Source: an uncultured Candidatus Saccharibacteria bacterium
Lineage (GTDB): Bacteria; Patescibacteriota; Minisyncoccia; Minisyncoccales; GWA2-38-27
NCBI GenBank assembly: GCA_964447515.1
Contig: CAYUSS010000004.1
Location: forward strand, 532-64,531
Direction of reading: 5' to 3'
Length of the DNA stretch: 64,000 nt
Shown: positions 1-64,000 of the stretch, piece by piece
How the letters are laid out: each line of letters opens with the position of its first letter
Numbering within the stretch: the stretch's first letter is position 1
Program-made: the position numbers and the translations under genes
Notes under the pieces: generated by a model
The model's input: only the letters and a program-made list of their open reading frames with translations
The model's database searches: none
What the model was told of the DNA's origin: nothing

Positions 1-302
1 TTGAAACTGTTTTCATTAAAGACGAAGTTTTATTACCTGAAAAAGTTGATTTGATTTTTTTAAGGAATGTTTATCATCATCTAAAAGTAAGAAATAGAAT
101 AGAATATTTTAGAGAGTTGAAAAAATATCTAAAGAAAAAAAATAAATTGGTAGTTGTAGAACGGGAAAAGACTAAAGTATTAAGCCATGGGACTCAAAAA
201 CAAACTATTTTAGATGAACTAGGAAGAGCGGGATATAAAATTGTTAAAGATTACGATATTTTACCAAAACAGAATTTTTTGATTTTTGAGAAAGCCGAGT
301 AG
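1..302 (+). CDS. class I SAM-dependent methyltransferase, C-terminal part (5' end outside window)
   Basis: Frame is open from base 3 to TAG 300-302. The segment VDLIFLRNVYHHL resembles the conserved D..F..N..HH motif region of Methyltransf_11/25-type enzymes. Confidence 0.45.
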   Translation, partial: ETVFIKDEVLLPEKVDLIFLRNVYHHLKVRNRIEYFRELKKYLKKKNKLVVVEREKTKVLSHGTQKQTILDELGRAGYKIVKDYDILPKQNFLIFEKAE

Positions 303-306
303 TAAA

Positions 307-449
307 AATAGGGGTCAGTTTTTACGGAAATAGGGGTCAGCTCTATTTCTTTGTTTTTAGGATATAATAGAATAATGCCAAGACCATTAAGAATTACTAC
401 TCCTAATACACATTTTCATATTCTTAATAAGAAAAAATAGAGCTGACCC
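307..449 (+). mobile_element. hairpin-flanked remnant of an IS200-like Y1 transposase (RAYT-like) gene
   Basis: A 21-codon ORF at 375-440 encodes MPRPLRITTPNTHFHILNKKK, which resembles the MPR..RI......YH(V/I).NRG N-terminus of Y1_Tnp proteins. It is enclosed by a perfect 14-bp inverted repeat, GGGTCAGCTCTATT 334-347 and AATAGAGCTGACCC 436-449. The direct repeat AAATAGGGGTCAG occurs at 307-318 and 328-340. Confidence 0.3.
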
Positions 450-491
450 AATTTTCCATTCTCAAAAAGCCCTGATTTTCCCTTTAAAATT

Positions 492-680
492 CAGGTTCGA
501 GACCGACTAAGGGAGCAAATTTAAAAATCCCCTTGAGGGACTTTTAAATTTGTTTTGAGGTTTTGTTGAGAACCAAGCCCCTGAATTGCGACGAGCGAAG
601 CGAGGAGGCAATGTCTTTCGGGCAACTCATTCGAATCCAAGCCCCGGAGCCAACAAAAATCGCCTTTTTGGCGATTTTTT
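492..680 (+). repeat. composite structured repeat, copy A, upstream of S51 peptidase 1
   Basis: Starts with CAGGTTCGAGACCGACTAAGGGAGC. Contains a 15-bp stem CAAATTTAAAAATCC / GGACTTTTAAATTTG and ends in the hairpin AATCGCC/GGCGATT plus a T-run. Near-identical to copy B at 1399-1666 apart from indels. Confidence 0.7.
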
Positions 681-694
681 GCTAAAGTAGAATA

Positions 695-1348
695 ATGAAA
701 CTTCTTTTAACATCAGCTGGTTGGTGGAAAAACCCTAAAATAGGGAAAGAGTTTTTGAAATTGGTAGACAGAAAACCTTCTGAGATTAGAATATTTTTGG
801 TTATAATTCCAGTTAAGTATTTTAAACGGAACAAATATATATTAAGGCAATTCAGACAGTTTAAGGGCATTAAAATACCAGAACAAAATATCACATTTTT
901 TCAATTGAACAGAAAAATTAAAAAAGATGATTTAAAAAACACAGATGTTATTTTTATTTTTGGAGGAAATACCTTTGATTATTTAGACAGAATTAGGAAA
1001 ACAGGTCTTGATAAAGCGATAAAGAGTTTTGTAAAAAAGGGAGGGATATATCTTGGGTTAAGCGCTGGCAGTTATGTCGTTTGCCCCACCATTGAGGCTG
1101 CTACTTGGAAAAATGCAAACAATAACACAGTAGGACTTAAAAACTTAAGGGGATTGAATCTCGTTCCTTTTTTAATAACAGCACACTTTGAAAATAAATA
1201 TCATAAAATCGTTAAACAAGCTGCCAAAACAACAAAATATCCTATCATTGCACTAACCGATAATCAGGCAGTTTTAGTTAGGGGGAAACAAGTAAGGATT
1301 ATTGGAATAGGTAAAAAGAATATTTTTAATACATCAAACAGGTTCTAA
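695..1348 (+). CDS. peptidase S51 (dipeptidase E-like) family protein
   Basis: 217 aa. IFIFGGNTFDYL and GGIYLGLSAGSYV match the S51 / type-1 glutamine-amidotransferase-like nucleophile region. The stop codon TAA lies inside the GGTTCTAAC repeat motif. Confidence 0.7.
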   Translation: MKLLLTSAGWWKNPKIGKEFLKLVDRKPSEIRIFLVIIPVKYFKRNKYILRQFRQFKGIKIPEQNITFFQLNRKIKKDDLKNTDVIFIFGGNTFDYLDRIRKTGLDKAIKSFVKKGGIYLGLSAGSYVVCPTIEAATWKNANNNTVGLKNLRGLNLVPFLITAHFENKYHKIVKQAAKTTKYPIIALTDNQAVLVRGKQVRIIGIGKKNIFNTSNRF

Positions 1349-1666
1349 CATCGTCTATTTAAATCAGGTATATAAATCCCTTCAGTCTCCCTGATTCTGG
1401 TTCTAACATCGTTCACGATGGGGAGCAAATTTAAAAATCCCTTTGAGGGACTTTTAAATTTGTTTTGAGGTTTTGTTGAGAACCAAGCTCCTGAATTGCG
1501 ACGAGCGAAGCGAGGAGGCAATGCCTCTCGCCTCGCTTTCGCTGAGGCGAAGCGGGTCGGGCAACTCATTCGAATCCAAGCCCCGGAGCACGCTAGTGCT
1601 CAGTTCGAGCGACCGAGCCGCCCAGCAAAATAAAGAATCGCCAGAATGGCGATTCTTTGATATAAT
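1339..1666 (+). repeat. composite structured repeat, copy B, upstream of S51 peptidase 2
   Basis: GGTTCTAACATCGT occurs twice (1341-1354, 1399-1412), followed by GGGGAGC and the same 15-bp stem as copy A. Extra GC-rich hairpin inserts are present, then hairpin AGAATCGCC/GGCGATTCT and TATAAT 1661-1666. Confidence 0.7.
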
Positions 1667-1706
1667 AAATAAGGTTTATACGTTTTTAATTGATTCTATT
1701 AATAAT

Positions 1707-2330
1707 ATGAAATTTTATTTATCTTCTTATAAATTAGGTGATGAAATTGCCAAATTAAAGGAATTAATACCTGCAGAAAATAAAAAGACTGCATATATTT
1801 CTAATGCGCTTGATTTTTCAGATGACCTAGAAAGAAGAAAGAAAAGCGAACAAGATGATATAGAACAACTTAAAGAATTGGGTGTAGAAATTGAATTGGT
1901 GGATTTACGCAACTATTTCAACAAACAAAGTGAGCTAGAAAAAAAGATTGCTGAATTTGGTGTAATTTGGGTAAGAGGAGGCAACATTTTTGTGCTTAGA
2001 CAAGCAATGAAAACAAGCGGTTTTGATACTATTTTGAAAAACCTTGTTAAAAAAGATGATGTTTTGTACGGAGGATATAGTGCAGGAATTTGTGTATTGG
2101 GGCCAACCTTGAAAGGTATGGATTTAATAGATAATGCGAGTATAAAACCCTATGGAGATCAATCCGAAATTATTTGGGATGGTCTCGGTATTATTAACTA
2201 TTCTATAATCCCTCACTATAAATCAGATCATCTCGAAACAGAAAAGGCAAAAGAGGCCGTTGAATACATGGTAGAAAATAAAATACTGTTTAAAGCGCTC
2301 AAAGATGGAGAAGTTATTATTATTGAATGA
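1707..2330 (+). CDS. peptidase S51 (dipeptidase E-like) family protein, second divergent paralog
   Basis: Start taken at ATG 1707 (MKFYLSS...), because the track extension back to 1473 only translates the repeat. VIWVRGGNIFVL and GGYSAGICVLGP are S51-like. Confidence 0.7.
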   Translation: MKFYLSSYKLGDEIAKLKELIPAENKKTAYISNALDFSDDLERRKKSEQDDIEQLKELGVEIELVDLRNYFNKQSELEKKIAEFGVIWVRGGNIFVLRQAMKTSGFDTILKNLVKKDDVLYGGYSAGICVLGPTLKGMDLIDNASIKPYGDQSEIIWDGLGIINYSIIPHYKSDHLETEKAKEAVEYMVENKILFKALKDGEVIIIE

Positions 2331-2392
2331 ATTAAAACTTTTTATAGAATTTGGGTTAGATAAGAATGAGATATTTAAAATACCATTAAGTA

Positions 2393-2528
2393 GTGTCTCA
2401 TTTGTCTTATTTTAGCTTAAAAACCAGAAAAAATGAGACACGGGTCTTATCCTCAAAGCGACCTATTCCCGTCAGGAAAGGTCTTCGGTTTCCCTCTCAA
2501 AAGATGGTTCTGAACCCGACCGGGGAGC
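2393..2528 (+). repeat. intergenic repeat family 'GTGTCTCATTT hairpin ... GGTTCTGAACCCG..GGGGAGC', copy 1
   Basis: 11-bp stem GTGTCTCATTT/AAATGAGACAC, then CAAAGCGACC..CCCGTCAG..TTTCCCTCTCAAAAGATGGTTCTGAACCCGACCGGGGAGC. Matches 3778-3961 except for an indel of about 45 nt. Confidence 0.75.
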
Positions 2529-2583
2529 TCACTTTGGCCGCTTTCTCAAGAATGCGGTTTTCTGGTAGAATTAAGAATATATA

Positions 2584-2865
2584 ATGCAAATCTCTCAAAT
2601 TTTATTTTATATTTTAATAGCTTTTATTGGATACGCTATTGGAAGAATAGGTCATATTTATGGTGGATATTTAAAAGCGCCTCATCATTGGATTTACGGG
2701 TTAATTTTAATAATTTTAGGCCTAATCTTTTATAAAAACCTCTTAGGATTATTGGTTTTCTTTTTTGGGATAGGCCATTTTATAAGCGACTTTAAGGATT
2801 TCTTACACTTAAAATTTTACGGAGTAGACGAAGAAGGAGAAAAGAAATTCTGGGGGATTGACTAA
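2584..2865 (+). CDS. small integral membrane protein (about 3 TM), function unknown
   Basis: 93-aa ORF with hydrophobic segments ILFYILIAFIGYAIG, WIYGLILIILGLIF and LLGLLVFFFGIGHF. Confidence 0.5.
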   Translation: MQISQILFYILIAFIGYAIGRIGHIYGGYLKAPHHWIYGLILIILGLIFYKNLLGLLVFFFGIGHFISDFKDFLHLKFYGVDEEGEKKFWGID

Positions 2866-2906
2866 AAACAGGTTCTAACATCGTCCAGGCGGGAGCCACG
2901 ATTTTT

Positions 2907-2932
2907 CAAGCCATCAAGGCTTGTTTTTTTTT
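2907..2932 (+). terminator. intrinsic terminator-like hairpin
   Basis: CAAGCC-ATCA-AGGCTTG followed by an 11-nt T-run. Confidence 0.5.
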
Positions 2933-3144
2933 CGGTGGATTGAACAAATTACTGCTATGGCGCAACAGGAATGCACATCACCCATTTATGGGGGCTAATT
3001 CAAGACTTCTATGAACTCTCTTAATCTCTGCTACTTTCTCTTTCATCATCGCCATATACTCCCTATTCTCCAGAACTAAGATGAGTTTTTTAAAAATTGT
3101 TGAACGGGGGAGCCAATTTCATAATGTCATTAGAGAATTCAGGT

Positions 3145-3175
3145 AATCGCCTTTTGGGCGGTTTTTTGGTAGAAT
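3145..3175 (+). promoter_or_regulatory. terminator hairpin fused to extended -10 (TGGTAGAAT)
   Basis: AATCGCC-TTTT-GGGCGG hairpin and T-run, then TGGTAGAAT ending at 3175. Same module as 658-693, 50167-50198 and 62231-62261. Confidence 0.45.
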
Positions 3176-3224
3176 AAATTAGGAATTAAAGGTCGAAGAA
3201 CTAAAAATTAAATAATGTAAATTT

Positions 3225-3506
3225 ATGTTGTCACAAATACCTATTAATCTTGAGAAAGTAAAAAAAGAGGATATTGATAAAGAAATTTTAAGAGTGGGAA
3301 TAATAGCCGAATTAGATGCTATAAATCTTTATGAACAAATGGCAGCTGTCACCGAAACCGAAAATATCAAGAAAACTCTTTTGGATATAGCCAAAGAAGA
3401 AAAAACCCATATGGGAGAATTTCAGGCACTACTGTTGAAGGAAGATTCAGAACAGAGGGAAGAATTAGAAGAGGGTAAAAAAGAAATAGAAGAATTAACT
3501 GAATAA
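3225..3506 (+). CDS. small ferritin-like (EncFtn / rubrerythrin-like) protein
   Basis: 93 aa. AELDAINLYEQ ... AKEEKTHMGEF follows the E-x-x-(D/E)A(V/I)xxY(D/E)Q ... EEKxH di-iron pattern of encapsulated-ferritin-like proteins. No encapsulin shell gene is present in the window. Confidence 0.55.
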   Translation: MLSQIPINLEKVKKEDIDKEILRVGIIAELDAINLYEQMAAVTETENIKKTLLDIAKEEKTHMGEFQALLLKEDSEQREELEEGKKEIEELTE

Positions 3507-3569
3507 TATTATTTTAATTCAGCAGAAATCACTTTCCTGCCGAGGCGGTTTTTTTGGTAGAATAAATTA

Positions 3570-3753
3570 ATGAAAAAGGTTTCCCCTGTATCTGTATGTA
3601 ATTGGCGTTATTATCGTCCTCGTGCTTATAAACTACATTGCGTGGTCCGTGGGAGGAGAGGCGAAGTTAAAAAGTTTTGAGCTACTCTCCAGCGGCTTTT
3701 TGTTAGGGATGCTGACAATGTATATAGCGGTGCATATCTATCGCTGGAAATGA
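3570..3753 (+). pseudogene. small 2-TM membrane protein interrupted by a 1-nt frameshift in an A5 run right after the ATG
   Basis: ATG 3570 sits 6 nt after TGGTAGAAT. The 2-TM ORF (..LYLYVIGVIIVLVLINYIAW...GFLLGMLTMYIAVHIYRWK, stop 3751-3753) is in the +1 frame and has no start of its own. Removing one A of ATGAAAAAGG joins the two. Confidence 0.4.
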
Positions 3754-3777
3754 GACAGTTCCAAACACCCTCTTTCT

Positions 3778-3961
3778 GTGTCTCATTTGTCTCATTTTAG
3801 CTTAAAAACCCTGAAAAATGAGACACGGCCCTTATTCACTTTAATACTATCTTTTCTATCATATTCTGGCCTTATTTTGCTTGCTTCAAAGCGACCCGTC
3901 CCCGTCAGAAGGAGCATCGGGTTTCCCTCTCAAAAGATGGTTCTGAACCCGAGTGGGGAGC
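3778..3961 (+). repeat. intergenic repeat family 'GTGTCTCATTT hairpin ... GGTTCTGAACCCG..GGGGAGC', copy 2
   Basis: Same ends as 2393-2528. The track ORF 3778..4017 only translates this repeat. Confidence 0.75.
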
Positions 3962-3971
3962 TTCGAAAATC

Positions 3972-3999
3972 AAAACACCCAATGATTTGGGTGTTTTTT
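3972..3999. terminator. bidirectional terminator-like hairpin between convergent genes
   Basis: AAACACCCA-ATGAT-TTGGGTGTTT flanked by an A-run and a T-run. Confidence 0.55.
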
Positions 4000-4029
4000 A
4001 AATTTGCCACCCGCTAAAATCGCTGCTTT

Positions 4030-5319
4030 TTATTTCCGTTTTAGTCTTTTGATTTTCAGTTTTTTTAATGAGAATTTTGCCGTTAAAACCCTGTCTGTAT
4101 TAAACAGCCATATTGCTACATACATTGTAACTGCAGCAAAAATAATCATATATGCTATTCCGCCAAGAACAATCGGATAGTTTTGAAATATGAGGGCTTT
4201 TGAAGCAATAATCGGATGAGCAAAAGGTATAGCATATAAAAATATTTTCATTGGCAGAGAAAGCATTTCTACATCTTGAAACATTAGTAAAACATAAGGA
4301 ATCATTGCTAATAAAACAATAGGCATATTCATAATGTGGGCATTTTTTGTGCTTTGGGCAAACATTCCCAATATCATAGATATTGATAGAGCAATAAGAA
4401 TTGCCAGGAATAAAGAGATTCCCAAGAGGGTATAAGACAAAGGAGTCATTGTTAATCCTAAATCCTCAAGAATCGCTTTGCCGCTAGGAATAGCTGGCGT
4501 TATAGATGACATATAATATCTAAAACCTCCTAAAAAAACACCCGCCATTAAAAGAGCAACTACTGTCGCCCCAGTCATTTTTCCAATAACAATTGATGTT
4601 CTCTTTACCGGTAAAGTTAACAAAGTTTCTAAAGTTTTATTTTCTTTCTCTGAAACCATTGAAGTTACTATTGTTCCCCCCGCATAAATTATTAACATCA
4701 TCAAAATAACCGGTATCATCACTGATTGAGACACAACCAAACCTTCAATTATTACTGGATTCCCAGAAACCATTTTATCTTTTACTACCACAAACTCTTT
4801 TATATTTAGAGGACTTATTATATCTCCTGGATTTTTATCAGGAAAAGCTTCTTGAATAAAATTTATTGATATTTCTCTGTTAATAGAACCTATTATTGCA
4901 TTAATTGTTGCATCCGAAATCATTCCTTTCATGCTTAGTCTCTTTATTATAGAGTAAAGTTCTAAATCTACCCTTTTCTTTATTTTGATATCTTCTCCAA
5001 AATTTTCCGGGACTACCAAAAGAACTTTTGCCTCTTTTTCTTTTGCTTGCTCAATTGCTTTTTCAATATCAATTTCTGTAATTTCTGCTATTTCTATAGT
5101 TTTTTGTTGCGATAATTTATCTAAAATGCCTTTTGAGTATTGGGATTTATCTAAATCTAAAACCGCTAAATTTATTAGTTCATTGTCTTTTTCCCTAATG
5201 CCTTTCATAAAATTAGCCATTATACCAAACATAGCTATCATAAAAACCAAACCAAATATCATTTGTTTAGTCATCAATTCCTTTATTTCTTTTTTGAGAA
5301 TATTGTAAAAGTTTTTCAT
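4030..5319 (-). CDS. ABC-2 type transporter permease
   Basis: 429 aa with an N-terminal TM, a large extracytoplasmic loop and a C-terminal cluster of about 5 TMs. Shares a 4-nt overlap with the upstream ATPase gene. Confidence 0.75.
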   Translation of the reverse strand: MKNFYNILKKEIKELMTKQMIFGLVFMIAMFGIMANFMKGIREKDNELINLAVLDLDKSQYSKGILDKLSQQKTIEIAEITEIDIEKAIEQAKEKEAKVLLVVPENFGEDIKIKKRVDLELYSIIKRLSMKGMISDATINAIIGSINREISINFIQEAFPDKNPGDIISPLNIKEFVVVKDKMVSGNPVIIEGLVVSQSVMIPVILMMLIIYAGGTIVTSMVSEKENKTLETLLTLPVKRTSIVIGKMTGATVVALLMAGVFLGGFRYYMSSITPAIPSGKAILEDLGLTMTPLSYTLLGISLFLAILIALSISMILGMFAQSTKNAHIMNMPIVLLAMIPYVLLMFQDVEMLSLPMKIFLYAIPFAHPIIASKALIFQNYPIVLGGIAYMIIFAAVTMYVAIWLFNTDRVLTAKFSLKKLKIKRLKRK

Positions 5320-6038
5320 CTTATTGCGTTGATAAACACTTCTTCGATATTTTTAGCATTATATTTGTCTTTTAATCCTTGAGGGGTGCCGGTTTCTAAT
5401 ATTAGCCCTTTATCTATCAAAGTAATTCTGTCGCATAAGAATTCCACTTCCAGCATATTATGAGAGGACAACAAAACCGTTGTTCCTTTTTTAACAAAGT
5501 CCTTTATTATTCCTCTTATTTCCTGGGAAATTATCACATCCAACCCCGATGTTGGTTCATCTAAAATAGCCAACTTAGGATTTATCATCAATGCCCTGGC
5601 GAGCAACAACCTTCTGCTCATTCCTTTGCTATAAGTACTTACTTTACCTTTTAGGCGTTTTCCAAGTTTAGCCAATTCTATTCCTCTCTCCATTATCTCT
5701 CTTTTTTCTTCATTGTCCTTTGAATAAAAACTAGCCATAAATTCCAAATAAGCTTTCCCTGACAGATTTTTATAAGCACCAGCTTCTTCCGGCAAATAAC
5801 TAATTCTCTCTCTAACTTTGTCTGCTTTTTTAATTACATCATAGCCGAAGACCTTCACTTCTCCAGAAGTAATTTGCAGCAGTGTTGAAATAATTCGTAA
5901 AGCAGTAGTTTTTCCGGCAGCATTCGGGCCAATCAAACCAAAAATCTCTCCCTGATTTACTTCAAAAGAAATACCTTTCAGAGCCCTAAAATTCCCATAG
6001 TCTTTTATTAAATCTTTAACTTCTGTTGCTTTATTCAT
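5316..6038 (-). CDS. ABC transporter ATP-binding protein
   Basis: Walker A GPNAAGKTT, signature YSKGMSRRL, Walker B LAILDEP. Start chosen at MNKATEVKDL (6038); the track start at 6080 is an alternative. Confidence 0.85.
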   Translation of the reverse strand: MNKATEVKDLIKDYGNFRALKGISFEVNQGEIFGLIGPNAAGKTTALRIISTLLQITSGEVKVFGYDVIKKADKVRERISYLPEEAGAYKNLSGKAYLEFMASFYSKDNEEKREIMERGIELAKLGKRLKGKVSTYSKGMSRRLLLARALMINPKLAILDEPTSGLDVIISQEIRGIIKDFVKKGTTVLLSSHNMLEVEFLCDRITLIDKGLILETGTPQGLKDKYNAKNIEEVFINAIR

Positions 6039-6171
6039 ATAAAGTTTTTTTATATTAGCATATTTAATAAAATCAGCCAAAATTCAAATTAAACAAATAA
6101 GTTCGAACGTTGTTCGTTCCCCAGAGCTATCTAATCTGGTCGCCGACCCGAATTTTTGGTATAATTTAGTT

Positions 6172-6357
6172 ATGAAAAAACAAACATGCATCATAGTAGC
6201 GATTATAGCGGTTATAGTTATTGTCCAATTAATTGGATTTTTAATGTCCGACACAGGTTACTTTTTTTCACCAACAATTGATGCCATCTTAGGTGGTATT
6301 GAGCTATTTGGTCTTGGTATCTGGTTAGGCGTTTCTATTGGCAAAAAGAGGAGTTGA
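6172..6357 (+). CDS. small 2-TM membrane protein
   Basis: 61-aa hydrophobic ORF. TGGTATAAT 6157-6165 lies 6 nt upstream of the ATG. Confidence 0.45.
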   Translation: MKKQTCIIVAIIAVIVIVQLIGFLMSDTGYFFSPTIDAILGGIELFGLGIWLGVSIGKKRS

Positions 6358-6366
6358 TAAAACCAG

Positions 6367-6471
6367 GTTCTAACATCGTTCAACCCCAGGCACCCTAATC
6401 CTGAAAATCTCCAATTCTTCCCTTATTTTTCTCCAATCAATGGTTCTGAATGCGTTCTGTATGGGGAGCAT
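6367..6471 (+). repeat. GGTTCTAAC...GGGGAGC junction repeat (copy G); contains candidate 33-aa ORF on the minus strand (6370..6471)
   Basis: GGTTCTAACATCGTTC 6367-6382 and GGTTCTGAATGCGTTC..GGGGAGC 6442-6469. The minus strand reads MLPIQNAFRTIDWRKIREELEIFRIRVPGVERC, with AAGGA 11 nt upstream of its ATG. Confidence 0.6.
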
Positions 6472-6495
6472 GATTTTTCAATCCTTATTTTTTAG

Positions 6496-6524
6496 TTGAC
6501 TAATTATTTTTTAGGTGTTAGTAT
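6496..6524 (+). promoter_or_regulatory. sigma70-like promoter of the cold-shock gene (TTGACT-17-TAGTAT), giving a 5' UTR of about 100 nt
   Basis: TTGACT 6496-6501, 17-nt spacer, TAGTAT 6519-6524. Long csp leaders are typical of the family. Confidence 0.5.
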
Positions 6525-6631
6525 TATTTACATAAGATAGTCACCTAATGAAAATTTAGTCGAGTTTATTTAGGAAACTAAACTTTAGGATAAAACCTTA
6601 AAACGTTAATTAATTAATTTATATCACAATT

Positions 6632-6829
6632 ATGGAAGGAACAATTAAAACTCTTACAGAAAAAGGATTTGGATTTATTACTGTTGATGGTGAAGACAAA
6701 GATTTATTCTTTCACAGTAACGAACTTAAGGGCGTAACCTACGAGGAGTTAAAAGTAGGAGATAGAGTGTCTTTTGAAAAAGCTGATTCTGAAAAAGGAC
6801 CCAACGCAACAAACGTAACCCGCATTTAA
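6632..6829 (+). CDS. cold-shock domain protein (CspA family)
   Basis: 65 aa with RNP-1-like KGFGFI and RNP-2-like LFFHS motifs. Confidence 0.9.
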   Translation: MEGTIKTLTEKGFGFITVDGEDKDLFFHSNELKGVTYEELKVGDRVSFEKADSEKGPNATNVTRI

Positions 6830-6862
6830 GAATTGATTCAATAAAATCAGATAGATGAGAAT

Positions 6863-6889
6863 CAAGCCCATTCTCGGGCTTGGTTTTTT
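6863..6889 (+). terminator. intrinsic terminator after csp
   Basis: CAAGCCC-ATTCTC-GGGCTTG followed by TTTTTT. Confidence 0.6.
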
Positions 6890-6897
6890 ATAAAACA

Positions 6898-7001
6898 GGG
6901 TTCTATCACTGTCCATCCTTTGTTAAATTGGGCATCCGAATTTCTAACTCTTTCCTAATTTCTATCCAATCCAAAGTTCTAAACATGTCCAATAGGGGGA
7001 G
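6898..7001 (+). repeat. GGTTCTAAC...GGGGAGC junction repeat (copy H, degenerate)
   Basis: GGGTTCTATCACTGTCC 6898-6914 and AGTTCTAAACATGTCC..GGGGGAG 6976-7001. The internal 50 nt align with copies G and I. Confidence 0.55.
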
Positions 7002-7055
7002 TTAGCTTCAGAAAATCGCTAAGAAGTCGGTTTTTTGATAGAATTAAATAGAATT

Positions 7056-7694
7056 ATGAAAATATCAAAAGCAGAATTTGCTAAAGGTGTTATCGGGGAC
7101 GATTACGGTTTGGAAGGCAATTTACCGCACATCGCTTTTTTTGGCCGCTCCAATGCAGGGAAATCAAGCGTGATTAACTCTTTAGTCGGGAAAAAAGACC
7201 TTGTAAAAACAAGCAAGATGCCGGGGAAAACACGTGAAGCGAATTTTTTCCGTATCAATGATTCTTTCTATTTTGCGGATTTTCCCGGATATGGATATGC
7301 CAAGCATTCAATATTGGAGCGCAACAAAATGATCAAAAGGATTTTTTGGTATGTGGAGTTTTCCAATGTGAGGCCCAAAGCAGTTTTCTTAATTATTGAC
7401 GCTGATGTTGGTTTGACTGTCCTTGATCGGGATATGATAAAAATTCTCAAGACAAATAAACATCAAATTGTCATTATTGCAAACAAAATTGATAAATTAA
7501 CTAAAGGCGCCGCGGGAAAACAGCTTTCCTCAATCCAAAAAGAAGCGCGAGATATACCTGTTTTGAGATATTCGGCTAAAACAAACGAAGGAAAAGACGA
7601 ATTAACTAAAAAAATTGCGAGTTTTGTACAAAAAAAGCCCGACCGAGACGGGTTGTGCCCGAGAGTCAAAATTCTGCGTCCGGATTTTCACTGA
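7056..7694 (+). CDS. engB: ribosome-biogenesis GTPase YihA/EngB
   Basis: G1 GRSNAGKSS, G3 DFPGYG, G4 NKIDK. Start taken at ATG 7056, because the track TTG 7035 lies in the promoter module. The C-terminal 20 aa are GC-rich repeat-like sequence. Confidence 0.85.
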   Translation: MKISKAEFAKGVIGDDYGLEGNLPHIAFFGRSNAGKSSVINSLVGKKDLVKTSKMPGKTREANFFRINDSFYFADFPGYGYAKHSILERNKMIKRIFWYVEFSNVRPKAVFLIIDADVGLTVLDRDMIKILKTNKHQIVIIANKIDKLTKGAAGKQLSSIQKEARDIPVLRYSAKTNEGKDELTKKIASFVQKKPDRDGLCPRVKILRPDFH

Positions 7695-7819
7695 AATACG
7701 TTCGGATTTTATCCAGGGTGCGGAGCAAATTTTTTGTTTAAAAAGCTAAGGTGTTATTGCTTTTTATTTGTTATAAGTATATACTCTAATTAGCTAAAAC
7801 TATAATTAAAATTAGAAAT

Positions 7820-8398
7820 ATGGAAAATTTTAAACGAAACAATAGATCCGGCGGGAGAGGAAATAGCGGAAGATTTGCCGGCCGGAATTCAGGAAGACCA
7901 GCAATGCATAGGGCTATTTGCAGCGAATGTGGAAAAGACTGTGAAGTACCCTTTAAGCCAACTGGGGATAAACCCGTTTTCTGTAGTGACTGTTTCAGGA
8001 GCAAGAGAAATGCGGAACCGAGAAGATTCAGCGGAAAAGATTCCGGAAGATTTAATTCCGGCAATAAAAGAATGTACAAAGTGGTTTGCGACAAGTGCGG
8101 AAAGGAATGCGAAGTCCCTTTCAGGCCCACGAGTGACAAACCGATTTATTGCAGCCAATGTTTTAGCAGGGGAGGCAAAGATAAAAGTTCCGACCAAGTA
8201 AGCAAGCAATTTGAGATAATAAACGCCAAACTTGATAAAATCTTAAAAGCGTTAAGTCCCTGTATCTCTGCGGAAGCGGATGAAAAGAAAAAAACAATCA
8301 AAAAAACGGAAATTTCTAAACCCAAAAAAATAAGCAAGAGCAAAGACAAGAAGGTCATTTCTCCTAAAAAAGCAAAAGAAAAAAAGAAAAGGTTATAA
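7820..8398 (+). CDS. tandem zinc-ribbon protein (2x CxxCG...VPF.P....KP(V/I)(F/Y)CxxCF) with RG-rich N-terminus and Lys-rich tail
   Basis: Two internal repeats: CSECGKDCEVPFKPTGDKPVFCSDCF and CDKCGKECEVPFRPTSDKPIYCSQCF. The basic flanks suggest nucleic-acid binding. Confidence 0.5.
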   Translation: MENFKRNNRSGGRGNSGRFAGRNSGRPAMHRAICSECGKDCEVPFKPTGDKPVFCSDCFRSKRNAEPRRFSGKDSGRFNSGNKRMYKVVCDKCGKECEVPFRPTSDKPIYCSQCFSRGGKDKSSDQVSKQFEIINAKLDKILKALSPCISAEADEKKKTIKKTEISKPKKISKSKDKKVISPKKAKEKKKRL

Positions 8399-8620
8399 TA
8401 TAACTAATAAAAAATAAAAGGTAAAAAAAATGGGCATAGGATGGCATAACAGAAAAAGGCTTAATAAAAAGTTAAAAAAAAGAAGAATAAAAAGAAACCA
8501 ATCAAAGAAAAAGTGAAAGATAAGAGAAAATTAAGAAAATTCTACTAAATAGACTTAACATTATTTATACAAAATAGATCCTAAATTTGCTAACCTTTCT
8601 TTGATTTTATTCCAATCTAT

Positions 8621-8720
8621 GGTTCTAAACGCGTCACGTAGAGGGAGCAGGATAGTGAGACCGTTTGGGAGACAGAGAGGCCTACTTTGAAGCTATTTTC
8701 ATGACGGGTTTAGAACGTCC
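8621..8720 (+). repeat. GGTTCTAAC...GGGAGC junction repeat (copy I) with an inverted partner
   Basis: GGTTCTAAACGCGTCA..GGGAGC at 8621-8649. The inverted near-copy TGACGGGTTTAGAACG lies at 8703-8718. Confidence 0.55.
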
Positions 8721-8797
8721 TAAGCCCGCATAGCACTAGGGCGACCGGAAAGATTTGACTTTAAAATTGTCCTTTGCACGGTTTTTGACAAAAATAC

Positions 8798-8826
8798 TTG
8801 ACTTTTTGTCAGCAGTAAGCTATTGT
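8798..8826 (+). promoter_or_regulatory. sigma70-like promoter (TTGACT-17-TATTGT) giving a 5' UTR of about 200 nt for the RRM protein gene
   Basis: TTGACT 8798-8803, 17-nt spacer, TATTGT 8821-8826. The leader contains hairpin ATTGCAAC-GCAA-GTTGCAAT at 8980-8999 (GNRA loop). Confidence 0.4.
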
Positions 8827-9032
8827 AGTAAGGTAAGTTTCTGTTAATTTTCCTTTCCTTGCATATTTATTAATTATGTAAGCTCTGAAAGAAAATAAAA
8901 ACAGTGGTCGGCTTACTCATAAATAAATAGCGTAAGGAACAATTATACTTCTAGGGATATTTTTTACTACAAAATTATAATTGCAACGCAAGTTGCAATA
9001 ATTCTAGAGATAATTTTCACTTTGCTCGCATT

Positions 9033-9353
9033 ATGGCAAAAAAATTGTTTGTTGGTGGATTATCTTACGAGACCACCGAAGCGACTTTAAAAGAGACTTT
9101 TTCTCAGGCTGGAACCGTTGAATCGGCAACTGTGATTACCGATAAAATGTCCGGCCGTTCAAAGGGATTTGGTTTTGTTGAAATGTCTTCTGAAGAAGAA
9201 GCTCAAAAAGCCATTGAGATGTTCAATGGTAAAGAGATTGACGGGAAAAACGTTACAGTAAACGAAGCTAAACCTTTAGAGTCTCGTCCTCGAAGAGGTG
9301 GATTTAATCGCGGAAATCGAGACTTCGGCGGAAACCGAAGAGATCGCTGGTAA
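9033..9353 (+). CDS. RRM-type RNA-binding protein with RG-rich tail
   Basis: RNP-2 LFVGGL and RNP-1 KGFGFVEM. C-terminal tail RRGGFNRGNRDFGGNRR. Confidence 0.9.
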   Translation: MAKKLFVGGLSYETTEATLKETFSQAGTVESATVITDKMSGRSKGFGFVEMSSEEEAQKAIEMFNGKEIDGKNVTVNEAKPLESRPRRGGFNRGNRDFGGNRRDRW

Positions 9354-9365
9354 GAAAGTTGAAAA

Positions 9366-9389
9366 AAATCCCCTTATGGGGATTTTTTT
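9366..9389 (+). terminator. intrinsic terminator after the RRM gene
   Basis: AAATCCCC-TTAT-GGGGATTT followed by a T-run. Confidence 0.65.
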
Positions 9390-9536
9390 CATTTCTGTTT
9401 GAAATTTATCGCCATTTTGGCGGTTTCAGGTGTTTCATTCAGCACAAAAGTAATCACTGTGTTCAACAGTGTTGGAAATAAAGAGGTTTTATTTGGCCCT
9501 AGGGGAGCCAAAATCAAAATTTTCTAAAAAAATATT

Positions 9537-9911
9537 ATGACCCAAGAAGAATTTCAGGAAATTGTTGAAGAGGGGATTAAAGCAATCCCTAAAAAGTTTT
9601 TGGAAAAACTTAATAATGTTGATATTTGTATTGAGGAAGAACCCTCTCCTTATCAATTAGAAAAATTGAGAACCAAAAAAGGTTTTTTAGTTTTTGGCCT
9701 ATACCAGGGAATTCCTCAGACAAAAAGGCGAGGTTACGGCCAGGTTTTACCCGATAAAATAACTATTTTTAAAAAACCCATTGAAAGGATTGCCAAATCC
9801 AGAGAGGAAATTAAAAAAGCCGTTAGAAATACGGTTTGGCACGAAATTGCTCATCATTTTGGAATGGATGAAAGAGAGGTTCGGAAAGCAGAAAAGAAGC
9901 GGAAACAATAA
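9537..9911 (+). CDS. zincin-like metallopeptidase family protein (DUF1025-like)
   Basis: 124 aa with WHEIAHHFG (HExxH) close to the C-terminus, the typical layout of this small family. Confidence 0.7.
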   Translation: MTQEEFQEIVEEGIKAIPKKFLEKLNNVDICIEEEPSPYQLEKLRTKKGFLVFGLYQGIPQTKRRGYGQVLPDKITIFKKPIERIAKSREEIKKAVRNTVWHEIAHHFGMDEREVRKAEKKRKQ

Positions 9912-9927
9912 ATGTTTAAACTGGAAG

Positions 9928-10503
9928 TTATCCTTTTTCTATTCTTCGGACATATTGGATCTTTTCAGTGTTGATTTCAATAATATCTCCTTCTTCGATA
10001 AACAGAGGAACATTTATTTCGGCTTCGGTTTCTAAAACAACGATTTTAGTGCCGGCTTCAGCCCTGTTACCCCTGACCCCTGGCGGGGCTTGTTTTACTT
10101 TTAACTGGATTTTTATCGGTAAAGAGATATTGATTACTTTTTCCTTAAAAATAATTCCTTCAACAATTTGGTTTGATTTTAGAAATTTATTAGCAGAGCC
10201 AATTTGTTCTTTGGTTAACTTAAATCTATTAGAGGAATCATTTTCTTTGCAAAAAACAAATTTTTCGCGGTGAGAATATAAAAATTTAGCTTTTATTCTT
10301 GAGATTTCCGCTGTTTCAAAAGTATCCGAAGGGTGAAAGGTTTTTGAAATTATATTGCCGCTAACTAAATTTTTCAGTTTTGCCTGCAATACTGAATGAC
10401 CTCTTGCTTTAAACATAGAAGAGGCCTCAATTATTTGATGAGGTTGATTATTAAGAATAATTTGTTTTCCTTTTTTTAATTCAGAGTAGGGGATTGAAGT
10501 CAT
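9928..10503 (-). CDS. efp: elongation factor P
   Basis: 191 aa with the three-domain EF-P pattern (N-terminal KOW-like region, ..VPLFIEEGDII..). Confidence 0.9.
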   Translation of the reverse strand: MTSIPYSELKKGKQIILNNQPHQIIEASSMFKARGHSVLQAKLKNLVSGNIISKTFHPSDTFETAEISRIKAKFLYSHREKFVFCKENDSSNRFKLTKEQIGSANKFLKSNQIVEGIIFKEKVINISLPIKIQLKVKQAPPGVRGNRAEAGTKIVVLETEAEINVPLFIEEGDIIEINTEKIQYVRRIEKG

Positions 10504-11395
10504 GATGTCCTCTTAAAAATTCATTTATCTCCATTGGTTTTTTACTCTCCATTTGGAGTTTTTCAATAATTAAATAGCCCTTTCCGCATTTAACTGCAAA
10601 TTTATCTTTAGGAAATTTTTCAACTGCCTCAGCTTCTATAATCTTTATTCTTTTTCCTTTCCAAAAAAAGAAGCTTCCGGGCCAAGGATAAAAAGCCCTA
10701 ATTTGTCTTTCAATTTCTTGGACTGGCTTTGACCGGTTAATTTTTCCATCCTCTTTTTTTATGATTTTTGTATAAGTTGCTTTGGATTCGTCTTGGGGTT
10801 GGGGCTTGATTTCGCTATTTATCCATTTGGGGATTGTTTTAACTAATAATTCAATACCTAATTCAGCTAATTTTTTACTTAATTTTTCGTAAGTAATTTT
10901 GGTTATTGGGATTTCCCATTCTCGCTGAGCGAGAATGGGTCCGTAGTCTATCTTCTCATCCATTAAAATTATTGTTAGACCTGTTTCTTTGTCGCCATTT
11001 AAAATAGTTGTTTGGATAGGAGAAGGGCCTCTATATTTTGGTAAAAGAGAAGGGTGAATGTTTAGGCAGCCAAATTTTGGGATTTCTAAAATTTCTTTTG
11101 GCAAGATTTGCCTGTAGGCAGCTAAAATTATTAAATCTGGTTTGATACTTGATACTTGATACTTGATATTTGATACTTTTATAGGTTGTAAGAAAGGAAT
11201 TTCATATTTTTCAGCAATAATCTTTACCGGCGGGGGAGATAAAACTTGCTTCCTGCCAGCCGGTTTATCGGGAGCGGTGATAACCAAAATAGGCCTATAA
11301 TTATTTTTAATAAGTCCTTCTAAAATAATCGCCCCGAATTTTGGGGTTCCTAAAAAGACAATTTTAGGTTTTGTTATTTTTTGTTCATTGTTCAT
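10481..11395 (-). CDS. fmt: methionyl-tRNA formyltransferase (carries an in-frame 35-nt heptamer array)
   Basis: IVFLGTP.FG, NIHPSLLPKYRGPSPIQ. Start chosen at the ATGA overlap with the upstream stop (11395). Heptamer array at 11144-11178 encodes IKYQVSSIK. Confidence 0.9.
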   Translation of the reverse strand: MNNEQKITKPKIVFLGTPKFGAIILEGLIKNNYRPILVITAPDKPAGRKQVLSPPPVKIIAEKYEIPFLQPIKVSNIKYQVSSIKPDLIILAAYRQILPKEILEIPKFGCLNIHPSLLPKYRGPSPIQTTILNGDKETGLTIILMDEKIDYGPILAQREWEIPITKITYEKLSKKLAELGIELLVKTIPKWINSEIKPQPQDESKATYTKIIKKEDGKINRSKPVQEIERQIRAFYPWPGSFFFWKGKRIKIIEAEAVEKFPKDKFAVKCGKGYLIIEKLQMESKKPMEINEFLRGHHDFNPLL

Positions 11396-12066
11396 TTGAC
11401 AATTCGCCATTCAACATCCGATTTTTTGCCGGCAAATTCTAACCATTGGCCGCTCTCATCAATAACATACCATTTCTTCTTGGTCTCTGACCAAACCATT
11501 GGGTTCCCTTGAAAAAAAGGTTTTTTCACAATTTCTTTGGGCTTTAATCTATCTAATTCCAGCCATTTTTTAAAAACAGTTTCAATAGCATAGTCCAAAT
11601 CTCTTGATTTCGCCCATTTGGCAACCTTATCAATTGCTTGTTTAGCTTTTTCTATATTGCCGGCCAATTCCAAAAGTTGTTTGGCGGGTTTGGTATAACG
11701 GGAATAGATTATTTTTCTTTTTCTAGCGTTTCGTTTGATTTCGTCTAAACTTAATCCTTTGGTTTTAAAATAATAGGTAACAATCTGGCGAATGGCTGTT
11801 TCCTCTTTTAATGCTTTGTAATATTTAATTTTCCCGGTTTTTAAGTATTCTTCAATTTTCTTAGCAATGCTTTTACCCACTCCTTGAATTTCCTCAAGGC
11901 CTTTAAGACCTTTCTTTTTATAAATCTCGGCAACATCTTTTCCTAAACCCTTTAAAGAATCAGCAGCTTTTTTATAAGCTTTTGGCTTGAAAGCCACCCC
12001 TTTTATATTCAAATATTCTTCTATCTCGTATAATAATTTAGCAATTTTTTTATTCATATTTTTCAA
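11392..12066 (-). CDS. helix-hairpin-helix protein with a Pol X-like N-terminal domain; C-terminal half unknown
   Basis: The N-terminus NKKIAKLLYEIEEYL...FKPKAYKKAADSL...IQGVGKSIAKKIEEYLKTGK resembles the 8-kDa/HhH region of family X polymerases. No polymerase catalytic domain is present. Confidence 0.5.
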   Translation of the reverse strand: MKNMNKKIAKLLYEIEEYLNIKGVAFKPKAYKKAADSLKGLGKDVAEIYKKKGLKGLEEIQGVGKSIAKKIEEYLKTGKIKYYKALKEETAIRQIVTYYFKTKGLSLDEIKRNARKRKIIYSRYTKPAKQLLELAGNIEKAKQAIDKVAKWAKSRDLDYAIETVFKKWLELDRLKPKEIVKKPFFQGNPMVWSETKKKWYVIDESGQWLEFAGKKSDVEWRIVK

Positions 12067-12101
12067 CGCTAAATTTAATTCAAGAATATATATTTTATAT
12101 A

Positions 12102-12138
12102 CCTTAGCGAATCAAGGTTCTGCCGAAGGCAGGTTCTT
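12102..12138 (-). repeat. AAGAACC-hairpin-GAACCTTGATTCGCYAAGG element (3' of the AMMECR1 gene)
   Basis: The minus strand reads AAGAACCTGCCTTCGGCAGAACCTTGATTCGCTAAGG. Family members at 16403, 52594 and 57581. Confidence 0.75.
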
Positions 12139-12163
12139 ATAAATTATTAATTTTTTCTATTCT

Positions 12164-12760
12164 TTATGTATATTTCTTTACTGTAAAACGATAAATTACT
12201 ATATTTTCTTTTTTTGGGTCAATTCCTCCTTTTTGACAGGCAATAGAAACCTGTTGCTCAACTGTATCTACTCCATCCAAATCTGGGAGCAAAAGCCCAG
12301 ATTTAGGCGAAGTATGTCCATTAAACACAACATCGGTTCCGCCAGGACTCCGACCCGTCCGCCGCCTTCCCTCATGGCTCCTAGAAATAGGCACTGTTTT
12401 TATTATTATACCGTATTTTTTAGGGTCAAGTTCTTTTATGTCTTTTACCAATTCTGGTTCATTTAAAATATAAACTGTATAAGAAAGATAGGGAAGTTCC
12501 TCTTTTTGAATTGGCCCAAAGCGATAATCTTCAATAGCGGCGGCAATAGCATTATAAATGATTTCCTGAGCGATATTCTCTTTAGTTGGTAAATAAGTGC
12601 CAATACAACCTCGAAGCTGTTCTTGTTTCTCAATTGTAACAAAAACACCGGATTTTTCCTTCAAAAATTCTTTTGGCAAGTTTTCAGGAGGCGAAATAAT
12701 CTTCTTTTTCCCAATATAATTTTCTACTGCTGATTTGACAAGTAAAATGTAGGAGTTCAT
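12164..12760 (-). CDS. AMMECR1 domain protein (AmmeMemoRadiSam protein A-like) with a GC-rich in-frame insert
   Basis: LRGCIGT motif and SGLLLPDL. About 24 extra residues (..SRSHEGRRRTGRSPGGTDVVFNGH..) lie between GIIIK and SGLLLP, encoded by GC-rich DNA at about 12302-12397. Confidence 0.8.
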   Translation of the reverse strand: MNSYILLVKSAVENYIGKKKIISPPENLPKEFLKEKSGVFVTIEKQEQLRGCIGTYLPTKENIAQEIIYNAIAAAIEDYRFGPIQKEELPYLSYTVYILNEPELVKDIKELDPKKYGIIIKTVPISRSHEGRRRTGRSPGGTDVVFNGHTSPKSGLLLPDLDGVDTVEQQVSIACQKGGIDPKKENIVIYRFTVKKYT

Positions 12761-12770
12761 ATTTACTGGG

Positions 12771-13070
12771 TTATCTCAATACTTGTTTTATTCTTTCAGC
12801 TTCGTTTTCTACTACTTTGCCGTCGTATTCTCCGGCGTGGTCATGAGCTGTTTTATACACAGGTCTTTTCTGGTCTAAATGAAGGTTAAAAATTATTTCG
12901 TCTTTTTCTATATCAATTTTCAAATAAAGATGAAATCTGGGATACCCGCTTCTTTCCAATGGTCGAATAAAAGATAGTTCAAATTCTTTTTGTTGTAGAA
13001 AATAATAACCGGCTCTTCTCATTAGGGTTACAGGATTTTCTTTTAAATGATTTTTAATAATAAATTGCAT
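12771..13070 (-). CDS. conserved-looking 99-aa protein of unknown function embedded in the AMMECR1/LigB/radical-SAM cluster
   Basis: Clean ORF tightly packed between cluster genes. I recognise no motif in it. Confidence 0.45.
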   Translation of the reverse strand: MQFIIKNHLKENPVTLMRRAGYYFLQQKEFELSFIRPLERSGYPRFHLYLKIDIEKDEIIFNLHLDQKRPVYKTAHDHAGEYDGKVVENEAERIKQVLR

Positions 13071-13078
13071 AAAACATT

Positions 13079-13729
13079 TTATAATAATTTAAAGTTTACA
13101 ACTAAATATCCAACCCCGAAAGGACCTTGGTAAGATAAAATTTCTGGCAGCCAATTTATTCCCGCTTCTTCTAAAATTCCTAAAAGAAAAGAAAAAGAGC
13201 GCAAGCCGCATTCTCCAGCTTCTGGATACATTTCATCTAATTTTAGAAAATTTTCAATATCTTTTTCTTTTAAAAACTTAATCAGAGCTTGGTCAAATTT
13301 AGGGCCTTGAGGATTAAAACCGTAAGGACCATCTTCTTTTAAACAGTGGGAGAGATCGCCAGAAGCAATTAAGGCGTAGTTTAATTTACGAGACCCGACC
13401 TCGTAACGAGGTCGGGTCTCGTTTTTAAGTTTTTTGTAAACTTTTTTGCCTTTTTCAAAATAAGATTTTGGAGATTCTAATCCAGTTAAATACGTTTTTA
13501 TTTCTCCTTTAAAATCTTTTGCTAAAAAATAAAGAGGAACATTAAACCCCCAATCAAGATGAGGAGAAGAGATAATTATTGCGTCGGGATTTAGTTTCAT
13601 TAATTTTTCTCCCAAAAATTCCAGGCTTTTAATAGTTTTTTCAAGTTCCTCTCTATCTTTTTCTGAGCCGACTGAAGGTAAGAGGAGAGGGGGGTGAGGG
13701 GATATAGCTGCGAAAACAATTTTTGTCAT
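13079..13729 (-). CDS. class III extradiol dioxygenase-like (LigB/Memo-like) protein with an in-frame 35-nt perfect palindrome
   Basis: N-terminal ISPHPPLLLP and SGDLSH, with EAGECG near the C-terminus. The palindrome ACGAGACCCGACCTCGT-A-ACGAGGTCGGGTCTCGT at 13388-13422 encodes ..ETRPRYEVGSR.. Confidence 0.65.
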   Translation of the reverse strand: MTKIVFAAISPHPPLLLPSVGSEKDREELEKTIKSLEFLGEKLMKLNPDAIIISSPHLDWGFNVPLYFLAKDFKGEIKTYLTGLESPKSYFEKGKKVYKKLKNETRPRYEVGSRKLNYALIASGDLSHCLKEDGPYGFNPQGPKFDQALIKFLKEKDIENFLKLDEMYPEAGECGLRSFSFLLGILEEAGINWLPEILSYQGPFGVGYLVVNFKLL

Positions 13730-13778
13730 AATATTCTAATATAATATTCTAGTATTCTTGAGAACTTGAGAATATAAT

Positions 13779-14798
13779 TTATTTTAAGATTAAATTTAAA
13801 TCTTCGCCGCACTTTGCACATTTCCCATTTTTGTCATAACGGGAAATTTGATATCCAATTCTGTTAATCATTTTTGTTTTGCATTTGGGGCAAAAAGTGT
13901 CTTCTGATTCTATTCCAGGGACATTGCCAGTATAAACATATTTCAAGCCGGCTTTTTCCCCGATATTAAATGCTTTTTTTAAGGTCTCTATTGGAGTATC
14001 AGCTAAATCTTGGAGTTTCCAGGAAATTGCTCCGCAAAATTGGCTAACATGCCAGGGAGTTTCTGAGCCAAGTTCATTTTTTATAAAGTTAGCAATATTT
14101 TTAAAAATTTCTTCTGAATCATTTAGAGTTGGAATAACCAAAGTTGTCACCTCAACCCAGATTTTTTTATTTTTTAACCGTTTTAGAATATTTAAAACTG
14201 GCTCTAGTTTTCCTCCACAATATTTCCGGTAAAATTCATCAGAAAAACTTTTTAAATCAATATTAGCAGCGTCTAAATAAGGAGAGATTAAACCAAATAA
14301 TTCTTTTGACCAAAATCCATTACTAACCCAATTATTTTTTAACCCCTCTTTTCTGGCTAATTTCATTGTATCTAAAGCATATTCTGAGAAAATCGCAGCT
14401 TCGGTGTAGGTATAGGAAATGCTTGGTAGATTTCTTTCTTTGGCAATTTGAACAATTTTTTCTGGAGAGATTTCTTCTCCCACAATTTTCCCGGTCAGCT
14501 GGGGCATTTGAGAAATATCATAATTCTGGCAGCTCCCGCATTTGAAATTACAACCAACCGTTGCTATAGACAATGATTGTGTTCCAGGCAAAAAATGGAA
14601 AAAAGGTTTCTTTTCAATTGGGTCAACATTTAAAGCACAGGCCTTTCCATAAACCAAAGAATAAAGTTTACCATTCTGGTTCTCCTTTACGCCACAAATT
14701 CCTCTTTTTCCTTCCTCAATAGCACAATAATGAGCGCAGTTCTGACATTGAACTTTTCTATTGGGTAGTTTTTTATAGAGATAAGCTTCCTTCATCAC
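13779..14798 (-). CDS. AmmeMemoRadiSam-type radical SAM enzyme (PFL-activase-like)
   Basis: CxxxCxxC cluster GCNFKCGSCQN, plus an N-terminal Cys cluster CQNCAHYC and a C-terminal zinc-ribbon CPKC...CAKC. Confidence 0.8.
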   Translation of the reverse strand: MMKEAYLYKKLPNRKVQCQNCAHYCAIEEGKRGICGVKENQNGKLYSLVYGKACALNVDPIEKKPFFHFLPGTQSLSIATVGCNFKCGSCQNYDISQMPQLTGKIVGEEISPEKIVQIAKERNLPSISYTYTEAAIFSEYALDTMKLARKEGLKNNWVSNGFWSKELFGLISPYLDAANIDLKSFSDEFYRKYCGGKLEPVLNILKRLKNKKIWVEVTTLVIPTLNDSEEIFKNIANFIKNELGSETPWHVSQFCGAISWKLQDLADTPIETLKKAFNIGEKAGLKYVYTGNVPGIESEDTFCPKCKTKMINRIGYQISRYDKNGKCAKCGEDLNLILK

Positions 14799-14841
14799 GC
14801 TTTAATTTTAACTTTTTTTATGATAAAATTCAATTGATATT

Positions 14842-15414
14842 ATGAAACAAAGACGTCGAGTTTTCATTGCTATAAATTTACCAGAAAACATAAAAAAGAA
14901 ACTGGCAGAATATCAGAGGAAATGGCCAGAATTACCTATCAGGTGGACCAAACCAGATAATATTCATATTACTTTAGTCTTCTTGGGATATATCAGAGAT
15001 GAAGAGCTTTTAGAGATTTCCAAAATTATCAAAGAAGTGGCCTCCCAACGTTCTTCATTTTCAGTTAATTTAAATAATATTTGCTATGGTCCGCCTAAAA
15101 AAATGCCGCCCAGAATGATTTGGGGAGTAGGGGCAAAGTCCGCTGAATTCGCCTCCTTAAGAGATGATTTAGATAAATTATTATTAGATTCAGAAAATAC
15201 CAATTTTTCTTCAGAGAAGAGAGAATTTTTTCCTCATATTACCTTGGGGAGAATTAGAAAATGGGAATGGCAGCGAATTGAGCCCGAAGAAAGGCCAGAA
15301 GTTAATGAAGAGATAAATTTAATTTTTTCAGTGGATTCAATAGAAATGATGGAAAGTGTATTAAAAAAAACAGGACCAGAATACACCATACTTGAATCAG
15401 TTCCATTGGGCTGA
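14842..15414 (+). CDS. thpR: RNA 2',3'-cyclic phosphodiesterase (2H family, LigT/ThpR)
   Basis: Two HxT motifs: NIHITLVFLG and FPHITLGRI. Confidence 0.85.
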   Translation: MKQRRRVFIAINLPENIKKKLAEYQRKWPELPIRWTKPDNIHITLVFLGYIRDEELLEISKIIKEVASQRSSFSVNLNNICYGPPKKMPPRMIWGVGAKSAEFASLRDDLDKLLLDSENTNFSSEKREFFPHITLGRIRKWEWQRIEPEERPEVNEEINLIFSVDSIEMMESVLKKTGPEYTILESVPLG

Positions 15415-15427
15415 TTTAGATACTAAT

Positions 15428-15464
15428 ATTCAAGGTCGGGTGTTCAAGGTTGGGTCTTGAACAT
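15428..15464 (-). repeat. GTTCAAsACCCGACsTTGAAC repeat (inverted copy)
   Basis: ATTCAAGGTCGGGTGTTCAAGGTTGGGTCTTGAACAT is the reverse complement of the element found at 27875 and 31912. Confidence 0.7.
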
Positions 15465-15481
15465 ATAATTTTATTTTATTT

Positions 15482-16939
15482 ATGAAAATACATTTTATTG
15501 GAATTGGGGGTATAGGTGTTTCGGCTCTTGCTCAATATTATTTGGCAAAAGGTCATAAAGTCAGTGGTTCTGATTTAGTTTCATCTGAAACTACTGATTT
15601 TTTAAAGAAAAAAGGAGCTAAGCTTTTTATTGGAAATCATCAGGGAAAAAATCTGCCAAAAGATGTTGATTTAGTAATTTATAGTCCGGCAATTTCAGAA
15701 AGTAACCCCGAACTTCTAAAAGTTCGCAAGTTACAGGTTTTGAGTTACCCCCAGGCATTAGGAAAGCTAACAAAAGAATATTTTACAATCGCTGTTTCCG
15801 GAACTCACGGAAAGAGTACCACTACTGCAATGATTTCTTTGATTTTAATAAAGGCAGGGCTTGATCCTACGGTAATTATTGGCACTAAATTGAAAGAATT
15901 TGGTCAAACTAATTTTAGAATAGGAAAGAGTAAGTATCTTGTTATTGAGGCAGATGAATGGCAGGCCTCTTTTTTGAATTATTGGCCTCAGATTATTATT
16001 TTAACCAATATTGAAAGAGAACATTTGGATTACTATAAAAATTTAAATCATATTCTGAGAACTTACCAGAAATTTATCGGTCATTTGTCTAAAGATGGAG
16101 TATTAGTAGTGAATGGAGAAGACAAAAATATCTCAAAACTCAAATCGAAGCCTACGGCTCGTCTACGACAGCAGAACTCAAAACCACAACTCAAAACTCA
16201 AAACTATAGTTTAAAGCAAAAAGAGGCGGAGAAATTAAGGAAAATTTTGAAAGTGCCAGGCGAACATAATGTTTACAATGCCTTAGCTGCTTTGAGCGCG
16301 GCTCGGGCTTTGAAAATTCCAGATAAAATTTCATTTAAAGTGCTCTCAGAATATAAAGGCGCCTGGCGACGTTTTGAAATAGAAAAAGCAGAAATTAGCA
16401 ATAAGAACCTCTCGCTTCGCTCGAGAACCTTGAATGTTTTCCTCGCTATGCTCGGAAAGCCATTGTCTAAAAAGATTACCATTATTTCTGATTATGCTCA
16501 TCATCCAACCGAGATAGAAGCTACTTTAAGAGCTGTCAGAGAGAAATTTCTTTACCCGCCCAAATTTTCTGGAAGAAAATTTAGGCGGTCAGGTAAAAAA
16601 ATTTGGTGCATTTTTCAGCCTCATCAATATCAAAGAACATTTTATCTTTTTCAGGATTTTGTTAAAGTTTTTAGAAAAAACCCAATTGACAAATTGATTA
16701 TCACTGATATTTATGATGTAGCCGGCAGAGAAAAAAAGAAAACAAAAAAGAAAGTGAGTTCAAAAAAAATGGTTGAAGCAATTGACAGACCTCAAACAAT
16801 TTTTTTATCAAAAGAAAAAATAATAAATTATTTAAAAAGAAATTTAAAAGGCAGGGAAGTGGTAATAATTATGGGAGCAGGGGATATATACAAGTTGAGC
16901 GAGCGACTAGCAAGCGAAACCGAGCGCCCAAAGCATTGA
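15482..16939 (+). CDS. murC: UDP-N-acetylmuramate--L-alanine ligase, carrying three different repeat-derived in-frame inserts
   Basis: IHFIGIGGIGVSALA, GTHGKSTTT, DYAHHPTEI. Inserts at about 16138-16208, 16403-16433 and 16564-16599. Confidence 0.9.
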   Translation: MKIHFIGIGGIGVSALAQYYLAKGHKVSGSDLVSSETTDFLKKKGAKLFIGNHQGKNLPKDVDLVIYSPAISESNPELLKVRKLQVLSYPQALGKLTKEYFTIAVSGTHGKSTTTAMISLILIKAGLDPTVIIGTKLKEFGQTNFRIGKSKYLVIEADEWQASFLNYWPQIIILTNIEREHLDYYKNLNHILRTYQKFIGHLSKDGVLVVNGEDKNISKLKSKPTARLRQQNSKPQLKTQNYSLKQKEAEKLRKILKVPGEHNVYNALAALSAARALKIPDKISFKVLSEYKGAWRRFEIEKAEISNKNLSLRSRTLNVFLAMLGKPLSKKITIISDYAHHPTEIEATLRAVREKFLYPPKFSGRKFRRSGKKIWCIFQPHQYQRTFYLFQDFVKVFRKNPIDKLIITDIYDVAGREKKKTKKKVSSKKMVEAIDRPQTIFLSKEKIINYLKRNLKGREVVIIMGAGDIYKLSERLASETERPKH

Positions 16940-17086
16940 ACGCTCGTTCCTCACTCGCTGCCGCTCGCTTGGAGTTTTCCACTTAATAACTTGACAAAAA
17001 TTAAACAAAAAAGCGATAATGAAATAAGCCCGACAGACCGGGCTAGGTCGAGAGAAATAAAATATTAATAAAATTTAAAAAAATCT

Positions 17087-17239
17087 ATGACAACAACAAT
17101 TATTTGGATAGTGGTAGCAGTTGTAGCAGTCGGAATAATAATTTATCTTCTATCCGGGAAAAAAGGCAAGAAAGGGGGTCCTACCGCGCCGCCAACACCG
17201 CCAACACCGCCAACACCGCCAGAGGGTCCAACGATGTAA
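17087..17239 (+). CDS. small membrane protein, 50 aa, TM plus (PPT)n tail
   Basis: MTTTIIWIVVAVVAVGIIIYLLSGKKGKKGGPTAPPTPPTPPTPPEGPTM, followed by a strong terminator. Preferred over track ORF 17104..17286 in another frame. Confidence 0.45.
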   Translation: MTTTIIWIVVAVVAVGIIIYLLSGKKGKKGGPTAPPTPPTPPTPPEGPTM

Positions 17240-17264
17240 CTTTTATTACAAAAGTAATTTGTTC

Positions 17265-17299
17265 TAAAAAAATGCTCGTCTTTTGACGAGCATTTTTTT
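17265..17299 (+). terminator. intrinsic terminator
   Basis: AAAAAATGCTCGTC-TTTT-GACGAGCATTTTTT. Confidence 0.7.
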
Positions 17300-17424
17300 A
17301 GATAACCTTCCTCGTAGGCTTTTACTCTGTTATCAAATACAAAAGTTTGCTATTATGAATAAAAAAGAAATTGGAAATTGGGAAATCCTAATTTCAAGTT
17401 TTAAATTTCTAATTTCAAAAACGT

Positions 17425-18552
17425 ATGACCAAAACATCAAAAACAATTATTTGGCTTATGACAGCCATTATCATCATCGGGGGAATTTGGTATGGCGTGG
17501 GTAGGAAGCCGGCGGAAAAAGAAGTGATTAAAATCGGAGCAATTTTGCCATTGAGTGGAGCCGCTACTTCTCAAGGAGAAAGCGAGAGAAAAGCCATAGA
17601 AATGGCAGTTAAGAAGAAAAACGCCCAAGGTGGAATTGATGGTAGAAAAATAGAAGTAATATTTGAGGATGACGCTACATCAAACAGTCCTTCTAATGCT
17701 ACAGGAATTATTAAGAAGCTTATTTATATTGATAAAGTACAGTTTATTATTGGACCTGGAATGAGTTCAGAAATAGAAGCTGTAGCTCCAATAGTTAATC
17801 AAAAAAATATCGTTATGATAGCTTTTGGCGCTGTAACTTCTCCATTTTCCAGGTTTGGTAGAAATGTTTTTACTTCTTCTGCCACATTTGCCTTAGAAAG
17901 TTATAAAATGGCTGAATTTATCGGGAAACAGAATTTTGGAAAGATAGCTTTCATTTCCGTAAATGCTGAAGCAGGATTAGAAATTAAGAAAGTTCTAGAG
18001 GAAGAATTACCTAAATATAATAGCGAATTGATAAGTACTGAATTAATAAATCTCGGGATGATAGATTTTAAAACTAATCTCTTGAAAATAAAAGAACAAA
18101 ATCCAGATGCCCTTTATGTCTTTCATATTCCAGCATTGCTCGGGATAATTACTAAACAGACAAAAGAATTAAGCATAGAAGTCCCTATTTTGACTTTCCA
18201 CAATATTGAGGACCCCTCAGCAAAGACTACTGGGGGAGATTCTTTAGAAGGGGTAATCTATACGTCATCCGTTAGAAGCGAAATTGGTAAAAAATTCTTC
18301 ACAGATTTTGAGCAAGAATATGGTTCTGAACCAAATATTTTTTCTGACTCAGCTTATGATGCAGTAAATCTTATTATTGAAGCAATTGAAGCTAAAGGAT
18401 TAGAGATAGATAAAATTCGAGAATATTTAGAAAATATTAAAGATTACCAAGGAGCTACCGGAATCATTAGCTTTGACGAAAATAGAGACGTTAAACAAGA
18501 TTATATAATCAAAACAGTTAAAAACGGCCAGTTTGTGCCGTATGGAGAGTAA
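17425..18552 (+). CDS. branched-chain amino acid ABC transporter substrate-binding protein (Peripla_BP_6-like)
   Basis: N-terminal anchor, then IKIGAILPLSGAATSQGE typical of LivJ/K-like binding proteins. Operon context with livHMGF. Confidence 0.8.
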   Translation: MTKTSKTIIWLMTAIIIIGGIWYGVGRKPAEKEVIKIGAILPLSGAATSQGESERKAIEMAVKKKNAQGGIDGRKIEVIFEDDATSNSPSNATGIIKKLIYIDKVQFIIGPGMSSEIEAVAPIVNQKNIVMIAFGAVTSPFSRFGRNVFTSSATFALESYKMAEFIGKQNFGKIAFISVNAEAGLEIKKVLEEELPKYNSELISTELINLGMIDFKTNLLKIKEQNPDALYVFHIPALLGIITKQTKELSIEVPILTFHNIEDPSAKTTGGDSLEGVIYTSSVRSEIGKKFFTDFEQEYGSEPNIFSDSAYDAVNLIIEAIEAKGLEIDKIREYLENIKDYQGATGIISFDENRDVKQDYIIKTVKNGQFVPYGE

Positions 18553-18601
18553 ACATTCGAATTATGATGTGAATTATATGCGAATTATAATGCGAATTTT
18601 G

Positions 18602-18627
18602 AAAAGCCCGCCTGCGGCGGGCTTTTT
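18602..18627 (+). terminator. intrinsic terminator / attenuator-like hairpin inside the liv cluster
   Basis: AAAAGCCCGCC-TGC-GGCGGGCTTTTT, preceded by four GAATTAT repeats at 18558-18598. Confidence 0.65.
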
Positions 18628-18667
18628 CGTTTGGAAGAAGGGCAAATTTATGATAATCTGAAACAAT

Positions 18668-19555
18668 ATGATAGTTACACAATTATTGATAAATGGAATT
18701 ATTGCTGGGTCAATTTATGCTTTGGTGGCAGTGGGTTTTTCGCTGATTTATGCCACAAATAGATTTGTTCATTTTGCTCATGGTGGTTTTGTTACTGTGA
18801 GCGCTTATTTAATTTATACTTTTTTTAGTCTTTGGGGATTAAACTTCTATGTTTCAGCCCTTTTAACTATCATCGTCGCTGGATTCTTAGGTTGGTTGGT
18901 TTATAAATTAGTTTACACGCCCTTAAAGAAAAGAAAGGCGTCAAATGCCGTTCTTTTGATTGCTTCAGTGGGACTTTTGATTTTATTAGAGAACTTAATG
19001 CTTTTGATTTTTGGCGCTGATGTTAAATCATTAGGATACATTAAAATCAAAAAGGGAATTGAGATTCTGGGAGGAATAATTACGCCTCTACAAATAGTAA
19101 TTGTTGTATTGGTAGTTGTTTTGCTTTTAATTCTCTGGTTTTTTATGAAAAAAACTCGTTTAGGCAAGACAATGAGAGCTGTGGCTGATAATCCTAACTT
19201 ATCTAATATTATTGGGATTAATGCTAAAAGAATCTGTTATTTAAGTTTTATTATTGGAACAGCCTTAGCTGGAATTGCTGGCATTTTAGTGGCTTTAGAA
19301 CAAAACATTGAGCCAATTATGGGAACAGGATTAATGATTAAAGGTTTTACCGGCGCAATTATTGGCGGTGTAACTTCTGTGCCAGGATCCGTTCTTGGTA
19401 GCTATCTCCTCGGATTAGTTGAAAACTTTGGCATCTGGTTTTTACCATCTGGCTACAAAGACGCTATTGCCTTTGTGCTATTGTTCATCTTTTTGCTTTT
19501 TAAACCAACCGGCATCTTAGGATTAAGAGGAAAATATAAAGAACAAAAAGTATGA
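18668..19555 (+). CDS. livH: branched-chain amino acid ABC transporter permease
   Basis: 295 aa, polytopic, LivH-like (..GKTMRAVADNP..). Confidence 0.85.
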   Translation: MIVTQLLINGIIAGSIYALVAVGFSLIYATNRFVHFAHGGFVTVSAYLIYTFFSLWGLNFYVSALLTIIVAGFLGWLVYKLVYTPLKKRKASNAVLLIASVGLLILLENLMLLIFGADVKSLGYIKIKKGIEILGGIITPLQIVIVVLVVVLLLILWFFMKKTRLGKTMRAVADNPNLSNIIGINAKRICYLSFIIGTALAGIAGILVALEQNIEPIMGTGLMIKGFTGAIIGGVTSVPGSVLGSYLLGLVENFGIWFLPSGYKDAIAFVLLFIFLLFKPTGILGLRGKYKEQKV

Positions 19556-20427
19556 TAGAAGCGTATTTCATCCATCTTTTAATAATCATTGGCATTTATA
19601 TCATCTTAGCCACCAGTTTGAATTTAGCTCTTGGTTATACTGGTTTGCTTAATTTGGGACATATTGCCTTTTTTGGCATTGGTGCTTATGTTTCAACCCT
19701 GCTGAGCGTAAATACTTCTTTGCCCTTTTTGCTGATATTTATTCTTGCCGGTTTTGTGGCTTCTATTTTTGGTTATCTTTTAATGCTGGCTACCAACAAG
19801 CTTAGGGGTGATTATTTGGCTTTGGCAACTTTGGGATTTAACTTTGTTATTTATTCTTTGTTTTTAAATTGGACATCATTGACCCGTGGTCCTTTGGGCA
19901 TTCCCGGAATTCCAAAACCATCTATCTTTGGTTTTGTATTTCAATCCAATTTGTCTTATTTAATCTTTGTAGCAGTGATTGCTTTTTTAGTGGTTGGTTT
20001 TCTTCATCTTTTACTTAAATCTTCTTATGGAAAATTATTAGAGGCAGTTAGAGATAATGAATTAGCTTGTAAAGTTTTGGGTAAGAATACTTTTAAGATG
20101 AAGTGGCAGGCAATGGCTGTTTCAGCTTTTTTCGCTGGCATTGCCGGGTCGCTCTACGCCCATTATATCACTTTTATTGACCCTTCCAGTTTTTCCCTTT
20201 ATGAAATAATTTTAATTTTAACCATTGTTTTAGTTGGCGGATTAGCAACTCTAAAGGGTTCTATTGCAGCTACTGTTATTATTTTACTTATTCCTGAAGT
20301 TCTAAGATTTTTCGCTCTGCCTTCTTCAATTCTCGGTCCTGCCCGCCAAATCATTTACGCTCTACTTTTAATCCTAATTTTAATGTATCGCCCAAGAGGA
20401 TTATTTGGTAAGGTTGACCTTGGGTGA
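19552..20427 (+). CDS. livM: branched-chain amino acid ABC transporter permease
   Basis: 291 aa, polytopic, LivM-like (..LNLGHIAFFGIGAY..). ATGA overlap with livH. Confidence 0.85.
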   Translation: MIEAYFIHLLIIIGIYIILATSLNLALGYTGLLNLGHIAFFGIGAYVSTLLSVNTSLPFLLIFILAGFVASIFGYLLMLATNKLRGDYLALATLGFNFVIYSLFLNWTSLTRGPLGIPGIPKPSIFGFVFQSNLSYLIFVAVIAFLVVGFLHLLLKSSYGKLLEAVRDNELACKVLGKNTFKMKWQAMAVSAFFAGIAGSLYAHYITFIDPSSFSLYEIILILTIVLVGGLATLKGSIAATVIILLIPEVLRFFALPSSILGPARQIIYALLLILILMYRPRGLFGKVDLG

Positions 20428-20441
20428 GGATTTTAAAAACC

Positions 20442-21518
20442 ATGAAAAAATCAATCATCATTTGGATTATTATCATAATTGTTATAATCGGAGTAATTGC
20501 TGTTGTGAATTATAAAAAACCGGTTCCGCGAGAAAAAGAAAAATTAGAAGTTGCCATTATTATTCCGCTTACCGGCCCCGCTTCTCCAACGGGTGAAGAT
20601 TTCTTAAATGGGCTGCTTTTAGCACAGGAAAAATTTAATCCCGATATAATTTTACATGTAGAGGATAGTAAATCTAATGCTAAAGATGGAATTACAGCCC
20701 TGAAAAAACTTCTAGATACAAAAGACATCGACGTGATTGTTTCTTTGCAAAGCGCGGTTGTTATCCCTCTTCTTAGTGTAGCGGAGCAATATGGGAAGCC
20801 TTTAGTCGCCACAGCAATTGCTCAGGACGAATTTGCTCAAAAAAGTAAAAATGCCTTTCGTTTATTCCCACCTGCGAGACAATACGCAGCTATGGCAGCA
20901 GAGTTTGCAGATAAGATGGGTTTCAAAAATGTTTCAATTTTGACTATTCATGATGAGTACGGAGAATCTATAAGAGAACATTTCAGGGAAAATTTTAAAG
21001 GAAACATCCCTCATGAAGAAAACTTTGAAATACCAGAACGGGATTTTAGAACTATTTTAATCAAAATTTCAGATTCTGAAGCGGTCTACTCTGTTGGTTA
21101 TAATATTCATTATGTTAGCTTATTCAGACAGCGCGAAGAATTAGGCAAAGACATTATTTTTATATCCAACCAAAACATGACGAGTAATTTTGTTAGGATA
21201 GAGGTTGGCAACTTATTAACGAATGCATATGCAACCGTGCCTGAATCAACATTAGTTAATGAAAAAACAAGAGAATTTGTGGAGGAATATAATAAAAAAT
21301 TTGTTCAGGAGCCCGACTGGGGCGCTCCCTTTGGATACGATATGTTGTTGGTGCTTGATGCTATACAAAAGAATGAAAAAAATCCCATTGATGCCCTTCA
21401 TGAAATTAAAATTGATGGTCTGAATGGGCACATCTTCTTTGATGAAGATGGTGAAGCCAATATCCCGCTTGTGATTGTTGAAGCCGAAAACGGAGTTATT
21501 AAAGAAGTCAAAGAATAA
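20442..21518 (+). CDS. second ABC substrate-binding protein (Peripla_BP_6-like)
   Basis: Anchor helix, then AIIIPLTGPASPTGE. Start at ATG 20442, with GTG 20424 as an alternative. Confidence 0.7.
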   Translation: MKKSIIIWIIIIIVIIGVIAVVNYKKPVPREKEKLEVAIIIPLTGPASPTGEDFLNGLLLAQEKFNPDIILHVEDSKSNAKDGITALKKLLDTKDIDVIVSLQSAVVIPLLSVAEQYGKPLVATAIAQDEFAQKSKNAFRLFPPARQYAAMAAEFADKMGFKNVSILTIHDEYGESIREHFRENFKGNIPHEENFEIPERDFRTILIKISDSEAVYSVGYNIHYVSLFRQREELGKDIIFISNQNMTSNFVRIEVGNLLTNAYATVPESTLVNEKTREFVEEYNKKFVQEPDWGAPFGYDMLLVLDAIQKNEKNPIDALHEIKIDGLNGHIFFDEDGEANIPLVIVEAENGVIKEVKE

Positions 21519-21519
21519 T

Positions 21520-22257
21520 ATGCTTAAAATTCAATCTATTTCTAAAAACTTTGATGGGACGCAGGCGTTGAAATCCTGTTCTTTTGAGATTCCGAAAAAC
21601 AAGATTACTGCTTTGATTGGGCCAAATGGGGCGGGGAAGACTACTCTGTTGGATATTATTTCTGGAATAGTTAAAGGGGATAATGGGAAGATAATTTTTC
21701 AGGGAAATAATCTCACTCATTTTCGGCCCTATAAGATTTCAAACCTTGGGATTAGTAGAACTTTCCAGCAGGTGGAATTGTTTAAAAACCTGACCATTCA
21801 GGACCATCTTTTAATGCCCCAGGACAATCAGGATACCAGAATGTTTTTCAATGTAGCTGGCCTAAACAGAATAGAAAAAGAAAAAATGGATAAGATTAAA
21901 AGTATTTTAGATAAATTAGAATTAGGCAAACCATTAGAAACAATTGCTACTGATTTGAGCTATGGCCAGAGGAAATTGCTGGATTTAGCCATTGCTCTGT
22001 TAAAACCCCATCAACTTTTACTGCTTGATGAACCAGTAGAAGGAGTTAGTCCTCAAATTAGAGAAAAGATTAAAGATATTTTAGAAGAATTAAAAGCCAA
22101 AGGCGAAACAATTTTAATCATTGAACATGATATCGATTTTGTTATTAAAATAGCTGATTGGATAGTAGTTTTGGACAATGGCGAAGTTCTGTGGCAAGGC
22201 CAACCAGAAGAAATAAGGCAGAGGCCTGAAATTATAGAGGCCTATTTAGGGGAATAA
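21520..22257 (+). CDS. livG: branched-chain amino acid ABC transporter ATP-binding protein
   Basis: Walker A GPNGAGKTT, signature LSYGQRKLL, Walker B LLLLDEP. Start at ATG 21520 (MLKIQSISKNF). Confidence 0.85.
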   Translation: MLKIQSISKNFDGTQALKSCSFEIPKNKITALIGPNGAGKTTLLDIISGIVKGDNGKIIFQGNNLTHFRPYKISNLGISRTFQQVELFKNLTIQDHLLMPQDNQDTRMFFNVAGLNRIEKEKMDKIKSILDKLELGKPLETIATDLSYGQRKLLDLAIALLKPHQLLLLDEPVEGVSPQIREKIKDILEELKAKGETILIIEHDIDFVIKIADWIVVLDNGEVLWQGQPEEIRQRPEIIEAYLGE

Positions 22258-22262
22258 ATACC

Positions 22263-22970
22263 ATGCTTCAAATTAAAAACCTAAATGCTGGTTACGAGGA
22301 TTTACCAGTGCTAAAAAATGTCAGCATAGAGATAAAGGCCGGAGAAATTGTGGCTTTAATGGGGCCCAACGGCGCCGGCAAATCAACTTTACTCAAATCA
22401 ATTTTTAACCTGACTAAGATTACTTCAGGAGAAATTTTATTTGAAGGCAAAAATGTTATTGGACTTAAACCCTATCAGCTTACTGGTATGGGCATTTATT
22501 ATCTTCCGCAAGGAAGAATAAATTTTACTGGCATGACAGTCCAAGAAAATTTACAAATGGGAATACTTCAGAAGGGCAGGGAAGTAATCAACAGGAATTT
22601 AAAACAGGTCTATCGGCAATTCCCTGTTTTAGAAGAAAAACAAAACAAATATGCTTATACCTTAAGCGGCGGCCAACAGCAAATGTTGGCTTTGGCCAGA
22701 GTTTTAATGCAAAACCCAGAGTTATTATTACTTGATGAACCATCTTTAGGATTAGCGCCAAAACTGGTAAAAGAAACTTTTGCCAGAATTAAAGAACTAA
22801 ATCAGAAATTCAATATCACTATTTTAGTTGTAGAACACAATATTAAAAGCGTTTTAGACATTTGCAATCGCGGTTATTTAATGAGAGGAGGCGAAATTAT
22901 TATTTCTAACACTGCTCAAAAACTAAAAAGTCCAGAAATTATGGACAAAGTATTTTTCGGCGAGGAATAA
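22263..22970 (+). CDS. livF: branched-chain amino acid ABC transporter ATP-binding protein
   Basis: GPNGAGKST, LSGGQQQML, LLLLDEPS. Confidence 0.85.
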   Translation: MLQIKNLNAGYEDLPVLKNVSIEIKAGEIVALMGPNGAGKSTLLKSIFNLTKITSGEILFEGKNVIGLKPYQLTGMGIYYLPQGRINFTGMTVQENLQMGILQKGREVINRNLKQVYRQFPVLEEKQNKYAYTLSGGQQQMLALARVLMQNPELLLLDEPSLGLAPKLVKETFARIKELNQKFNITILVVEHNIKSVLDICNRGYLMRGGEIIISNTAQKLKSPEIMDKVFFGEE

Positions 22971-23252
22971 TTATAAAAAAATAAAAAATGGAGCCCAAAA
23001 CAAAAAAACCAATAATCGCTGGGCTTTTTTGTTTTTAGTTTATATTAATAGTCGTACATTCTATTTGTAATAGTGAGTGCTATTTTTTGTTATTTTATCA
23101 AAAGATAAACTTTTGTCAAAAAACAGAAAAAATACCAGTTTTGCTATTTTCAAATTAAGAAAAGTTTTCTATAATTACAAGTGAGGGAGAAATGCAAAAA
23201 TTTATTTTTGGATTTCAACCGAACGTAGTAATTATGCAAATAATTTGCCATA

Positions 23253-24647
23253 ATGAAAACAATGAAAAGAGTTCTTAATATAGAAACAATTGAATATCTT
23301 AGCAAACAGATTAAAGTTTGTGGATGGGTCCATTCAATAAGGTCGCATGGGAAGATTATTTTTATTGACCTTCGGGACAGGAGCGGGATTGTTCAGCTGA
23401 TTTGTAGATCGGATATTGCTAAAGAAATTCGGCCAGAGTGGGTGCTTGAAGCGCTCGGAAAGGTTTCAAAACGGCCTTCCAAAATGATAAATCCAAAAAT
23501 CAAAACAGGCAAAATAGAGATAATGGTTGAGGAGATAAAAATATTATCTAAGGCAAAGACCTTACCTTTTTCTGTTGAGGATGATGGATACCGGATAAAT
23601 GAAGAAAAAAGAATGAAATACCGCTATTTGGATTTGAGAAGAGAAAGGATGAAAAAGAATTTAATGATGCGTCAAAGGGTTATTCAATTTATCAGGGACT
23701 TTCTTCAAAAAGAGGATTTTATTGAAGTAGAGACCCCAATTTTGACTAAATCAACTCCAGAAGGTGCCAGAGACTTTATAGTCCCTTCAAGATTAGAGCC
23801 GGGAAAATTCTATGCTTTGCCTCAATCGCCCCAACAATACAAACAACTTTTACAAGTAGCCGGTATTGAAAAATATTTTCAGATTGCTCGTTGCTTTAGA
23901 GACGAAGACCTTCGAGCTGATAGACAGGCCGAATTTACTCAATTGGACTTGGAAATGTCTTTTATGGGCCAAAAGGAAATTTTAGATTTGACGGAACGAC
24001 TTCATATAGCTCTGGTTAAGAAATTATTTCCTGAAAAGAAAATTCAAAAAATTCCTTTCCCCAGAATTTCCTATGCCAGAGCAATGGAAAAATATAAAAT
24101 TGATAAACCAGATTTAAGAAAAAGTAAAGATAATCCTGATGAATTAGCTTTTGCTTTTATTGTTGACTTTCCAATGTTTGAATGGAAGGGGGGGGAAAAG
24201 AGATGGGATGCTGTTCACCATCCATTTACTCGGCCCCAAGTTGACGACATAAATAAGATCAAAAAAAATCCCGAGAAAATTTTGGCTCACCAATATGATT
24301 TTGTTTTAAATGGCTCTGAAATTGGCGGAGGGAGTTTGAGGTCCTACAAACCAGAGATTTTGGAGGCGGTATTTGAGGTTATGGGTCATAAAAAAGCAGA
24401 AATTCACCAGAAATTTGGTCATTTATTAGAGGCGTTTGAATATGGTGTTCCGCCTCACGGCGGGATTGCTTCAGGACTTGATAGATTTTTAGCTATTTTA
24501 TTTAATGAGCCGAATGTCAGAGAGGTTATTGCTTTTCCCAAGACCGGGGACAGTAGGGATTTAATGATGGGAGCGCCGGCTGAAGTATCAGAAGAGCAGC
24601 TAAAAGAATTGAATATAAAAATAATAAAAAAGAAAAAATCAATATAA
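23253..24647 (+). CDS. aspS: aspartate--tRNA ligase, short form without the bacterial GAD insertion domain
   Basis: OB anticodon-binding N-terminus. Class II motifs FRDEDLRADRQ.EFTQLD, GGGSLR and GLDRF. DKPDLR is followed directly by the motif-2-distal core (464 aa total). Confidence 0.85.
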   Translation: MKTMKRVLNIETIEYLSKQIKVCGWVHSIRSHGKIIFIDLRDRSGIVQLICRSDIAKEIRPEWVLEALGKVSKRPSKMINPKIKTGKIEIMVEEIKILSKAKTLPFSVEDDGYRINEEKRMKYRYLDLRRERMKKNLMMRQRVIQFIRDFLQKEDFIEVETPILTKSTPEGARDFIVPSRLEPGKFYALPQSPQQYKQLLQVAGIEKYFQIARCFRDEDLRADRQAEFTQLDLEMSFMGQKEILDLTERLHIALVKKLFPEKKIQKIPFPRISYARAMEKYKIDKPDLRKSKDNPDELAFAFIVDFPMFEWKGGEKRWDAVHHPFTRPQVDDINKIKKNPEKILAHQYDFVLNGSEIGGGSLRSYKPEILEAVFEVMGHKKAEIHQKFGHLLEAFEYGVPPHGGIASGLDRFLAILFNEPNVREVIAFPKTGDSRDLMMGAPAEVSEEQLKELNIKIIKKKKSI

Positions 24648-24697
24648 TATCAACGAGTCTATCAACGAGGCCCGTCCTCGTTGATAAATAATGATAA

Positions 24698-26716
24698 ATG
24701 ATGATGAGAACAAAAATTTTCTTAATTTCTTTTATTTTAAGTTTAGCTTTCTGGTGGGGGATAAATAGTTTGGTAGAGAATTTAGAAGATTTTTTATTTT
24801 GGCAGGAAATATCTAAACAGCCGGGAATATTTACTGCCAAGGCAAGTCAACAAATTCCTAGAAACGAAGTAGAGAGATTAAGGTTTGAAAGACTACAAAC
24901 CGAATTAAAAAATTTAAAAATTGAGGCCAAAGCTGCAATTTCGGTTTTGATAAATGGTAATGGAGAGGAAAGAATTCTTTTTGGAAAAAATACTGACCAG
25001 AGATTATCAATTGCTAGTTTGACCAAATTAATGACCGCCCTTATTGTTCTGGAAAATTATGACCTTTCAAGAGAAATTACGATTTCTAAAGAAGCTATTA
25101 ACCAGCCGGGGGATTTTGGGAAATTAGAAGCAGGAAAGAATTTTCCGGTGAGATATTTACTTTATCCCTTATTAATAGAATCAAGCAATGATGCTGCTTT
25201 CTCTTTAGCCAATGATTACGAAGAGATGACAGAAGAAAAATTTGTTGAGTTGATGAATTTGGAAGCCCAAAAAATGAATCTGGAGAATACTTTTTTTGTT
25301 AATTCTACCGGTATTGACCCCAAGGAACCGGAAACCGAAATAAACAATGAGACGTTTAACGTCTCATGTGAGGGAAATTATTCAACTGCTGCTGATTTGG
25401 TTAAATTTACTAAAGAATTATTTAAAAAACCCTTAATTTGGGAAATTCTTTCTACCCCGGAATTTAATCTTTATGGACCAAAACTTATTAATACTAATGA
25501 GCTTTTAGAAGAATCTCTCGGTTGGTCGAACAGAATTATTGGAGGGAAAACCGGCGAAACCCCTCAAGCTAATGGTTGTTTTCTTTTAGTTCTTAAAACC
25601 CCTCAATCAGATTACTTAATAAATATAGTTTTGGGTTCAAACGACCGCTTTGGAGAAATGCGAAAATTATTAAATTGGCTGGAGAAAAAAGAAGAAGTAA
25701 ACCCCGTTAGAGATTCCGAGAGTAGAGAAGAAGCACAGAAAAAGGGTATCTCTAACGGGGCAAAAACTTTTGACCCGGCTTTATTGGAGTGGGAAGAGAT
25801 AACCTCTAATGCTCCCTGGTCTCCAAGAGACTCCCATGGTACTGTAGTTTTTCAAAATAAAATTTGGTTAATGGGAGGATTAAATGGAAATGGGTTTCAA
25901 GATAAAAATGGCAATGTTCCTTATTGGAGAGTACCTCATTATAGTGATGTTTGGTCTTCAAAAGACGGAAGAAATTGGCAGCTTGTTACTAAAAATGCTC
26001 CCTGGGGTAAAAAAAGGTCAATGCAAGCCATAGTTTTTAAAAATAAAATCTGGTTAATTGGGGGCTGGGGACCGGAAATTGGATATTCAAATGATATCTG
26101 GGTTACAGAAAATGGAATTGATTGGGAAAAGATAGAACCAAAAGGAGAATTACCGGCAGTGGAAGGAGACCAGTTAGTTGTTTTTGAAGACAAATTATGG
26201 TTAATTGGCGGAGTAAGATACGACGAAAGAAAGGAAAAAAATTATGTTTGGGTTTCTGAAGACGGCATTAATTGGACTGAAGCTACTGAAAGAGCGCCTT
26301 GGTCGCCGAGATGGGATCATACGGTAACCGTATTTAAAAATAAATTGTGGCTTATTGGCGGTATGAATTTAGAGGGAGAAATTTACCAGGATGTCTGGAG
26401 TTCTCAAGATGGGAAAAATTGGTTATTAGTTACCGATAATCCGCCTTGGCGGGGGAGACAAGGGCATGGCTCGGTAGTTTTTCAAAATAAAATTTGGATT
26501 ATTGGAAGACTTAATGGCAAAAGTACTGGTGGAGATAATGATGTTTGGTATTCAGAAGATGGTTATACTTGGGGAAAAACCCAAAAAAATGCTCCCTGGT
26601 TAGGCAGGGAAGATATTGGGGTTTTGGTCTTTAAAGATAAGATATGGGCATTAGGAGGAATGGATGGTAACTCGGAATGGAAAAATGATATTTGGTTTTC
26701 AATTTTCTCTCCTTAA
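24698..26716 (+). CDS. D-alanyl-D-alanine carboxypeptidase (S11) fused to a C-terminal Kelch-type beta-propeller
   Basis: SxxK SLTKLMT, SSND, and a KTG-like motif (GGKTGET). C-terminal half has about 6 repeats of W(S/G)PR..H..VVF.NK(I/L)WL(I/M)GG. The linker at 25701-25760 is a palindromic element. Confidence 0.75.
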   Translation: MMMRTKIFLISFILSLAFWWGINSLVENLEDFLFWQEISKQPGIFTAKASQQIPRNEVERLRFERLQTELKNLKIEAKAAISVLINGNGEERILFGKNTDQRLSIASLTKLMTALIVLENYDLSREITISKEAINQPGDFGKLEAGKNFPVRYLLYPLLIESSNDAAFSLANDYEEMTEEKFVELMNLEAQKMNLENTFFVNSTGIDPKEPETEINNETFNVSCEGNYSTAADLVKFTKELFKKPLIWEILSTPEFNLYGPKLINTNELLEESLGWSNRIIGGKTGETPQANGCFLLVLKTPQSDYLINIVLGSNDRFGEMRKLLNWLEKKEEVNPVRDSESREEAQKKGISNGAKTFDPALLEWEEITSNAPWSPRDSHGTVVFQNKIWLMGGLNGNGFQDKNGNVPYWRVPHYSDVWSSKDGRNWQLVTKNAPWGKKRSMQAIVFKNKIWLIGGWGPEIGYSNDIWVTENGIDWEKIEPKGELPAVEGDQLVVFEDKLWLIGGVRYDERKEKNYVWVSEDGINWTEATERAPWSPRWDHTVTVFKNKLWLIGGMNLEGEIYQDVWSSQDGKNWLLVTDNPPWRGRQGHGSVVFQNKIWIIGRLNGKSTGGDNDVWYSEDGYTWGKTQKNAPWLGREDIGVLVFKDKIWALGGMDGNSEWKNDIWFSIFSP

Positions 26717-26768
26717 TTTTTAAAATGGCAGTGTTTAAGTTGAGGATTTAAACATTATTCCTAAGGTT

Positions 26769-27866
26769 ATGCCGGAAATTACCATAAATGTTATTAAAAT
26801 TTTTTTTCTGGGAGCAGTTGCTTTTATTTTAGCTTTTTGGTTAACTCCGATTTTAACCCATTTTTTATATAAACATAAACTCTGGCGTAAAGAAGTTAGA
26901 ACTAAATCAATAGATGGAAAAGAACTTCCTTTTTTTCAAAAATTTCATGGCAAAGGAGAAACTAATATCCCAAGGTTTGGAGGACTACTTATTTGGGGGA
27001 CTACTTTGATTTTAGCTATTTCTTTCTTTTTGCTTTCAAAGACTAATATCTGGTGGTTTCAAAGATTAAATTTTTTAAGCAGGTCCCAGACCTGGCTGCC
27101 TCTTTTTGCTTTGGTTATAGCTTCTTTGGTTGGATTATTAGATGATATTTTGCAAGTTTTTGGCTCGCCCTTCCAAGTTTTTTTTCGAAAAATTTGGGAG
27201 GGTAAAGGAAAATATATTGGCGGCGGCTTAAAATTAAGATATCGCCTAATTTTGGTTGCTTTAATTGGATTAATTGGTGGCTGGTGGTTTTATTTTAAAT
27301 TGGGCTATACTGCTATTCATATTCCAGCCAACGGCGACTTTTTAATTGGGGCTTGGTACATCCCTTTCTTTGTTCTGGTAATGCTCGCAACTTATAGCGG
27401 AGGAGTGATTGACGGCTTGGACGGCTTGGCTGGAGGGGCTTTTGCTTCAATTTTCGCTGCCTTTGCTGGAATTGCTTTATTCAAAGGACAAATTGATATC
27501 GCTGCTTTTTGTGTTGTAATTGTGGGAGCGATTTTGGCTTTTTTATGGTTTAATATCCCTCCAGCCAGATTTTATATGGGAGAAACAGGAATATTGGGAC
27601 TTTGCTGCGCTTTAACCGTAATAGCTTTTTTAACTAATTCTGTTTTGGTTTTGCCGATAATTGGGTTTTTATTGGTTATTGAATCTGGTTCAGTGATTCT
27701 TCAACTTCTTTCAAGAAAGATTCGTCATAAGAAACTTTTTCTGGCCGCTCCTATCCATCATCATTTTGAAGCCAAAGGCTGGCCTCATTATAAAATCACA
27801 ATGAGGTTTTGGGTTATCGGCGTTGTGATGGCGATAATAGGCGTTGCCATAAGATTATTAGGCTAA
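26769..27866 (+). CDS. mraY: phospho-N-acetylmuramoyl-pentapeptide transferase (carries an in-frame palindromic insert)
   Basis: Polytopic, with GLLDDILQVF and NIPPARFYMGETG. Insert at 27168-27202 encodes PFQVFFRKIWEG. Confidence 0.9.
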   Translation: MPEITINVIKIFFLGAVAFILAFWLTPILTHFLYKHKLWRKEVRTKSIDGKELPFFQKFHGKGETNIPRFGGLLIWGTTLILAISFFLLSKTNIWWFQRLNFLSRSQTWLPLFALVIASLVGLLDDILQVFGSPFQVFFRKIWEGKGKYIGGGLKLRYRLILVALIGLIGGWWFYFKLGYTAIHIPANGDFLIGAWYIPFFVLVMLATYSGGVIDGLDGLAGGAFASIFAAFAGIALFKGQIDIAAFCVVIVGAILAFLWFNIPPARFYMGETGILGLCCALTVIAFLTNSVLVLPIIGFLLVIESGSVILQLLSRKIRHKKLFLAAPIHHHFEAKGWPHYKITMRFWVIGVVMAIIGVAIRLLG

Positions 27867-27874
27867 TAATAATT

Positions 27875-27948
27875 ATGTTCAACACCCGACGTTGAACACC
27901 CGACCTTAAACACTTAAAAACGGCTCACTGCGTAGCGAGCCGTTTTGT
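27875..27948 (+). repeat. GTTCAAsACCCGACsTTGAACACCCGACCTTAAACA repeat plus terminator hairpin module (after mraY)
   Basis: ATGTTCAACACCCGACGTTGAACACCCGACCTTAAACA, then AAAAACGGCTCACT-GCGT-AGCGAGCCGTTTTG. The same module lies at 31912-31982. Confidence 0.75.
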
Positions 27949-28011
27949 TTTGACCAAAAAGAGAAAATAAAGTAAAATTAAAGCAATGATAGGGATTTTT
28001 GATTAAACTCT

Positions 28012-29373
28012 ATGAAATTGTTCAAAGATAAAAAAGTAACCGTAATGGGACTGGGATTGCACGGCGGTGGAGCAGGAGTGGCTAAATTTTTCTCTAAGCA
28101 AGGGGCAAAAGTTTTAGTAACCGACCTTAAGACAAAAAAGCAATTAAGAGAATCTCTCCAGAAACTCAAAGACCTGCCTATAAAATTTGTCTTAGGCGGG
28201 CACCGAGAAGAGGATTTCATCAATACCGATTTAATTATTAAAAATCCGGCTGTTCCCAGCAACTCCCCTTATCTTAAAATTGCCAGAAAGCATGATATTC
28301 TTATAAAAACTGATGTCAGTATATTTTTTGACCTATGCCCAGCCCCAATTATCGGAGTTACCGGCACTAAAGGAAAATCAACTGTTGCCTTTCTTATCTA
28401 TCTTTTTTTAACAAGCAAATATCCAGATACAATTCTGGCCGGAAACATTGGCCTATCCCCCTTAGAAGTTTTTTCTAAAATTCAAAAATTTGGCAGCAGG
28501 GGCAAAGTGGTTTTAGAACTTTCCAGTTTTGAACTTGAAGATTTAAAAAAGAGTCCAAAAGTAGCTGTAATTACTACTATTTTTCCAGACCATTTAGACA
28601 GGTATAAGAATTTTAAAGATTATATCAGAGCAAAAAAATCAATTTTCAAATATCAGAACGAAAATGATATTTTGGTTTTAAATTATGGTAATCCTGAAGC
28701 ACGAAAGCTTGCCTCAGAGACTCGCTCCAAAGTTTATTTCTTTACCCCGTTAAATAGTTGCAAAGCAAATTTAACGGGGTTTAAGGATTCCAATGTTTCA
28801 GCTGCTCTTGCTGTTGCTAAAATTTTCAAAATTCCTAAAAAAAATATTGGAAAGGTTCTTTCTAATTTCAAAGGCCTTCCTCATAGGCAAGAACTAATTG
28901 CTACCAAGAAAGGAAAGAAATATATTAACGATGCCACCGCTACCACCCCTCAATCAGTGATATTAGCAATAAATACATTTAAAAAGAGGTTTCCTGGTTC
29001 TAAAATTATTCTTATTGCTGGCGGTTTGGATAAAAATTTAAAGTATAAAGGTCTAGCCGAAGAGATTCAAAAAAAAATAGATTGTCTTATTCTTTTGCCA
29101 GGTACTGCTTCTGATAAAATTAGAAAAGAGTTAAAGAGTTTTACCCCGTTAGAGATTACGGGAAAGGAAAGAAAACACAGATTACACAAATCTCTAACGG
29201 GGTTTAAAATATATCCTGTTAATTCAATGAATCAAGCAGTAAAAAAGGGTTCAAATTTAGCTAAAAAAGGTGACCTTGTTTTGCTTTCTCCTGGAGCCGC
29301 GAGTTTCAACTTATTTAAAAATGAATTTGATAGGGGAGAGCAATTTCTCAAAGCAGTAAAAAAACTCAAATAG
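28012..29373 (+). CDS. murD: UDP-N-acetylmuramoylalanine--D-glutamate ligase (two in-frame palindromic inserts)
   Basis: VMGLGLHGGG, GVTGTKGKST, GLPHRQE, NDATATTP. Inserts at 28744-28780 and 29153-29213. Confidence 0.9.
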   Translation: MKLFKDKKVTVMGLGLHGGGAGVAKFFSKQGAKVLVTDLKTKKQLRESLQKLKDLPIKFVLGGHREEDFINTDLIIKNPAVPSNSPYLKIARKHDILIKTDVSIFFDLCPAPIIGVTGTKGKSTVAFLIYLFLTSKYPDTILAGNIGLSPLEVFSKIQKFGSRGKVVLELSSFELEDLKKSPKVAVITTIFPDHLDRYKNFKDYIRAKKSIFKYQNENDILVLNYGNPEARKLASETRSKVYFFTPLNSCKANLTGFKDSNVSAALAVAKIFKIPKKNIGKVLSNFKGLPHRQELIATKKGKKYINDATATTPQSVILAINTFKKRFPGSKIILIAGGLDKNLKYKGLAEEIQKKIDCLILLPGTASDKIRKELKSFTPLEITGKERKHRLHKSLTGFKIYPVNSMNQAVKKGSNLAKKGDLVLLSPGAASFNLFKNEFDRGEQFLKAVKKLK

Positions 29374-29412
29374 CAATAATACGAGAACCGTTCTCGTACT
29401 ATTATTTAAAAA

Positions 29413-30528
29413 ATGAGAGATAAAAAAATTTGTCATTTCGATTATAGTTTAGCCATTGTAGTAGCCGTCTTGCTAATTTTGGGGATTTTAGTTTTGGCTA
29501 ACGTTTCGGCAGTTTTTTCTCAAGAAAAATTTGGAAAAACAACTTATTATCTTTCACATCAAATAATTTATGGATTATTTCTTGGAATTCTTTTAGGTTT
29601 TATTGCATTCAAAATTCCCTTATCCCGGTTTAAAAAGTGGGCCTGGCCCTTGGTTTTATTAAATTTAATCTTAATGCTCTTGGTCTTTATTCCAGGAATA
29701 GGCATTGTTTCGGGTGGAGCGCCGCGTTGGTTAAATTTGGGGTTTGTTTCCTTTCAACCGTCTGAGTTTTTAAAACTTGGTTTTATTCTTTATCTCTCTG
29801 CCTGGTTAACTAGTTGGACAAAAAAAAATTCCCACAAAAAAACTGGTGGGGTGTTTACCCTGATTCCTTTCCTTATAATAGCAGGGGTTATTATCTTTCT
29901 TTTAAGCTGCCAATCAGATATTAGCACTTTAGGGGTAATTATTTGTGTTGCTTTATTAATGTATTTTTCAGCAACTACCCCTTTATGGCATATTATTTTA
30001 ATGGCTTCAATTTTTAGCGGAGTGATGTTGGCTTTAATAACAGTTGCTTCTTATAGAATGGAGAGAATTTTAGTTTTTTTAGGGATGAAAAGCGACCCAA
30101 TAGGAATAGGTTATCAAATAGAGCAGGCTCTGATTACAGTAGGTTCAGGAGGAATTTTTGGATTGGGACTGGGCGCGTCTAAGCAAATTGATTTTCTCCC
30201 CCAGACAATGTCAGATTCAATTTTTGCTATCTATGCAGAAGAAACAGGGTTTATTGGTTCTCTGGTTTTAATTTTTCTTTTTTTATTTTTCCTTTGGAGA
30301 GCATTTAAAATTGTCAAAAAGAGCTCTGATAAATTTTCTCAGATTCTGGCAATTGGAATAAGTTCCTGGATTTGTATCCAGGCCTTTGTTAGTATCGGCG
30401 CTATGATTGGCATTTTGCCCCTAACCGGCATCCCTTTGCCTTTTATTAGTTATGGAGGTTCACATCTAATTGTTGAGCTTATTGGAGTGGGAATACTGCT
30501 TAATGTTGCCCGACAGGGTTCGAACTAG
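29413..30528 (+). CDS. ftsW: SEDS-family peptidoglycan polymerase FtsW/RodA
   Basis: 10-TM pattern, with QPSEFLKL and PLPFISYGGSH. The last codons and stop (CAGGGTTCGAACTAG) resemble the junction repeat. Confidence 0.88.
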   Translation: MRDKKICHFDYSLAIVVAVLLILGILVLANVSAVFSQEKFGKTTYYLSHQIIYGLFLGILLGFIAFKIPLSRFKKWAWPLVLLNLILMLLVFIPGIGIVSGGAPRWLNLGFVSFQPSEFLKLGFILYLSAWLTSWTKKNSHKKTGGVFTLIPFLIIAGVIIFLLSCQSDISTLGVIICVALLMYFSATTPLWHIILMASIFSGVMLALITVASYRMERILVFLGMKSDPIGIGYQIEQALITVGSGGIFGLGLGASKQIDFLPQTMSDSIFAIYAEETGFIGSLVLIFLFLFFLWRAFKIVKKSSDKFSQILAIGISSWICIQAFVSIGAMIGILPLTGIPLPFISYGGSHLIVELIGVGILLNVARQGSN

Positions 30529-30654
30529 CATCAATTTAGCGGAGCCAATTTGAGTTACCTTCTGCGTTACTCGTCGCTCGTGTGTAGATACTTACAAAGG
30601 CAAGCAAAAGATGATAGAATATGAAAAAGCAAAGCAAAATCTTTTCGGCGTTTT

Positions 30655-30749
30655 TTCAGCGTATAGTTCAGCGCAAATTCAGCGATAAAAGGTTGGTAAC
30701 GCTGAACAAACGCTGATATCTACGCTGAACTACGCTGAACTACGCTGAA
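30655..30749. repeat. phased heptamer array: 3x TTCAGCG then 5x CGCTGA(A/T), ending 22 nt before murG
   Basis: TTCAGCG at 30655, 30667 and 30678. CGCTGAA/T at 30700, 30711, 30723, 30733 and 30743. Spacing is 10-12 bp, and the last three form a perfect 10-bp tandem CTACGCTGAA. Confidence 0.8.
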
Positions 30750-30770
30750 TTATCTAACACCCTATACGGT

Positions 30771-31889
30771 ATGAAGATTCTTTTCACCGGTGGTGGAACT
30801 GCCGGACATATTTTTCCCATAATTGCTATTGCCAGAGAGATTAAAAGAAATTATCCTCAGGGAAAATTTCGATTTTTTTACCTTGGCCCAAAAGATAAAT
30901 TTTTTGGGAACCTTCTTTCTAAAGAAGGGATTGAAGTAAAAACAATTTTAGCTGGGAAAATTAGAAGATATTTTTCTTTGCGTAATATTGTTGATATTCT
31001 ATTTAAATTTCCAATAGGAATCGTTCAGGCATTTTCTCATGTTTTTGTAATTTCTCCTGACCTTATTTTCAGCAAAGGAGGGTATGGTTCGGTGTCCACG
31101 GTTATGGCTGGCTGGTTACTTCTTACGCCAATTTTTTTACACGAATCAGATACTGCTCCTGGATTGGCAAATAAAATAGCCGCTAAGCTTGCTTTAGAAA
31201 TTTTTATCTCGTTTCCCATAAAAGATACTGAATATTTTCCAGCTAAAAAAATGATTTCAATTGGCAACCCTATCAGGAGAGAAATTTTAGAAGGTTCTAA
31301 GGAAGAAGCTAAAAAAATATTTAAATTGACAGGAGAAAAACCAGTAATTTTTATTTTAGGCGGCTCTCAAGGAGCTCAGAGAATAAATGATAGAATATTG
31401 GTGATTTTGTCAGAGCTTTTGGAGAGTTTTGAGGTAATTCATCAAACCGGTAGAAATAATTTTGAGCAAGTAAAAGCCGAGGCAGAGGTGGTAATGAAAA
31501 AGAATTTAAAAAAATATTATCATCCCTTAGCTTTTTTAAACGAAGAAGAGCTATCTTATGCTTATCAAGCAACTGATTTCATTATTAGCAGAGCCGGAGC
31601 AGGAACTATTTTTGAAATTGCAGCTTTAGGGAAACCAAGCATTTTAGTGCCTTTGCCTAAGGCGGCCCAGAATCATCAAGTAAAAAATGCTTATGTTTTT
31701 GCAAAAAATGGCGGCGCTATAGTAATAGAGGAAAAGAATTTCACTCCCCACTTTGTTTTAGAAAAATTGAAATATTTATCTTCCCAACCTAAAAAATTAA
31801 AAGAAATGGCAGAAGGAACTAAAGACTTTTCCAAACCGGACGCAGCCAGAATAATCGGAGAATATATTACCAGTTATTTAATTCAGTAG
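30771..31889 (+). CDS. murG: undecaprenyldiphospho-muramoylpentapeptide beta-N-acetylglucosaminyltransferase
   Basis: GGGTAGHIFP, and ISRAGAGTIFE...QNHQ.KNA. Confidence 0.9.
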   Translation: MKILFTGGGTAGHIFPIIAIAREIKRNYPQGKFRFFYLGPKDKFFGNLLSKEGIEVKTILAGKIRRYFSLRNIVDILFKFPIGIVQAFSHVFVISPDLIFSKGGYGSVSTVMAGWLLLTPIFLHESDTAPGLANKIAAKLALEIFISFPIKDTEYFPAKKMISIGNPIRREILEGSKEEAKKIFKLTGEKPVIFILGGSQGAQRINDRILVILSELLESFEVIHQTGRNNFEQVKAEAEVVMKKNLKKYYHPLAFLNEEELSYAYQATDFIISRAGAGTIFEIAALGKPSILVPLPKAAQNHQVKNAYVFAKNGGAIVIEEKNFTPHFVLEKLKYLSSQPKKLKEMAEGTKDFSKPDAARIIGEYITSYLIQ

Positions 31890-31911
31890 CAGATAATGTT
31901 CTGTCCTCAAA

Positions 31912-32014
31912 ATGTTCAAGACCCGACCTTGAACACCCGACCTTAAACAGTAAAAACGGCTCGCTCTCGTGAGCCGTTTTGCCTGTCCCGCACCGAGCGA
32001 AGCTCGGTGCGGGG
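31912..32014 (+). repeat. GTTCAAsACCCGAC repeat plus two terminator-like hairpins (after murG)
   Basis: ATGTTCAAGACCCGACCTTGAACACCCGACCTTAAACA, then AAAAACGGCTCGCT-CTCG-TGAGCCGTTTTG, then CCCGCACCGAGC-GAA-GCTCGGTGCGGG. Confidence 0.75.
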
Positions 32015-32051
32015 TTTTGACTGGAAATATAGAATAGGTTAAAATGAACTA

Positions 32052-33512
32052 ATGGCTACAATAGATGAAATTAGGAAAAATCGGCTCAAGAAACTTAAAG
32101 CAATTGAAAATGCTGGTCTTTTAGCTTATCCCAGTCAGATGAAGAGGACTCATACTTGTAGAGAGGCGTTAGAAAATTTTGCTAAATTCTCCCGGGGAAA
32201 AAAGGAGATAGTTTTAGATGGTCGGATAAGGTCTTTGAGGCAGCACGGCGGTCTTGTTTTTGCCCATATTAAAGATGGTTCAGACAGAATTCAGGTTTCC
32301 TTAAAAAGAGATAAATTAGGAGAAAAGAGTTTTCAATTTTTCTTGGATAATTTTGACATCGGAGATTTTGTTGAAATTAGAGGAGTTTTATTCAAAACGA
32401 GGAGAGGAGAAAAAACAATTGAAGCGGCTGATTATAAAATTTTGGCTAAATCTCTTTTACCATTGCCGGAAAAATGGCACGGTCTAAAAGATGTTGAAGA
32501 AAGATATCGGAAAAGATATTTGGATTTGATTTTTAATCCTGAAGTTAAAAAGAAATTTGAACTTCGTTCAGAAATTATTAAACAAATAAGAGAATTTTTA
32601 GAAGAAGAAGGATTTTTAGAAGTGGAAACTCCAATTTTACAGCCCCTTTATGGAGGAGCCAAAGCAAGACCATTTAAAACCTATTTAAATGCCCTGGATA
32701 TTGATTTATACCTGAGAATTTCTCCTGAACTTTATTTAAAACGGCTTTTGATTGGCGGTTTTGAAAAGGTTTTTGAGATTGGGAAATGTTTTAGAAATGA
32801 AGGAATGGATAGAGCCCATAATCCGGATTTTACAAGTTTGGAATTTTACTGGGCCTATGCAGATTATAAAGATTTAATGAAACTTACGGAAAAACTTTTT
32901 TCATCTTTGGTTAAAAATATCTTTGGAAATTTTAAGATAAAATATGAAGGTAGGGAGATAAACTTTAAACCTCCCTGGCCAAGAATTGAATTTACTCAAC
33001 TTTTGAAAAAATATACAAAAATCAATTTAGATGAAATTCATATTCAAGCCCTAAAAAAGGAAGCAAAAAAATTAGGGATTGAATCAAAAGGAGGGAAAGC
33101 TGAAATGGCAGATGAGATTTACAAGAAATTATGCCGTCCAAAAATCTGGCAGCCAACTTTTATAATCCATCATCCTTTAGGAGCTTTTCCTTTAGCAAAA
33201 CAGCTTGAAAAAAATCCAGAGAAGACAGCAAATTTTCAATTAGTAATAGCTGGTTTTGAATTAATTAATGCTTTTTCTGAGCTTAATGACCCCATAGAGC
33301 AAAAGAAAAGATTTCAAGAACAGGAGAAAATATTTAAAGAGGGGTTTGAAGAGGCCCAGAGAATGGATAAAGATTTTATTGAGGCCTTAGAATACGGTAT
33401 GCCGCCGGCCGCCGGTTTCGGAATGGGAATTGATAGATTAGTGACTCTTTTAACCGATTCCCATAGCTTGAGGGAAGTAATTTTGTTTCCAATAATGCGA
33501 CCAAAGTCATAA
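32052..33512 (+). CDS. lysS: lysine--tRNA ligase, class II
   Basis: OB fold followed by the class II core (FRNEG, ..ELNDP.., GMGIDRL). Confidence 0.9.
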   Translation: MATIDEIRKNRLKKLKAIENAGLLAYPSQMKRTHTCREALENFAKFSRGKKEIVLDGRIRSLRQHGGLVFAHIKDGSDRIQVSLKRDKLGEKSFQFFLDNFDIGDFVEIRGVLFKTRRGEKTIEAADYKILAKSLLPLPEKWHGLKDVEERYRKRYLDLIFNPEVKKKFELRSEIIKQIREFLEEEGFLEVETPILQPLYGGAKARPFKTYLNALDIDLYLRISPELYLKRLLIGGFEKVFEIGKCFRNEGMDRAHNPDFTSLEFYWAYADYKDLMKLTEKLFSSLVKNIFGNFKIKYEGREINFKPPWPRIEFTQLLKKYTKINLDEIHIQALKKEAKKLGIESKGGKAEMADEIYKKLCRPKIWQPTFIIHHPLGAFPLAKQLEKNPEKTANFQLVIAGFELINAFSELNDPIEQKKRFQEQEKIFKEGFEEAQRMDKDFIEALEYGMPPAAGFGMGIDRLVTLLTDSHSLREVILFPIMRPKS

Positions 33513-33682
33513 GACATAACACCCGATGTTGAGGAATTGGCGGTGAAGCCGCCAAGGCAAACATCGGGTGTTGTACGGAGAACTGTTCTCCAAATATTGA
33601 TTTTTGTTTGACATTTGTTAAAAAATAAGTTATAACAAAAGAAGAAAACAAAGAATTTTGACAATAGAATAAGGAGTGAAAA

Positions 33683-33979
33683 ATGGGAGCAATTGAGGTT
33701 GTAGATGTTTTCAGGAAAGGGAAGGTGGCTTTATCAGTAGAGCTAAGTTCTGGAGGCATTGTTTTGAGGTTCTTGAAAAAAAATGGGGAATTGAAAGTAG
33801 TTTCAAGAATCCAAGATAAAACTGTGCTTGACAAAATTCCCTGGGTCTCTGATTCAGATTATAAGGAGATGTGTAGAATAGCAGGGGACATCTTAGATGG
33901 TGTTTCCAGAGAAAACTTGAGGCAGCCAGAGTTTTCTTTATCTAGACGGGAGCAAAAGCAGCTCAAACTTCCTTTCTAA
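33683..33979 (+). CDS. hypothetical 98-aa protein
   Basis: Clean ORF with a strong SD (AAGGAG 7 nt upstream) and a TTGACA-type promoter upstream. No recognisable motif. Confidence 0.5.
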   Translation: MGAIEVVDVFRKGKVALSVELSSGGIVLRFLKKNGELKVVSRIQDKTVLDKIPWVSDSDYKEMCRIAGDILDGVSRENLRQPEFSLSRREQKQLKLPF

Positions 33980-34034
33980 TAACAGGCACTTGAAAGGGCC
34001 CAGCCACTTTTTCAAAAGTCCCAACAGGGTCCCG

Positions 34035-34063
34035 GGCGCAACTCCTCGGTTGCGCCTTTTTTT
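34035..34063 (+). terminator. intrinsic terminator directly abutting the serS -10 box
   Basis: GGCGCAAC-TCCTCG-GTTGCGCC and a T-run, then TACTATAAT 9 nt before ATG 34088. Confidence 0.65.
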
Positions 34064-34087
34064 GTTTTTTACTATAATGAAAGCAGT

Positions 34088-35353
34088 ATGTTAGATATAA
34101 AATTCATCAGAGAAAATCCGGATAAAATTAAAAATGGCTGTGAAAAGAAACAGGTCAAAGTTGACATTGGCCAGCTTTTGAAAATAGATAAAGAAAAAGG
34201 AAAGATTCAAGCAGAGTTAGAGAAATTATTGGCTGAAAAGAATCAAGCCAGTAAAAAAATTGCAGCGGCAAAAAATAAAAAAGAAAAACAGAAAATTATT
34301 TCTAAAATGCAAGTGGTTGATAAAAAAAGCGACAAGTTAAAAGAAAAATTGAAAAAACTTTGTGAGGAATTTGAAAAATTAATATATCAAATTCCTAATT
34401 TACCTTTAGATAATGTACCTGTTGGTAAAGATGAAAGAGATAATGTCATTTTGAAAAAAGTAGGAAAGAGGCCGGAATTTGATTTTAAGCCCAAAGATTA
34501 TTTAGAAATTGCTGAGGAACTTGATTTAATTGATATAAAGAGAGCAGCCAAGGTTTCTGGGACAAGGTTTGGCTATTTAAAAAATGAGGCAGTTTTATTA
34601 GAATTTGCTTTAATAAATTTAGCTCTGGGAACATTGATAAAAGAAGGATTTGCGCCAGTGATTCCGCCAGTGATGTTAAAACCAGAAATGGCTCGGGGAA
34701 CAGGCTATTTTGAAGCAGTTGACTTAAAGGAAGCTTATTATCTTCCCAAAGATAAATTATTTTTAATCGGAACATCGGAACAATCCCTTTTAACTATGCA
34801 TGCTAATGAAATTTTTGAAGAAAAAGAGCTTCCCAAAAGATATTTAGGTTTTTCTTCTTGTTTCCGAAGAGAAGCCGGTTCTTATGGAAAAGATACCAGA
34901 GGAATTTTTAGAGTCCACCAATTTGATAAAGTGGAGATGTTTAGTTTTTCTAAACCAGATGATTCTAAAAAAGAACATCAATTTTTTCTAAAAATAGAAG
35001 AAGATTTAATGAAAAAATTAGCTCTTCCTTATCAAGTGGTTAATATTTGTACCGGGGATCTTGGATTTCCAGCAGCCGCTAAGTATGATATTGAAACTTG
35101 GCTGCCAGGACAAGGGAAATATCGAGAAACTCATTCCACAAGTAATTGCACTGATTTCCAGGCTAGAAGATTAAACATTCGTTACCGAGATAAAAATGGA
35201 AAATTGAATTTCGTTCATACTGTCAATGGTACTGCTTTTGCAATTCCTAGACCCTTAATCGCTATTATTGAAAACTATCAGCAAAAAGATGGCAGTGTGA
35301 AAATCCCCCAGGTACTTCAGAAGTATATGGCTGGAAAGAAAATTATTAAGTAA
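34088..35353 (+). CDS. serS: serine--tRNA ligase
   Basis: N-terminal coiled-coil arm. Class II motifs FRRE.G..GKDTRG..RVHQF and TSNCTDFQARR. Confidence 0.92.
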   Translation: MLDIKFIRENPDKIKNGCEKKQVKVDIGQLLKIDKEKGKIQAELEKLLAEKNQASKKIAAAKNKKEKQKIISKMQVVDKKSDKLKEKLKKLCEEFEKLIYQIPNLPLDNVPVGKDERDNVILKKVGKRPEFDFKPKDYLEIAEELDLIDIKRAAKVSGTRFGYLKNEAVLLEFALINLALGTLIKEGFAPVIPPVMLKPEMARGTGYFEAVDLKEAYYLPKDKLFLIGTSEQSLLTMHANEIFEEKELPKRYLGFSSCFRREAGSYGKDTRGIFRVHQFDKVEMFSFSKPDDSKKEHQFFLKIEEDLMKKLALPYQVVNICTGDLGFPAAAKYDIETWLPGQGKYRETHSTSNCTDFQARRLNIRYRDKNGKLNFVHTVNGTAFAIPRPLIAIIENYQQKDGSVKIPQVLQKYMAGKKIIK

Positions 35354-35361
35354 CTATTTTA

Positions 35362-36132
35362 ATGGAAGAAAAAGAAGTTTTTATCAATGGAATAAAAACA
35401 AGCTATAAAATTGCAGGCCTGGGTCCTGCCGTTTTAATATTACACGGTTGGGGAGCGTCTTCAGATTCCTGGCTGCAAATTCAAAAAATTTTAGTTGCTC
35501 AAGGGTATAAAGTGATTTGTCCTGACTTTCCTGGATTTGGAAAAAGTCAAACTCCCCCCAGACCCTGGAATCTTACTGATTACGGGAATTGGCTGAATGA
35601 TTTTTTAAGTTTTCTGAATTTTAAAAAAATTTCCATTATAGCCCATTCTTTTGGCGGAAGAGTAGCTATAAAATTTGTTGTTAATTATCCTAAAAAAACA
35701 GAGAAATTAATATTGTATGCCTCTGCCGGCCTTAAAATAGAACCGGATATTGAAACAAAGATAATTCTTTTCTTAGCTAAAATAGGAAATATTATTTTTG
35801 CTTTTAAACCCCTGAGAATATTAAAAAATAGCATTAGAAAACTATTCTATATTCTTATAGGCCATAGAGATTATTTAAAAGCTGATAACATTATGAGGGG
35901 GACAATGAAAAAAGTTTTGGGAGAGGATTTATTGCCCGAGCTCTCTAAAATTAAGGTAAAAACTTTAATTGTTTGGGGCAAAAAAGATAAAATAGTTCCA
36001 GTGAAATATGCTTACATTTTTAAAGAAAATATAAAAAACTCCCAATTAGAAATTTTGCCAAAAGTCGCTCATAGCCCCCATTTAGAGAACCCGGAGAAAT
36101 TATTAGAAATAATAACCAGGTTTTTACGATGA
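35362..36132 (+). CDS. alpha/beta hydrolase
   Basis: HGWG oxyanion region, nucleophile elbow AHSFGG, and a C-terminal His (AHSPHLE). Confidence 0.75.
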   Translation: MEEKEVFINGIKTSYKIAGLGPAVLILHGWGASSDSWLQIQKILVAQGYKVICPDFPGFGKSQTPPRPWNLTDYGNWLNDFLSFLNFKKISIIAHSFGGRVAIKFVVNYPKKTEKLILYASAGLKIEPDIETKIILFLAKIGNIIFAFKPLRILKNSIRKLFYILIGHRDYLKADNIMRGTMKKVLGEDLLPELSKIKVKTLIVWGKKDKIVPVKYAYIFKENIKNSQLEILPKVAHSPHLENPEKLLEIITRFLR

Positions 36133-37634
36133 AAATATTTATTGCTGTTTTTTGGTTTTTTATTTTCATAAAATTGCTCTTTTTTTGGGTCTGGCTTTGG
36201 CAATTAAAAGAATATCGTTTAGGAAGATTCAGGGCCCACTTTGGAACTCAAAAAATAAAAAAAATAATTTTTAGTTTACATGGTATTAGATATCCTAAAT
36301 TGACCCAAAAGACCTTTATTATTTTGGTCTCTGGCATATTGATTGGATTTTTAATTTTGTTTGAGCTTTTTTCTTTACCCTCCCAAGTTTTGTTTAGCAA
36401 AATTTGGGATGGTAAACCAGAATATTTGTTTTATCTTTTGCTTCTGATTTTAATTATTTTAGCTCCAATAATTTTTTCTCTTTTAGTTTTATTTTTTCAA
36501 ATCCCTGCCTCTATTTTAATAAAGAGAATTTTAGAAAAAGCAAAAGAAAAAAGAGAAGAATTTAAAGACCTTTTAGTTATTGGCATTACCGGGAGTTATG
36601 GTAAAACTTCAACTAAAGAATTTTTAGCCACTATTTTAGAAGAAAAGTTCAAAATTCTCAAAACCCCTGAACACCAGAATACTGATCCAGGAATTGCTCG
36701 ATGTGTTTTAGATAACTTAACTTCCGAGCATCAAATTTTTATAGTGGAAATGGCTGCCTATAAATTAGGGGAAATAAAGCCACCCTGCCGGATGGTTCAA
36801 CCTAAAATTGGCATTTTAACCGGTATAAATGAGCAACATCTGGCAACCTTTGGTTCCCGGGAAAATATTATTGATACGAAATTTGAGCTGATAGAGAGTT
36901 TGCCCGAAAACGGAATTGCGATTTTTAATGGCAATAATAAGTATTGTTTTGAACTTTACAAAAAAGCCAAAACAACCAGAAAGCCAGATAACATTTTTCT
37001 GACCACGACCGGAAAAATGTTATCAACAGATATATGGGCAGAAGATATTAAAGTTGAAAAAGAATTTATTTCCTTTAAAGTTAATTCTGAGGGCGGAGAT
37101 TCGGCCAATTTTAGAGTAAATTTATTAGGCAGGCAAAATATTGAAAATATTTTGTTAGCTGTTTGCTGCGCCAAAGAATTAGGAATGAGATTAGAAGAGA
37201 TTGCCGCAGCTTGCCGGAAAATCAGACCAAAACAAGGAACAGCCCAGCTTAAAAAATCTAAGCAGAATTTAAATATTATTGATGCTACTTATTCGGCAAA
37301 CCCTGATGGAGTGATTGCTGATTTGGAACATCTAAAAAATTGGGAAGGCAAAAAAGCAATTGTAATGCCCTGTTTAATTGAGTTGGGAAAAGCCGGTCCA
37401 GAGATTCACAAAAAAATCGGCAAAAAAATCGGCCAGGTTTGCGATTTAGCCCTAATCACTACTAGAGATTACTTTCAAGAAATAAAAAAAGGAGCAATTG
37501 AAACTGGACTAAAGGGAAAAAATATTTTGTTTATTAAAAACCCAAAAGAAATTATTGAAAAATTAAATATTTTTGGCGGAGAGAATGATATAGTGCTCTT
37601 AGAGAGTAGAGTGCCAAAACAATTAATAAAATGA
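36129..37634 (+). CDS. murF: MurF-like Mur ligase (UDP-MurNAc-tripeptide--D-Ala-D-Ala ligase) with an N-terminal membrane domain of about 130 aa
   Basis: GITGSYGKTSTKE P-loop and the general Mur ligase layout. The N-terminus has about 4 TM helices and contains the palindromic insert at 36377-36413. Confidence 0.7.
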   Translation: MKIFIAVFWFFIFIKLLFFWVWLWQLKEYRLGRFRAHFGTQKIKKIIFSLHGIRYPKLTQKTFIILVSGILIGFLILFELFSLPSQVLFSKIWDGKPEYLFYLLLLILIILAPIIFSLLVLFFQIPASILIKRILEKAKEKREEFKDLLVIGITGSYGKTSTKEFLATILEEKFKILKTPEHQNTDPGIARCVLDNLTSEHQIFIVEMAAYKLGEIKPPCRMVQPKIGILTGINEQHLATFGSRENIIDTKFELIESLPENGIAIFNGNNKYCFELYKKAKTTRKPDNIFLTTTGKMLSTDIWAEDIKVEKEFISFKVNSEGGDSANFRVNLLGRQNIENILLAVCCAKELGMRLEEIAAACRKIRPKQGTAQLKKSKQNLNIIDATYSANPDGVIADLEHLKNWEGKKAIVMPCLIELGKAGPEIHKKIGKKIGQVCDLALITTRDYFQEIKKGAIETGLKGKNILFIKNPKEIIEKLNIFGGENDIVLLESRVPKQLIK

Positions 37635-38872
37635 ATCCTTTTCGTCCTATTTCTATATCTCTTTCACCAAATACCGAAAAAGATGATATTCGGCTGGCTT
37701 TGAAATTGTTATTTCAGTGCTGGAAGTGGAGAAAAGGTACAGCGATTCAAGAATTAGAAAATGAGTTTAGAAAATATTTCGGGGTCAAATACGCTTTTGC
37801 TTTCAACAGCGGACGGTCAGGTTCTATGGCGACTTTGAATTCGCTGGAGTTGAGTAGGGGAGACGAGATTTTGCTTCAGGCATTTACTTGTAATGCAGCA
37901 GTAAACCCGATAATCTGGAAAGGATTGAAACCAGTTTTCGTTGATTGCGACGAACAGACATTTAATGTTGATGTAGAGGATTTGAAGCATAAAATCACTC
38001 CCCGGAGTAGGGTAGCGGTAGTCCAGCACACTTTCGGCTTACCAGCCAATATGGATGAAATTTCAAAAATCTGCCAAGAAAATAATCTAATTTTAATTGA
38101 GGACTGTGCTCATTCGCTCGGAGCTAGATATCAAGGAAAGAAAGTGGGCTTGTTTGGCAGAGCCGCTTTTTTCAGTTTTTCTCGGGATAAGATTATTTCC
38201 TCGGTTTACGGTGGGATGGTAATAACGAACGACGATGAATTGGCAAGAAAAATTAAAGAATTTCAGGAAAATTGCGGCTATCCATTTTGTTATTGGATAT
38301 TTCAACAACTTTTACATCCAGTTTTAATGAATTATTTAATTCTGCCAACTTATCGAATTTTTGGAAAATATTTTCTGATTCTGTGCCAAATATTTCGTGT
38401 TCTTTCCAAAGCAGTTCATTGGAAAGAGAAAAGAGGGGAAAAACCCAGTTATTTTCCCAAAAGAATGCCGAATGCCTTAGCAATTTTAGCCCTTAATCAA
38501 TTCAGGAAATTAGAAAGATTTAACAAACATCGCAAAAAAATCGCTGATTTCTATTTTCAAGCCCTAAAAAACTTTTCTTTTGAACTTCCTCAAATTCCCC
38601 AAGGACGAGAACACATATTTTTGCGATTTACTTTAAGACATTCCAAAGCCCATCAGATAATCAAAAAGGCCTGGCGAAAAAATCTTTTAATAGGGGATTG
38701 GTATACAGCTCCAATTGCTCCGGATGACACTCAATTAGACGAAGTCGGCTATCAACCCGGCACCTGCCCTAAAGCTGAGAAGTTATCTAGGGTTACTTTG
38801 AATTTACCCACTCATATTAATATTTCTAAAGTTGATGCCGAAAAAATCGTAATTTTTTTGAAAAAGATATGA
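37631..38872 (+). CDS. DegT/DnrJ/EryC1/StrS family aminotransferase
   Basis: FNSGRS...LQAFTCNA...DCAHSLGA...FSFSRDK (PLP lysine context). Confidence 0.75.
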   Translation: MNPFRPISISLSPNTEKDDIRLALKLLFQCWKWRKGTAIQELENEFRKYFGVKYAFAFNSGRSGSMATLNSLELSRGDEILLQAFTCNAAVNPIIWKGLKPVFVDCDEQTFNVDVEDLKHKITPRSRVAVVQHTFGLPANMDEISKICQENNLILIEDCAHSLGARYQGKKVGLFGRAAFFSFSRDKIISSVYGGMVITNDDELARKIKEFQENCGYPFCYWIFQQLLHPVLMNYLILPTYRIFGKYFLILCQIFRVLSKAVHWKEKRGEKPSYFPKRMPNALAILALNQFRKLERFNKHRKKIADFYFQALKNFSFELPQIPQGREHIFLRFTLRHSKAHQIIKKAWRKNLLIGDWYTAPIAPDDTQLDEVGYQPGTCPKAEKLSRVTLNLPTHINISKVDAEKIVIFLKKI

Positions 38873-38927
38873 AAATGCTTCCCCACCCTGCCCCGCCAGC
38901 GCGGCGGGACGGGATGGGAAGAGAGGT

Positions 38928-39977
38928 ATGGAAATAAAAGAAATAAATAATAAAGAGGTTTGGGAGAATTTTCTTTTGGAATCTCAAGAGAAAACTTTTT
39001 TAGATTCTTGGAATTGGGGTCAGTTTCAGAAAATGATGGGTAATAAAATTTGGCGATTCGGTGTGTTTGAGAGCGACCAACTGATTTCAGTAGCTTTAGT
39101 GATAAAAATCAGAGCCAAAAGAGGGACTTTTTTGTTTGTGCCTCACGGACCAGTAGTAAAGTATCAAGTATCAAGTATCAAGTATCAAGTATTGGAAACA
39201 TTATTAGGGGAAGTTAGAAAAACAGCTAAAAGCGAAAAAGCGGGTTTCCTAAGGATTGCACCGATTTGGAGAAGAAATAGAGAAGATATTATTTTTTTTA
39301 AAAAACTTGGTTTTAAAAATGCCCCTATTCATATCCATCCAGAAGTAACCTGGGAATTGAATATCACTCCCTCAGAAGAAGAGCTTTTAATGAATATGCG
39401 AAAAACCACTCGCTATTTAATAAGGCAGGGGCTTAAAAACAAAGCTCTTGAAATTGTCAAAAGCCAGAATATTGAGGACCTGAAAATTTTTAATGAAATT
39501 TATCAAGAGACAGCTGCTCGCCATAGTTTTGTTCCATTTTCTTTAGAATATTTAAGAAATCAATTTTCGGCCTTTAATCCTTCTCAACAAATATCTATTT
39601 TTTTGGCTAAGTATAAAGAGAAAGTTATTTCTGGGGCAATTATTGTTTTTTGGCAAAACATTGCTTTTTATCATCACAGTGCTTCATTATCAAAGTATGG
39701 GAAAATCCCGGTTTCTTATCTTTTACAATGGGAGATAATAAAAGAGGCAAAAAGACGGGGTTGTAGTCGCTATAATTTCTGGGGAATAGCTCCGGAGGTC
39801 AGAGATAAATCTCAACTATCAAAGTCAAAGCATCCCTGGGTAGGTTTAACCTTATTTAAAATGGGCTTTGGCGGCTGTAGGAAAGAATATATTAAGACCC
39901 AGGATTTGCCCTTTTCCTTATTTTACTGGCTGACTTACATTTTTGAAAAATTGAGAAAAATTAAAAGAGGATTGTGA
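38928..39977 (+). CDS. FemAB-family peptidoglycan bridge-forming peptidyltransferase (carries an in-frame 35-nt heptamer array)
   Basis: FLDSWNWGQFQ N-terminus and the two-GNAT-like length typical of FemX/MurM proteins. Array 39160-39194 encodes KYQVSSIKYQV. Confidence 0.7.
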   Translation: MEIKEINNKEVWENFLLESQEKTFLDSWNWGQFQKMMGNKIWRFGVFESDQLISVALVIKIRAKRGTFLFVPHGPVVKYQVSSIKYQVLETLLGEVRKTAKSEKAGFLRIAPIWRRNREDIIFFKKLGFKNAPIHIHPEVTWELNITPSEEELLMNMRKTTRYLIRQGLKNKALEIVKSQNIEDLKIFNEIYQETAARHSFVPFSLEYLRNQFSAFNPSQQISIFLAKYKEKVISGAIIVFWQNIAFYHHSASLSKYGKIPVSYLLQWEIIKEAKRRGCSRYNFWGIAPEVRDKSQLSKSKHPWVGLTLFKMGFGGCRKEYIKTQDLPFSLFYWLTYIFEKLRKIKRGL

Positions 39978-39992
39978 AAAAAATCATCGCTC

Positions 39993-40084
39993 GGCAAAAT
40001 GATTTTCTTGAACAACCCCCGCCCCGCTGCAGCGGGGCGGGGGACCACATCCACCCACCTCATGCTCAAGAAAATCATTTTGCC
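39993..40084. repeat. nested palindrome: AT-rich 19-bp arms enclosing a perfect 28-bp GC palindrome
   Basis: GGCAAAATGATTTTCTTGA at 39993-40011 pairs with TCAAGAAAATCATTTTGCC at 40066-40084. Inside is CCCCCGCCCCGC-TGCA-GCGGGGCGGGGG at 40016-40043. Confidence 0.8.
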
Positions 40085-40116
40085 TCGCTTAATAATTCTG
40101 TTATTTATATTAAATA

Positions 40117-41013
40117 ATGAAAAAATACAGGTATAAAAAATTTTACAGAGCTAAAAAAAGAAAATCAATAATCCGTTTAATACTTTATTCTCGGGTTTTT
40201 TGGTTAAGTTGTTTGGTTTTAATTATTTTAGGGGTTGTTTTCTATTTGGTTATTTTTTCTTCTTTTTTTCAAATAGAAGAAATTAGCATTAGAGGCAATA
40301 AAAAGGTTTCAACTGAAAACCTTAAAAGTATTATTAACAACCGGATTAATAAAAAGATATTTTTTTTAAACTCAAAAAGTATTTTTTTAGCTAATTTAGA
40401 AGAAATGAGTAAGGAGATTTTAGAAAAATTTCCCCAAATTAGCGATACTGATTTAAAGAGAGATTTTCCAGACATTGTAACGGTCAAGATAGAAGAAAGA
40501 AAAGCTATTGGAGTTTGGTGCCAGCCCCACACCCTTAATGCAGAGAGCATTGAATCTGTTGAAAACAATACAGAAAAGGTGCAGGGTCAGGATAGTAATT
40601 ATTTCTATGTTGATAAAGAAGGAATAATTTTTGAAAAAGAAAAAGGAGACCCGGTCTCCTCTCAAAATTTAAGGATTAGAAATTTAGTTTCATCAATTGA
40701 GGATATTCAATTAGGGAAAAAAGTTATTGAAAAAGAACAGTTAAATCAGATTTTAAAAATTGAGTCTAAATTAAAAAATGACTTGAAAATTCCCTTGAGA
40801 GAAATTTCTATAATATCTGAGAAGAGATTAAATGCTAAAACCGCCCAAGGTTGGGAGATTTATTTTAATCCCAAAAAAGACATAGACTGGCAGCTGAAAG
40901 AACTTGATTTTCTTTTAGAAGAAAAAATTCCTCCTGACAAAAGGAGGAATATTGAATATGTAGATTTAAGATTTGAAAAAATTTATGTATTTCCGGAAAA
41001 CTATGGTCAATGA
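40117..41013 (+). CDS. ftsQ: FtsQ/DivIB-type cell division protein (POTRA domain)
   Basis: N-terminal TM, then the POTRA-like FQIEEISIRGNKKVSTENL. Lies in the dcw neighbourhood. Confidence 0.65.
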   Translation: MKKYRYKKFYRAKKRKSIIRLILYSRVFWLSCLVLIILGVVFYLVIFSSFFQIEEISIRGNKKVSTENLKSIINNRINKKIFFLNSKSIFLANLEEMSKEILEKFPQISDTDLKRDFPDIVTVKIEERKAIGVWCQPHTLNAESIESVENNTEKVQGQDSNYFYVDKEGIIFEKEKGDPVSSQNLRIRNLVSSIEDIQLGKKVIEKEQLNQILKIESKLKNDLKIPLREISIISEKRLNAKTAQGWEIYFNPKKDIDWQLKELDFLLEEKIPPDKRRNIEYVDLRFEKIYVFPENYGQ

Positions 41014-41017
41014 AAAA

Positions 41018-41040
41018 ACACGGGTCGGACCCGTGTTTTT
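41018..41040. terminator. bidirectional terminator between convergent genes
   Basis: AAAAAACACGGGTC-GG-ACCCGTGTTTTTTT. Confidence 0.75.
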
Positions 41041-42804
41041 TTACTCAATATAATAGACAAAAATTGAGTAACCGATTTTTGCAACAGGTTGGTATTTATC
41101 AAGCCAACGATAAAAACCAGAAGGTTGGTTAAAATCAGGAGCCGGCTTTCCTCTTCCACTTTGGAGGAAAGTAGCCGAGACAGCGAGATAACTCCCTTTT
41201 GGCATTTCTTTAGGATCTCTTGAACCCCACCAAGGGATATATTTTTCTTTTAGATAATATCCGGCATCTGCTCCGCCAAAATAATCAAGATAAATTTTAT
41301 CAATTTTGTTTTCATTTGTCCACTTATTTAATCTCTTTAAATCCTGCCCCCAATCTAAATTGGAATCAACCGTGTAAATATAACCATCAGCCGGTTCGCC
41401 GATTAACTCGTTAAAGTAAGCAAGAAAGTAAGGATAAATGGCAATTAGACTAATTGCCTGCCAGGTTAAAAGTAAAGTTAAAGAAATCATTTTTAATTTT
41501 AAAACAGGTGGTTTTAACCAGAGCGTTGTGGCTTTGCTTACTAATAAAATAGTAAAAGGAAAGACAGGTAAAAGATGACGAACGCCGATATTAAGATTAC
41601 TGGATAAACTTGTGGCCCAGTAAATTCCGATAAAAACAAGCATTGCAAATTCAGCAAAATGGCTATTTATCCAACTCTGAGTTTTTTTTAAAGGTTTGTG
41701 CCAAAACGGCTTTTTAATTAACCAAGCCAAATATAAAAGAGCCATTATTAAGAGAATATGGAAAGCTAAGGGTTCTTTGATAACATAAACAATTGGAAAA
41801 TAAGTTTTCCAGCCACTAGCCGATACTTCACCTAAAAAATAAGTAGTATTTCCGCCGCTTGCTCTTTGTAATACCATAAAAACACCTAATAAGTATTGGG
41901 CGGCCGGTCTTAAAATTGGTTTATCTGCCATCCAGACGATTGAATTGGTTAAAGGTTTAATTTTAAAAGAAGTGAGTATATGTTGAGTATCTTCTACTTG
42001 TTTTTCTGGGGGATAATTCCAAGTGTGAAATTGATAAACTCCCCAAATTAAAATGTAAGCGATAATTATAATTAAAATAAAAAGCAAAAGATATTTGCCA
42101 AAAACTCTTAAAAAGTTTCTAAAACCGGAAGATTTTAATATCGCCCAGACAATAATCAGAATTCCGAAAAAAGGGAAAAGTAGAATTACAGAAAACTTTG
42201 CTAATTGAGCTAAACCTAAGACAATTCCAGCTATAATTAGATTTTTTCGGGAGGTATCTTTTAAAAATTTTAGAAAATAATAAATGGCAATAAATACACC
42301 GGCGGCTGCCCCCACATCAGTGGTAACTAATCTGCCGTGAGCAAGAAGAGTGGGGGAGAAAGAAAATAGAAATAAAGAAAGGAGAGCGGTTTTGTTTCCA
42401 AATAGTTCTTTTGCCCAACGGAAGACATAAAACCCAAGTAAAATCAAAATTAAAATCATTGGAATTCTTGCCCAAAAAATCATTTTATCAACTGGATTTC
42501 CGCTTTTGAATAAGAAATGAGAACCAAAATCCCATTGGCCGTTAACATCTTCCTGCCAGGATTTTATTTCGGAAGGAAATTTTATGTTTTTAATAAAAAG
42601 TAGAGGCAGGGCAGATAAATCTTTTATCAATGGCGGATGCTCGGGATTAAGCCGCATATCTTTTTGGGTCAAATAAGAATATCCGGCCGGCAGATGGGCG
42701 AGTTCGTCCATTGTCAAAGAGTCGTTTTTTATACTGAGAACAGATACAACAAAAACAAAAACTAAAAGACAGATTGCGATAATATTAGTTAGACGATTAG
42801 ACAT
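41041..42804 (-). CDS. GT39/ArnT-like (PMT_2) phospholipid-carrier-dependent glycosyltransferase
   Basis: 587 aa, polytopic, with N-terminal loop motif DELAHLPAGYSYL. Confidence 0.7.
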   Translation of the reverse strand: MSNRLTNIIAICLLVFVFVVSVLSIKNDSLTMDELAHLPAGYSYLTQKDMRLNPEHPPLIKDLSALPLLFIKNIKFPSEIKSWQEDVNGQWDFGSHFLFKSGNPVDKMIFWARIPMILILILLGFYVFRWAKELFGNKTALLSLFLFSFSPTLLAHGRLVTTDVGAAAGVFIAIYYFLKFLKDTSRKNLIIAGIVLGLAQLAKFSVILLFPFFGILIIVWAILKSSGFRNFLRVFGKYLLLFILIIIIAYILIWGVYQFHTWNYPPEKQVEDTQHILTSFKIKPLTNSIVWMADKPILRPAAQYLLGVFMVLQRASGGNTTYFLGEVSASGWKTYFPIVYVIKEPLAFHILLIMALLYLAWLIKKPFWHKPLKKTQSWINSHFAEFAMLVFIGIYWATSLSSNLNIGVRHLLPVFPFTILLVSKATTLWLKPPVLKLKMISLTLLLTWQAISLIAIYPYFLAYFNELIGEPADGYIYTVDSNLDWGQDLKRLNKWTNENKIDKIYLDYFGGADAGYYLKEKYIPWWGSRDPKEMPKGSYLAVSATFLQSGRGKPAPDFNQPSGFYRWLDKYQPVAKIGYSIFVYYIE

Positions 42805-42810
42805 ATTTTT

Positions 42811-44406
42811 TTATAATTTATTTATTTTATAGAAATGAATCCCATTTTTTTCCTGGACTTCCCCGGAAGAGAACTCCTGGAAGAGTTTAGAAAATAAATC
42901 CTTGTCGTATTGCAGAGGGACGATAACTGTCTCTTTATTTATTTTAATCTGGTTTATATTTTCTGGCAATAAATAAATAGCTTGTGGCTCTGGATATTTT
43001 GTTCTTTCAATGAACATTGTAGTTTGGGCCGGCATTGGAATGCCGTTCGGCCAGGGTACAGGGACTCCTGATTGATTTACAATTACATATTTTTGAACAT
43101 CGTCGGGCAAAGAATTTAGGTATTTTCCAATGGCGACATAGTTTTCAGCGAAGGCTCCTTTCAATTCCGGTCTTTTAGCCCATTGGAAAAAGTATTTATC
43201 AAATTGAGCGTAAGCGATAGATAAAAGAATAATTGATAGACACAAATAAAGCGCGATTGTCTGATATTTCGTTTTAAAAAATCTTTTTATTTTTTTATAT
43301 AGCCAGAAAGCCCCAAAAGCGGCAAAAATATAGACGGACGGGATTACCCCAATAACTCGCAGTGAATGAGGAATTCCCTCATAGCTTAAAACTCCAGGTA
43401 AAAGCATTATGAGAAACCATGAAATTAAAAACCCAAAGGGAAAAAATTCCGAAAGTATACTTCTATGTAATAGTATGCTTTTATAATTACGATAAAGAGA
43501 GTAGATAAAACCAATTAGAAAAAATATTCCGATTGGCCAAAGAAGTTGGGGAGAGCCGGAAAAATTATGACGCCAGTTTCCGTCGCCGTAAAAATTAAAC
43601 ATCCCTAAGTGGAGAATGAGCGATTTACCTAAATTATAAATTGGATTTCCTTGGGAAAGAATTGACACTCCGGCTGCCCGTCCAAAAAATTGGGCGGGGT
43701 TTTCAAGAAAATAAATTCCAATTGGAAGAGCGACAATAAAAATAGTAAGCAGTAAGTATAAAGTATAACATATAAAAGTTTTTTGCTGTTTTTGTTTTTT
43801 ATAAATTAGCCACCAGCTTATTAAAGCTATTATTAGTAATAAGACTACAAATCTATAAGCAATATAAGTATAAAATCCAAGCCCTAAAAATAATCCGGAA
43901 ATTAGTAAATTTAAATACTTCTTAAGACGAAATCCTTTAAATAAAAAATAAAAACCAAAAGTTAAGAGGAAAGGGACTAAAATTGCCCGAAATTCAATTC
44001 GTGAAAAATTTACATGCCAAAAAGAAACAGCCAAGAAAAAAGAAGAGAGTAGAGCGATGTATTTAGTATTTAGTATTTTGTATTTAGTATTTTGGAAGAT
44101 TTCCTGAGTTAATAGATATAACCCCAAAACCGTTAGAATTCCAATTATTGCTGGGACAATTCTTATTGAGAAAATACTTACCCCGAAAATAGAAAAAGAT
44201 AAAGCGATTAAGTTAATAAAAAGACCTTCTCGGCCATTGTTTTCAGGATAAAAAACCATGCCTGGACCAGAAATCGCTTCATTTCCATTAATTGCCTCAT
44301 CAGGATAAAGCCCCGGAGGAATATTATTCAATTGCCACAATCTAAAGAAACAAGCAATTCCCAAAACAATCAATAAGATTATTAAAATCTTATATTTTTT
44401 ATTCAT
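42811..44406 (-). CDS. GT39/ArnT-like glycosyltransferase (carries an in-frame 35-nt heptamer array)
   Basis: 531 aa, polytopic, with loop motif PDEAINGNEA. Array 44058-44092 encodes NTKYKILNTKY. Confidence 0.7.
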   Translation of the reverse strand: MNKKYKILIILLIVLGIACFFRLWQLNNIPPGLYPDEAINGNEAISGPGMVFYPENNGREGLFINLIALSFSIFGVSIFSIRIVPAIIGILTVLGLYLLTQEIFQNTKYKILNTKYIALLSSFFLAVSFWHVNFSRIEFRAILVPFLLTFGFYFLFKGFRLKKYLNLLISGLFLGLGFYTYIAYRFVVLLLIIALISWWLIYKKQKQQKTFICYTLYLLLTIFIVALPIGIYFLENPAQFFGRAAGVSILSQGNPIYNLGKSLILHLGMFNFYGDGNWRHNFSGSPQLLWPIGIFFLIGFIYSLYRNYKSILLHRSILSEFFPFGFLISWFLIMLLPGVLSYEGIPHSLRVIGVIPSVYIFAAFGAFWLYKKIKRFFKTKYQTIALYLCLSIILLSIAYAQFDKYFFQWAKRPELKGAFAENYVAIGKYLNSLPDDVQKYVIVNQSGVPVPWPNGIPMPAQTTMFIERTKYPEPQAIYLLPENINQIKINKETVIVPLQYDKDLFSKLFQEFSSGEVQEKNGIHFYKINKL

Positions 44407-44522
44407 TAAATAATTTTAACATATTTTAGAAAATAATACCCGACATTGAACATCAAAAATGTCGGGTATTGAACATTTTATTGACTTTTGGATATAATTT
44501 GATAAAATGGTAAGGTAGAATT

Positions 44523-45005
44523 ATGGAAAAGAAGAAAAGCGGAAAAAGTAAAATTAAAGAAGAATTAGAAGAATGTCAGAAAATAAAAGAGGAATATTTA
44601 GCTAATTGGAAAAGAGAACGGGCCGATTTTTTGAATTATAAAAAGGGGGAAACAGAAAGGATGGAGGAATTTTTGAAATATGTCAATGTAAATTTAATAT
44701 TGAAAATTTTACCGATTTTAGATAATATATACATTGCTGAGAAAAAAATTCCTGAGGAATTAAAAAACAATCAATGGATAGAAGGATTTTTAAAAATAAA
44801 GAATCAATTTGAGGATTTTTTGAAAGAACGGGGGATAGAAGAAATAAAATCTTTGGGGAAAAAATTTGACCCTAATTTTCACGAAGCTGTTGAGACAGCA
44901 GAGACAAAAGGAAAAGAATCTGGTATAATCGTTGATGAAATTAAAAAAGGTTATAAAATAAAGGATAAAGTTTTGAGGCCAGCCCGAGTGCGGGTTTCAA
45001 AATAA
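44523..45005 (+). CDS. grpE: nucleotide exchange factor GrpE
   Basis: Coiled-coil N-terminus with W.RE.ADF.NY.KR-like NWKRERADFLNYKK, and FDPNFHEAV. Confidence 0.88.
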   Translation: MEKKKSGKSKIKEELEECQKIKEEYLANWKRERADFLNYKKGETERMEEFLKYVNVNLILKILPILDNIYIAEKKIPEELKNNQWIEGFLKIKNQFEDFLKERGIEEIKSLGKKFDPNFHEAVETAETKGKESGIIVDEIKKGYKIKDKVLRPARVRVSK

Positions 45006-45011
45006 AAATTT

Positions 45012-46928
45012 ATGGCAAAAATTTTAGGAATAGACCTTGGGACAACTTTTTCGGCAATGGCTGTAATAGAAAACGGTGAGCCGAAGATTATTGAGAATAG
45101 AGAGGGAGCCAGAACAACTCCCTCGGTTGTGGCATTGACCAAAAAAGGCGAAAGATTAGTGGGAGTTTTAGCTCGGCGTCAACAAATTACCAATCCCCAA
45201 AATACTATTTTTTCTACTAAACGTTTGATTGGGAGGCGTTTTTCAGATGCTCAAATTCAGAAAGACAAAAAACTCTTGCCCTACGAAATTAGAGAATCAA
45301 AAGATGGGGGAGTAGAGGTTAAAATGGGAGATAAATGGCATAGACCAGCTGAGATTTCTGCAATGATTTTGCAAAAACTAAAACAAGATGCTGAACAAAA
45401 ATTGGGTGAGAAAATCACAGATGCTGTAATTACTTGCCCCGCATACTTTGATGATTCTCAAAGAAAAGCAACTAAGGTTGCCGGAGAAATTGCCGGGTTT
45501 AATGTAAAAAGAGTAATAAACGAACCTACTGCTGCAGCTTTAGCTTATAGTTTGACCAAAGCAAAAAGTCGGCAAATTGTGGTTTATGATTTTGGCGGAG
45601 GAACTTTTGATATTTCTATTCTGGATGTTTCAAAAGAGACAGTAAAAGTTATAGGTACCGGAGGAGATACTCATCTTGGTGGAGACGATTTCGACCAAAA
45701 GGTGATGAATTGGATAATCTCAGAATATAAAAAAGAACAGGGAATTGATTTGTCAAAAGACCAGTTAGCTTTGCAGAGAATCAAAGAAGCAGCTGAAAAA
45801 GCAAAAATTGAGCTTTCCACGACCCTGGAAACAGAAATTAATCTTCCTTTTGTTACCTCAGATTCTTCTGGACCAAAACATCTTTATTTGAAATTGACCC
45901 GGGCTCAATTCGAAAACTTGGTGAAAGAATATATTGACAAATCAATTGAGTTAGTTAAAAAAACCCTAAAAGAAACAAAATTAGAACCTAAAGATATTGA
46001 AGAGGTAATTTTGGTTGGAGGGCAAACAAGAACCCCAGCTATTCAAGAAGCAGTAAAGAATTTTCTCGGTAAAGAGCCCAATAAGTCAATTAACCCGGAT
46101 GAAGTAGTAGCAATTGGAGCCGCTATTCAAGCAGGAATTATGGGTGGAGAAGCGAAAGAAGTTCTTTTGCTGGATGTAACTCCTCTTTCTTTAGGAATTG
46201 AAACATTGGGAGGAGTAAATACTATTTTAATTCCTAAGAATACTACTGTCCCTACTTCCAAAAAACAGATTTTCTCTACTGCTACCGATAACCAACCTTC
46301 GGTAGAAATTCATGTTCTTCAAGGAGAGAGACCAATGGTTGCAGATAATAAAACCCTGGGAAGGTTTATGTTGGATGGAATTCCTCCTGCTCCGAGAGGG
46401 ATTCCTCAAATTGAAGTTGCCTTTGATATTGACACTAATGGAATTTTGAACGTTTCAGCCCTGGATAAAGCTACTAACAAAAGTCAATCAATCAGAATTG
46501 AAGCGTCTTGTGAAATTTCCAAGGAGGAAGCAGAGAAAATGAAGAAAGAAGCTGAAGCTCATACCCAAGAGGATAAAAAGAAAAAAGAGCTAATTGAGGC
46601 GAGAAATATTGCAGATAACCTTATTTATACTTCTGAAAAGACCCTGAGGGAGGCAGGAGATAAAATAGACCAAAACACTAAAAAGGAGGTTGAAGGGAAA
46701 GTAGAAGAATTGAAAAAAGTGAAAGATGGTGATAATATAGAAGAAATAAAAAGTAAAACCTCGGATCTTTCTCAGGTAATTCAGAAAGCTGGAGCCGAAC
46801 TTTACAAAACAACCCAAGGAGCACAGAAGAAAGAGGAACCATCCTCCTCTGCTGAAGCTTCGGAGGACAAGAAGAAAGAGGATAAGGGGAAAGATGCTGA
46901 GGAAGGAAAATACCACGACAAATCCTAA
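45012..46928 (+). CDS. dnaK: molecular chaperone DnaK
   Basis: [25 protein letters not shown]. Acidic/Lys-rich C-terminus. Confidence 0.97.
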
Positions 46929-46936
46929 ATCCGAAA

Positions 46937-47123
46937 ATGGAAATTAGACGTATAGAAAATAGAAATTGGTAATGGAAAACAAAGGAGGGCATCTGGATAT
47001 CGGGAGATCCGGGACTAGGAAATCAGGTTATCAGGAGATCCGGAGAAAATTAGTTCCTGATATCCGGATTCCCGGATATCCTTTTCCATTTTCCAATTTC
47101 CATTACCAATTTCTAATTTCCAT
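46937..47123. repeat. long imperfect inverted repeat of about 190 nt filling the dnaK-dnaJ spacer
   Basis: The left arm ATGGAAATTAG...AAATTGGTAATGGAAA...GGATATCGGGAGATCCGG pairs with the right arm CCGGATTCCCGGATATCC...TTTCCATTACCAATTTCTAATTTCCAT. Confidence 0.7.
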
Positions 47124-47141
47124 ATAACTAATTTCTAAAAC

Positions 47142-48242
47142 ATGATGGATTACTACAAAACATTAGGCATTTCCCATAACGCTTCGTCAGCAGAAATCAA
47201 AAAGGCCTATTACGAATTAGCTCACAAATATCATCCTGATAAAGGAGGAGACGAAAAGAAAATGAAAGAAATAAACGAGGCCTATCAAGTTCTTTCTGAT
47301 AAAGAAAAAAAATCTCAGTATGATAAATTTGGAAGGGTTTTTGAGGGGGGTGGTTCAGGTCCTGGAACAGCGCCCGGATTTGATTTTAATTGGTTTTGGG
47401 GAAAATCTCCTAGAAAAGGTCCAGATTTGGAATTTGATTTTGAAGATTTAGGTGATATGTTTGAAGATTTTTTTGGTTTTGGAGGAAGAGAAAAACAAAA
47501 AAGAGATATTAAAAAAGGCAGGAATATTAAAATTGATATAGAAATTCCCTTAGAAGAAACCCTAAAAAGTATAACCAAGGAAGTTTCTATGTATAAGGCA
47601 ATTCAATGTCCTCGCTGTGGAGGCAAAGGAGCCGAACCGGGTACCCCTTTAAATGAATGTTTTTCCTGTCGCGGCACCGGCCAGGTTCAGCAGGTAAAAA
47701 GAACTTTTTTGGGTTCATTTACCCGTTGGGCTGTTTGTCCTGAATGTAAAGGCGAGGGCTCTAAGCCTGAGAAGCCCTGTAATGTTTGTAAGGGAGAGGG
47801 GAGAATTAAAGCAGAGGAAGATATCAAAATTTTTATTCCAGCCGGAGTTGATTCAAACCAGGTAATTAAAATTAGCGGCAAAGGAGAAGCCGGCAAAAAA
47901 GGAGGAAAGCCAGGAGATTTATATGTCAGAATTTTGGTAAAAGAACATTCCACTTTTGTTAGAAGAGGTGACGATTTATATATTTCCGTTCCTTTAACTT
48001 TTTCCCAGGTCTCTTTAGGAGATGAAATTGAGGTAGCAACATTAGAAGGAAGCAAATTTTCACTCAAAATTTCTTCAGGGACTGAGTCGGGGAAAGTGTT
48101 GCGAATTTCAGGAAAAGGTATTCCTCATTTCTCAAGCTATGGAAAAGGGAATCTCTATGTTGAATTGGTTGTCAAGACCCCAAAACGGTTGACCAAAAAA
48201 CAAAAAGAATTATTGAAGAAATTGAAAGAGGAGGGTCTCTAA
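47142..48242 (+). CDS. dnaJ: molecular chaperone DnaJ
   Basis: J domain with HPD (YHPDKGG), G/F region, and four CxxCxGxG zinc motifs. Confidence 0.95.
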
Positions 48243-48264
48243 AATTCTGAATTCTTGATAATTT

Positions 48265-48304
48265 AAAACCCGATGTTACATAGAATTGTGGAACATCGGG
48301 TTTT
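48265..48304 (+). terminator. terminator-like hairpin after dnaJ
   Basis: AAAACCCGATGTT-(14 nt)-AACATCGGGTTTT. Confidence 0.6.
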
Positions 48305-48355
48305 GATTTAAGTTGCTTTTGTTCTAAAATATGATAGAATATAATAATGTTTAAT

Positions 48356-48429
48356 GCCCCCATAGCTCAACTAGGTAGAGCAGGATCCTTTTAAGATCAA
48401 GGTTCTCCGTTCGATTCGGAGTGGGGGCA
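48356..48429 (+). tRNA. tRNA-Lys (anticodon UUU)
   Basis: Manual cloverleaf: acceptor GCCCCCA/TGGGGGC, D arm GCTC..GAGC, anticodon arm GGATC-CTTTTAA-GATCA, T arm CTCCG-TTCGATT-CGGAG. No encoded CCA. Confidence 0.9.
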
Positions 48430-48437
48430 CTATTAAT

Positions 48438-49265
48438 ATGACAGATCCATTATTAGTAGAAAAATGCAGGAAATTGAGAAAAAAAGGATTTACTCTTGGA
48501 AAAATTATTAAAGCTACTGGTCTTCCAAAAACTACAGTTTATGAGCATATTTGTGATATTCCACTTTCTAAAGAAATGAGGGAAAGAATAAGAAAAGAGG
48601 CAAGAGAAAAAATCAATGAATTTATTAAAAAATATAGAAAAGGAAAATGTATTCCTGGAAGAATAGTGCCCAAGCCAAAAGGATGAACAAATGAATTAAT
48701 ATTTCTTACAGCTCATTTTATGTTTGATGGAGAAATTAGATATGGTAGTTGCGTTTATCAAAATAGAAATATTGCTCTGGTTAATAAAGTAAAGGATTTG
48801 ATGCAAAAGATTTTTAATTTAAAACCTTATAATAAATTTTACGAAGAAACTGGAGTTCACCGAATTTCTTTTCACTATGTTGAGCTTGCCGATTATTTTA
48901 GAGAAAAAGTTAAAGAACTTAAAAAATATATCACGAATAGTTCTTTGTTAGAAAAGAAAATATTTCTTCAAGTGTTTTTTGATGATGAGGGATGTGCCTA
49001 TATCTATATTCGTGGCAATAATAGAAAGATAAGGGGATACCAACACAATTTGGAAACTTTAAGACTAATTCAAGCAATATTACAGGATTTTGATATAAAA
49101 AGCAGGATTGAAGAAAAAGGGCAAGAAGTTGTTATAAGTGGTAAACCAAACCTCATAAAATTTCGTGATAAAATTAATTTTTCAAAAGGCATTTTCATAA
49201 ATCCTGAACGTAAGAACAGTATCTGGAAGAAAAAATTAGAAAAAGAGAAATTCTTCAAAAAATAA
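48438..49265 (+). pseudogene. HTH plus LAGLIDADG homing endonuclease, single reading frame interrupted by one in-frame TGA (48684-48686)
   Basis: Track ORFs 48438..48686 and 48720..49265 share a frame with no other stop between them. Motifs are LTAHFMFDGEI and LQVFFDDEGCA (two LAGLIDADG-like helices), with an N-terminal HTH FTLGKIIKATGLPKTTVYEHI. Starts 8 nt after tRNA-Lys. Confidence 0.65.
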
Positions 49266-49328
49266 TTAATTCATATAGAACTTAAACAAAAAAATTTTGT
49301 TCTTTGAAAACTAAAAAAGGAGAGAGAA

Positions 49329-50051
49329 ATGCAAAAAGTAATCAAATCGATGGTCTTTTTAGGGATGACATATGGATATGGTTTTTTCGGCGGAGCTCTT
49401 TTCCATTTGTTGAGGTTTTTAAATATAATCAGAGTTTTTCACTATGAACGTTTTCCCCGCTATCAAGAGAATTTGGTCTTAGTTGCCAACCATCCTTCTT
49501 TACTTGAGCCCCTCTTGTTGCCAGCTTTGTTTTTCCCGGAATATATCTTTTATCCTCGGAAACTTGTTCCCTGGAGCACGCCAGATAAAAGGAATTACTG
49601 GGATCGCTGGTATTTTTTTTGGATAAAGCCTCGAGCAATTCCTGTTGATAGAGGAAATAGGTTAGCAGAGATGAAATCTTTGCTGCAGATGAAAAAAGTT
49701 CTTAATTCGGGAGGAAGAATTATTCTATTTCCCGAGGGCGGAAGAACATTCAGGGGAAGAAAATTTTTGTATAGCAAGACAAGGAGAAAGATTAGAGAGT
49801 TAAAAGAGGGGATTGGCTGGTTAGTTTTAAAGACTAAAGCTCTAATTGTCCCAATCTGGGTTGAAGGGACTGATAAAGTTCTACCGAACAGCAGATTTTA
49901 CAGTAGATATCCTTTCTTGAGATTTTGGAAAAGAATAACAATAAAAATTGGTAAACCTCAAAGATTCCAAAGCCAAAGATTCCAAAAAATCAAACAAGTT
50001 ACCGAAAGAATTACCCAGGCTCTTTTAGAATTAGCCGATGAAGAGGAGTAG
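49329..50051 (+). CDS. plsC: 1-acyl-sn-glycerol-3-phosphate acyltransferase family protein
   Basis: Acyltransferase block I as NHPSLLEP (an HX4E variant of HX4D) and block III FPEGGRT. Confidence 0.75.
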   Translation: MQKVIKSMVFLGMTYGYGFFGGALFHLLRFLNIIRVFHYERFPRYQENLVLVANHPSLLEPLLLPALFFPEYIFYPRKLVPWSTPDKRNYWDRWYFFWIKPRAIPVDRGNRLAEMKSLLQMKKVLNSGGRIILFPEGGRTFRGRKFLYSKTRRKIRELKEGIGWLVLKTKALIVPIWVEGTDKVLPNSRFYSRYPFLRFWKRITIKIGKPQRFQSQRFQKIKQVTERITQALLELADEEE

Positions 50052-50090
50052 TAAGCTGTATTGGGAAAAAGATACTACTCTTCATCTTTT

Positions 50091-50161
50091 GGGCCCATAG
50101 TATAGTGGTAAAACACCTCTATGGCATAGAGGAATCGCGAGTTCGACTCTCGCTGGGTCCA
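50091..50161 (+). tRNA. tRNA-Ala (anticodon GGC)
   Basis: Acceptor GGGCCCA/TGGGTCC with a G3:U70 pair. Anticodon arm CCTCT-ATGGCAT-AGAGG, T arm GCGAG-TTCGACT-CTCGC. Confidence 0.88.
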
Positions 50162-50166
50162 CAAAA

Positions 50167-50198
50167 GAATCGCCAAAACGGCGATTTTTTGGTAGAAT
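50167..50198 (+). promoter_or_regulatory. terminator hairpin fused to extended -10 (TGGTAGAAT), 6 nt before the maf ATG
   Basis: GAATCGCC-AAAAC-GGCGATT plus a T-run, TGGTAGAAT at 50190-50198, ATG at 50205. Confidence 0.55.
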
Positions 50199-50204
50199 GA
50201 ATAT

Positions 50205-50786
50205 ATGGCAAAAATTATTTTAGCTACAACTTCTCCATACCGCAAGGAAACATTTGGTTATTTAGGTATTGATTTTGAAACAGAGGGAAGCAATGTAGAT
50301 GAAACCAAATTAGAAAGGAATAACCCAGAAGAATTAGTAAGAAACCTTTCAAAATTAAAAGCTGAAGCAGTAGCAAAAAATCATTCAGATGCTATTGTGA
50401 TTGGAATGGATTCGATTACTTATTTTAACGGACAGATTCTTGAAAAGCCCAAGTCAAGAGAAGAAGATTTTCAAAGGTTGAAAGCTCTTTCTGGTGGCAA
50501 CCATCAATTCTATACAGGAATCAATATGATTAACACTGGCTCTACTAAGATGCTATCAAGGATTGTTAAGACAAATGTCTTTATGAGAGAGCTTTCCGAG
50601 GAAGAGATCAACAAATACCTTGACGAAGACCCCAATTTTAATACTTATGCTTTAGGTTACGACCCCGTAAAACATTACAGTGCTTCATTTGTTAAAAGAA
50701 TAGAAGGGAGTTATTATAATCTTTTAGGAGGTATTCCTTTAGAAACAATAGTTGAAATGTTAAGAGAGATGGGTTATAAAGTATGA
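50205..50786 (+). CDS. maf: Maf-like nucleoside triphosphate pyrophosphatase
   Basis: ILATTSPYRKE N-terminus and the Maf family layout (..VIGMDS.., ..GGIPLE..). Confidence 0.8.
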   Translation: MAKIILATTSPYRKETFGYLGIDFETEGSNVDETKLERNNPEELVRNLSKLKAEAVAKNHSDAIVIGMDSITYFNGQILEKPKSREEDFQRLKALSGGNHQFYTGINMINTGSTKMLSRIVKTNVFMRELSEEEINKYLDEDPNFNTYALGYDPVKHYSASFVKRIEGSYYNLLGGIPLETIVEMLREMGYKV

Positions 50787-50824
50787 TTTGATTTATTTAT
50801 TAATTTTTGCTATAAAATAATAAT

Positions 50825-52024
50825 ATGTCTTCTGTCAAAAATAAATTTTTCTTAGTTATTATTTTTTTAATTATCTTTGGGGTTGGTTTTTGGGTTGGAG
50901 AAACCTCGGTGGTCTGTGATGTTTGTCCCCCCGAAGATATTAATTTTTCTCTTTTCTGGGAGGCCTGGGACAAGCTTCAAGAAAGATATGTAAACCCTGA
51001 AGATTTTGACGTTCAAGGGATGATTTATGGAGCAATTTCCGGAATGGTGAAATCCATGGAAGACCCTTATACTGTATTTTTTAATCCCCAGAACACTAAA
51101 AAATTTTTGGAAGATGTAAGCGGAAAATTTGAAGGAGTGGGAATGGAAATTGGCATAAGGAAAGGCCAACTTCAGGTTATTGCTCCTTTAGAGGGTACGC
51201 CAGCCCAGAGAGCCGGTTTGCGGCCTGGTGATAAAATTCTAAAAATAGACGATGTCTTGACTGCGGATATTGCTATTGAAGAAGCAGTAACTCTTATCCG
51301 GGGTTCCAAGGGAACAGAAGTAACCTTAACTATTTTTCGAGATGAGTGGAAAAATACAAGAGAATTTAAAATCAAAAGAGCGGTTATTAAAGTTCCTTCT
51401 TTAAAATGGGAATTACTTGACTCGACCGGTCAAGCCGATGAGAAAGGCAATATCGCTTATATAAAAATTTATCAGTTTGCCGAGAAACTAAATTCTGATT
51501 TTACAAAAGCGGCAATTGAAATTTTAAACAGCCCAGCTAAAAAAATAATTTTAGATTTAAGAAATAATCCCGGAGGTTATTTAATAAGAGCCCAAGACAT
51601 TGCCGGTTGGTTTTTAGAAAGAGGGAAAGTTGTGGTTATTGAGGATTTTGGTTCCGAAAGGGAGCAAGAGGTTTACAAAACTAAGGGTAATGCTGAATTT
51701 TCAGGTTATCCAATGGTAATTCTGATTAATCAAGGGTCAGCATCAGCTTCTGAAATTTTAGCCAGCGCTCTCCGTGATAATCGCGGTATAAAAATAATCG
51801 GAGAGACCTCTTTTGGAAAGGGCTCTGTCCAAGAATTAGAAAATTTAACTGACGGCTCCAGTTTAAAAATTACCATAGCAAAGTGGTTAACCCCTAATGA
51901 AGAATTTATTACTGGACTAGGATTAAAGCCAGATATTGAAATAAAAACGACAGAAGAGGATTATCAGGAGGAGAGAGATCCTCAACTGGATAAAGCTATT
52001 GAGATAATTCGGGAAATGGAGTAA
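50825..52024 (+). CDS. S41 carboxy-terminal processing peptidase with PDZ domain
   Basis: N-terminal anchor, PDZ (GLRPGDKILKIDD), catalytic region GSASASEI...FGKGSVQ. Confidence 0.85.
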   Translation: MSSVKNKFFLVIIFLIIFGVGFWVGETSVVCDVCPPEDINFSLFWEAWDKLQERYVNPEDFDVQGMIYGAISGMVKSMEDPYTVFFNPQNTKKFLEDVSGKFEGVGMEIGIRKGQLQVIAPLEGTPAQRAGLRPGDKILKIDDVLTADIAIEEAVTLIRGSKGTEVTLTIFRDEWKNTREFKIKRAVIKVPSLKWELLDSTGQADEKGNIAYIKIYQFAEKLNSDFTKAAIEILNSPAKKIILDLRNNPGGYLIRAQDIAGWFLERGKVVVIEDFGSEREQEVYKTKGNAEFSGYPMVILINQGSASASEILASALRDNRGIKIIGETSFGKGSVQELENLTDGSSLKITIAKWLTPNEEFITGLGLKPDIEIKTTEEDYQEERDPQLDKAIEIIREME

Positions 52025-52145
52025 AATAAAGTAATATCAAAAATCAAAATACAAAAATTTTGAAATTTGTTAATTCTAATTTTTAATATGTAATTTTGCT
52101 GTCGTAGACGACCCGTAGGGTCCTATTTGATATTTGATTTTTATT

Positions 52146-52595
52146 ATGAGAGTTATTCTTCTTCAGGATATAGAAAATATAGGAAAGAAATATGAAATTA
52201 AGGAGGTCAAAGACGGCTATGCCCAGAATTTTTTGATTCCTAAAAGATTAGTTAAACCGGCAACGAAAGAAGCTTTAAAATGGTTAGAAACCCAAAAAGA
52301 AATTAGAGAAAAGAAAGCCGAAAAAGAGCTGAAAGAAGCTCAGAAAATAGTTTCAGAGATTGATGGAGTAGAAATAGTGATTCCAGTTAAAATTGGCGAA
52401 AAAGAACAGTTCTTTGAAAAAATAAATTCCCAAAAAATTTCTGAGAAATTAAAAGAAAAAGGATTTGAAATTAAAAAAAGCCAAATTGGTTTGGAGCAAC
52501 CCATTGAGGAACTCGGTGAGTTTCCGATAAAGGTCAAATTTGAACATAATTTAGAAGCGGAAATAAGAGTAATAGTTACAGAAGAAAAAAAGTAA
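52146..52595 (+). CDS. rplI: 50S ribosomal protein L9
   Basis: MRVILLQDIENIGKKYEIKEVKDGYAQNFLIP is the canonical L9 N-domain. Start at ATG 52146. Confidence 0.9.
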   Translation: MRVILLQDIENIGKKYEIKEVKDGYAQNFLIPKRLVKPATKEALKWLETQKEIREKKAEKELKEAQKIVSEIDGVEIVIPVKIGEKEQFFEKINSQKISEKLKEKGFEIKKSQIGLEQPIEELGEFPIKVKFEHNLEAEIRVIVTEEKK

Positions 52596-52632
52596 GAACC
52601 TCGCCTTCGGCGAGAACCTTGATTCGCCAAGG
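52594..52632 (+). repeat. AAGAACC-hairpin-GAACCTTGATTCGCYAAGG element (3' of rplI)
   Basis: AAGAACCTCGCCTTCGGCGAGAACCTTGATTCGCCAAGG begins at the rplI stop codon. Confidence 0.75.
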
Positions 52633-52661
52633 TATAAATAAACATATTGCGGCTTCGCCGC

Positions 52662-52725
52662 ATAATTGCTTCGCTCGGTTGAAAAAGAAAAATAAACTTT
52701 TCTTTTTCTCTCTCGTTTGCAATTA
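52662..52725 (+). promoter_or_regulatory. conserved 64-nt leader motif (outer stem AATTGC/GCAATT, inner 11-bp purine/pyrimidine hairpin) upstream of pyrG
   Basis: GAAAAAGAAAA 52681-52691 pairs with TTTTCTTTTTC 52698-52708. About 80 percent identical to 60952-61015, upstream of the nuclease gene. Confidence 0.6.
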
Positions 52726-52738
52726 TAATCTTGAATTA

Positions 52739-54385
52739 ATGCCTAAGTATATTTTTGTTGCCGGCGGGGTAATGTCCGGTATTGGCAAGGGAGTGGCAGT
52801 AGCTTCAATTGGAAGAATTTTAAAGAGTAAAGGATTTAAGGCAACAGCAATTAAAATTGACCCTTATATTAATATTGATGCTGGCACCATGAACCCTATT
52901 GAGCATGGAGAAGTTTTTGTGACCGATGACGGGATTGAATGCGACCAAGATGTAGGGAATTATGAAAGATTTTTAGATGAGGATATTTATAGTGATAATT
53001 ATATAACCACTGGCAAGGTTTATCAGACGGTAATTAAACGCGAAAGAAATTTGGAATATAAAGGTAAATGCGTAGAAGTTGTTCCGGATATTCCAAATGA
53101 GGTAATTTCAAGAATTAAGAGAGTGTCTAGAAAGACAAAAGCAGATTTTGTCTTAATTGAAATCGGAGGAACAGTAGGAGAATATCAAAATATGCTTTTT
53201 TTGGAAGCCGCTAGAATGATGAAACTTAGCCATTCAAAAGATGTGCTTTTTATTTTAGTTAGTTATTTGCCAATTCCTAAGAAGATTGGCGAGATGAAAA
53301 CCAAACCAACTCAGTATGCTGCTAGAACTTTAAATTCAGCAGGTATTCAGCCGGATATAATTCTTGCTCGTTCAACAGTTTCCTTAGATGACCTTCGGAA
53401 AAGAAAAATTTCAGTTTTTTGTAATGTAGCTCCTCAAGATGTTATTTCTGCTCCGGATGTTGAATCAATTTATGAAATTCCGGTTAATTTTGAAAAAGAA
53501 AATTTAGGCAATCGAATTTTAAAAAGATTTGATTTGAAACCAACAAAAAGTGATTTAAGAAAATGGAAAAATTTAGTAAAGACAATCAGAAATGCCAAAA
53601 AGCCAGTTAAGATTGGTATCGTTGGGAAATATTTTGAGACCGGCAAGTTTACTTTAACGGATTCTTATATCTCCATAATTGAGGCGGTAAAACACGCTTC
53701 TTATTTTTTTAAAAGAAAACCAGAAATTTCTTGGTTATCAGCAGGAAAGTATGAAAAAGATCCTAGTTCAGTTGAAGATTTAAAAAATTATGACGGCATA
53801 ATTATTCCTGGAGGGTTTGGGACCAGAGGAATAGAAGGAAAAATAAAGGCAATTGAATTTTGTCGAAAAAATAAAATTCCCTTTTTAGGGCTTTGTCTGG
53901 GAATGCAACTGGCCGTAATTGAATTTGCTCGCAATGTTTGCAAAATTAAAAAAGCTTCCTCAACTGAATTTTCAAAGAGTAAAGAACCAGTGATTGATGT
54001 TATGCCAAAACAAAAAGTTCTTTTAAAAGAAAAAAAATATGGAGGAACAATGAGATTGGGAGCTTATAACTGTAAAATAAAGCCCCAAACCATTAGTTTT
54101 AGGGCATACAAGGATAAAGGAAAAAGCGATATCATGGTATCTGAGCGTCATCGCCATCGCTACGAGCTAAATAATAACTACAGAAAGGTTTTAGAAAAAT
54201 ATGGATTAGTGATAGCAGGTGTTAATCCTGAAAAGGATTTAGTAGAAATTATTGAAATTAAAAACCATCCCTTTTTTGTGGCTTCTCAATTTCATCCGGA
54301 ATTTAAATCAAGACCATTAGACCCTCATCCTCTTTTTAGAGAATTTATTAGAGCCTCTATCGAGGTTCGACATTTACAACCTTAG
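52739..54385 (+). CDS. pyrG: CTP synthase
   Basis: [18 protein letters not shown], glutaminase region GLCLGMQ and ..FHPEF... Start at ATG 52739. The 3' end overlaps convergent rpmA by 29 nt. Confidence 0.93.
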
Positions 54386-54635
54386 CTATCCGTTGAGATT
54401 TATCAAAACATTTTTTCCGGGATGTTCTAAATTTAACCAGGCCTCCTTTTACTGCATAAAGAGTATCATCGTTTCCTCGTTTAACGTTTTTACCTGGTAA
54501 AAATTTTGTTCCTCTTTGACGAATAATTATCATTCCCGGTTTAACTTTTTGACCCTCAAAAAGTTTAACGCCAAGATATTTCGGCAAAGAATCCCTTCCT
54601 AATTTTGTTGTTCCTGATGATTTTGTCTTAGCCAT
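54357..54635 (-). CDS. rpmA: 50S ribosomal protein L27
   Basis: GRDS.PKYLGVK...[21 protein letters not shown]. No rplU is visible immediately upstream. Confidence 0.9.
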
Positions 54636-54643
54636 ATTTTATT

Positions 54644-54898
54644 ATGTTAACAAAACTTATCAAATTTGTCCACCCTGTTAAATTTGCTTCGCAACTATTT
54701 AACAGGGTAAAAAAATATCAAACAGATATAATATTGGTTACTGGGGTTATTTTAATTTCTTTACTTTCCTTTGCCCTTGGATATATAACAGCTAATTATC
54801 AAGAAAAGATACCTTTAAAATTTGAATATGAAGAAACAAAAAGTAGCAATAATTGGAGCGGGAATATGTGGTCTTTATTTAGCTTGGAAACTTTCTGA
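54644..54898 (+). CDS. questionable small TM ORF
   Basis: 84-aa ORF with one TM helix. Its 5' part is a palindromic repeat (54672-54708), its 3' end overlaps the next gene by 77 nt, and the rpmA promoter must also lie here. Confidence 0.3.
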   Translation: MLTKLIKFVHPVKFASQLFNRVKKYQTDIILVTGVILISLLSFALGYITANYQEKIPLKFEYEETKSSNNWSGNMWSLFSLETF

Positions 54899-55841
54899 GA
54901 AAGGACATAAAGCTTGGATTTTTGAAAAAAAGAAAAAAATTGGGCAGGAGGTTTGTTCTGGACTTATTTCTCAAAGAATTTTAGAGTTTATCCCGCACCT
55001 TTCTTGCGCTACTTTCAGTAATTTTGACGCCGAAGGCGTCAAGCATAAGAAAGGTACGGGATTTATTCCAGAAAGCCCTAAATTAATTAAAAACCAAATA
55101 AATTTTGCCTTTTTACATTTTCCCCAAAAAACTATAAAACTAAGGTTTTCTAAAGATTTTTTTGTAATAAGTCATTTTGAATTGGATAGATTGACAGCTA
55201 ATTTAGCCATAAAAGCCGGGGCTAAAATTATTTTAAATCATGATATGTCTTCCATACCTGAAGGGTTTGATAAAGTGATTGGCTGCGATGGGGCTGGTTC
55301 TTTTGTCAGAAGGAATTTAGGTCTTCCAGATCCGGGTTTCCGAATGGGAATTCAGGGTTTTGTTGAACAAAAAACTTTTGAGAATTATGTAGAAACTTGG
55401 CCCTGTGAAAAAGGAGGGTTTATCTGGAAAATCCCCCGGGGAAATGAAATAGAATATGGTATAATTACAAAACCCCAAGAAGCGAAAAAACTTTTTGATA
55501 GTTTTTTAGAGAAAAATAAAATTTCTTTAAAAGAAAAAAAATCAAGAATAATTCCCCAGGGTTTTCTAATTCCAGCAAATCCTTTGGTTACTCTTTGCGG
55601 AGACGCCGCTGGATTGACTAAACCCTGGTCAGGAGGCGGAATAATTTGGGGATTAACAGCAGCTGAAATGCTTCTAAACGCTTTCCCTGATTTTTTATCT
55701 TATCGTAAATTAATGAAAAGATTTTTCCTTCCTAAAATTATTTTATCAAAAAACATTTCTAAATTAATTTATTTTTTAGGATATAAAATGCCCTGGTTAT
55801 TACCTTCAAAAAATAAAATAGAATCTGATTTTTTAATTTAA
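54822..55841 (+). CDS. FAD-dependent oxidoreductase (geranylgeranyl reductase-like) with an in-frame nested-hairpin insert
   Basis: VAIIGAGICGLYLA dinucleotide fold and GDAAGL. Insert 54997-55055: outer stem ACCTTTCTT/AAGAAAGGT, inner TTGACGCC-GAA-GGCGTCAA. Confidence 0.7.
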   Translation: MNMKKQKVAIIGAGICGLYLAWKLSEKGHKAWIFEKKKKIGQEVCSGLISQRILEFIPHLSCATFSNFDAEGVKHKKGTGFIPESPKLIKNQINFAFLHFPQKTIKLRFSKDFFVISHFELDRLTANLAIKAGAKIILNHDMSSIPEGFDKVIGCDGAGSFVRRNLGLPDPGFRMGIQGFVEQKTFENYVETWPCEKGGFIWKIPRGNEIEYGIITKPQEAKKLFDSFLEKNKISLKEKKSRIIPQGFLIPANPLVTLCGDAAGLTKPWSGGGIIWGLTAAEMLLNAFPDFLSYRKLMKRFFLPKIILSKNISKLIYFLGYKMPWLLPSKNKIESDFLI

Positions 55842-55842
55842 T

Positions 55843-56544
55843 ATGACAAGAGAAACCAAAAAAATTCCATTTCATTTAGGAATTATTATGGATGGAAATC
55901 GGAGATGGGCAAGAAAAAAAGGACTGCCTAACCTTGAAGGACATCGTAAAGGGTCAGAAATATTTACCAAAATAGGGGAGTGGGTTTTAAAAAGAGGAGT
56001 TAAAATTTTAACTGTTTATGCTTTTTCTATTGAAAATTGGAAGAGAAGCAAAATAGAAGTGAATTATTTAATGCGGCTTTTTAATCAATCTTTGAGTAGA
56101 AAAAATCTTAAAAAACTTCATCAAAAAGGAATAAAATTACAGATAATTGGCCAAAAAGAAAGATTATCTAAAAAACTTCAAAAGAAAATAAAAGAAGCCG
56201 AACAAATGACCAAAAATAATAAAAAAGGAATTTTAAATTTAGCAATTTCTTACGGCGGAAGACCGGAAATTATTCAGGCAGTTAAAAATATTATTAAAAA
56301 GAAAACTCCTCCCAATAAAATTACTGAAGATTTAATTAATCAAAATCTTTGGACAGCCGGCTTGCCTTACCCCGATTTAATTATCCGTACCGCGGGGGTC
56401 CAACGTCTTTCTAATTTTTTAACTTGGCAGTCAGCTTATTCTGAATTTTATTTTACCAAAACATATTGGCCAGATTTTACAGAAAAAGACTTAGATAAGG
56501 CCTTAGCAGATTTCGCTCTCCGCCAAAGAAGATTCGGAAGATAA
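55843..56544 (+). CDS. uppS: undecaprenyl diphosphate synthase
   Basis: HLGIIMDGNRRWA, and RTAGVQRLSNFL.WQ..YSEF. Confidence 0.92.
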   Translation: MTRETKKIPFHLGIIMDGNRRWARKKGLPNLEGHRKGSEIFTKIGEWVLKRGVKILTVYAFSIENWKRSKIEVNYLMRLFNQSLSRKNLKKLHQKGIKLQIIGQKERLSKKLQKKIKEAEQMTKNNKKGILNLAISYGGRPEIIQAVKNIIKKKTPPNKITEDLINQNLWTAGLPYPDLIIRTAGVQRLSNFLTWQSAYSEFYFTKTYWPDFTEKDLDKALADFALRQRRFGR

Positions 56545-56548
56545 TAAT

Positions 56549-57247
56549 ATGATAAAAATTGAGATTTTAGGAACAGCTGCTAATTGGTCAAAGCCGTTTA
56601 AAACCAGAAAGATAAAAAAGTTTACTTCATGCTTTTTTAAAACAGATTTCAAATTTCAGATAGATAGCGGCAATTCCTGGGATAAAAGAAAAATAGATTA
56701 TTTACTGATTTCTCATTTACATATAGACCATATTGGAAAGATTAAGACCTATCCCAGAAATATTACAATTTGTCTACCGTCTAAAACCTTTTTAAATTCT
56801 TTGGACTCTCAAAGAAATTTTTTGTTTTTAAAGAAAAAAATAAGAATTGGCAAGACAAGAATAGAGCCATTTTTAGTTCATCATTCAAAGAAAACTTTAA
56901 CTTTTGGTTACAAAATTAGTTTTCAAAATTCTTCTTTTTTATGGCTTCCGGATTATTTTTCGCCCTTTAATTACTCTTCTTTCAAAAATTGTGATATCTG
57001 GTTTTTGGGTGCTTCCTCTTTTAAAAGAGATGTTAAACATCAGGGGTATCTTTTGGGCCATAAGTCAATTTTTAATTCCCTTTTAGAATTCAGAGAAAGA
57101 AAAATTTTCCCCAAATCAAAAAAGATTTATCTTATCCATTTCGGCCTTTCAATGTTTCCTTTAAATAAAAAGGTCAGTTTTCTTCAAAATCAATTTCCCG
57201 AATACAAAATGATTTCCACTTTTGACGAAATGAAAATTAATTTGTAG
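56549..57247 (+). CDS. MBL-fold metallo-hydrolase
   Basis: The HxHxDH motif occurs as SHLHIDHIG. Short 232-aa form. Confidence 0.6.
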   Translation: MIKIEILGTAANWSKPFKTRKIKKFTSCFFKTDFKFQIDSGNSWDKRKIDYLLISHLHIDHIGKIKTYPRNITICLPSKTFLNSLDSQRNFLFLKKKIRIGKTRIEPFLVHHSKKTLTFGYKISFQNSSFLWLPDYFSPFNYSSFKNCDIWFLGASSFKRDVKHQGYLLGHKSIFNSLLEFRERKIFPKSKKIYLIHFGLSMFPLNKKVSFLQNQFPEYKMISTFDEMKINL

Positions 57248-57418
57248 TTTTTTTATAGTAAGAATCAGGGCTGTGAATTTCTCCCCTTGACAGGATTTTT
57301 GGATAATATAATATTATTTTTAACAGCCAACGGAGCTCGTCGACCCGTAACTGTTCTTAAAAGGGCTTAAAAAAGCTGAAGGAAAATTTTTAAATTTTCC
57401 TTGAAGCCAGGTCCTAAA

Positions 57419-57559
57419 ATGACTAAAGAAAAATTTTATTCGGCCTTAGATGAAGAAGAAGAATTTACCGGAGATGAAAGCGATTTAGAAAAGAAAGAAG
57501 AAGATGATGATGATGAAGAAGAAGCTGGCTTTTTAGACGAAGACGAGGAAGATATCTAA
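57419..57559 (+). CDS. 46-aa highly acidic small protein
   Basis: MTKEKFYSALDEEEEFTGDESDLEKKEEDDDDEEEAGFLDEDEEDI. Preceded by a structured leader of about 100 nt and followed by the AAGAACC element. Too short for the ORF track. Confidence 0.4.
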   Translation: MTKEKFYSALDEEEEFTGDESDLEKKEEDDDDEEEAGFLDEDEEDI

Positions 57560-57580
57560 GAACTGAAGAAAGATTGAAAT

Positions 57581-57621
57581 AAGAACCTCTCGCTTCGCTC
57601 GAGAACCTTGATTCGCTAAGG
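57581..57621 (+). repeat. AAGAACC-hairpin-GAACCTTGATTCGCYAAGG element
   Basis: AAGAACCTCTCGCTTCGCTCGAGAACCTTGATTCGCTAAGG. Its first 31 nt are identical to the copy inside murC (16403-16433). Confidence 0.8.
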
Positions 57622-57746
57622 AATAATCATATAATCTTGAATTAAGATTAAAAATCAGCCCTTATAGGGCTGATTTTTACTTCCAAAATTTGTCAAAATT
57701 GGAAAACTACCCAAAGTAAGTTAAAATAGAAACAGTTAACAAAAAA

Positions 57747-58352
57747 ATGAGAAAATTTTTTGAAAAGAATAAGATATTTATCACCATAATAATAGCCGGC
57801 TTGATAGTTGGAGGGGTATTTTGGTTTTTTTGGCCCCAAACTCCAAAAGATTTTGAAGAATTAACTGGCAAAACCCAGGCGTGTATAGATTCAGGAGGAG
57901 TTGTTGGCACTGGATTGTGCTGTGAATCAACAGGTGATTTTCCAGACACTTGCGCAATTGGCGCCTGCGGTTGCGCTCCGGAGTATAGTCATTCAGTAAA
58001 AATCTGTGATTGTGGGAAAGACAAATGTTTTAATGGGAAGCAATGTGTTTATTTTAAAGAAACGCAGGAGAAAGAAATTATTTCCCCCGCTTCATATCAT
58101 ATAGAAAATCCTCCTTATTATAGAGAGGATGGTTTTTGCTGGGGAGCTAGCGCAATAATGTTGATGATGGATCATAGTTTGCCAGAAAATGAAGTTCAGA
58201 ACATTAGAACCGTTCTTAAAAGCGGTCCCGGGGGAACGCCCGATATGTTTATGGGATTCCATGCTTTCGGGGTGATTGATAAGGTCAGGATTGCTTATTC
58301 AAATTTCTCCCTCATTTATAATTATTGTCTTGAATCAAATATCTGTGGATAA
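57747..58352 (+). CDS. membrane-anchored Cys-rich protein with a truncated papain/C39-like segment
   Basis: Signal anchor MRKFFEKNKIFITIIIAGLIVGG, Cys-rich module C..SGG....CC....FP..C.IGACGC.......CDCG..KCF.G..C, then FCWGASAIMLMM. Confidence 0.45.
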   Translation: MRKFFEKNKIFITIIIAGLIVGGVFWFFWPQTPKDFEELTGKTQACIDSGGVVGTGLCCESTGDFPDTCAIGACGCAPEYSHSVKICDCGKDKCFNGKQCVYFKETQEKEIISPASYHIENPPYYREDGFCWGASAIMLMMDHSLPENEVQNIRTVLKSGPGGTPDMFMGFHAFGVIDKVRIAYSNFSLIYNYCLESNICG

Positions 58353-58395
58353 CTTATTTTCAAAAAATTGCTTATAGAGTTAAAATAAAATAATT

Positions 58396-60045
58396 ATGGG
58401 ATTATTTAAGAAAATTAAACATTTCCTTAAAAAAAGAAGACGTTTGGTGATGGGTTTTTTTATAGCGGTATCTGTTGTTTGTTTATTCGTATATTTCGCA
58501 GCCACTCCTAACATTCAATTTGAAGTTTTAACTCCCAAACACCTAATAAGTTCTGTCTATAAGGTATACGGGAATCCCGATATTGGTTTTTGGTGCGGTA
58601 AAACCGTAATAACAAATACAGGGGATGGCCCGGCATATGATTTAAAAGTATCTTATAAAGTTGAAGGATATACCGACTGGAATGAATCTGTGACTTATCC
58701 AATATTATTGTCCGGCAGTACTGTTGTAGATTTATATTATCCAATATTGCCAAAAGAAATAACAGATTTAAAAACTCCTACTCCTTCCAATATTAAAATT
58801 AAAATTACTTATGCCGAATCGCCCGGGGGCTCGCAGAAAGAAATTACTCAAAATAAATCTATAATGATTCTTGGAAGCCGCGATTTTGTATTTAGCAGTA
58901 TCCTTCCGGAAGAGAGTACCGGAAGTTTTCTTGATAATTTCAGTAATTATCCTCTTTTAGCGGCTCGGGTTACTCCGGCCGATCCGGTTCTTATGAGTTT
59001 TGCCGATATGGGGAATAAACTTGCCGGCGGTCCGGGGGCAAGCCTTTCAGATGACGAAGCTATAAGATCCCTTTCGGGAATATGGCGGGTAGCGGTAAAT
59101 AACAGAATACAATACAAAACAGAACCTTTGGCGTTTTGGACTGGAGAATTTGCTCAATTTATAAAATATCCCAGAGACGTAATAAAAGACAAAGCAGGCA
59201 CTTGTATTGATACGGCGTTATTTTTTGCTTCCGCTGCCGCATCTCAGGGCTTAAAACCTTTTATAATTCTTATGCCGGGACACGCTTTTACTGTCATTCA
59301 ACTGCCCAGCGGAACAAACATAGCTGTAGAAACAACTGCTTTGAATGACAGGGCATCCTTTGGGCAAGCAGTAGATCTTGGAAGTAGAGTTTATAATGAC
59401 GCAATACAGGGACCTTATATTATTGTAGATGTTATAACCCTCCAATCATTAGGAATAACTCCTCCGGAGCTTGAAGAGTTGCCTTCTGACGCTCTTGAAA
59501 AATGGGGAATCAGTATGGCAGGAAGCGGATCTTCAGCGCAACCTCAACCCCAACCTCAACCTCAGCCCCAACCTCAACCCGAACCTCAACCTCAACCCGG
59601 ACCCCAGCCCCAACCCGGAGAAGAAGATTATGTTAACTATGCCAATCCTTATTATCCGGAATGGAATATTTCTTATCCAAATAGTTGGTCAATTCTCCAG
59701 TGGGTGAATGAGATTGATTTATATTCTCCTTCCAAGCAAGTGAGATTTGTTATAGCTTGGGGTTATGGAATGAGCGCCGACCAAGCCAGAAGCACTATGG
59801 AAAATTTTGTGCTGAAGCCGATGGGTGTCCAGACAACAAACGAAAACCCGGATAATGTTTGCGGCATTTCAGCTACTGAAGTGGAATATCAAGGCACGAC
59901 TAACGGTGTAACTTATCTTTTTTACGCTAGATATTTTCAGGCAAAAAATCACGGATTTGCTATTATATATAATTTTCCCAACGACGCGAACTCTAAAAGT
60001 AATTCAGAAACTTGTGAAACCGTTTTGAGAAATTTTGCTCTATAA
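58396..60045 (+). CDS. membrane-anchored transglutaminase-like protein with a (PQ)n linker
   Basis: TM anchor. Cys-His core GTCIDTALFFASAA...LMPGHAFTV. Low-complexity tract QPQPQPQPQPQPQPEPQPQPGPQPQPG encoded at 59536-59615. Confidence 0.55.
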   Translation: MGLFKKIKHFLKKRRRLVMGFFIAVSVVCLFVYFAATPNIQFEVLTPKHLISSVYKVYGNPDIGFWCGKTVITNTGDGPAYDLKVSYKVEGYTDWNESVTYPILLSGSTVVDLYYPILPKEITDLKTPTPSNIKIKITYAESPGGSQKEITQNKSIMILGSRDFVFSSILPEESTGSFLDNFSNYPLLAARVTPADPVLMSFADMGNKLAGGPGASLSDDEAIRSLSGIWRVAVNNRIQYKTEPLAFWTGEFAQFIKYPRDVIKDKAGTCIDTALFFASAAASQGLKPFIILMPGHAFTVIQLPSGTNIAVETTALNDRASFGQAVDLGSRVYNDAIQGPYIIVDVITLQSLGITPPELEELPSDALEKWGISMAGSGSSAQPQPQPQPQPQPQPEPQPQPGPQPQPGEEDYVNYANPYYPEWNISYPNSWSILQWVNEIDLYSPSKQVRFVIAWGYGMSADQARSTMENFVLKPMGVQTTNENPDNVCGISATEVEYQGTTNGVTYLFYARYFQAKNHGFAIIYNFPNDANSKSNSETCETVLRNFAL

Positions 60046-60057
60046 TTTTTTAGAACC

Positions 60058-60813
60058 ATGAAAGAAATTAAAATTCTATTTTTATTATCACTGTGTATAA
60101 GTTTGTTTGTTTTTATTGCGCCAGTACCGGTTTCCGCCCAACTTCAGCCCGCTTCTGTTTTAGAAATGACAGACCAGACCGAAATCTCAATTTTAAAAAA
60201 TGGAGATGCAGAAATAAAAGAAACATTAAGTATGTCGCCCAGCGCTTTTATCAACTTTAAACAGAGATTCCCGGTCTTCAGCACCTTTACCCGATTGTTT
60301 AAACCGGCAAATACCCCTCTCCAGATAGAAAATTTAGAGATAAATGTAGATGAAGCAAAAAATCAAATAAATGCGGAATATATAATGAAAGGGGTTTCCA
60401 TAAATAACGGAGATTATTGGGCAACCCAGGCTCTTTCACCCGACCCTAAGCAAAAACCAAATTTAGTTTCCCAAAATGGAAATATCTTGGTTTTTAGTTC
60501 TGTTACCGAAACAGCCCTGGGTATTAAACTAACATCAACTACCACAATCAAACTTCCGGAAGGGGCAAAGAACATTAACTTTGACGCTGAAACAAACGCT
60601 ATAGGTTATGCGTTAGCCGGCCAGGGCACAGGGGGCAATTCTGTCTTTCTCACATTAGCTTTAATTTTTATGGCCTTAGCTGTTTTTAGCTATTTTTTCC
60701 TGAAAGAAAAAAAAGAGGAAAAATCTATTCCAGAAACCCAGATTAAACCCCAAAATCTGCCAATTGAAGAAGAAAAAAACATTTCAGATTCTTCAGAAAG
60801 TAAATGGAGCTAG
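60058..60813 (+). CDS. secreted protein with a C-terminal TM anchor, function unknown
   Basis: Signal peptide ending VSAQ, and C-terminal helix VFLTLALIFMALAVFSYFF followed by an acidic tail. Confidence 0.5.
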   Translation: MKEIKILFLLSLCISLFVFIAPVPVSAQLQPASVLEMTDQTEISILKNGDAEIKETLSMSPSAFINFKQRFPVFSTFTRLFKPANTPLQIENLEINVDEAKNQINAEYIMKGVSINNGDYWATQALSPDPKQKPNLVSQNGNILVFSSVTETALGIKLTSTTTIKLPEGAKNINFDAETNAIGYALAGQGTGGNSVFLTLALIFMALAVFSYFFLKEKKEEKSIPETQIKPQNLPIEEEKNISDSSESKWS

Positions 60814-60951
60814 TAATTGCTTAACTTGATTAAGCAATTATAGTTAAACAGCAGAGACTTGCTCTCTGTTTTTTTTAATCAAAAACCCATCTTGAAAAAC
60901 TCCAATTTTTAACCTAAAATGAAATAAAATTATAGAAGGCTGACACCTTAT

Positions 60952-61015
60952 ATAATTGCGGCACTCGGTCGAAAAAGAAAAATGAATTTTTCTTTTCCTC
61001 CCTCACTTGCAATTA
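60952..61015 (+). promoter_or_regulatory. second copy of the 64-nt leader motif; its 3' stem abuts the nuclease start codon
   Basis: ATAATTGCGGCACTCGGTCGAAAAAGAAAAATGAATTTTTCTTTTCCTCCCTCACTTGCAATTA, with ATG at 61015-61017. Confidence 0.6.
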
Positions 61016-61899
61016 TGAAAAAGTTTTTTGAAAAAAATAAAATATTTATTGCCGTAATAATAGCCGGTTTGATAGTTGGAGGAGCTGTTTATTTTAGTTT
61101 AACTGAATTTGGGAAAGAAAGCCGAGATAGTGGGGGAGAGAATACTGAATGTTTAGCCCCATCTGAAGCAATGGTCACTAAAATTATTGATGGAGATACA
61201 GTAATAGTTGAAGGCGGCGAGCATATCCGGCTTTTAGGCATTGATGCTGATGAATCGGGCTATCCTTGCTATGGACCCGCTAAAACTCGTTTAGAAGAAT
61301 TAGTTTTAAGCAAAAAAGTAAGATTGGAGAAAGATAAAACTGATGTTGACCAATATGGAAGATGTTTAAGATATATTTTTTTAGACGACCAAAATATTGG
61401 CCTTCAATTAGTAAAAGAAGGATTAGCAGTAGCCCGATTTTATGAGCCGGATGTGAAATACAGAGATGAAATTGTTGAAGCGGAAAAACAAGCAATTGAG
61501 AATGAAATCGGCTGTAAATGGAGCAGTACTCCAAAAACACCTTTATTGCCAGCATCTTCAAAAGAATTTGAAGAACTTACTGCTGAAAAAACCAGCTTGG
61601 AAGTAGTTTTCGCCTGCAATGCCGGAAACTATATTGGTCAAGAAATAATAGTTGAAGGCAAGGTTGTTGATACTTATTATGATTCAAAAAGCAACACCGT
61701 ATTCTTAAATTTTGAAAAGCCATATCCCAATCATTGTTTTGTGGGTGTGCTTTTCAGTTCCGACCAATACAAATTCGTCCAAAGCCCGGAAGATTATTAT
61801 TCAAACAAAACCGTGAGAATCAAAGGCGAAATCAAAGAATATGAAGGCAAACCCGAAATTATTTTAGAAACACCAAACCAAATTGAGATAGGGAAGTAA
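61015..61899 (+). CDS. membrane-anchored thermonuclease (SNase-like) with a C-terminal OB-fold-like domain
   Basis: Anchor MKKFFEKNKIFIAVIIAGLIVGG. SNase motifs DGDTV...IRLLGIDA.E and GRCLRYIF..D...LVKEGLA. Start at ATG 61015, not the track start at 60982. Confidence 0.75.
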   Translation: MKKFFEKNKIFIAVIIAGLIVGGAVYFSLTEFGKESRDSGGENTECLAPSEAMVTKIIDGDTVIVEGGEHIRLLGIDADESGYPCYGPAKTRLEELVLSKKVRLEKDKTDVDQYGRCLRYIFLDDQNIGLQLVKEGLAVARFYEPDVKYRDEIVEAEKQAIENEIGCKWSSTPKTPLLPASSKEFEELTAEKTSLEVVFACNAGNYIGQEIIVEGKVVDTYYDSKSNTVFLNFEKPYPNHCFVGVLFSSDQYKFVQSPEDYYSNKTVRIKGEIKEYEGKPEIILETPNQIEIGK

Positions 61900-62230
61900 A
61901 ATCTGAGTCTTTTTTATATTGACAATATGTTTTAATTTGCTAAAATTAAACATAGAAGATAAATAATTATGCAAATATCTTTTAGTATTCAATCCGTTGT
62001 TTTAGTTCTCGTCAGCCTTCTTGAAAGGATTGGAAAAAGGTGTCAGGAACCTTTTTTAGTGGAAAAAATGGTGTCAGGTCTGGTTTTAAGAAAATAGTGA
62101 ATAGCAGGGTAGGGTGAATTTGATATAATGATTTTAAGCTTGTGGGACTTAAGTTTGGGATGTAAATATACTCATCTGATTACCGGATAATAGTTCTAAC
62201 GTTGTCCACGATGCGGAGCCGGGCTCAAAA

Positions 62231-62261
62231 AATCGCCAAGGGGGCGATTTTTTGGTAGAAT
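62231..62261 (+). promoter_or_regulatory. terminator hairpin fused to extended -10 (TGGTAGAAT)
   Basis: AATCGCC-AAGGG-GGCGATT and a T-run, then TGGTAGAAT, 7 nt before ATG 62269. Confidence 0.5.
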
Positions 62262-62268
62262 GGAATAT

Positions 62269-62355
62269 ATGAATATTGAAGTGGAGATAAAAGTTAAAAT
62301 AGATAGTCTTGGTCAGAAAAAGGGGTCAGGAACCTTTTTTGCAATAAGAAAATAG
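62269..62355 (+). pseudogene. truncated CYTH-domain gene start (28 codons)
   Basis: MNIEVEIKVKIDSL resembles the E.E.K beta-1 strand start of CYTH/CyaB-like proteins. The ORF runs into the hairpin AAAAAGGGGTCAGGAACCTTTTTT and stops. Confidence 0.35.
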
Positions 62356-62417
62356 TGTCAACTCTGAATTTTTAACAGGAAACAAAAAGTCGAAAAATTA
62401 ATTGAAAAATAAAATTT

Positions 62418-62783
62418 ATGGAAAAAAATTTAACTATAAAAGAAATTCAACATATTATTGATAAATGGATTAAAACATTTGGGGTTCGGTATTTTTCTGA
62501 ACTTACGATTTTAGCTCTATTAGTTGAAGAAGTAGGAGAGGTTGCTAGGGTTGTATCAAGAGTTTATGGTGACCAAAGCTTTAAAAAATCAGAAGAAGAT
62601 AAAAATTTAGCTGATGAATTGGCAGATGTACTTTTCGTATTAATTTGCCTTGCCAACAAAACAGGGATTGATTTAACAAAAGCACTTCAGAAAAATCTTG
62701 ATAAAAAAACAAGTAGAGATAAAGATAGACAAAGAAATAATTTGAAGTTAACGAAGAAGGGTAACTCGAAAAGGAAGGATTAG
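62418..62783 (+). CDS. MazG-like nucleotide pyrophosphohydrolase
   Basis: EEVGEVARVV ... LADELADVLFVLICLAN is the EExxE...D all-alpha NTP-PPase pattern. Confidence 0.75.
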   Translation: MEKNLTIKEIQHIIDKWIKTFGVRYFSELTILALLVEEVGEVARVVSRVYGDQSFKKSEEDKNLADELADVLFVLICLANKTGIDLTKALQKNLDKKTSRDKDRQRNNLKLTKKGNSKRKD

Positions 62784-62939
62784 TAAAATATGTTATTCTT
62801 ATGTTCTCAAGAACATAAGAATAAGGAATCCGAGCAAAAGCCTGTTGAAGTCAGACTTCAACAGACGACTTTGGTAAAAAAGTAAAAAAATTAAACCAAG
62901 TCAAACAAGGATTGAAGAATTAATTGAGAAATAAAATTT

Positions 62940-63200
62940 ATGGCAATAATCAAGAAGAAAATTTGGCCAAAATATTTTGAGTTGGTAAAATCTGGTAAAA
63001 AGAAATTTGAGTTGAGATTGGCTGATTTTAGAGTGAAAGAAGGAGATGTTTTAATTTTAGAGGAATGGAATCAGAAAACGAAAAAATACACCGGCAGGGA
63101 AATAAAAAAGAAAGTAAAATATATTGCAAAATTCAAACTTGATAAATTTGGGCAGAAGAAAGAAATTGAGAAAAAGGGATTATATGTAATTCAATTTTAA
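62940..63200 (+). CDS. ASCH/DUF3850-like small protein
   Basis: 86 aa. ..FELVKSGKKKFELRLADF.VKEGDVLILEEW matches the PUA-like ASCH beta-barrel start. Confidence 0.5.
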   Translation: MAIIKKKIWPKYFELVKSGKKKFELRLADFRVKEGDVLILEEWNQKTKKYTGREIKKKVKYIAKFKLDKFGQKKEIEKKGLYVIQF

Positions 63201-63213
63201 ATAGTTAAAATTT

Positions 63214-63657
63214 ATGAAAATAACAATTTGTGGGAGTATTGCATTTTTTGACGAAATGCTTGATATCAAAAAACAATTGGAGGAGTTGGGGCATGAAGTA
63301 AAAATGCCTCCTGTTAAAGTTGAAGACGGCAGCGGTAATTTAATATCAGCTGCGGATTATTATAAAATTAGAAAACAATCTACAGTTGATAAAGGTTGGA
63401 TTTGGGACAGGAAAGAATGGGCAATGAAAAAACATTTTAATAAAGTTGCTTGGTCAGACGCAATATTGGTTTTAAATTACGAAAAGAATGATATTAAGAA
63501 TTATGTCGGAGCAAATACTTTTTTAGAAATGGGATTGGCTTTTCATTTAAATAAGAAAATTTATTTAATGAATTCTATCCCGGAAGTATCGTATAAAGAA
63601 GAGCTGTTAGGGATGAAACCAATTATTATAGATAGAAATTTAAATAAAATTTTATAA
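63214..63657 (+). CDS. nucleoside 2-deoxyribosyltransferase-like protein
   Basis: MKITICGSIAFFDEM...LG.EV..P is a Rossmann-like start typical of NDT/DNPH1-like proteins. Assignment is tentative. Confidence 0.4.
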   Translation: MKITICGSIAFFDEMLDIKKQLEELGHEVKMPPVKVEDGSGNLISAADYYKIRKQSTVDKGWIWDRKEWAMKKHFNKVAWSDAILVLNYEKNDIKNYVGANTFLEMGLAFHLNKKIYLMNSIPEVSYKEELLGMKPIIIDRNLNKIL

Positions 63658-63748
63658 AAATAAAAACAGGGACGTTTCTATTTTTAGAAAATAAGCCAAT
63701 CAATTTTAGGCAAAGGATTTTAGAAATCAAAAAAACTAATTAAATTAT

Positions 63749-63913
63749 ATGAACATAGAATACGAAGCAACATTTTTGAAAATAGATAGAGATGAAATAA
63801 GGAAAAGATTAAGAAATGCAGGAGCGAAATTGATAAAACCCGAATTTTTACAAAAACGTGTTGTTTTTAATTTACCAAAAAGCTTTGATGGATATAGCTG
63901 GTTGAAGTTATAG
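63749..63913 (+). pseudogene. truncated CYTH-domain gene (54 codons)
   Basis: MNIEYEATFLKIDRDEIRKRLRNAGAKLIKPEFLQKRVVF is a CYTH N-terminus, with a premature TAG at 63911-63913. Full-length CYTH proteins are about 170 aa. Confidence 0.45.
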
Positions 63914-64000
63914 ATAATAAAATTTCAGAAATAACTTTTAATAGTGAAAATCCATTTCTGAAATTTAAAAATAGTAAATAATATGAAGGTTTATTTTGTA

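Follow-up and report, generated by a model that had tools for sequence, protein, structure and literature searches.

A probable nucleotide clean-up cluster of MazG, ASCH, and NDT-like genes beside a CYTH gene destroyed by internal deletion in a Saccharibacteria genome

Nucleotide sanitation in mammals involves DCTPP1, a MazG-like all-alpha NTP pyrophosphatase, and DNPH1, an NDT-family dNMP N-glycosidase, which together take a triphosphate to the monophosphate and then to the base and deoxyribose 5-phosphate. Here we describe a bacterial locus in which genes for comparable folds lie close together, in a window of 64,000 nucleotides from an uncultured Candidatus Saccharibacteria bacterium whose genome is of the tiny CPR/Patescibacteria type, with low GC content (34.5%) and Shine-Dalgarno sequences largely absent. 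Positions 62418 to 63657 of the window hold three intact small genes encoding a MazG, a DUF3850/ASCH, and an NDT/DNPH1-like protein; these and all other stranded features given below lie on the + strand. A sequence-only reading of this DNA had taken these genes to be cassettes inserted or duplicated within a CYTH locus, with truncated CYTH starts on both sides and a common 5' junction. We conclude instead that the trio is an ordinary nucleotide clean-up cluster beside a CYTH gene that has lost its interior to a deletion and is no longer functional. The full combination, i.e., a clean-up or salvage trio, a CYTH gene killed in place, and a 36-nt leader rather than a scar at two of the gene starts, is the account that we consider likely, with appreciable room for doubt.

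The first gene of the trio (62418 to 62783; 121 aa) encodes a MazG nucleoside triphosphate pyrophosphohydrolase, which matches PF03819 with 61.6 bits (cut-off, 22; E = 8.6e-17) over profile positions 2 to 73 of 74 and also matches MazG-like families of PHROG. Its acidic motifs, EEVGE and DELAD (in LLVEEVGEVARV and LADELADVLF), fit the EExxE plus ExxD pattern, and we take them to bind metal as in the rest of the family. The second gene (62940 to 63200; 86 aa) encodes a DUF3850/ASCH (PUA-like) protein matching PF12961 (68.5 bits; cut-off, 22.9; 5.9e-19) and PF04266 (30.1 bits; cut-off, 21.2; 8.1e-07), with orthologs of 86 to 88 aa at four other loci (L016, L041, L061, and L072); the literature on DUF3850 gives a PUA-like description with no assigned function. 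Both of these earlier calls are thus upheld above curated cut-offs. The spacer between the two genes (62783 to 62940) does contain the two perfect hairpins ascribed to it (62793 to 62866, no strand assigned; stems of 15 bp and 11 to 12 bp at 62793 to 62824 and 62840 to 62866), each of which is unique in the window; the spacer folds with z = -5.9, and it is solely on the minus strand that the hairpins resemble terminators. A search of 61850 to 64000 against Rfam recovered no known RNA at the gathering threshold or at E <= 5.

The third gene (63214 to 63657; 147 aa) encodes a protein that we assign, by family and predicted structure, to the NDT/DNPH1/BcmB-like N-glycosidase fold. The earlier call of an NDT-like enzyme is supported only indirectly: the protein itself has no match to Pfam (PF05014 included) or NCBIfam at threshold, but 31 of 46 members of its family (1,132 representatives at E <= 0.001) match PF05014 at E <= 0.1, near or under threshold, with a best value of 5.1e-07, and its AlphaFold model (pLDDT, 96.3) resembles NDTs, BcmB, and DNPH1. 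All nine Foldseek matches in the PDB at E <= 0.001 are NDTs, BcmB, or YtoQ, followed by DNPH1 at E ~0.004; the matches have a probability of 1.00 and TM-scores of 0.45 to 0.55, consistent with a flavodoxin-like NDT fold, the best being 6evs, 2a0k, 4jen, and 8pqt. The model additionally shows a 30-residue insertion (about residues 30 to 60) with extra strands. At least 90% of the family share a glutamate, E105, within NTFLEMGLA. In a weak hhalign alignment (E = 0.032), this residue falls on the Glu of the DNPH1 segment GVGYELGRA; the Glu of such a G-x-x-x-E-x-G-x-A segment is the catalytic nucleophile of the NDT superfamily, and E105 is a candidate for the same role. Neither Pfam nor NCBIfam has a dedicated model for the family.

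Domain architectures and gene neighborhoods in other genomes provide context for these assignments. Of 20 multidomain relatives tested, 16 join the NDT-like domain to a pyrophosphatase, namely, MazG (2), NUDIX (6), or NTPase_I-T (8). These are three unrelated folds, and the fusions suggest a functional link between NTP pyrophosphatases and the NDT-like enzyme. The view that the enzymes belong together also gains from an independent genome (L061/L065), where the genes for an HD protein, an unknown protein, NUDIX, NDT-like, CYTH (195 aa), DUF3850/ASCH, another unknown protein, Ham1, and PolX follow each other in tight order on one strand, with NDT-like, CYTH, and ASCH as direct neighbors and NUDIX in place of MazG. 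Because an independent genome thus has NUDIX, NDT-like, CYTH, ASCH, and Ham1 as a tight operon, the NDT-to-CYTH adjacency is probably ancestral. In L063/L066, CYTH is followed by an NDT gene (PF05014, 2.5e-10), the L063 protein, from a more distant neighbor of CYTH, scoring 41 bits against a cut-off of 28.8; ASCH and NUDIX lie near CYTH in L072, and NUDIX or Maf lies directly 3' of CYTH in five further loci (L050, L051, L054, L060, and L062). Overall, the density of clean-up families is 0.12 hits per kb in the 2.5 kb around CYTH versus 0.03 to 0.04 per kb elsewhere. Co-occurrence of the trio, which had been proposed as a check, therefore holds in part: MazG, ASCH, and NDT in this exact order were found in same-strain contigs only, with gene order shuffled elsewhere, but NDT-like, CYTH, and ASCH are adjacent in the independent genome. 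No published neighborhood of CYTH, NDT-like, ASCH, and pyrophosphatase genes was found in the papers searched.

The CYTH gene of the window itself lies directly behind the NDT-like gene, at 63749 to 63981. Its beginning is an ORF of 54 codons (63749 to 63913), for which, as for the ORF at 62269 to 62355 considered below, we confirmed the translation quoted previously. Alone, the 54-aa sequence has no match in Pfam and no usable one in the PDB; a metagenome scan recovered ~90 relatives, most of them full length (186 to 201 aa), with 65 to 72% identity to its 54 codons at their N termini. Full-length homologs match PF01928 (3.5e-13, 3.4e-10, and 2.4e-07) across residues 3 to 146, and because homologs with 72% identity do so, we regard the ORF by transitivity as a genuine CYTH N terminus. 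Where the ExExK motif calls for Lys, Thr stands throughout the subfamily, with Lys a rare exception, and the motif of the fragment likewise reads EYEAT. One of the relatives bears the JGI name "adenylate cyclase class 2." A family of mini-proteins, suggested by a word-indexed search that returned short relatives only, was dismissed as an artefact of that search.

Searches with tblastn located the other end of the gene immediately behind this N terminus: residues 171 to 193 of the homologs align with 63901 to 63969 in another frame, with 61 to 77% identity (E = 2e-5 to 2e-4). Codons 1 to ~52 thus occupy 63749 to ~63905 and the last ~26 codons occupy 63901 to 63978, followed by the stop codon at 63979 to 63981. 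When the DNA is compared with the homolog in L050, identity is 85% over the first 157 nt, and the junction falls in GGTTGAAG; in the homolog, both flanks of the deletion carry a GTT(A/G)A sequence. About 358 bp, or ~119 of ~194 codons, are missing, leaving residues 1 to ~52 and ~171 to 194, and no complete eight-stranded tunnel domain (about 150 to 200 residues) is present in one frame at 63749 to 63981. Since both of its own ends are kept around a gap of ~358 bp, the gene decayed in place, through an internal deletion with a frameshift, and was not split by an insertion; it is therefore a pseudogene in its original location. The second of the two proposed CYTH starts is accordingly a true one, in a gene that lost its interior rather than simply stopping early.

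The original stop codon ends 3 nt before the ATG of the following gene, which starts at 63985, runs past the window end at 64000, and encodes a His_Phos_1 phosphatase of 208 aa (collinear loci L003 to L007). The earlier suggestion that an intact CYTH gene might lie beyond the window was checked by exact-protein look-up and fails: in same-strain contigs, no intact CYTH follows base 64000, and the histidine phosphatase stands there instead. Seven independent same-strain contigs are collinear with the window (99.4 to 99.96% identity), and the pseudogene is fixed in the population, being whole in five JGI contigs with its start in one Logan contig. Decay of this CYTH gene is common, with an in-frame internal deletion in L058/L059 (117 aa), truncation at 125 aa in L084, and truncation at 45 to 77 aa in five other relatives (P0002, P0003, P0005, P0006, and P0007). 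The open frame of the 54-codon stub and its high nucleotide identity to the L050 homolog could reflect either a recent deletion or residual constraint.

Upstream of the trio, we observed a series of short elements. A near-consensus sigma-70-type promoter-like site (61919 to 61946; TTGACA-16-TAAAAT with TG before the second hexamer; 11/12 matches, a consensus match only) precedes a 42-codon ORF (61969 to 62097), possibly a gene stub, that has no Pfam match and runs into copy A of a hairpin repeat (62033 to 62099; two tandem GGTGTCAGG units and then TAAGAAAATAGTG); its matches in other loci are confined to the repeat itself. An exact 17-mer of the repeat, AAGGTGTCAGGAACCTT, occurs three times in another CPR genome (L020), and a variant, GGGGTCAGGTACC, occurs twice in a second such genome, L060. 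Next comes a two-block dispersed element (62153 to 62225; GGGATGTAAATATAC ... GTTCTAACGTTGTCCACGATGCGGAGCC), found three times in L074 and once in L071 (92 to 97% identity over 26 to 29 nt) and neither covariation nor an Rfam match. A small-RNA candidate at 62134 to 62262 was set aside, its folding being unremarkable (z = -1.4) and its conserved blocks being without covariation. A terminator-promoter module (62226 to 62261) combines a 12-bp perfect stem and T run with an overlapping extended -10 element, TGGTAGAAT; GGCGATTTTTTGGTAGAAT has 8 copies in the window at <=3 mismatches against 0.04 expected, and the same module stands immediately 5' of a normal gene at 50205.

This module would drive the 28-codon ORF at 62269 to 62355, a putative gene stub, perhaps the remnant of a second gene, of which codons 1 to 14/15 read MNIEVEIKVKIDSL and the remainder is read through repeat copy B (62316 to 62357; GAAAAAGGGGTCAGGAACCTTTTTT ... 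TAAGAAAATAGTG, with direct repeats including a 24/25 match). The stub had been proposed as the first of the two CYTH starts. Residues 4 to 8 of MNIEVEIKVKIDSL do form an ExExK-type motif (EVEIK), which amounts to five alternating beta-strand residues and is unspecific; the stub matches nothing in Pfam at E <= 10, its single PDB match is a designed beta protein, which lends no support to a CYTH identity, and it ranks 16th among 1,286 N termini against a CYTH N-terminal profile, in a test of low power. A CYTH origin of the fragment at 62269 to 62312 thus stays putative, and the two CYTH starts said to bracket the trio, an over-interpretation, reduce to one proven pseudogene and one putative stub. 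The stub does run into the GGGGTCAGG hairpin, as reported, but its AT-rich stem is weak (-7.3 kcal/mol; z = -1.1) and is a copy of the dispersed repeat. Copy B sits where the stub loses its CYTH-like sequence. In two genomes, that of the window and L020, gene stubs are truncated at this repeat, which hints at an active process, even though our best explanation treats it as passive decay. The papers searched had nothing relevant on the repeat or on the peptide read from it.

Both short ORFs might instead be functional, with the 28-codon ORF and its hairpin acting as a leader peptide or attenuator for MazG, ASCH, and NDT and the 54-codon ORF being a retained small protein. The intact promoter module right before 62269 and the hairpin after the stub would suit such roles, as would the identity of the 54-codon ORF in six contigs with no internal stop and a stable 13-bp hairpin (63920 to 63966; z = -4.5) that has arisen inside the C-terminal remnant and is missing from intact homologs. 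We nevertheless hold this to be very improbable: truncated relatives stop at many positions between 45 and 125 aa, as independent decay predicts, 54 residues from the eight-stranded CYTH barrel do not constitute a folding unit, the first stub's hairpin has the weakness and dispersal described above, and the 28-codon ORF has no homolog among 128 loci.

The shared sequence upstream of 62418 and 62940 is real. The 26-mer named earlier matches exactly at both sites (shuffles expect 0), and the extended copies, at the MazG start (62392 to 62427; GAAAAATTAATTGAAAAATAAAATTTATGG...) and the ASCH start (62914 to 62949; GAAGAATTAATTGAGAAATAAAATTTATGG...), are identical at 32/36 positions, which makes the pair an outlier when all 1,830 pairings of the window's gene-start regions are compared (mean, 13.9; SD, 3.3; next best, 25). 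Its reading as a promoter was rejected, the hexamers being wrongly spaced relative to the start codon. Elsewhere, GTCGAAAAATTAATTGA also lies 5' of a MazG gene in L042, and a 25-nt stretch of the second copy is 96% identical to L020 7697 to 7721, upstream of an NTPase_I-T-like stub. The sequence also stands 5' of other genes in other CPR genomes, including those for a glycosyltransferase-like protein and unknown proteins, and we interpret it as a stereotyped leader motif of this bacterial group and not as a locus-specific recombination scar.

These data bear directly on the proposal that the nucleotide-handling genes are mobile cassettes with a common 5' junction that insert or recombine at the CYTH locus, leaving truncated starts on both sides. 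Two CYTH-like starts do exist, the junction is a strong outlier, and the first stub is cut off precisely at a copy of the dispersed repeat; the leader also stands before the NTPase_I-T-like stub of L020, itself cut off by the same repeat, two near-identical copies of MazG lie on either side of the nuclease region in L042, and the genes around the nuclease gene are arranged differently in each of the related genomes. Against this, the CYTH C terminus is directly behind its N terminus, and therefore nothing was inserted into the gene; the NDT-to-CYTH adjacency recurs elsewhere with CYTH intact; the two starts differ in sequence, with the first not demonstrably CYTH; the genes downstream of the cluster showed no integrase, transposase, or recombinase; the seven same-strain contigs show no structural variation, with no variant lacking a "cassette"; the leader also precedes unrelated genes; and neither leader nor repeat has a match in 2.9 million viral contigs. 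In a comparison with integron-like arrays, limited to few genomes, the repeats were unlike attC sites. We consider insertion of cassettes unlikely.

A broader variant would have clean-up genes of this CPR branch (MazG, ASCH, NTPase_I-T, and CYTH) swapped as modules with a ~25-nt leader (GAAnAATTAATTGAG-AATAAAATT-ATG) and cut by the bounding hairpin repeat (AAAGGTGTCAGGAACCTTT). Leader and repeat do flank both the truncated CYTH-like stub of the window and the truncated NTPase_I-T stub of L020. If true, this would be a form of cassette turnover not described before, either recombinase-independent or host-mediated, with stubs left beside a secreted nuclease gene, but we give it a low probability.

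As the NDT, TIR, and SLOG-like folds and MazG are known from conflict systems, we also considered a nucleotide-signaling or anti-phage system in which CYTH makes or degrades a signal, with MazG, NDT, and ASCH as effectors or signal-clearing enzymes; a role with signaling nucleotides had been raised for these genes before. Two Cas4-like PD-(D/E)XK genes and a HATPase_c_2/DUF4325 gene further downstream, together with a weak resemblance of the NDT-like model to TIR-STING, would be in keeping with such a system. However, PADLOC, which gives no hint of signaling or defense, matches none of ASCH, the NDT-like protein, and an intact CYTH homolog; its one hit for MazG is a marginal and irrelevant GajB match (E = 0.00098) with no matched stretch, and its Cas4-like matches belong to the genes further downstream. 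Moreover, CYTH is dead here with its partners intact, the genes are single-domain genes with no sensor or effector architecture, and the recurrent partners elsewhere are the classic house-cleaning NUDIX, Maf, Ham1, and NTPase_I-T. A signaling or defense function is accordingly one to which we attach next to no credence.

The most likely function of the clean-up trio is disposal or salvage of aberrant nucleotides in two steps, from NTP to NMP and then to base plus sugar phosphate, where the substrates and the order of the steps are proposed from family knowledge and the domain fusions. MazG would convert a (d)NTP to a (d)NMP and pyrophosphate, and the NDT/DNPH1-like enzyme would cut the N-glycosidic bond of the monophosphate or nucleoside to release the free base and sugar phosphate. 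The ASCH protein, PUA-like in fold, probably acts on a modified base, either recognizing or demodifying it. At one time the gene group also included a CYTH triphosphatase, right behind the NDT-like gene, and the promoter before the 62269 stub may now transcribe MazG, ASCH, and NDT together.

The NDT-like family gains an annotation from this analysis. Fusions to three pyrophosphatase folds and clustering with CYTH and ASCH predict an NTP-to-base route in bacteria unable to make nucleotides themselves. CPR genomes are usually regarded as streamlined; those studied here show recurrent decay of one accessory gene and short motifs common to several genomes, which might serve as a marker of gene turnover.

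Compared with DCTPP1 and DNPH1, the locus has a MazG fold 431 bp upstream of an NDT fold, with one gene between, and relatives carry both folds in one protein; unlike in the mammalian route, the genes in bacteria occur in clusters or as fusions, with ASCH and CYTH as partners. The Glu conserved across the NDT-like family can be aligned, weakly, with the catalytic Glu of DNPH1; the window protein is only 10 to 14% identical to DNPH1, with a TM-score of about 0.5. Its best structural matches are the NDTs of PF05014 and the CMP/hmCMP N-glycosidases BcmB and MilB, from which it is set apart by falling below all Pfam and NCBIfam thresholds and by its insertion. The intact CYTH homologs resemble the triphosphate tunnel metalloenzymes (CyaB-type class IV adenylate cyclase, thiamine triphosphatase, and inorganic triphosphatases) in matching PF01928, whereas the subfamily has EYEAT for ExExK and the window copy is gapped and frameshifted. 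The hairpin repeat is like REP elements in being an imperfect palindrome of ~25 nt, multicopy, intergenic or at gene ends, and sometimes in tandem, but no RAYT-type transposase was seen, and an identical 17- to 23-mer is common to the window and L020, two genomes with just 56% identity between their nuclease proteins. Finally, as in known house-cleaning groups, MazG, NUDIX, Maf, Ham1/RdgB, and NTPase_I-T/YjjX recur beside the CYTH and NDT-like genes of related genomes or fused to the NDT-like domain.

The open reading frame (ORF) at 63749-63913, downstream of the MazG (62418-62783), DUF3850/ASCH (62940-63200) and NDT-like (63214-63657) genes, had been read from the sequence alone as the second of two truncated CYTH starts bracketing cassettes inserted into a CYTH locus. 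By itself, the 54-codon ORF matched nothing in Pfam or the PDB, and a word-indexed protein search with it recovered short relatives only. Scanning metagenomes for the conserved peptide PE[FY]LQKRV yielded 80 loci, in most of which the same N-terminus opens a frame of 186 to 201 codons; the full-length homologues match PF01928 (CYTH) from residue 3 onward (E = 3.5e-13). Since these full-length proteins share its N-terminus, the fragment is, by homology, a true CYTH N-terminus. It is not a truncated start, however, because the last 23 residues of the full-length proteins are encoded at 63901-63969 in another frame (tblastn; 61-77% identity, E = 2e-5). This remnant reads VEVIDNKISEITFNSENPFLKFKNSK and ends at a stop codon (63979-63981), with the ATG of the next gene 3 nt further on. 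In a DNA-level comparison, the opening 157 nt share 85% identity with L050, the locus (L numbers denote DNA from other contigs or metagenomes) with the closest intact gene, and ~358 nt are missing; the deletion junction GGTTGAAG overlaps GTT(A/G)A, which is found on both flanks in the homologue. On these alignments, 63749-63981 is a pseudogene that arose in place through an internal deletion and a frameshift. The gene's own C-terminus lies directly behind its N-terminus, which rules out a CYTH start parted from its body by inserted DNA; the model of cassettes inserted between two truncated starts is not supported. Nor did same-strain contigs reveal a CYTH gene among the genes beyond base 64000, where the sequence-only reading had suggested looking for an intact one.

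The CYTH gene has decayed repeatedly elsewhere (L058/L059, L084, and the retrieved proteins P0002, P0003, P0005, P0006 and P0007), and this, together with its loss here, shows it to be dispensable. Independent degraded copies from other metagenomes lie at 410-760 of L058/L059, 4411-4785 of L084, 608-841 of L009 and 4601-4777 of L008; one such in-frame internal deletion starts directly after WLRV, near the breakpoint in the window. The C-terminal remnant in the window also contains a perfect 13-bp hairpin (63920-63966; AAATTTCAGAAAT/ATTTCTGAAATTT, z = -4.5), which is missing from the 14 intact CYTH homologues checked.

The first of the two proposed CYTH starts, the ORF at 62269-62355, offers only a 14-residue peptide, MNIEVEIKVKIDSL, which has an ExExK-type motif and matched nothing in Pfam or the PDB; in an empirical rank test against a profile of the CYTH N-terminus, it came 16th of 1286 N-termini. 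Its start lies directly 3' of a terminator-plus-TGGTAGAAT module, with the TGGTAGAAT promoter predicted at ~62268. As another of these modules precedes the normal gene at 50205 in the same way, the stub resembles the genuine beginning of a gene since lost. The module, a terminator hairpin with an extended -10 (GGCGATTTTTTGGTAGAAT), occurs eight times in the window (670-688, 1648-1666, 2553-2571, 3157-3175, 3545-3563, 7026-7044, 50180-50198 and 62243-62261) versus 0.04 expected, and its frequent position directly 5' of an ATG suggests that the transcripts may have very short leaders or none.

Past codon 15, the stub reads into a hairpin repeat, GAAAAAGGGGTCAGGAACCTTTTTT...TAAGAAAATAGTG, a second copy of which, 283 nt upstream, likewise ends a 42-codon ORF. 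This repeat, AAAGG(T/G)GTCAGGAACCTTT (window 62033-62099 and 62316-62357), recurs as an exact 17-23-mer three times in L020 (7838-7856, 8877-8897 and, on the minus strand, 14644-14666), a CPR genome with a nuclease protein that shares just 56% identity with that of the window, and as a variant twice in L060 (4231-4243 and 4351-4363). In both the window and L020, it lies exactly at the points where short gene stubs break off, and its translation is KRCQEPF or KKVPDTF; it was found neither in the viral contigs nor in the literature searched. L060 also has, at 4180-4440, a ~120-nt tandem duplication with many GGGGTCAGAAG units that ends in GGGGTCAGGTACCTTTGAGGGG, ~600 nt ahead of the CYTH-Maf gene pair in that genome. 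A two-block element, GGGATGTAAATATAC ... GGTTCTAACGTTGTCCACGATGCGGAGCC, lies at 62153-62225 between an extended -10 (TGATATAAT) and the terminator, with an ATG-TAA start-stop pair in its first block; L074, another CPR contig, has several copies (580-608, 130-202 and 5788-5813, all on the minus strand) and L071 has one (1670-1695). The element had no Rfam match and showed no covariation. The 520-nt interval between the nuclease and MazG genes amounts to a patchwork of gene remnants and dispersed repeats.

Every feature quoted in the sequence-only reading is present at the position given there, among them two perfect hairpins in the MazG-ASCH spacer, each unique within the window. The shared 5' junction of the MazG and ASCH genes is likewise real: 32 of 36 positions are identical, an outlier when all 1830 pairs of the window's gene-start regions are compared (mean 13.9 ± 3.3; next best, 25). 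It is not confined to this locus: the underlying leader, GAAnAATTAATTGA(G/A)nAATAAAATT(T)ATG, also precedes genes at other loci. It directly abuts the start codon of one gene each in L042 and L078, of CYTH genes in L089 and L098 and, in L020, of a stub resembling NTPase_I-T. In L054, where the gene encodes a CYTH of another type, it is 30 nt away from the start, and a MazG gene in L042 has it upstream in a form interrupted by a GC-rich hairpin. The copies in other loci have GAGG 8-9 nt before the ATG and so look like a leader for ribosome binding; the window copies now have a decayed form, GAGA or GAAA. The leader was absent from 2.9 million viral contigs, and we read it as probably typical of the clade. 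In L020 (7697-7856), it is followed by the ~40-codon stub, whose likeness to NTPase_I-T (inosine/xanthosine triphosphatase) was judged by eye, and by the hairpin repeat that cuts the stub off, an arrangement that parallels the CYTH-like stub of the window. L042 encodes two near-identical MazG genes (8266-8577 and 14770-15081) 6.5 kb apart, with nuclease, HD, NDT-like and other genes between them; the second is preceded by TGTCAACTGTCGAAAAATTAATTGAC, similar to window 62352-62405.

The MazG and DUF3850/ASCH assignments score far above the Pfam cutoffs. The NDT-like gene had no direct sequence match in Pfam, NCBIfam or the PDB, and its domain reached no Pfam model. Its family comprises 1132 representatives at E ≤ 0.001, and 31 of 46 aligned members match PF05014 with scores near or below the threshold of that model. 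The best solved matches to its AlphaFold model (pLDDT 96) are NDTs, the CMP N-glycosidase BcmB, YtoQ and DNPH1, and the nearly invariant E105 aligns, weakly, with the catalytic Glu of DNPH1. Based on these family, model and residue matches, the NDT-like label is correct as far as fold and superfamily go. Among its relatives (P0009-P0147), 16 of the 20 multidomain proteins tested fuse the domain to MazG, NUDIX or NTPase_I-T; tandem NDT-NDT proteins also occur.

The expectation that these genes are neighbors elsewhere was borne out in a loose form. A tight one-strand array in L061/L065 encodes HD, an unknown gene, NUDIX, NDT-like, CYTH, DUF3850/ASCH, a further unknown gene, Ham1 and PolX; CYTH is followed by an NDT gene in L063/L066, accompanied by ASCH and NUDIX in L072, and directly followed by NUDIX or Maf in several further loci. 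These families are 3-5 times commoner within 2.5 kb of a CYTH gene than elsewhere in the DNA fetched. In related genomes, the surroundings of the nuclease gene contain NDT, ASCH, MazG, NUDIX, HD and another CYTH type, arranged differently each time, and the exact order MazG-ASCH-NDT was found in this strain only. The genes thus belong together, if loosely.

The window has a G+C content of 34.5%; most of its genes are missing a Shine-Dalgarno sequence, and many have TGnTAnAAT directly before the ATG. Contigs collinear with it, at 99.4-99.96% identity, come from five JGI samples and two sequencing runs. The relatives of the secreted nuclease (60982-61899; SNase domain) are at most 69% identical and come from Patescibacteria/CPR genome bins and DPANN archaea, so that the source is a CPR-type bacterium whose species is not represented in the genome collection searched. 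The SNase protein (also in L026-L040) is membrane anchored, with an OB-like C-terminal region. Its relatives at 48-59% identity occur both in CPR bacteria and in DPANN archaea (Woesearchaeota, Pacearchaeota and Aenigmatarchaeota), a distribution which suggests that the gene may have been exchanged between these two groups of small-celled episymbionts. The 549-aa protein encoded at 58396-60045 has a stretch of repeated PQ/PE dipeptides (59560-59640; PQPQPQPQPQPQPEPQPQPGPQPQPG). Past base 64000 lie His_Phos_1, PD-(D/E)XK, HATPase_c_2/DUF4325, DUF7768, Cu-oxidase_4-family and other genes. In the same-strain continuation L003 (1198-2043, 2230-3258, 3429-3743 and 4615-5361), these include two Cas4-like PD-(D/E)XK genes, the HATPase_c_2/DUF4325 gene and a second NDT-like gene, DUF7768, which matches a PHROG (phage) family, "nucleoside 2-deoxyribosyltransferase."

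MazG-type enzymes convert (d)NTPs, often noncanonical ones, to monophosphate and pyrophosphate; hydrolases of the NDT superfamily such as DNPH1, BcmB and MilB cut (d)NMPs at their glycosidic bond; CYTH enzymes hydrolyze triphosphates; and ASCH/PUA-like domains bind modified bases or demodify them. The proposal that the set acts on unusual nucleotides is reasonable. In the inferred order of reactions, MazG and then the NDT-like enzyme would take NTP to NMP and on to base plus sugar phosphate; that the NDT-like domain is found fused to pyrophosphatases of three unrelated folds speaks for a coupling of these two steps. In organisms reliant on scavenged nucleic acids, such a set, adjoined by a secreted nuclease, would clean or recycle the nucleotide pool; PADLOC gave no support for a defense role. 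The NDT-like fusions, the cross-genome leader and the REP-like hairpin at stub truncation points are minor, tentative leads; the locus itself, a cluster of house-cleaning and salvage genes that includes a pseudogene, is of a kind already known.
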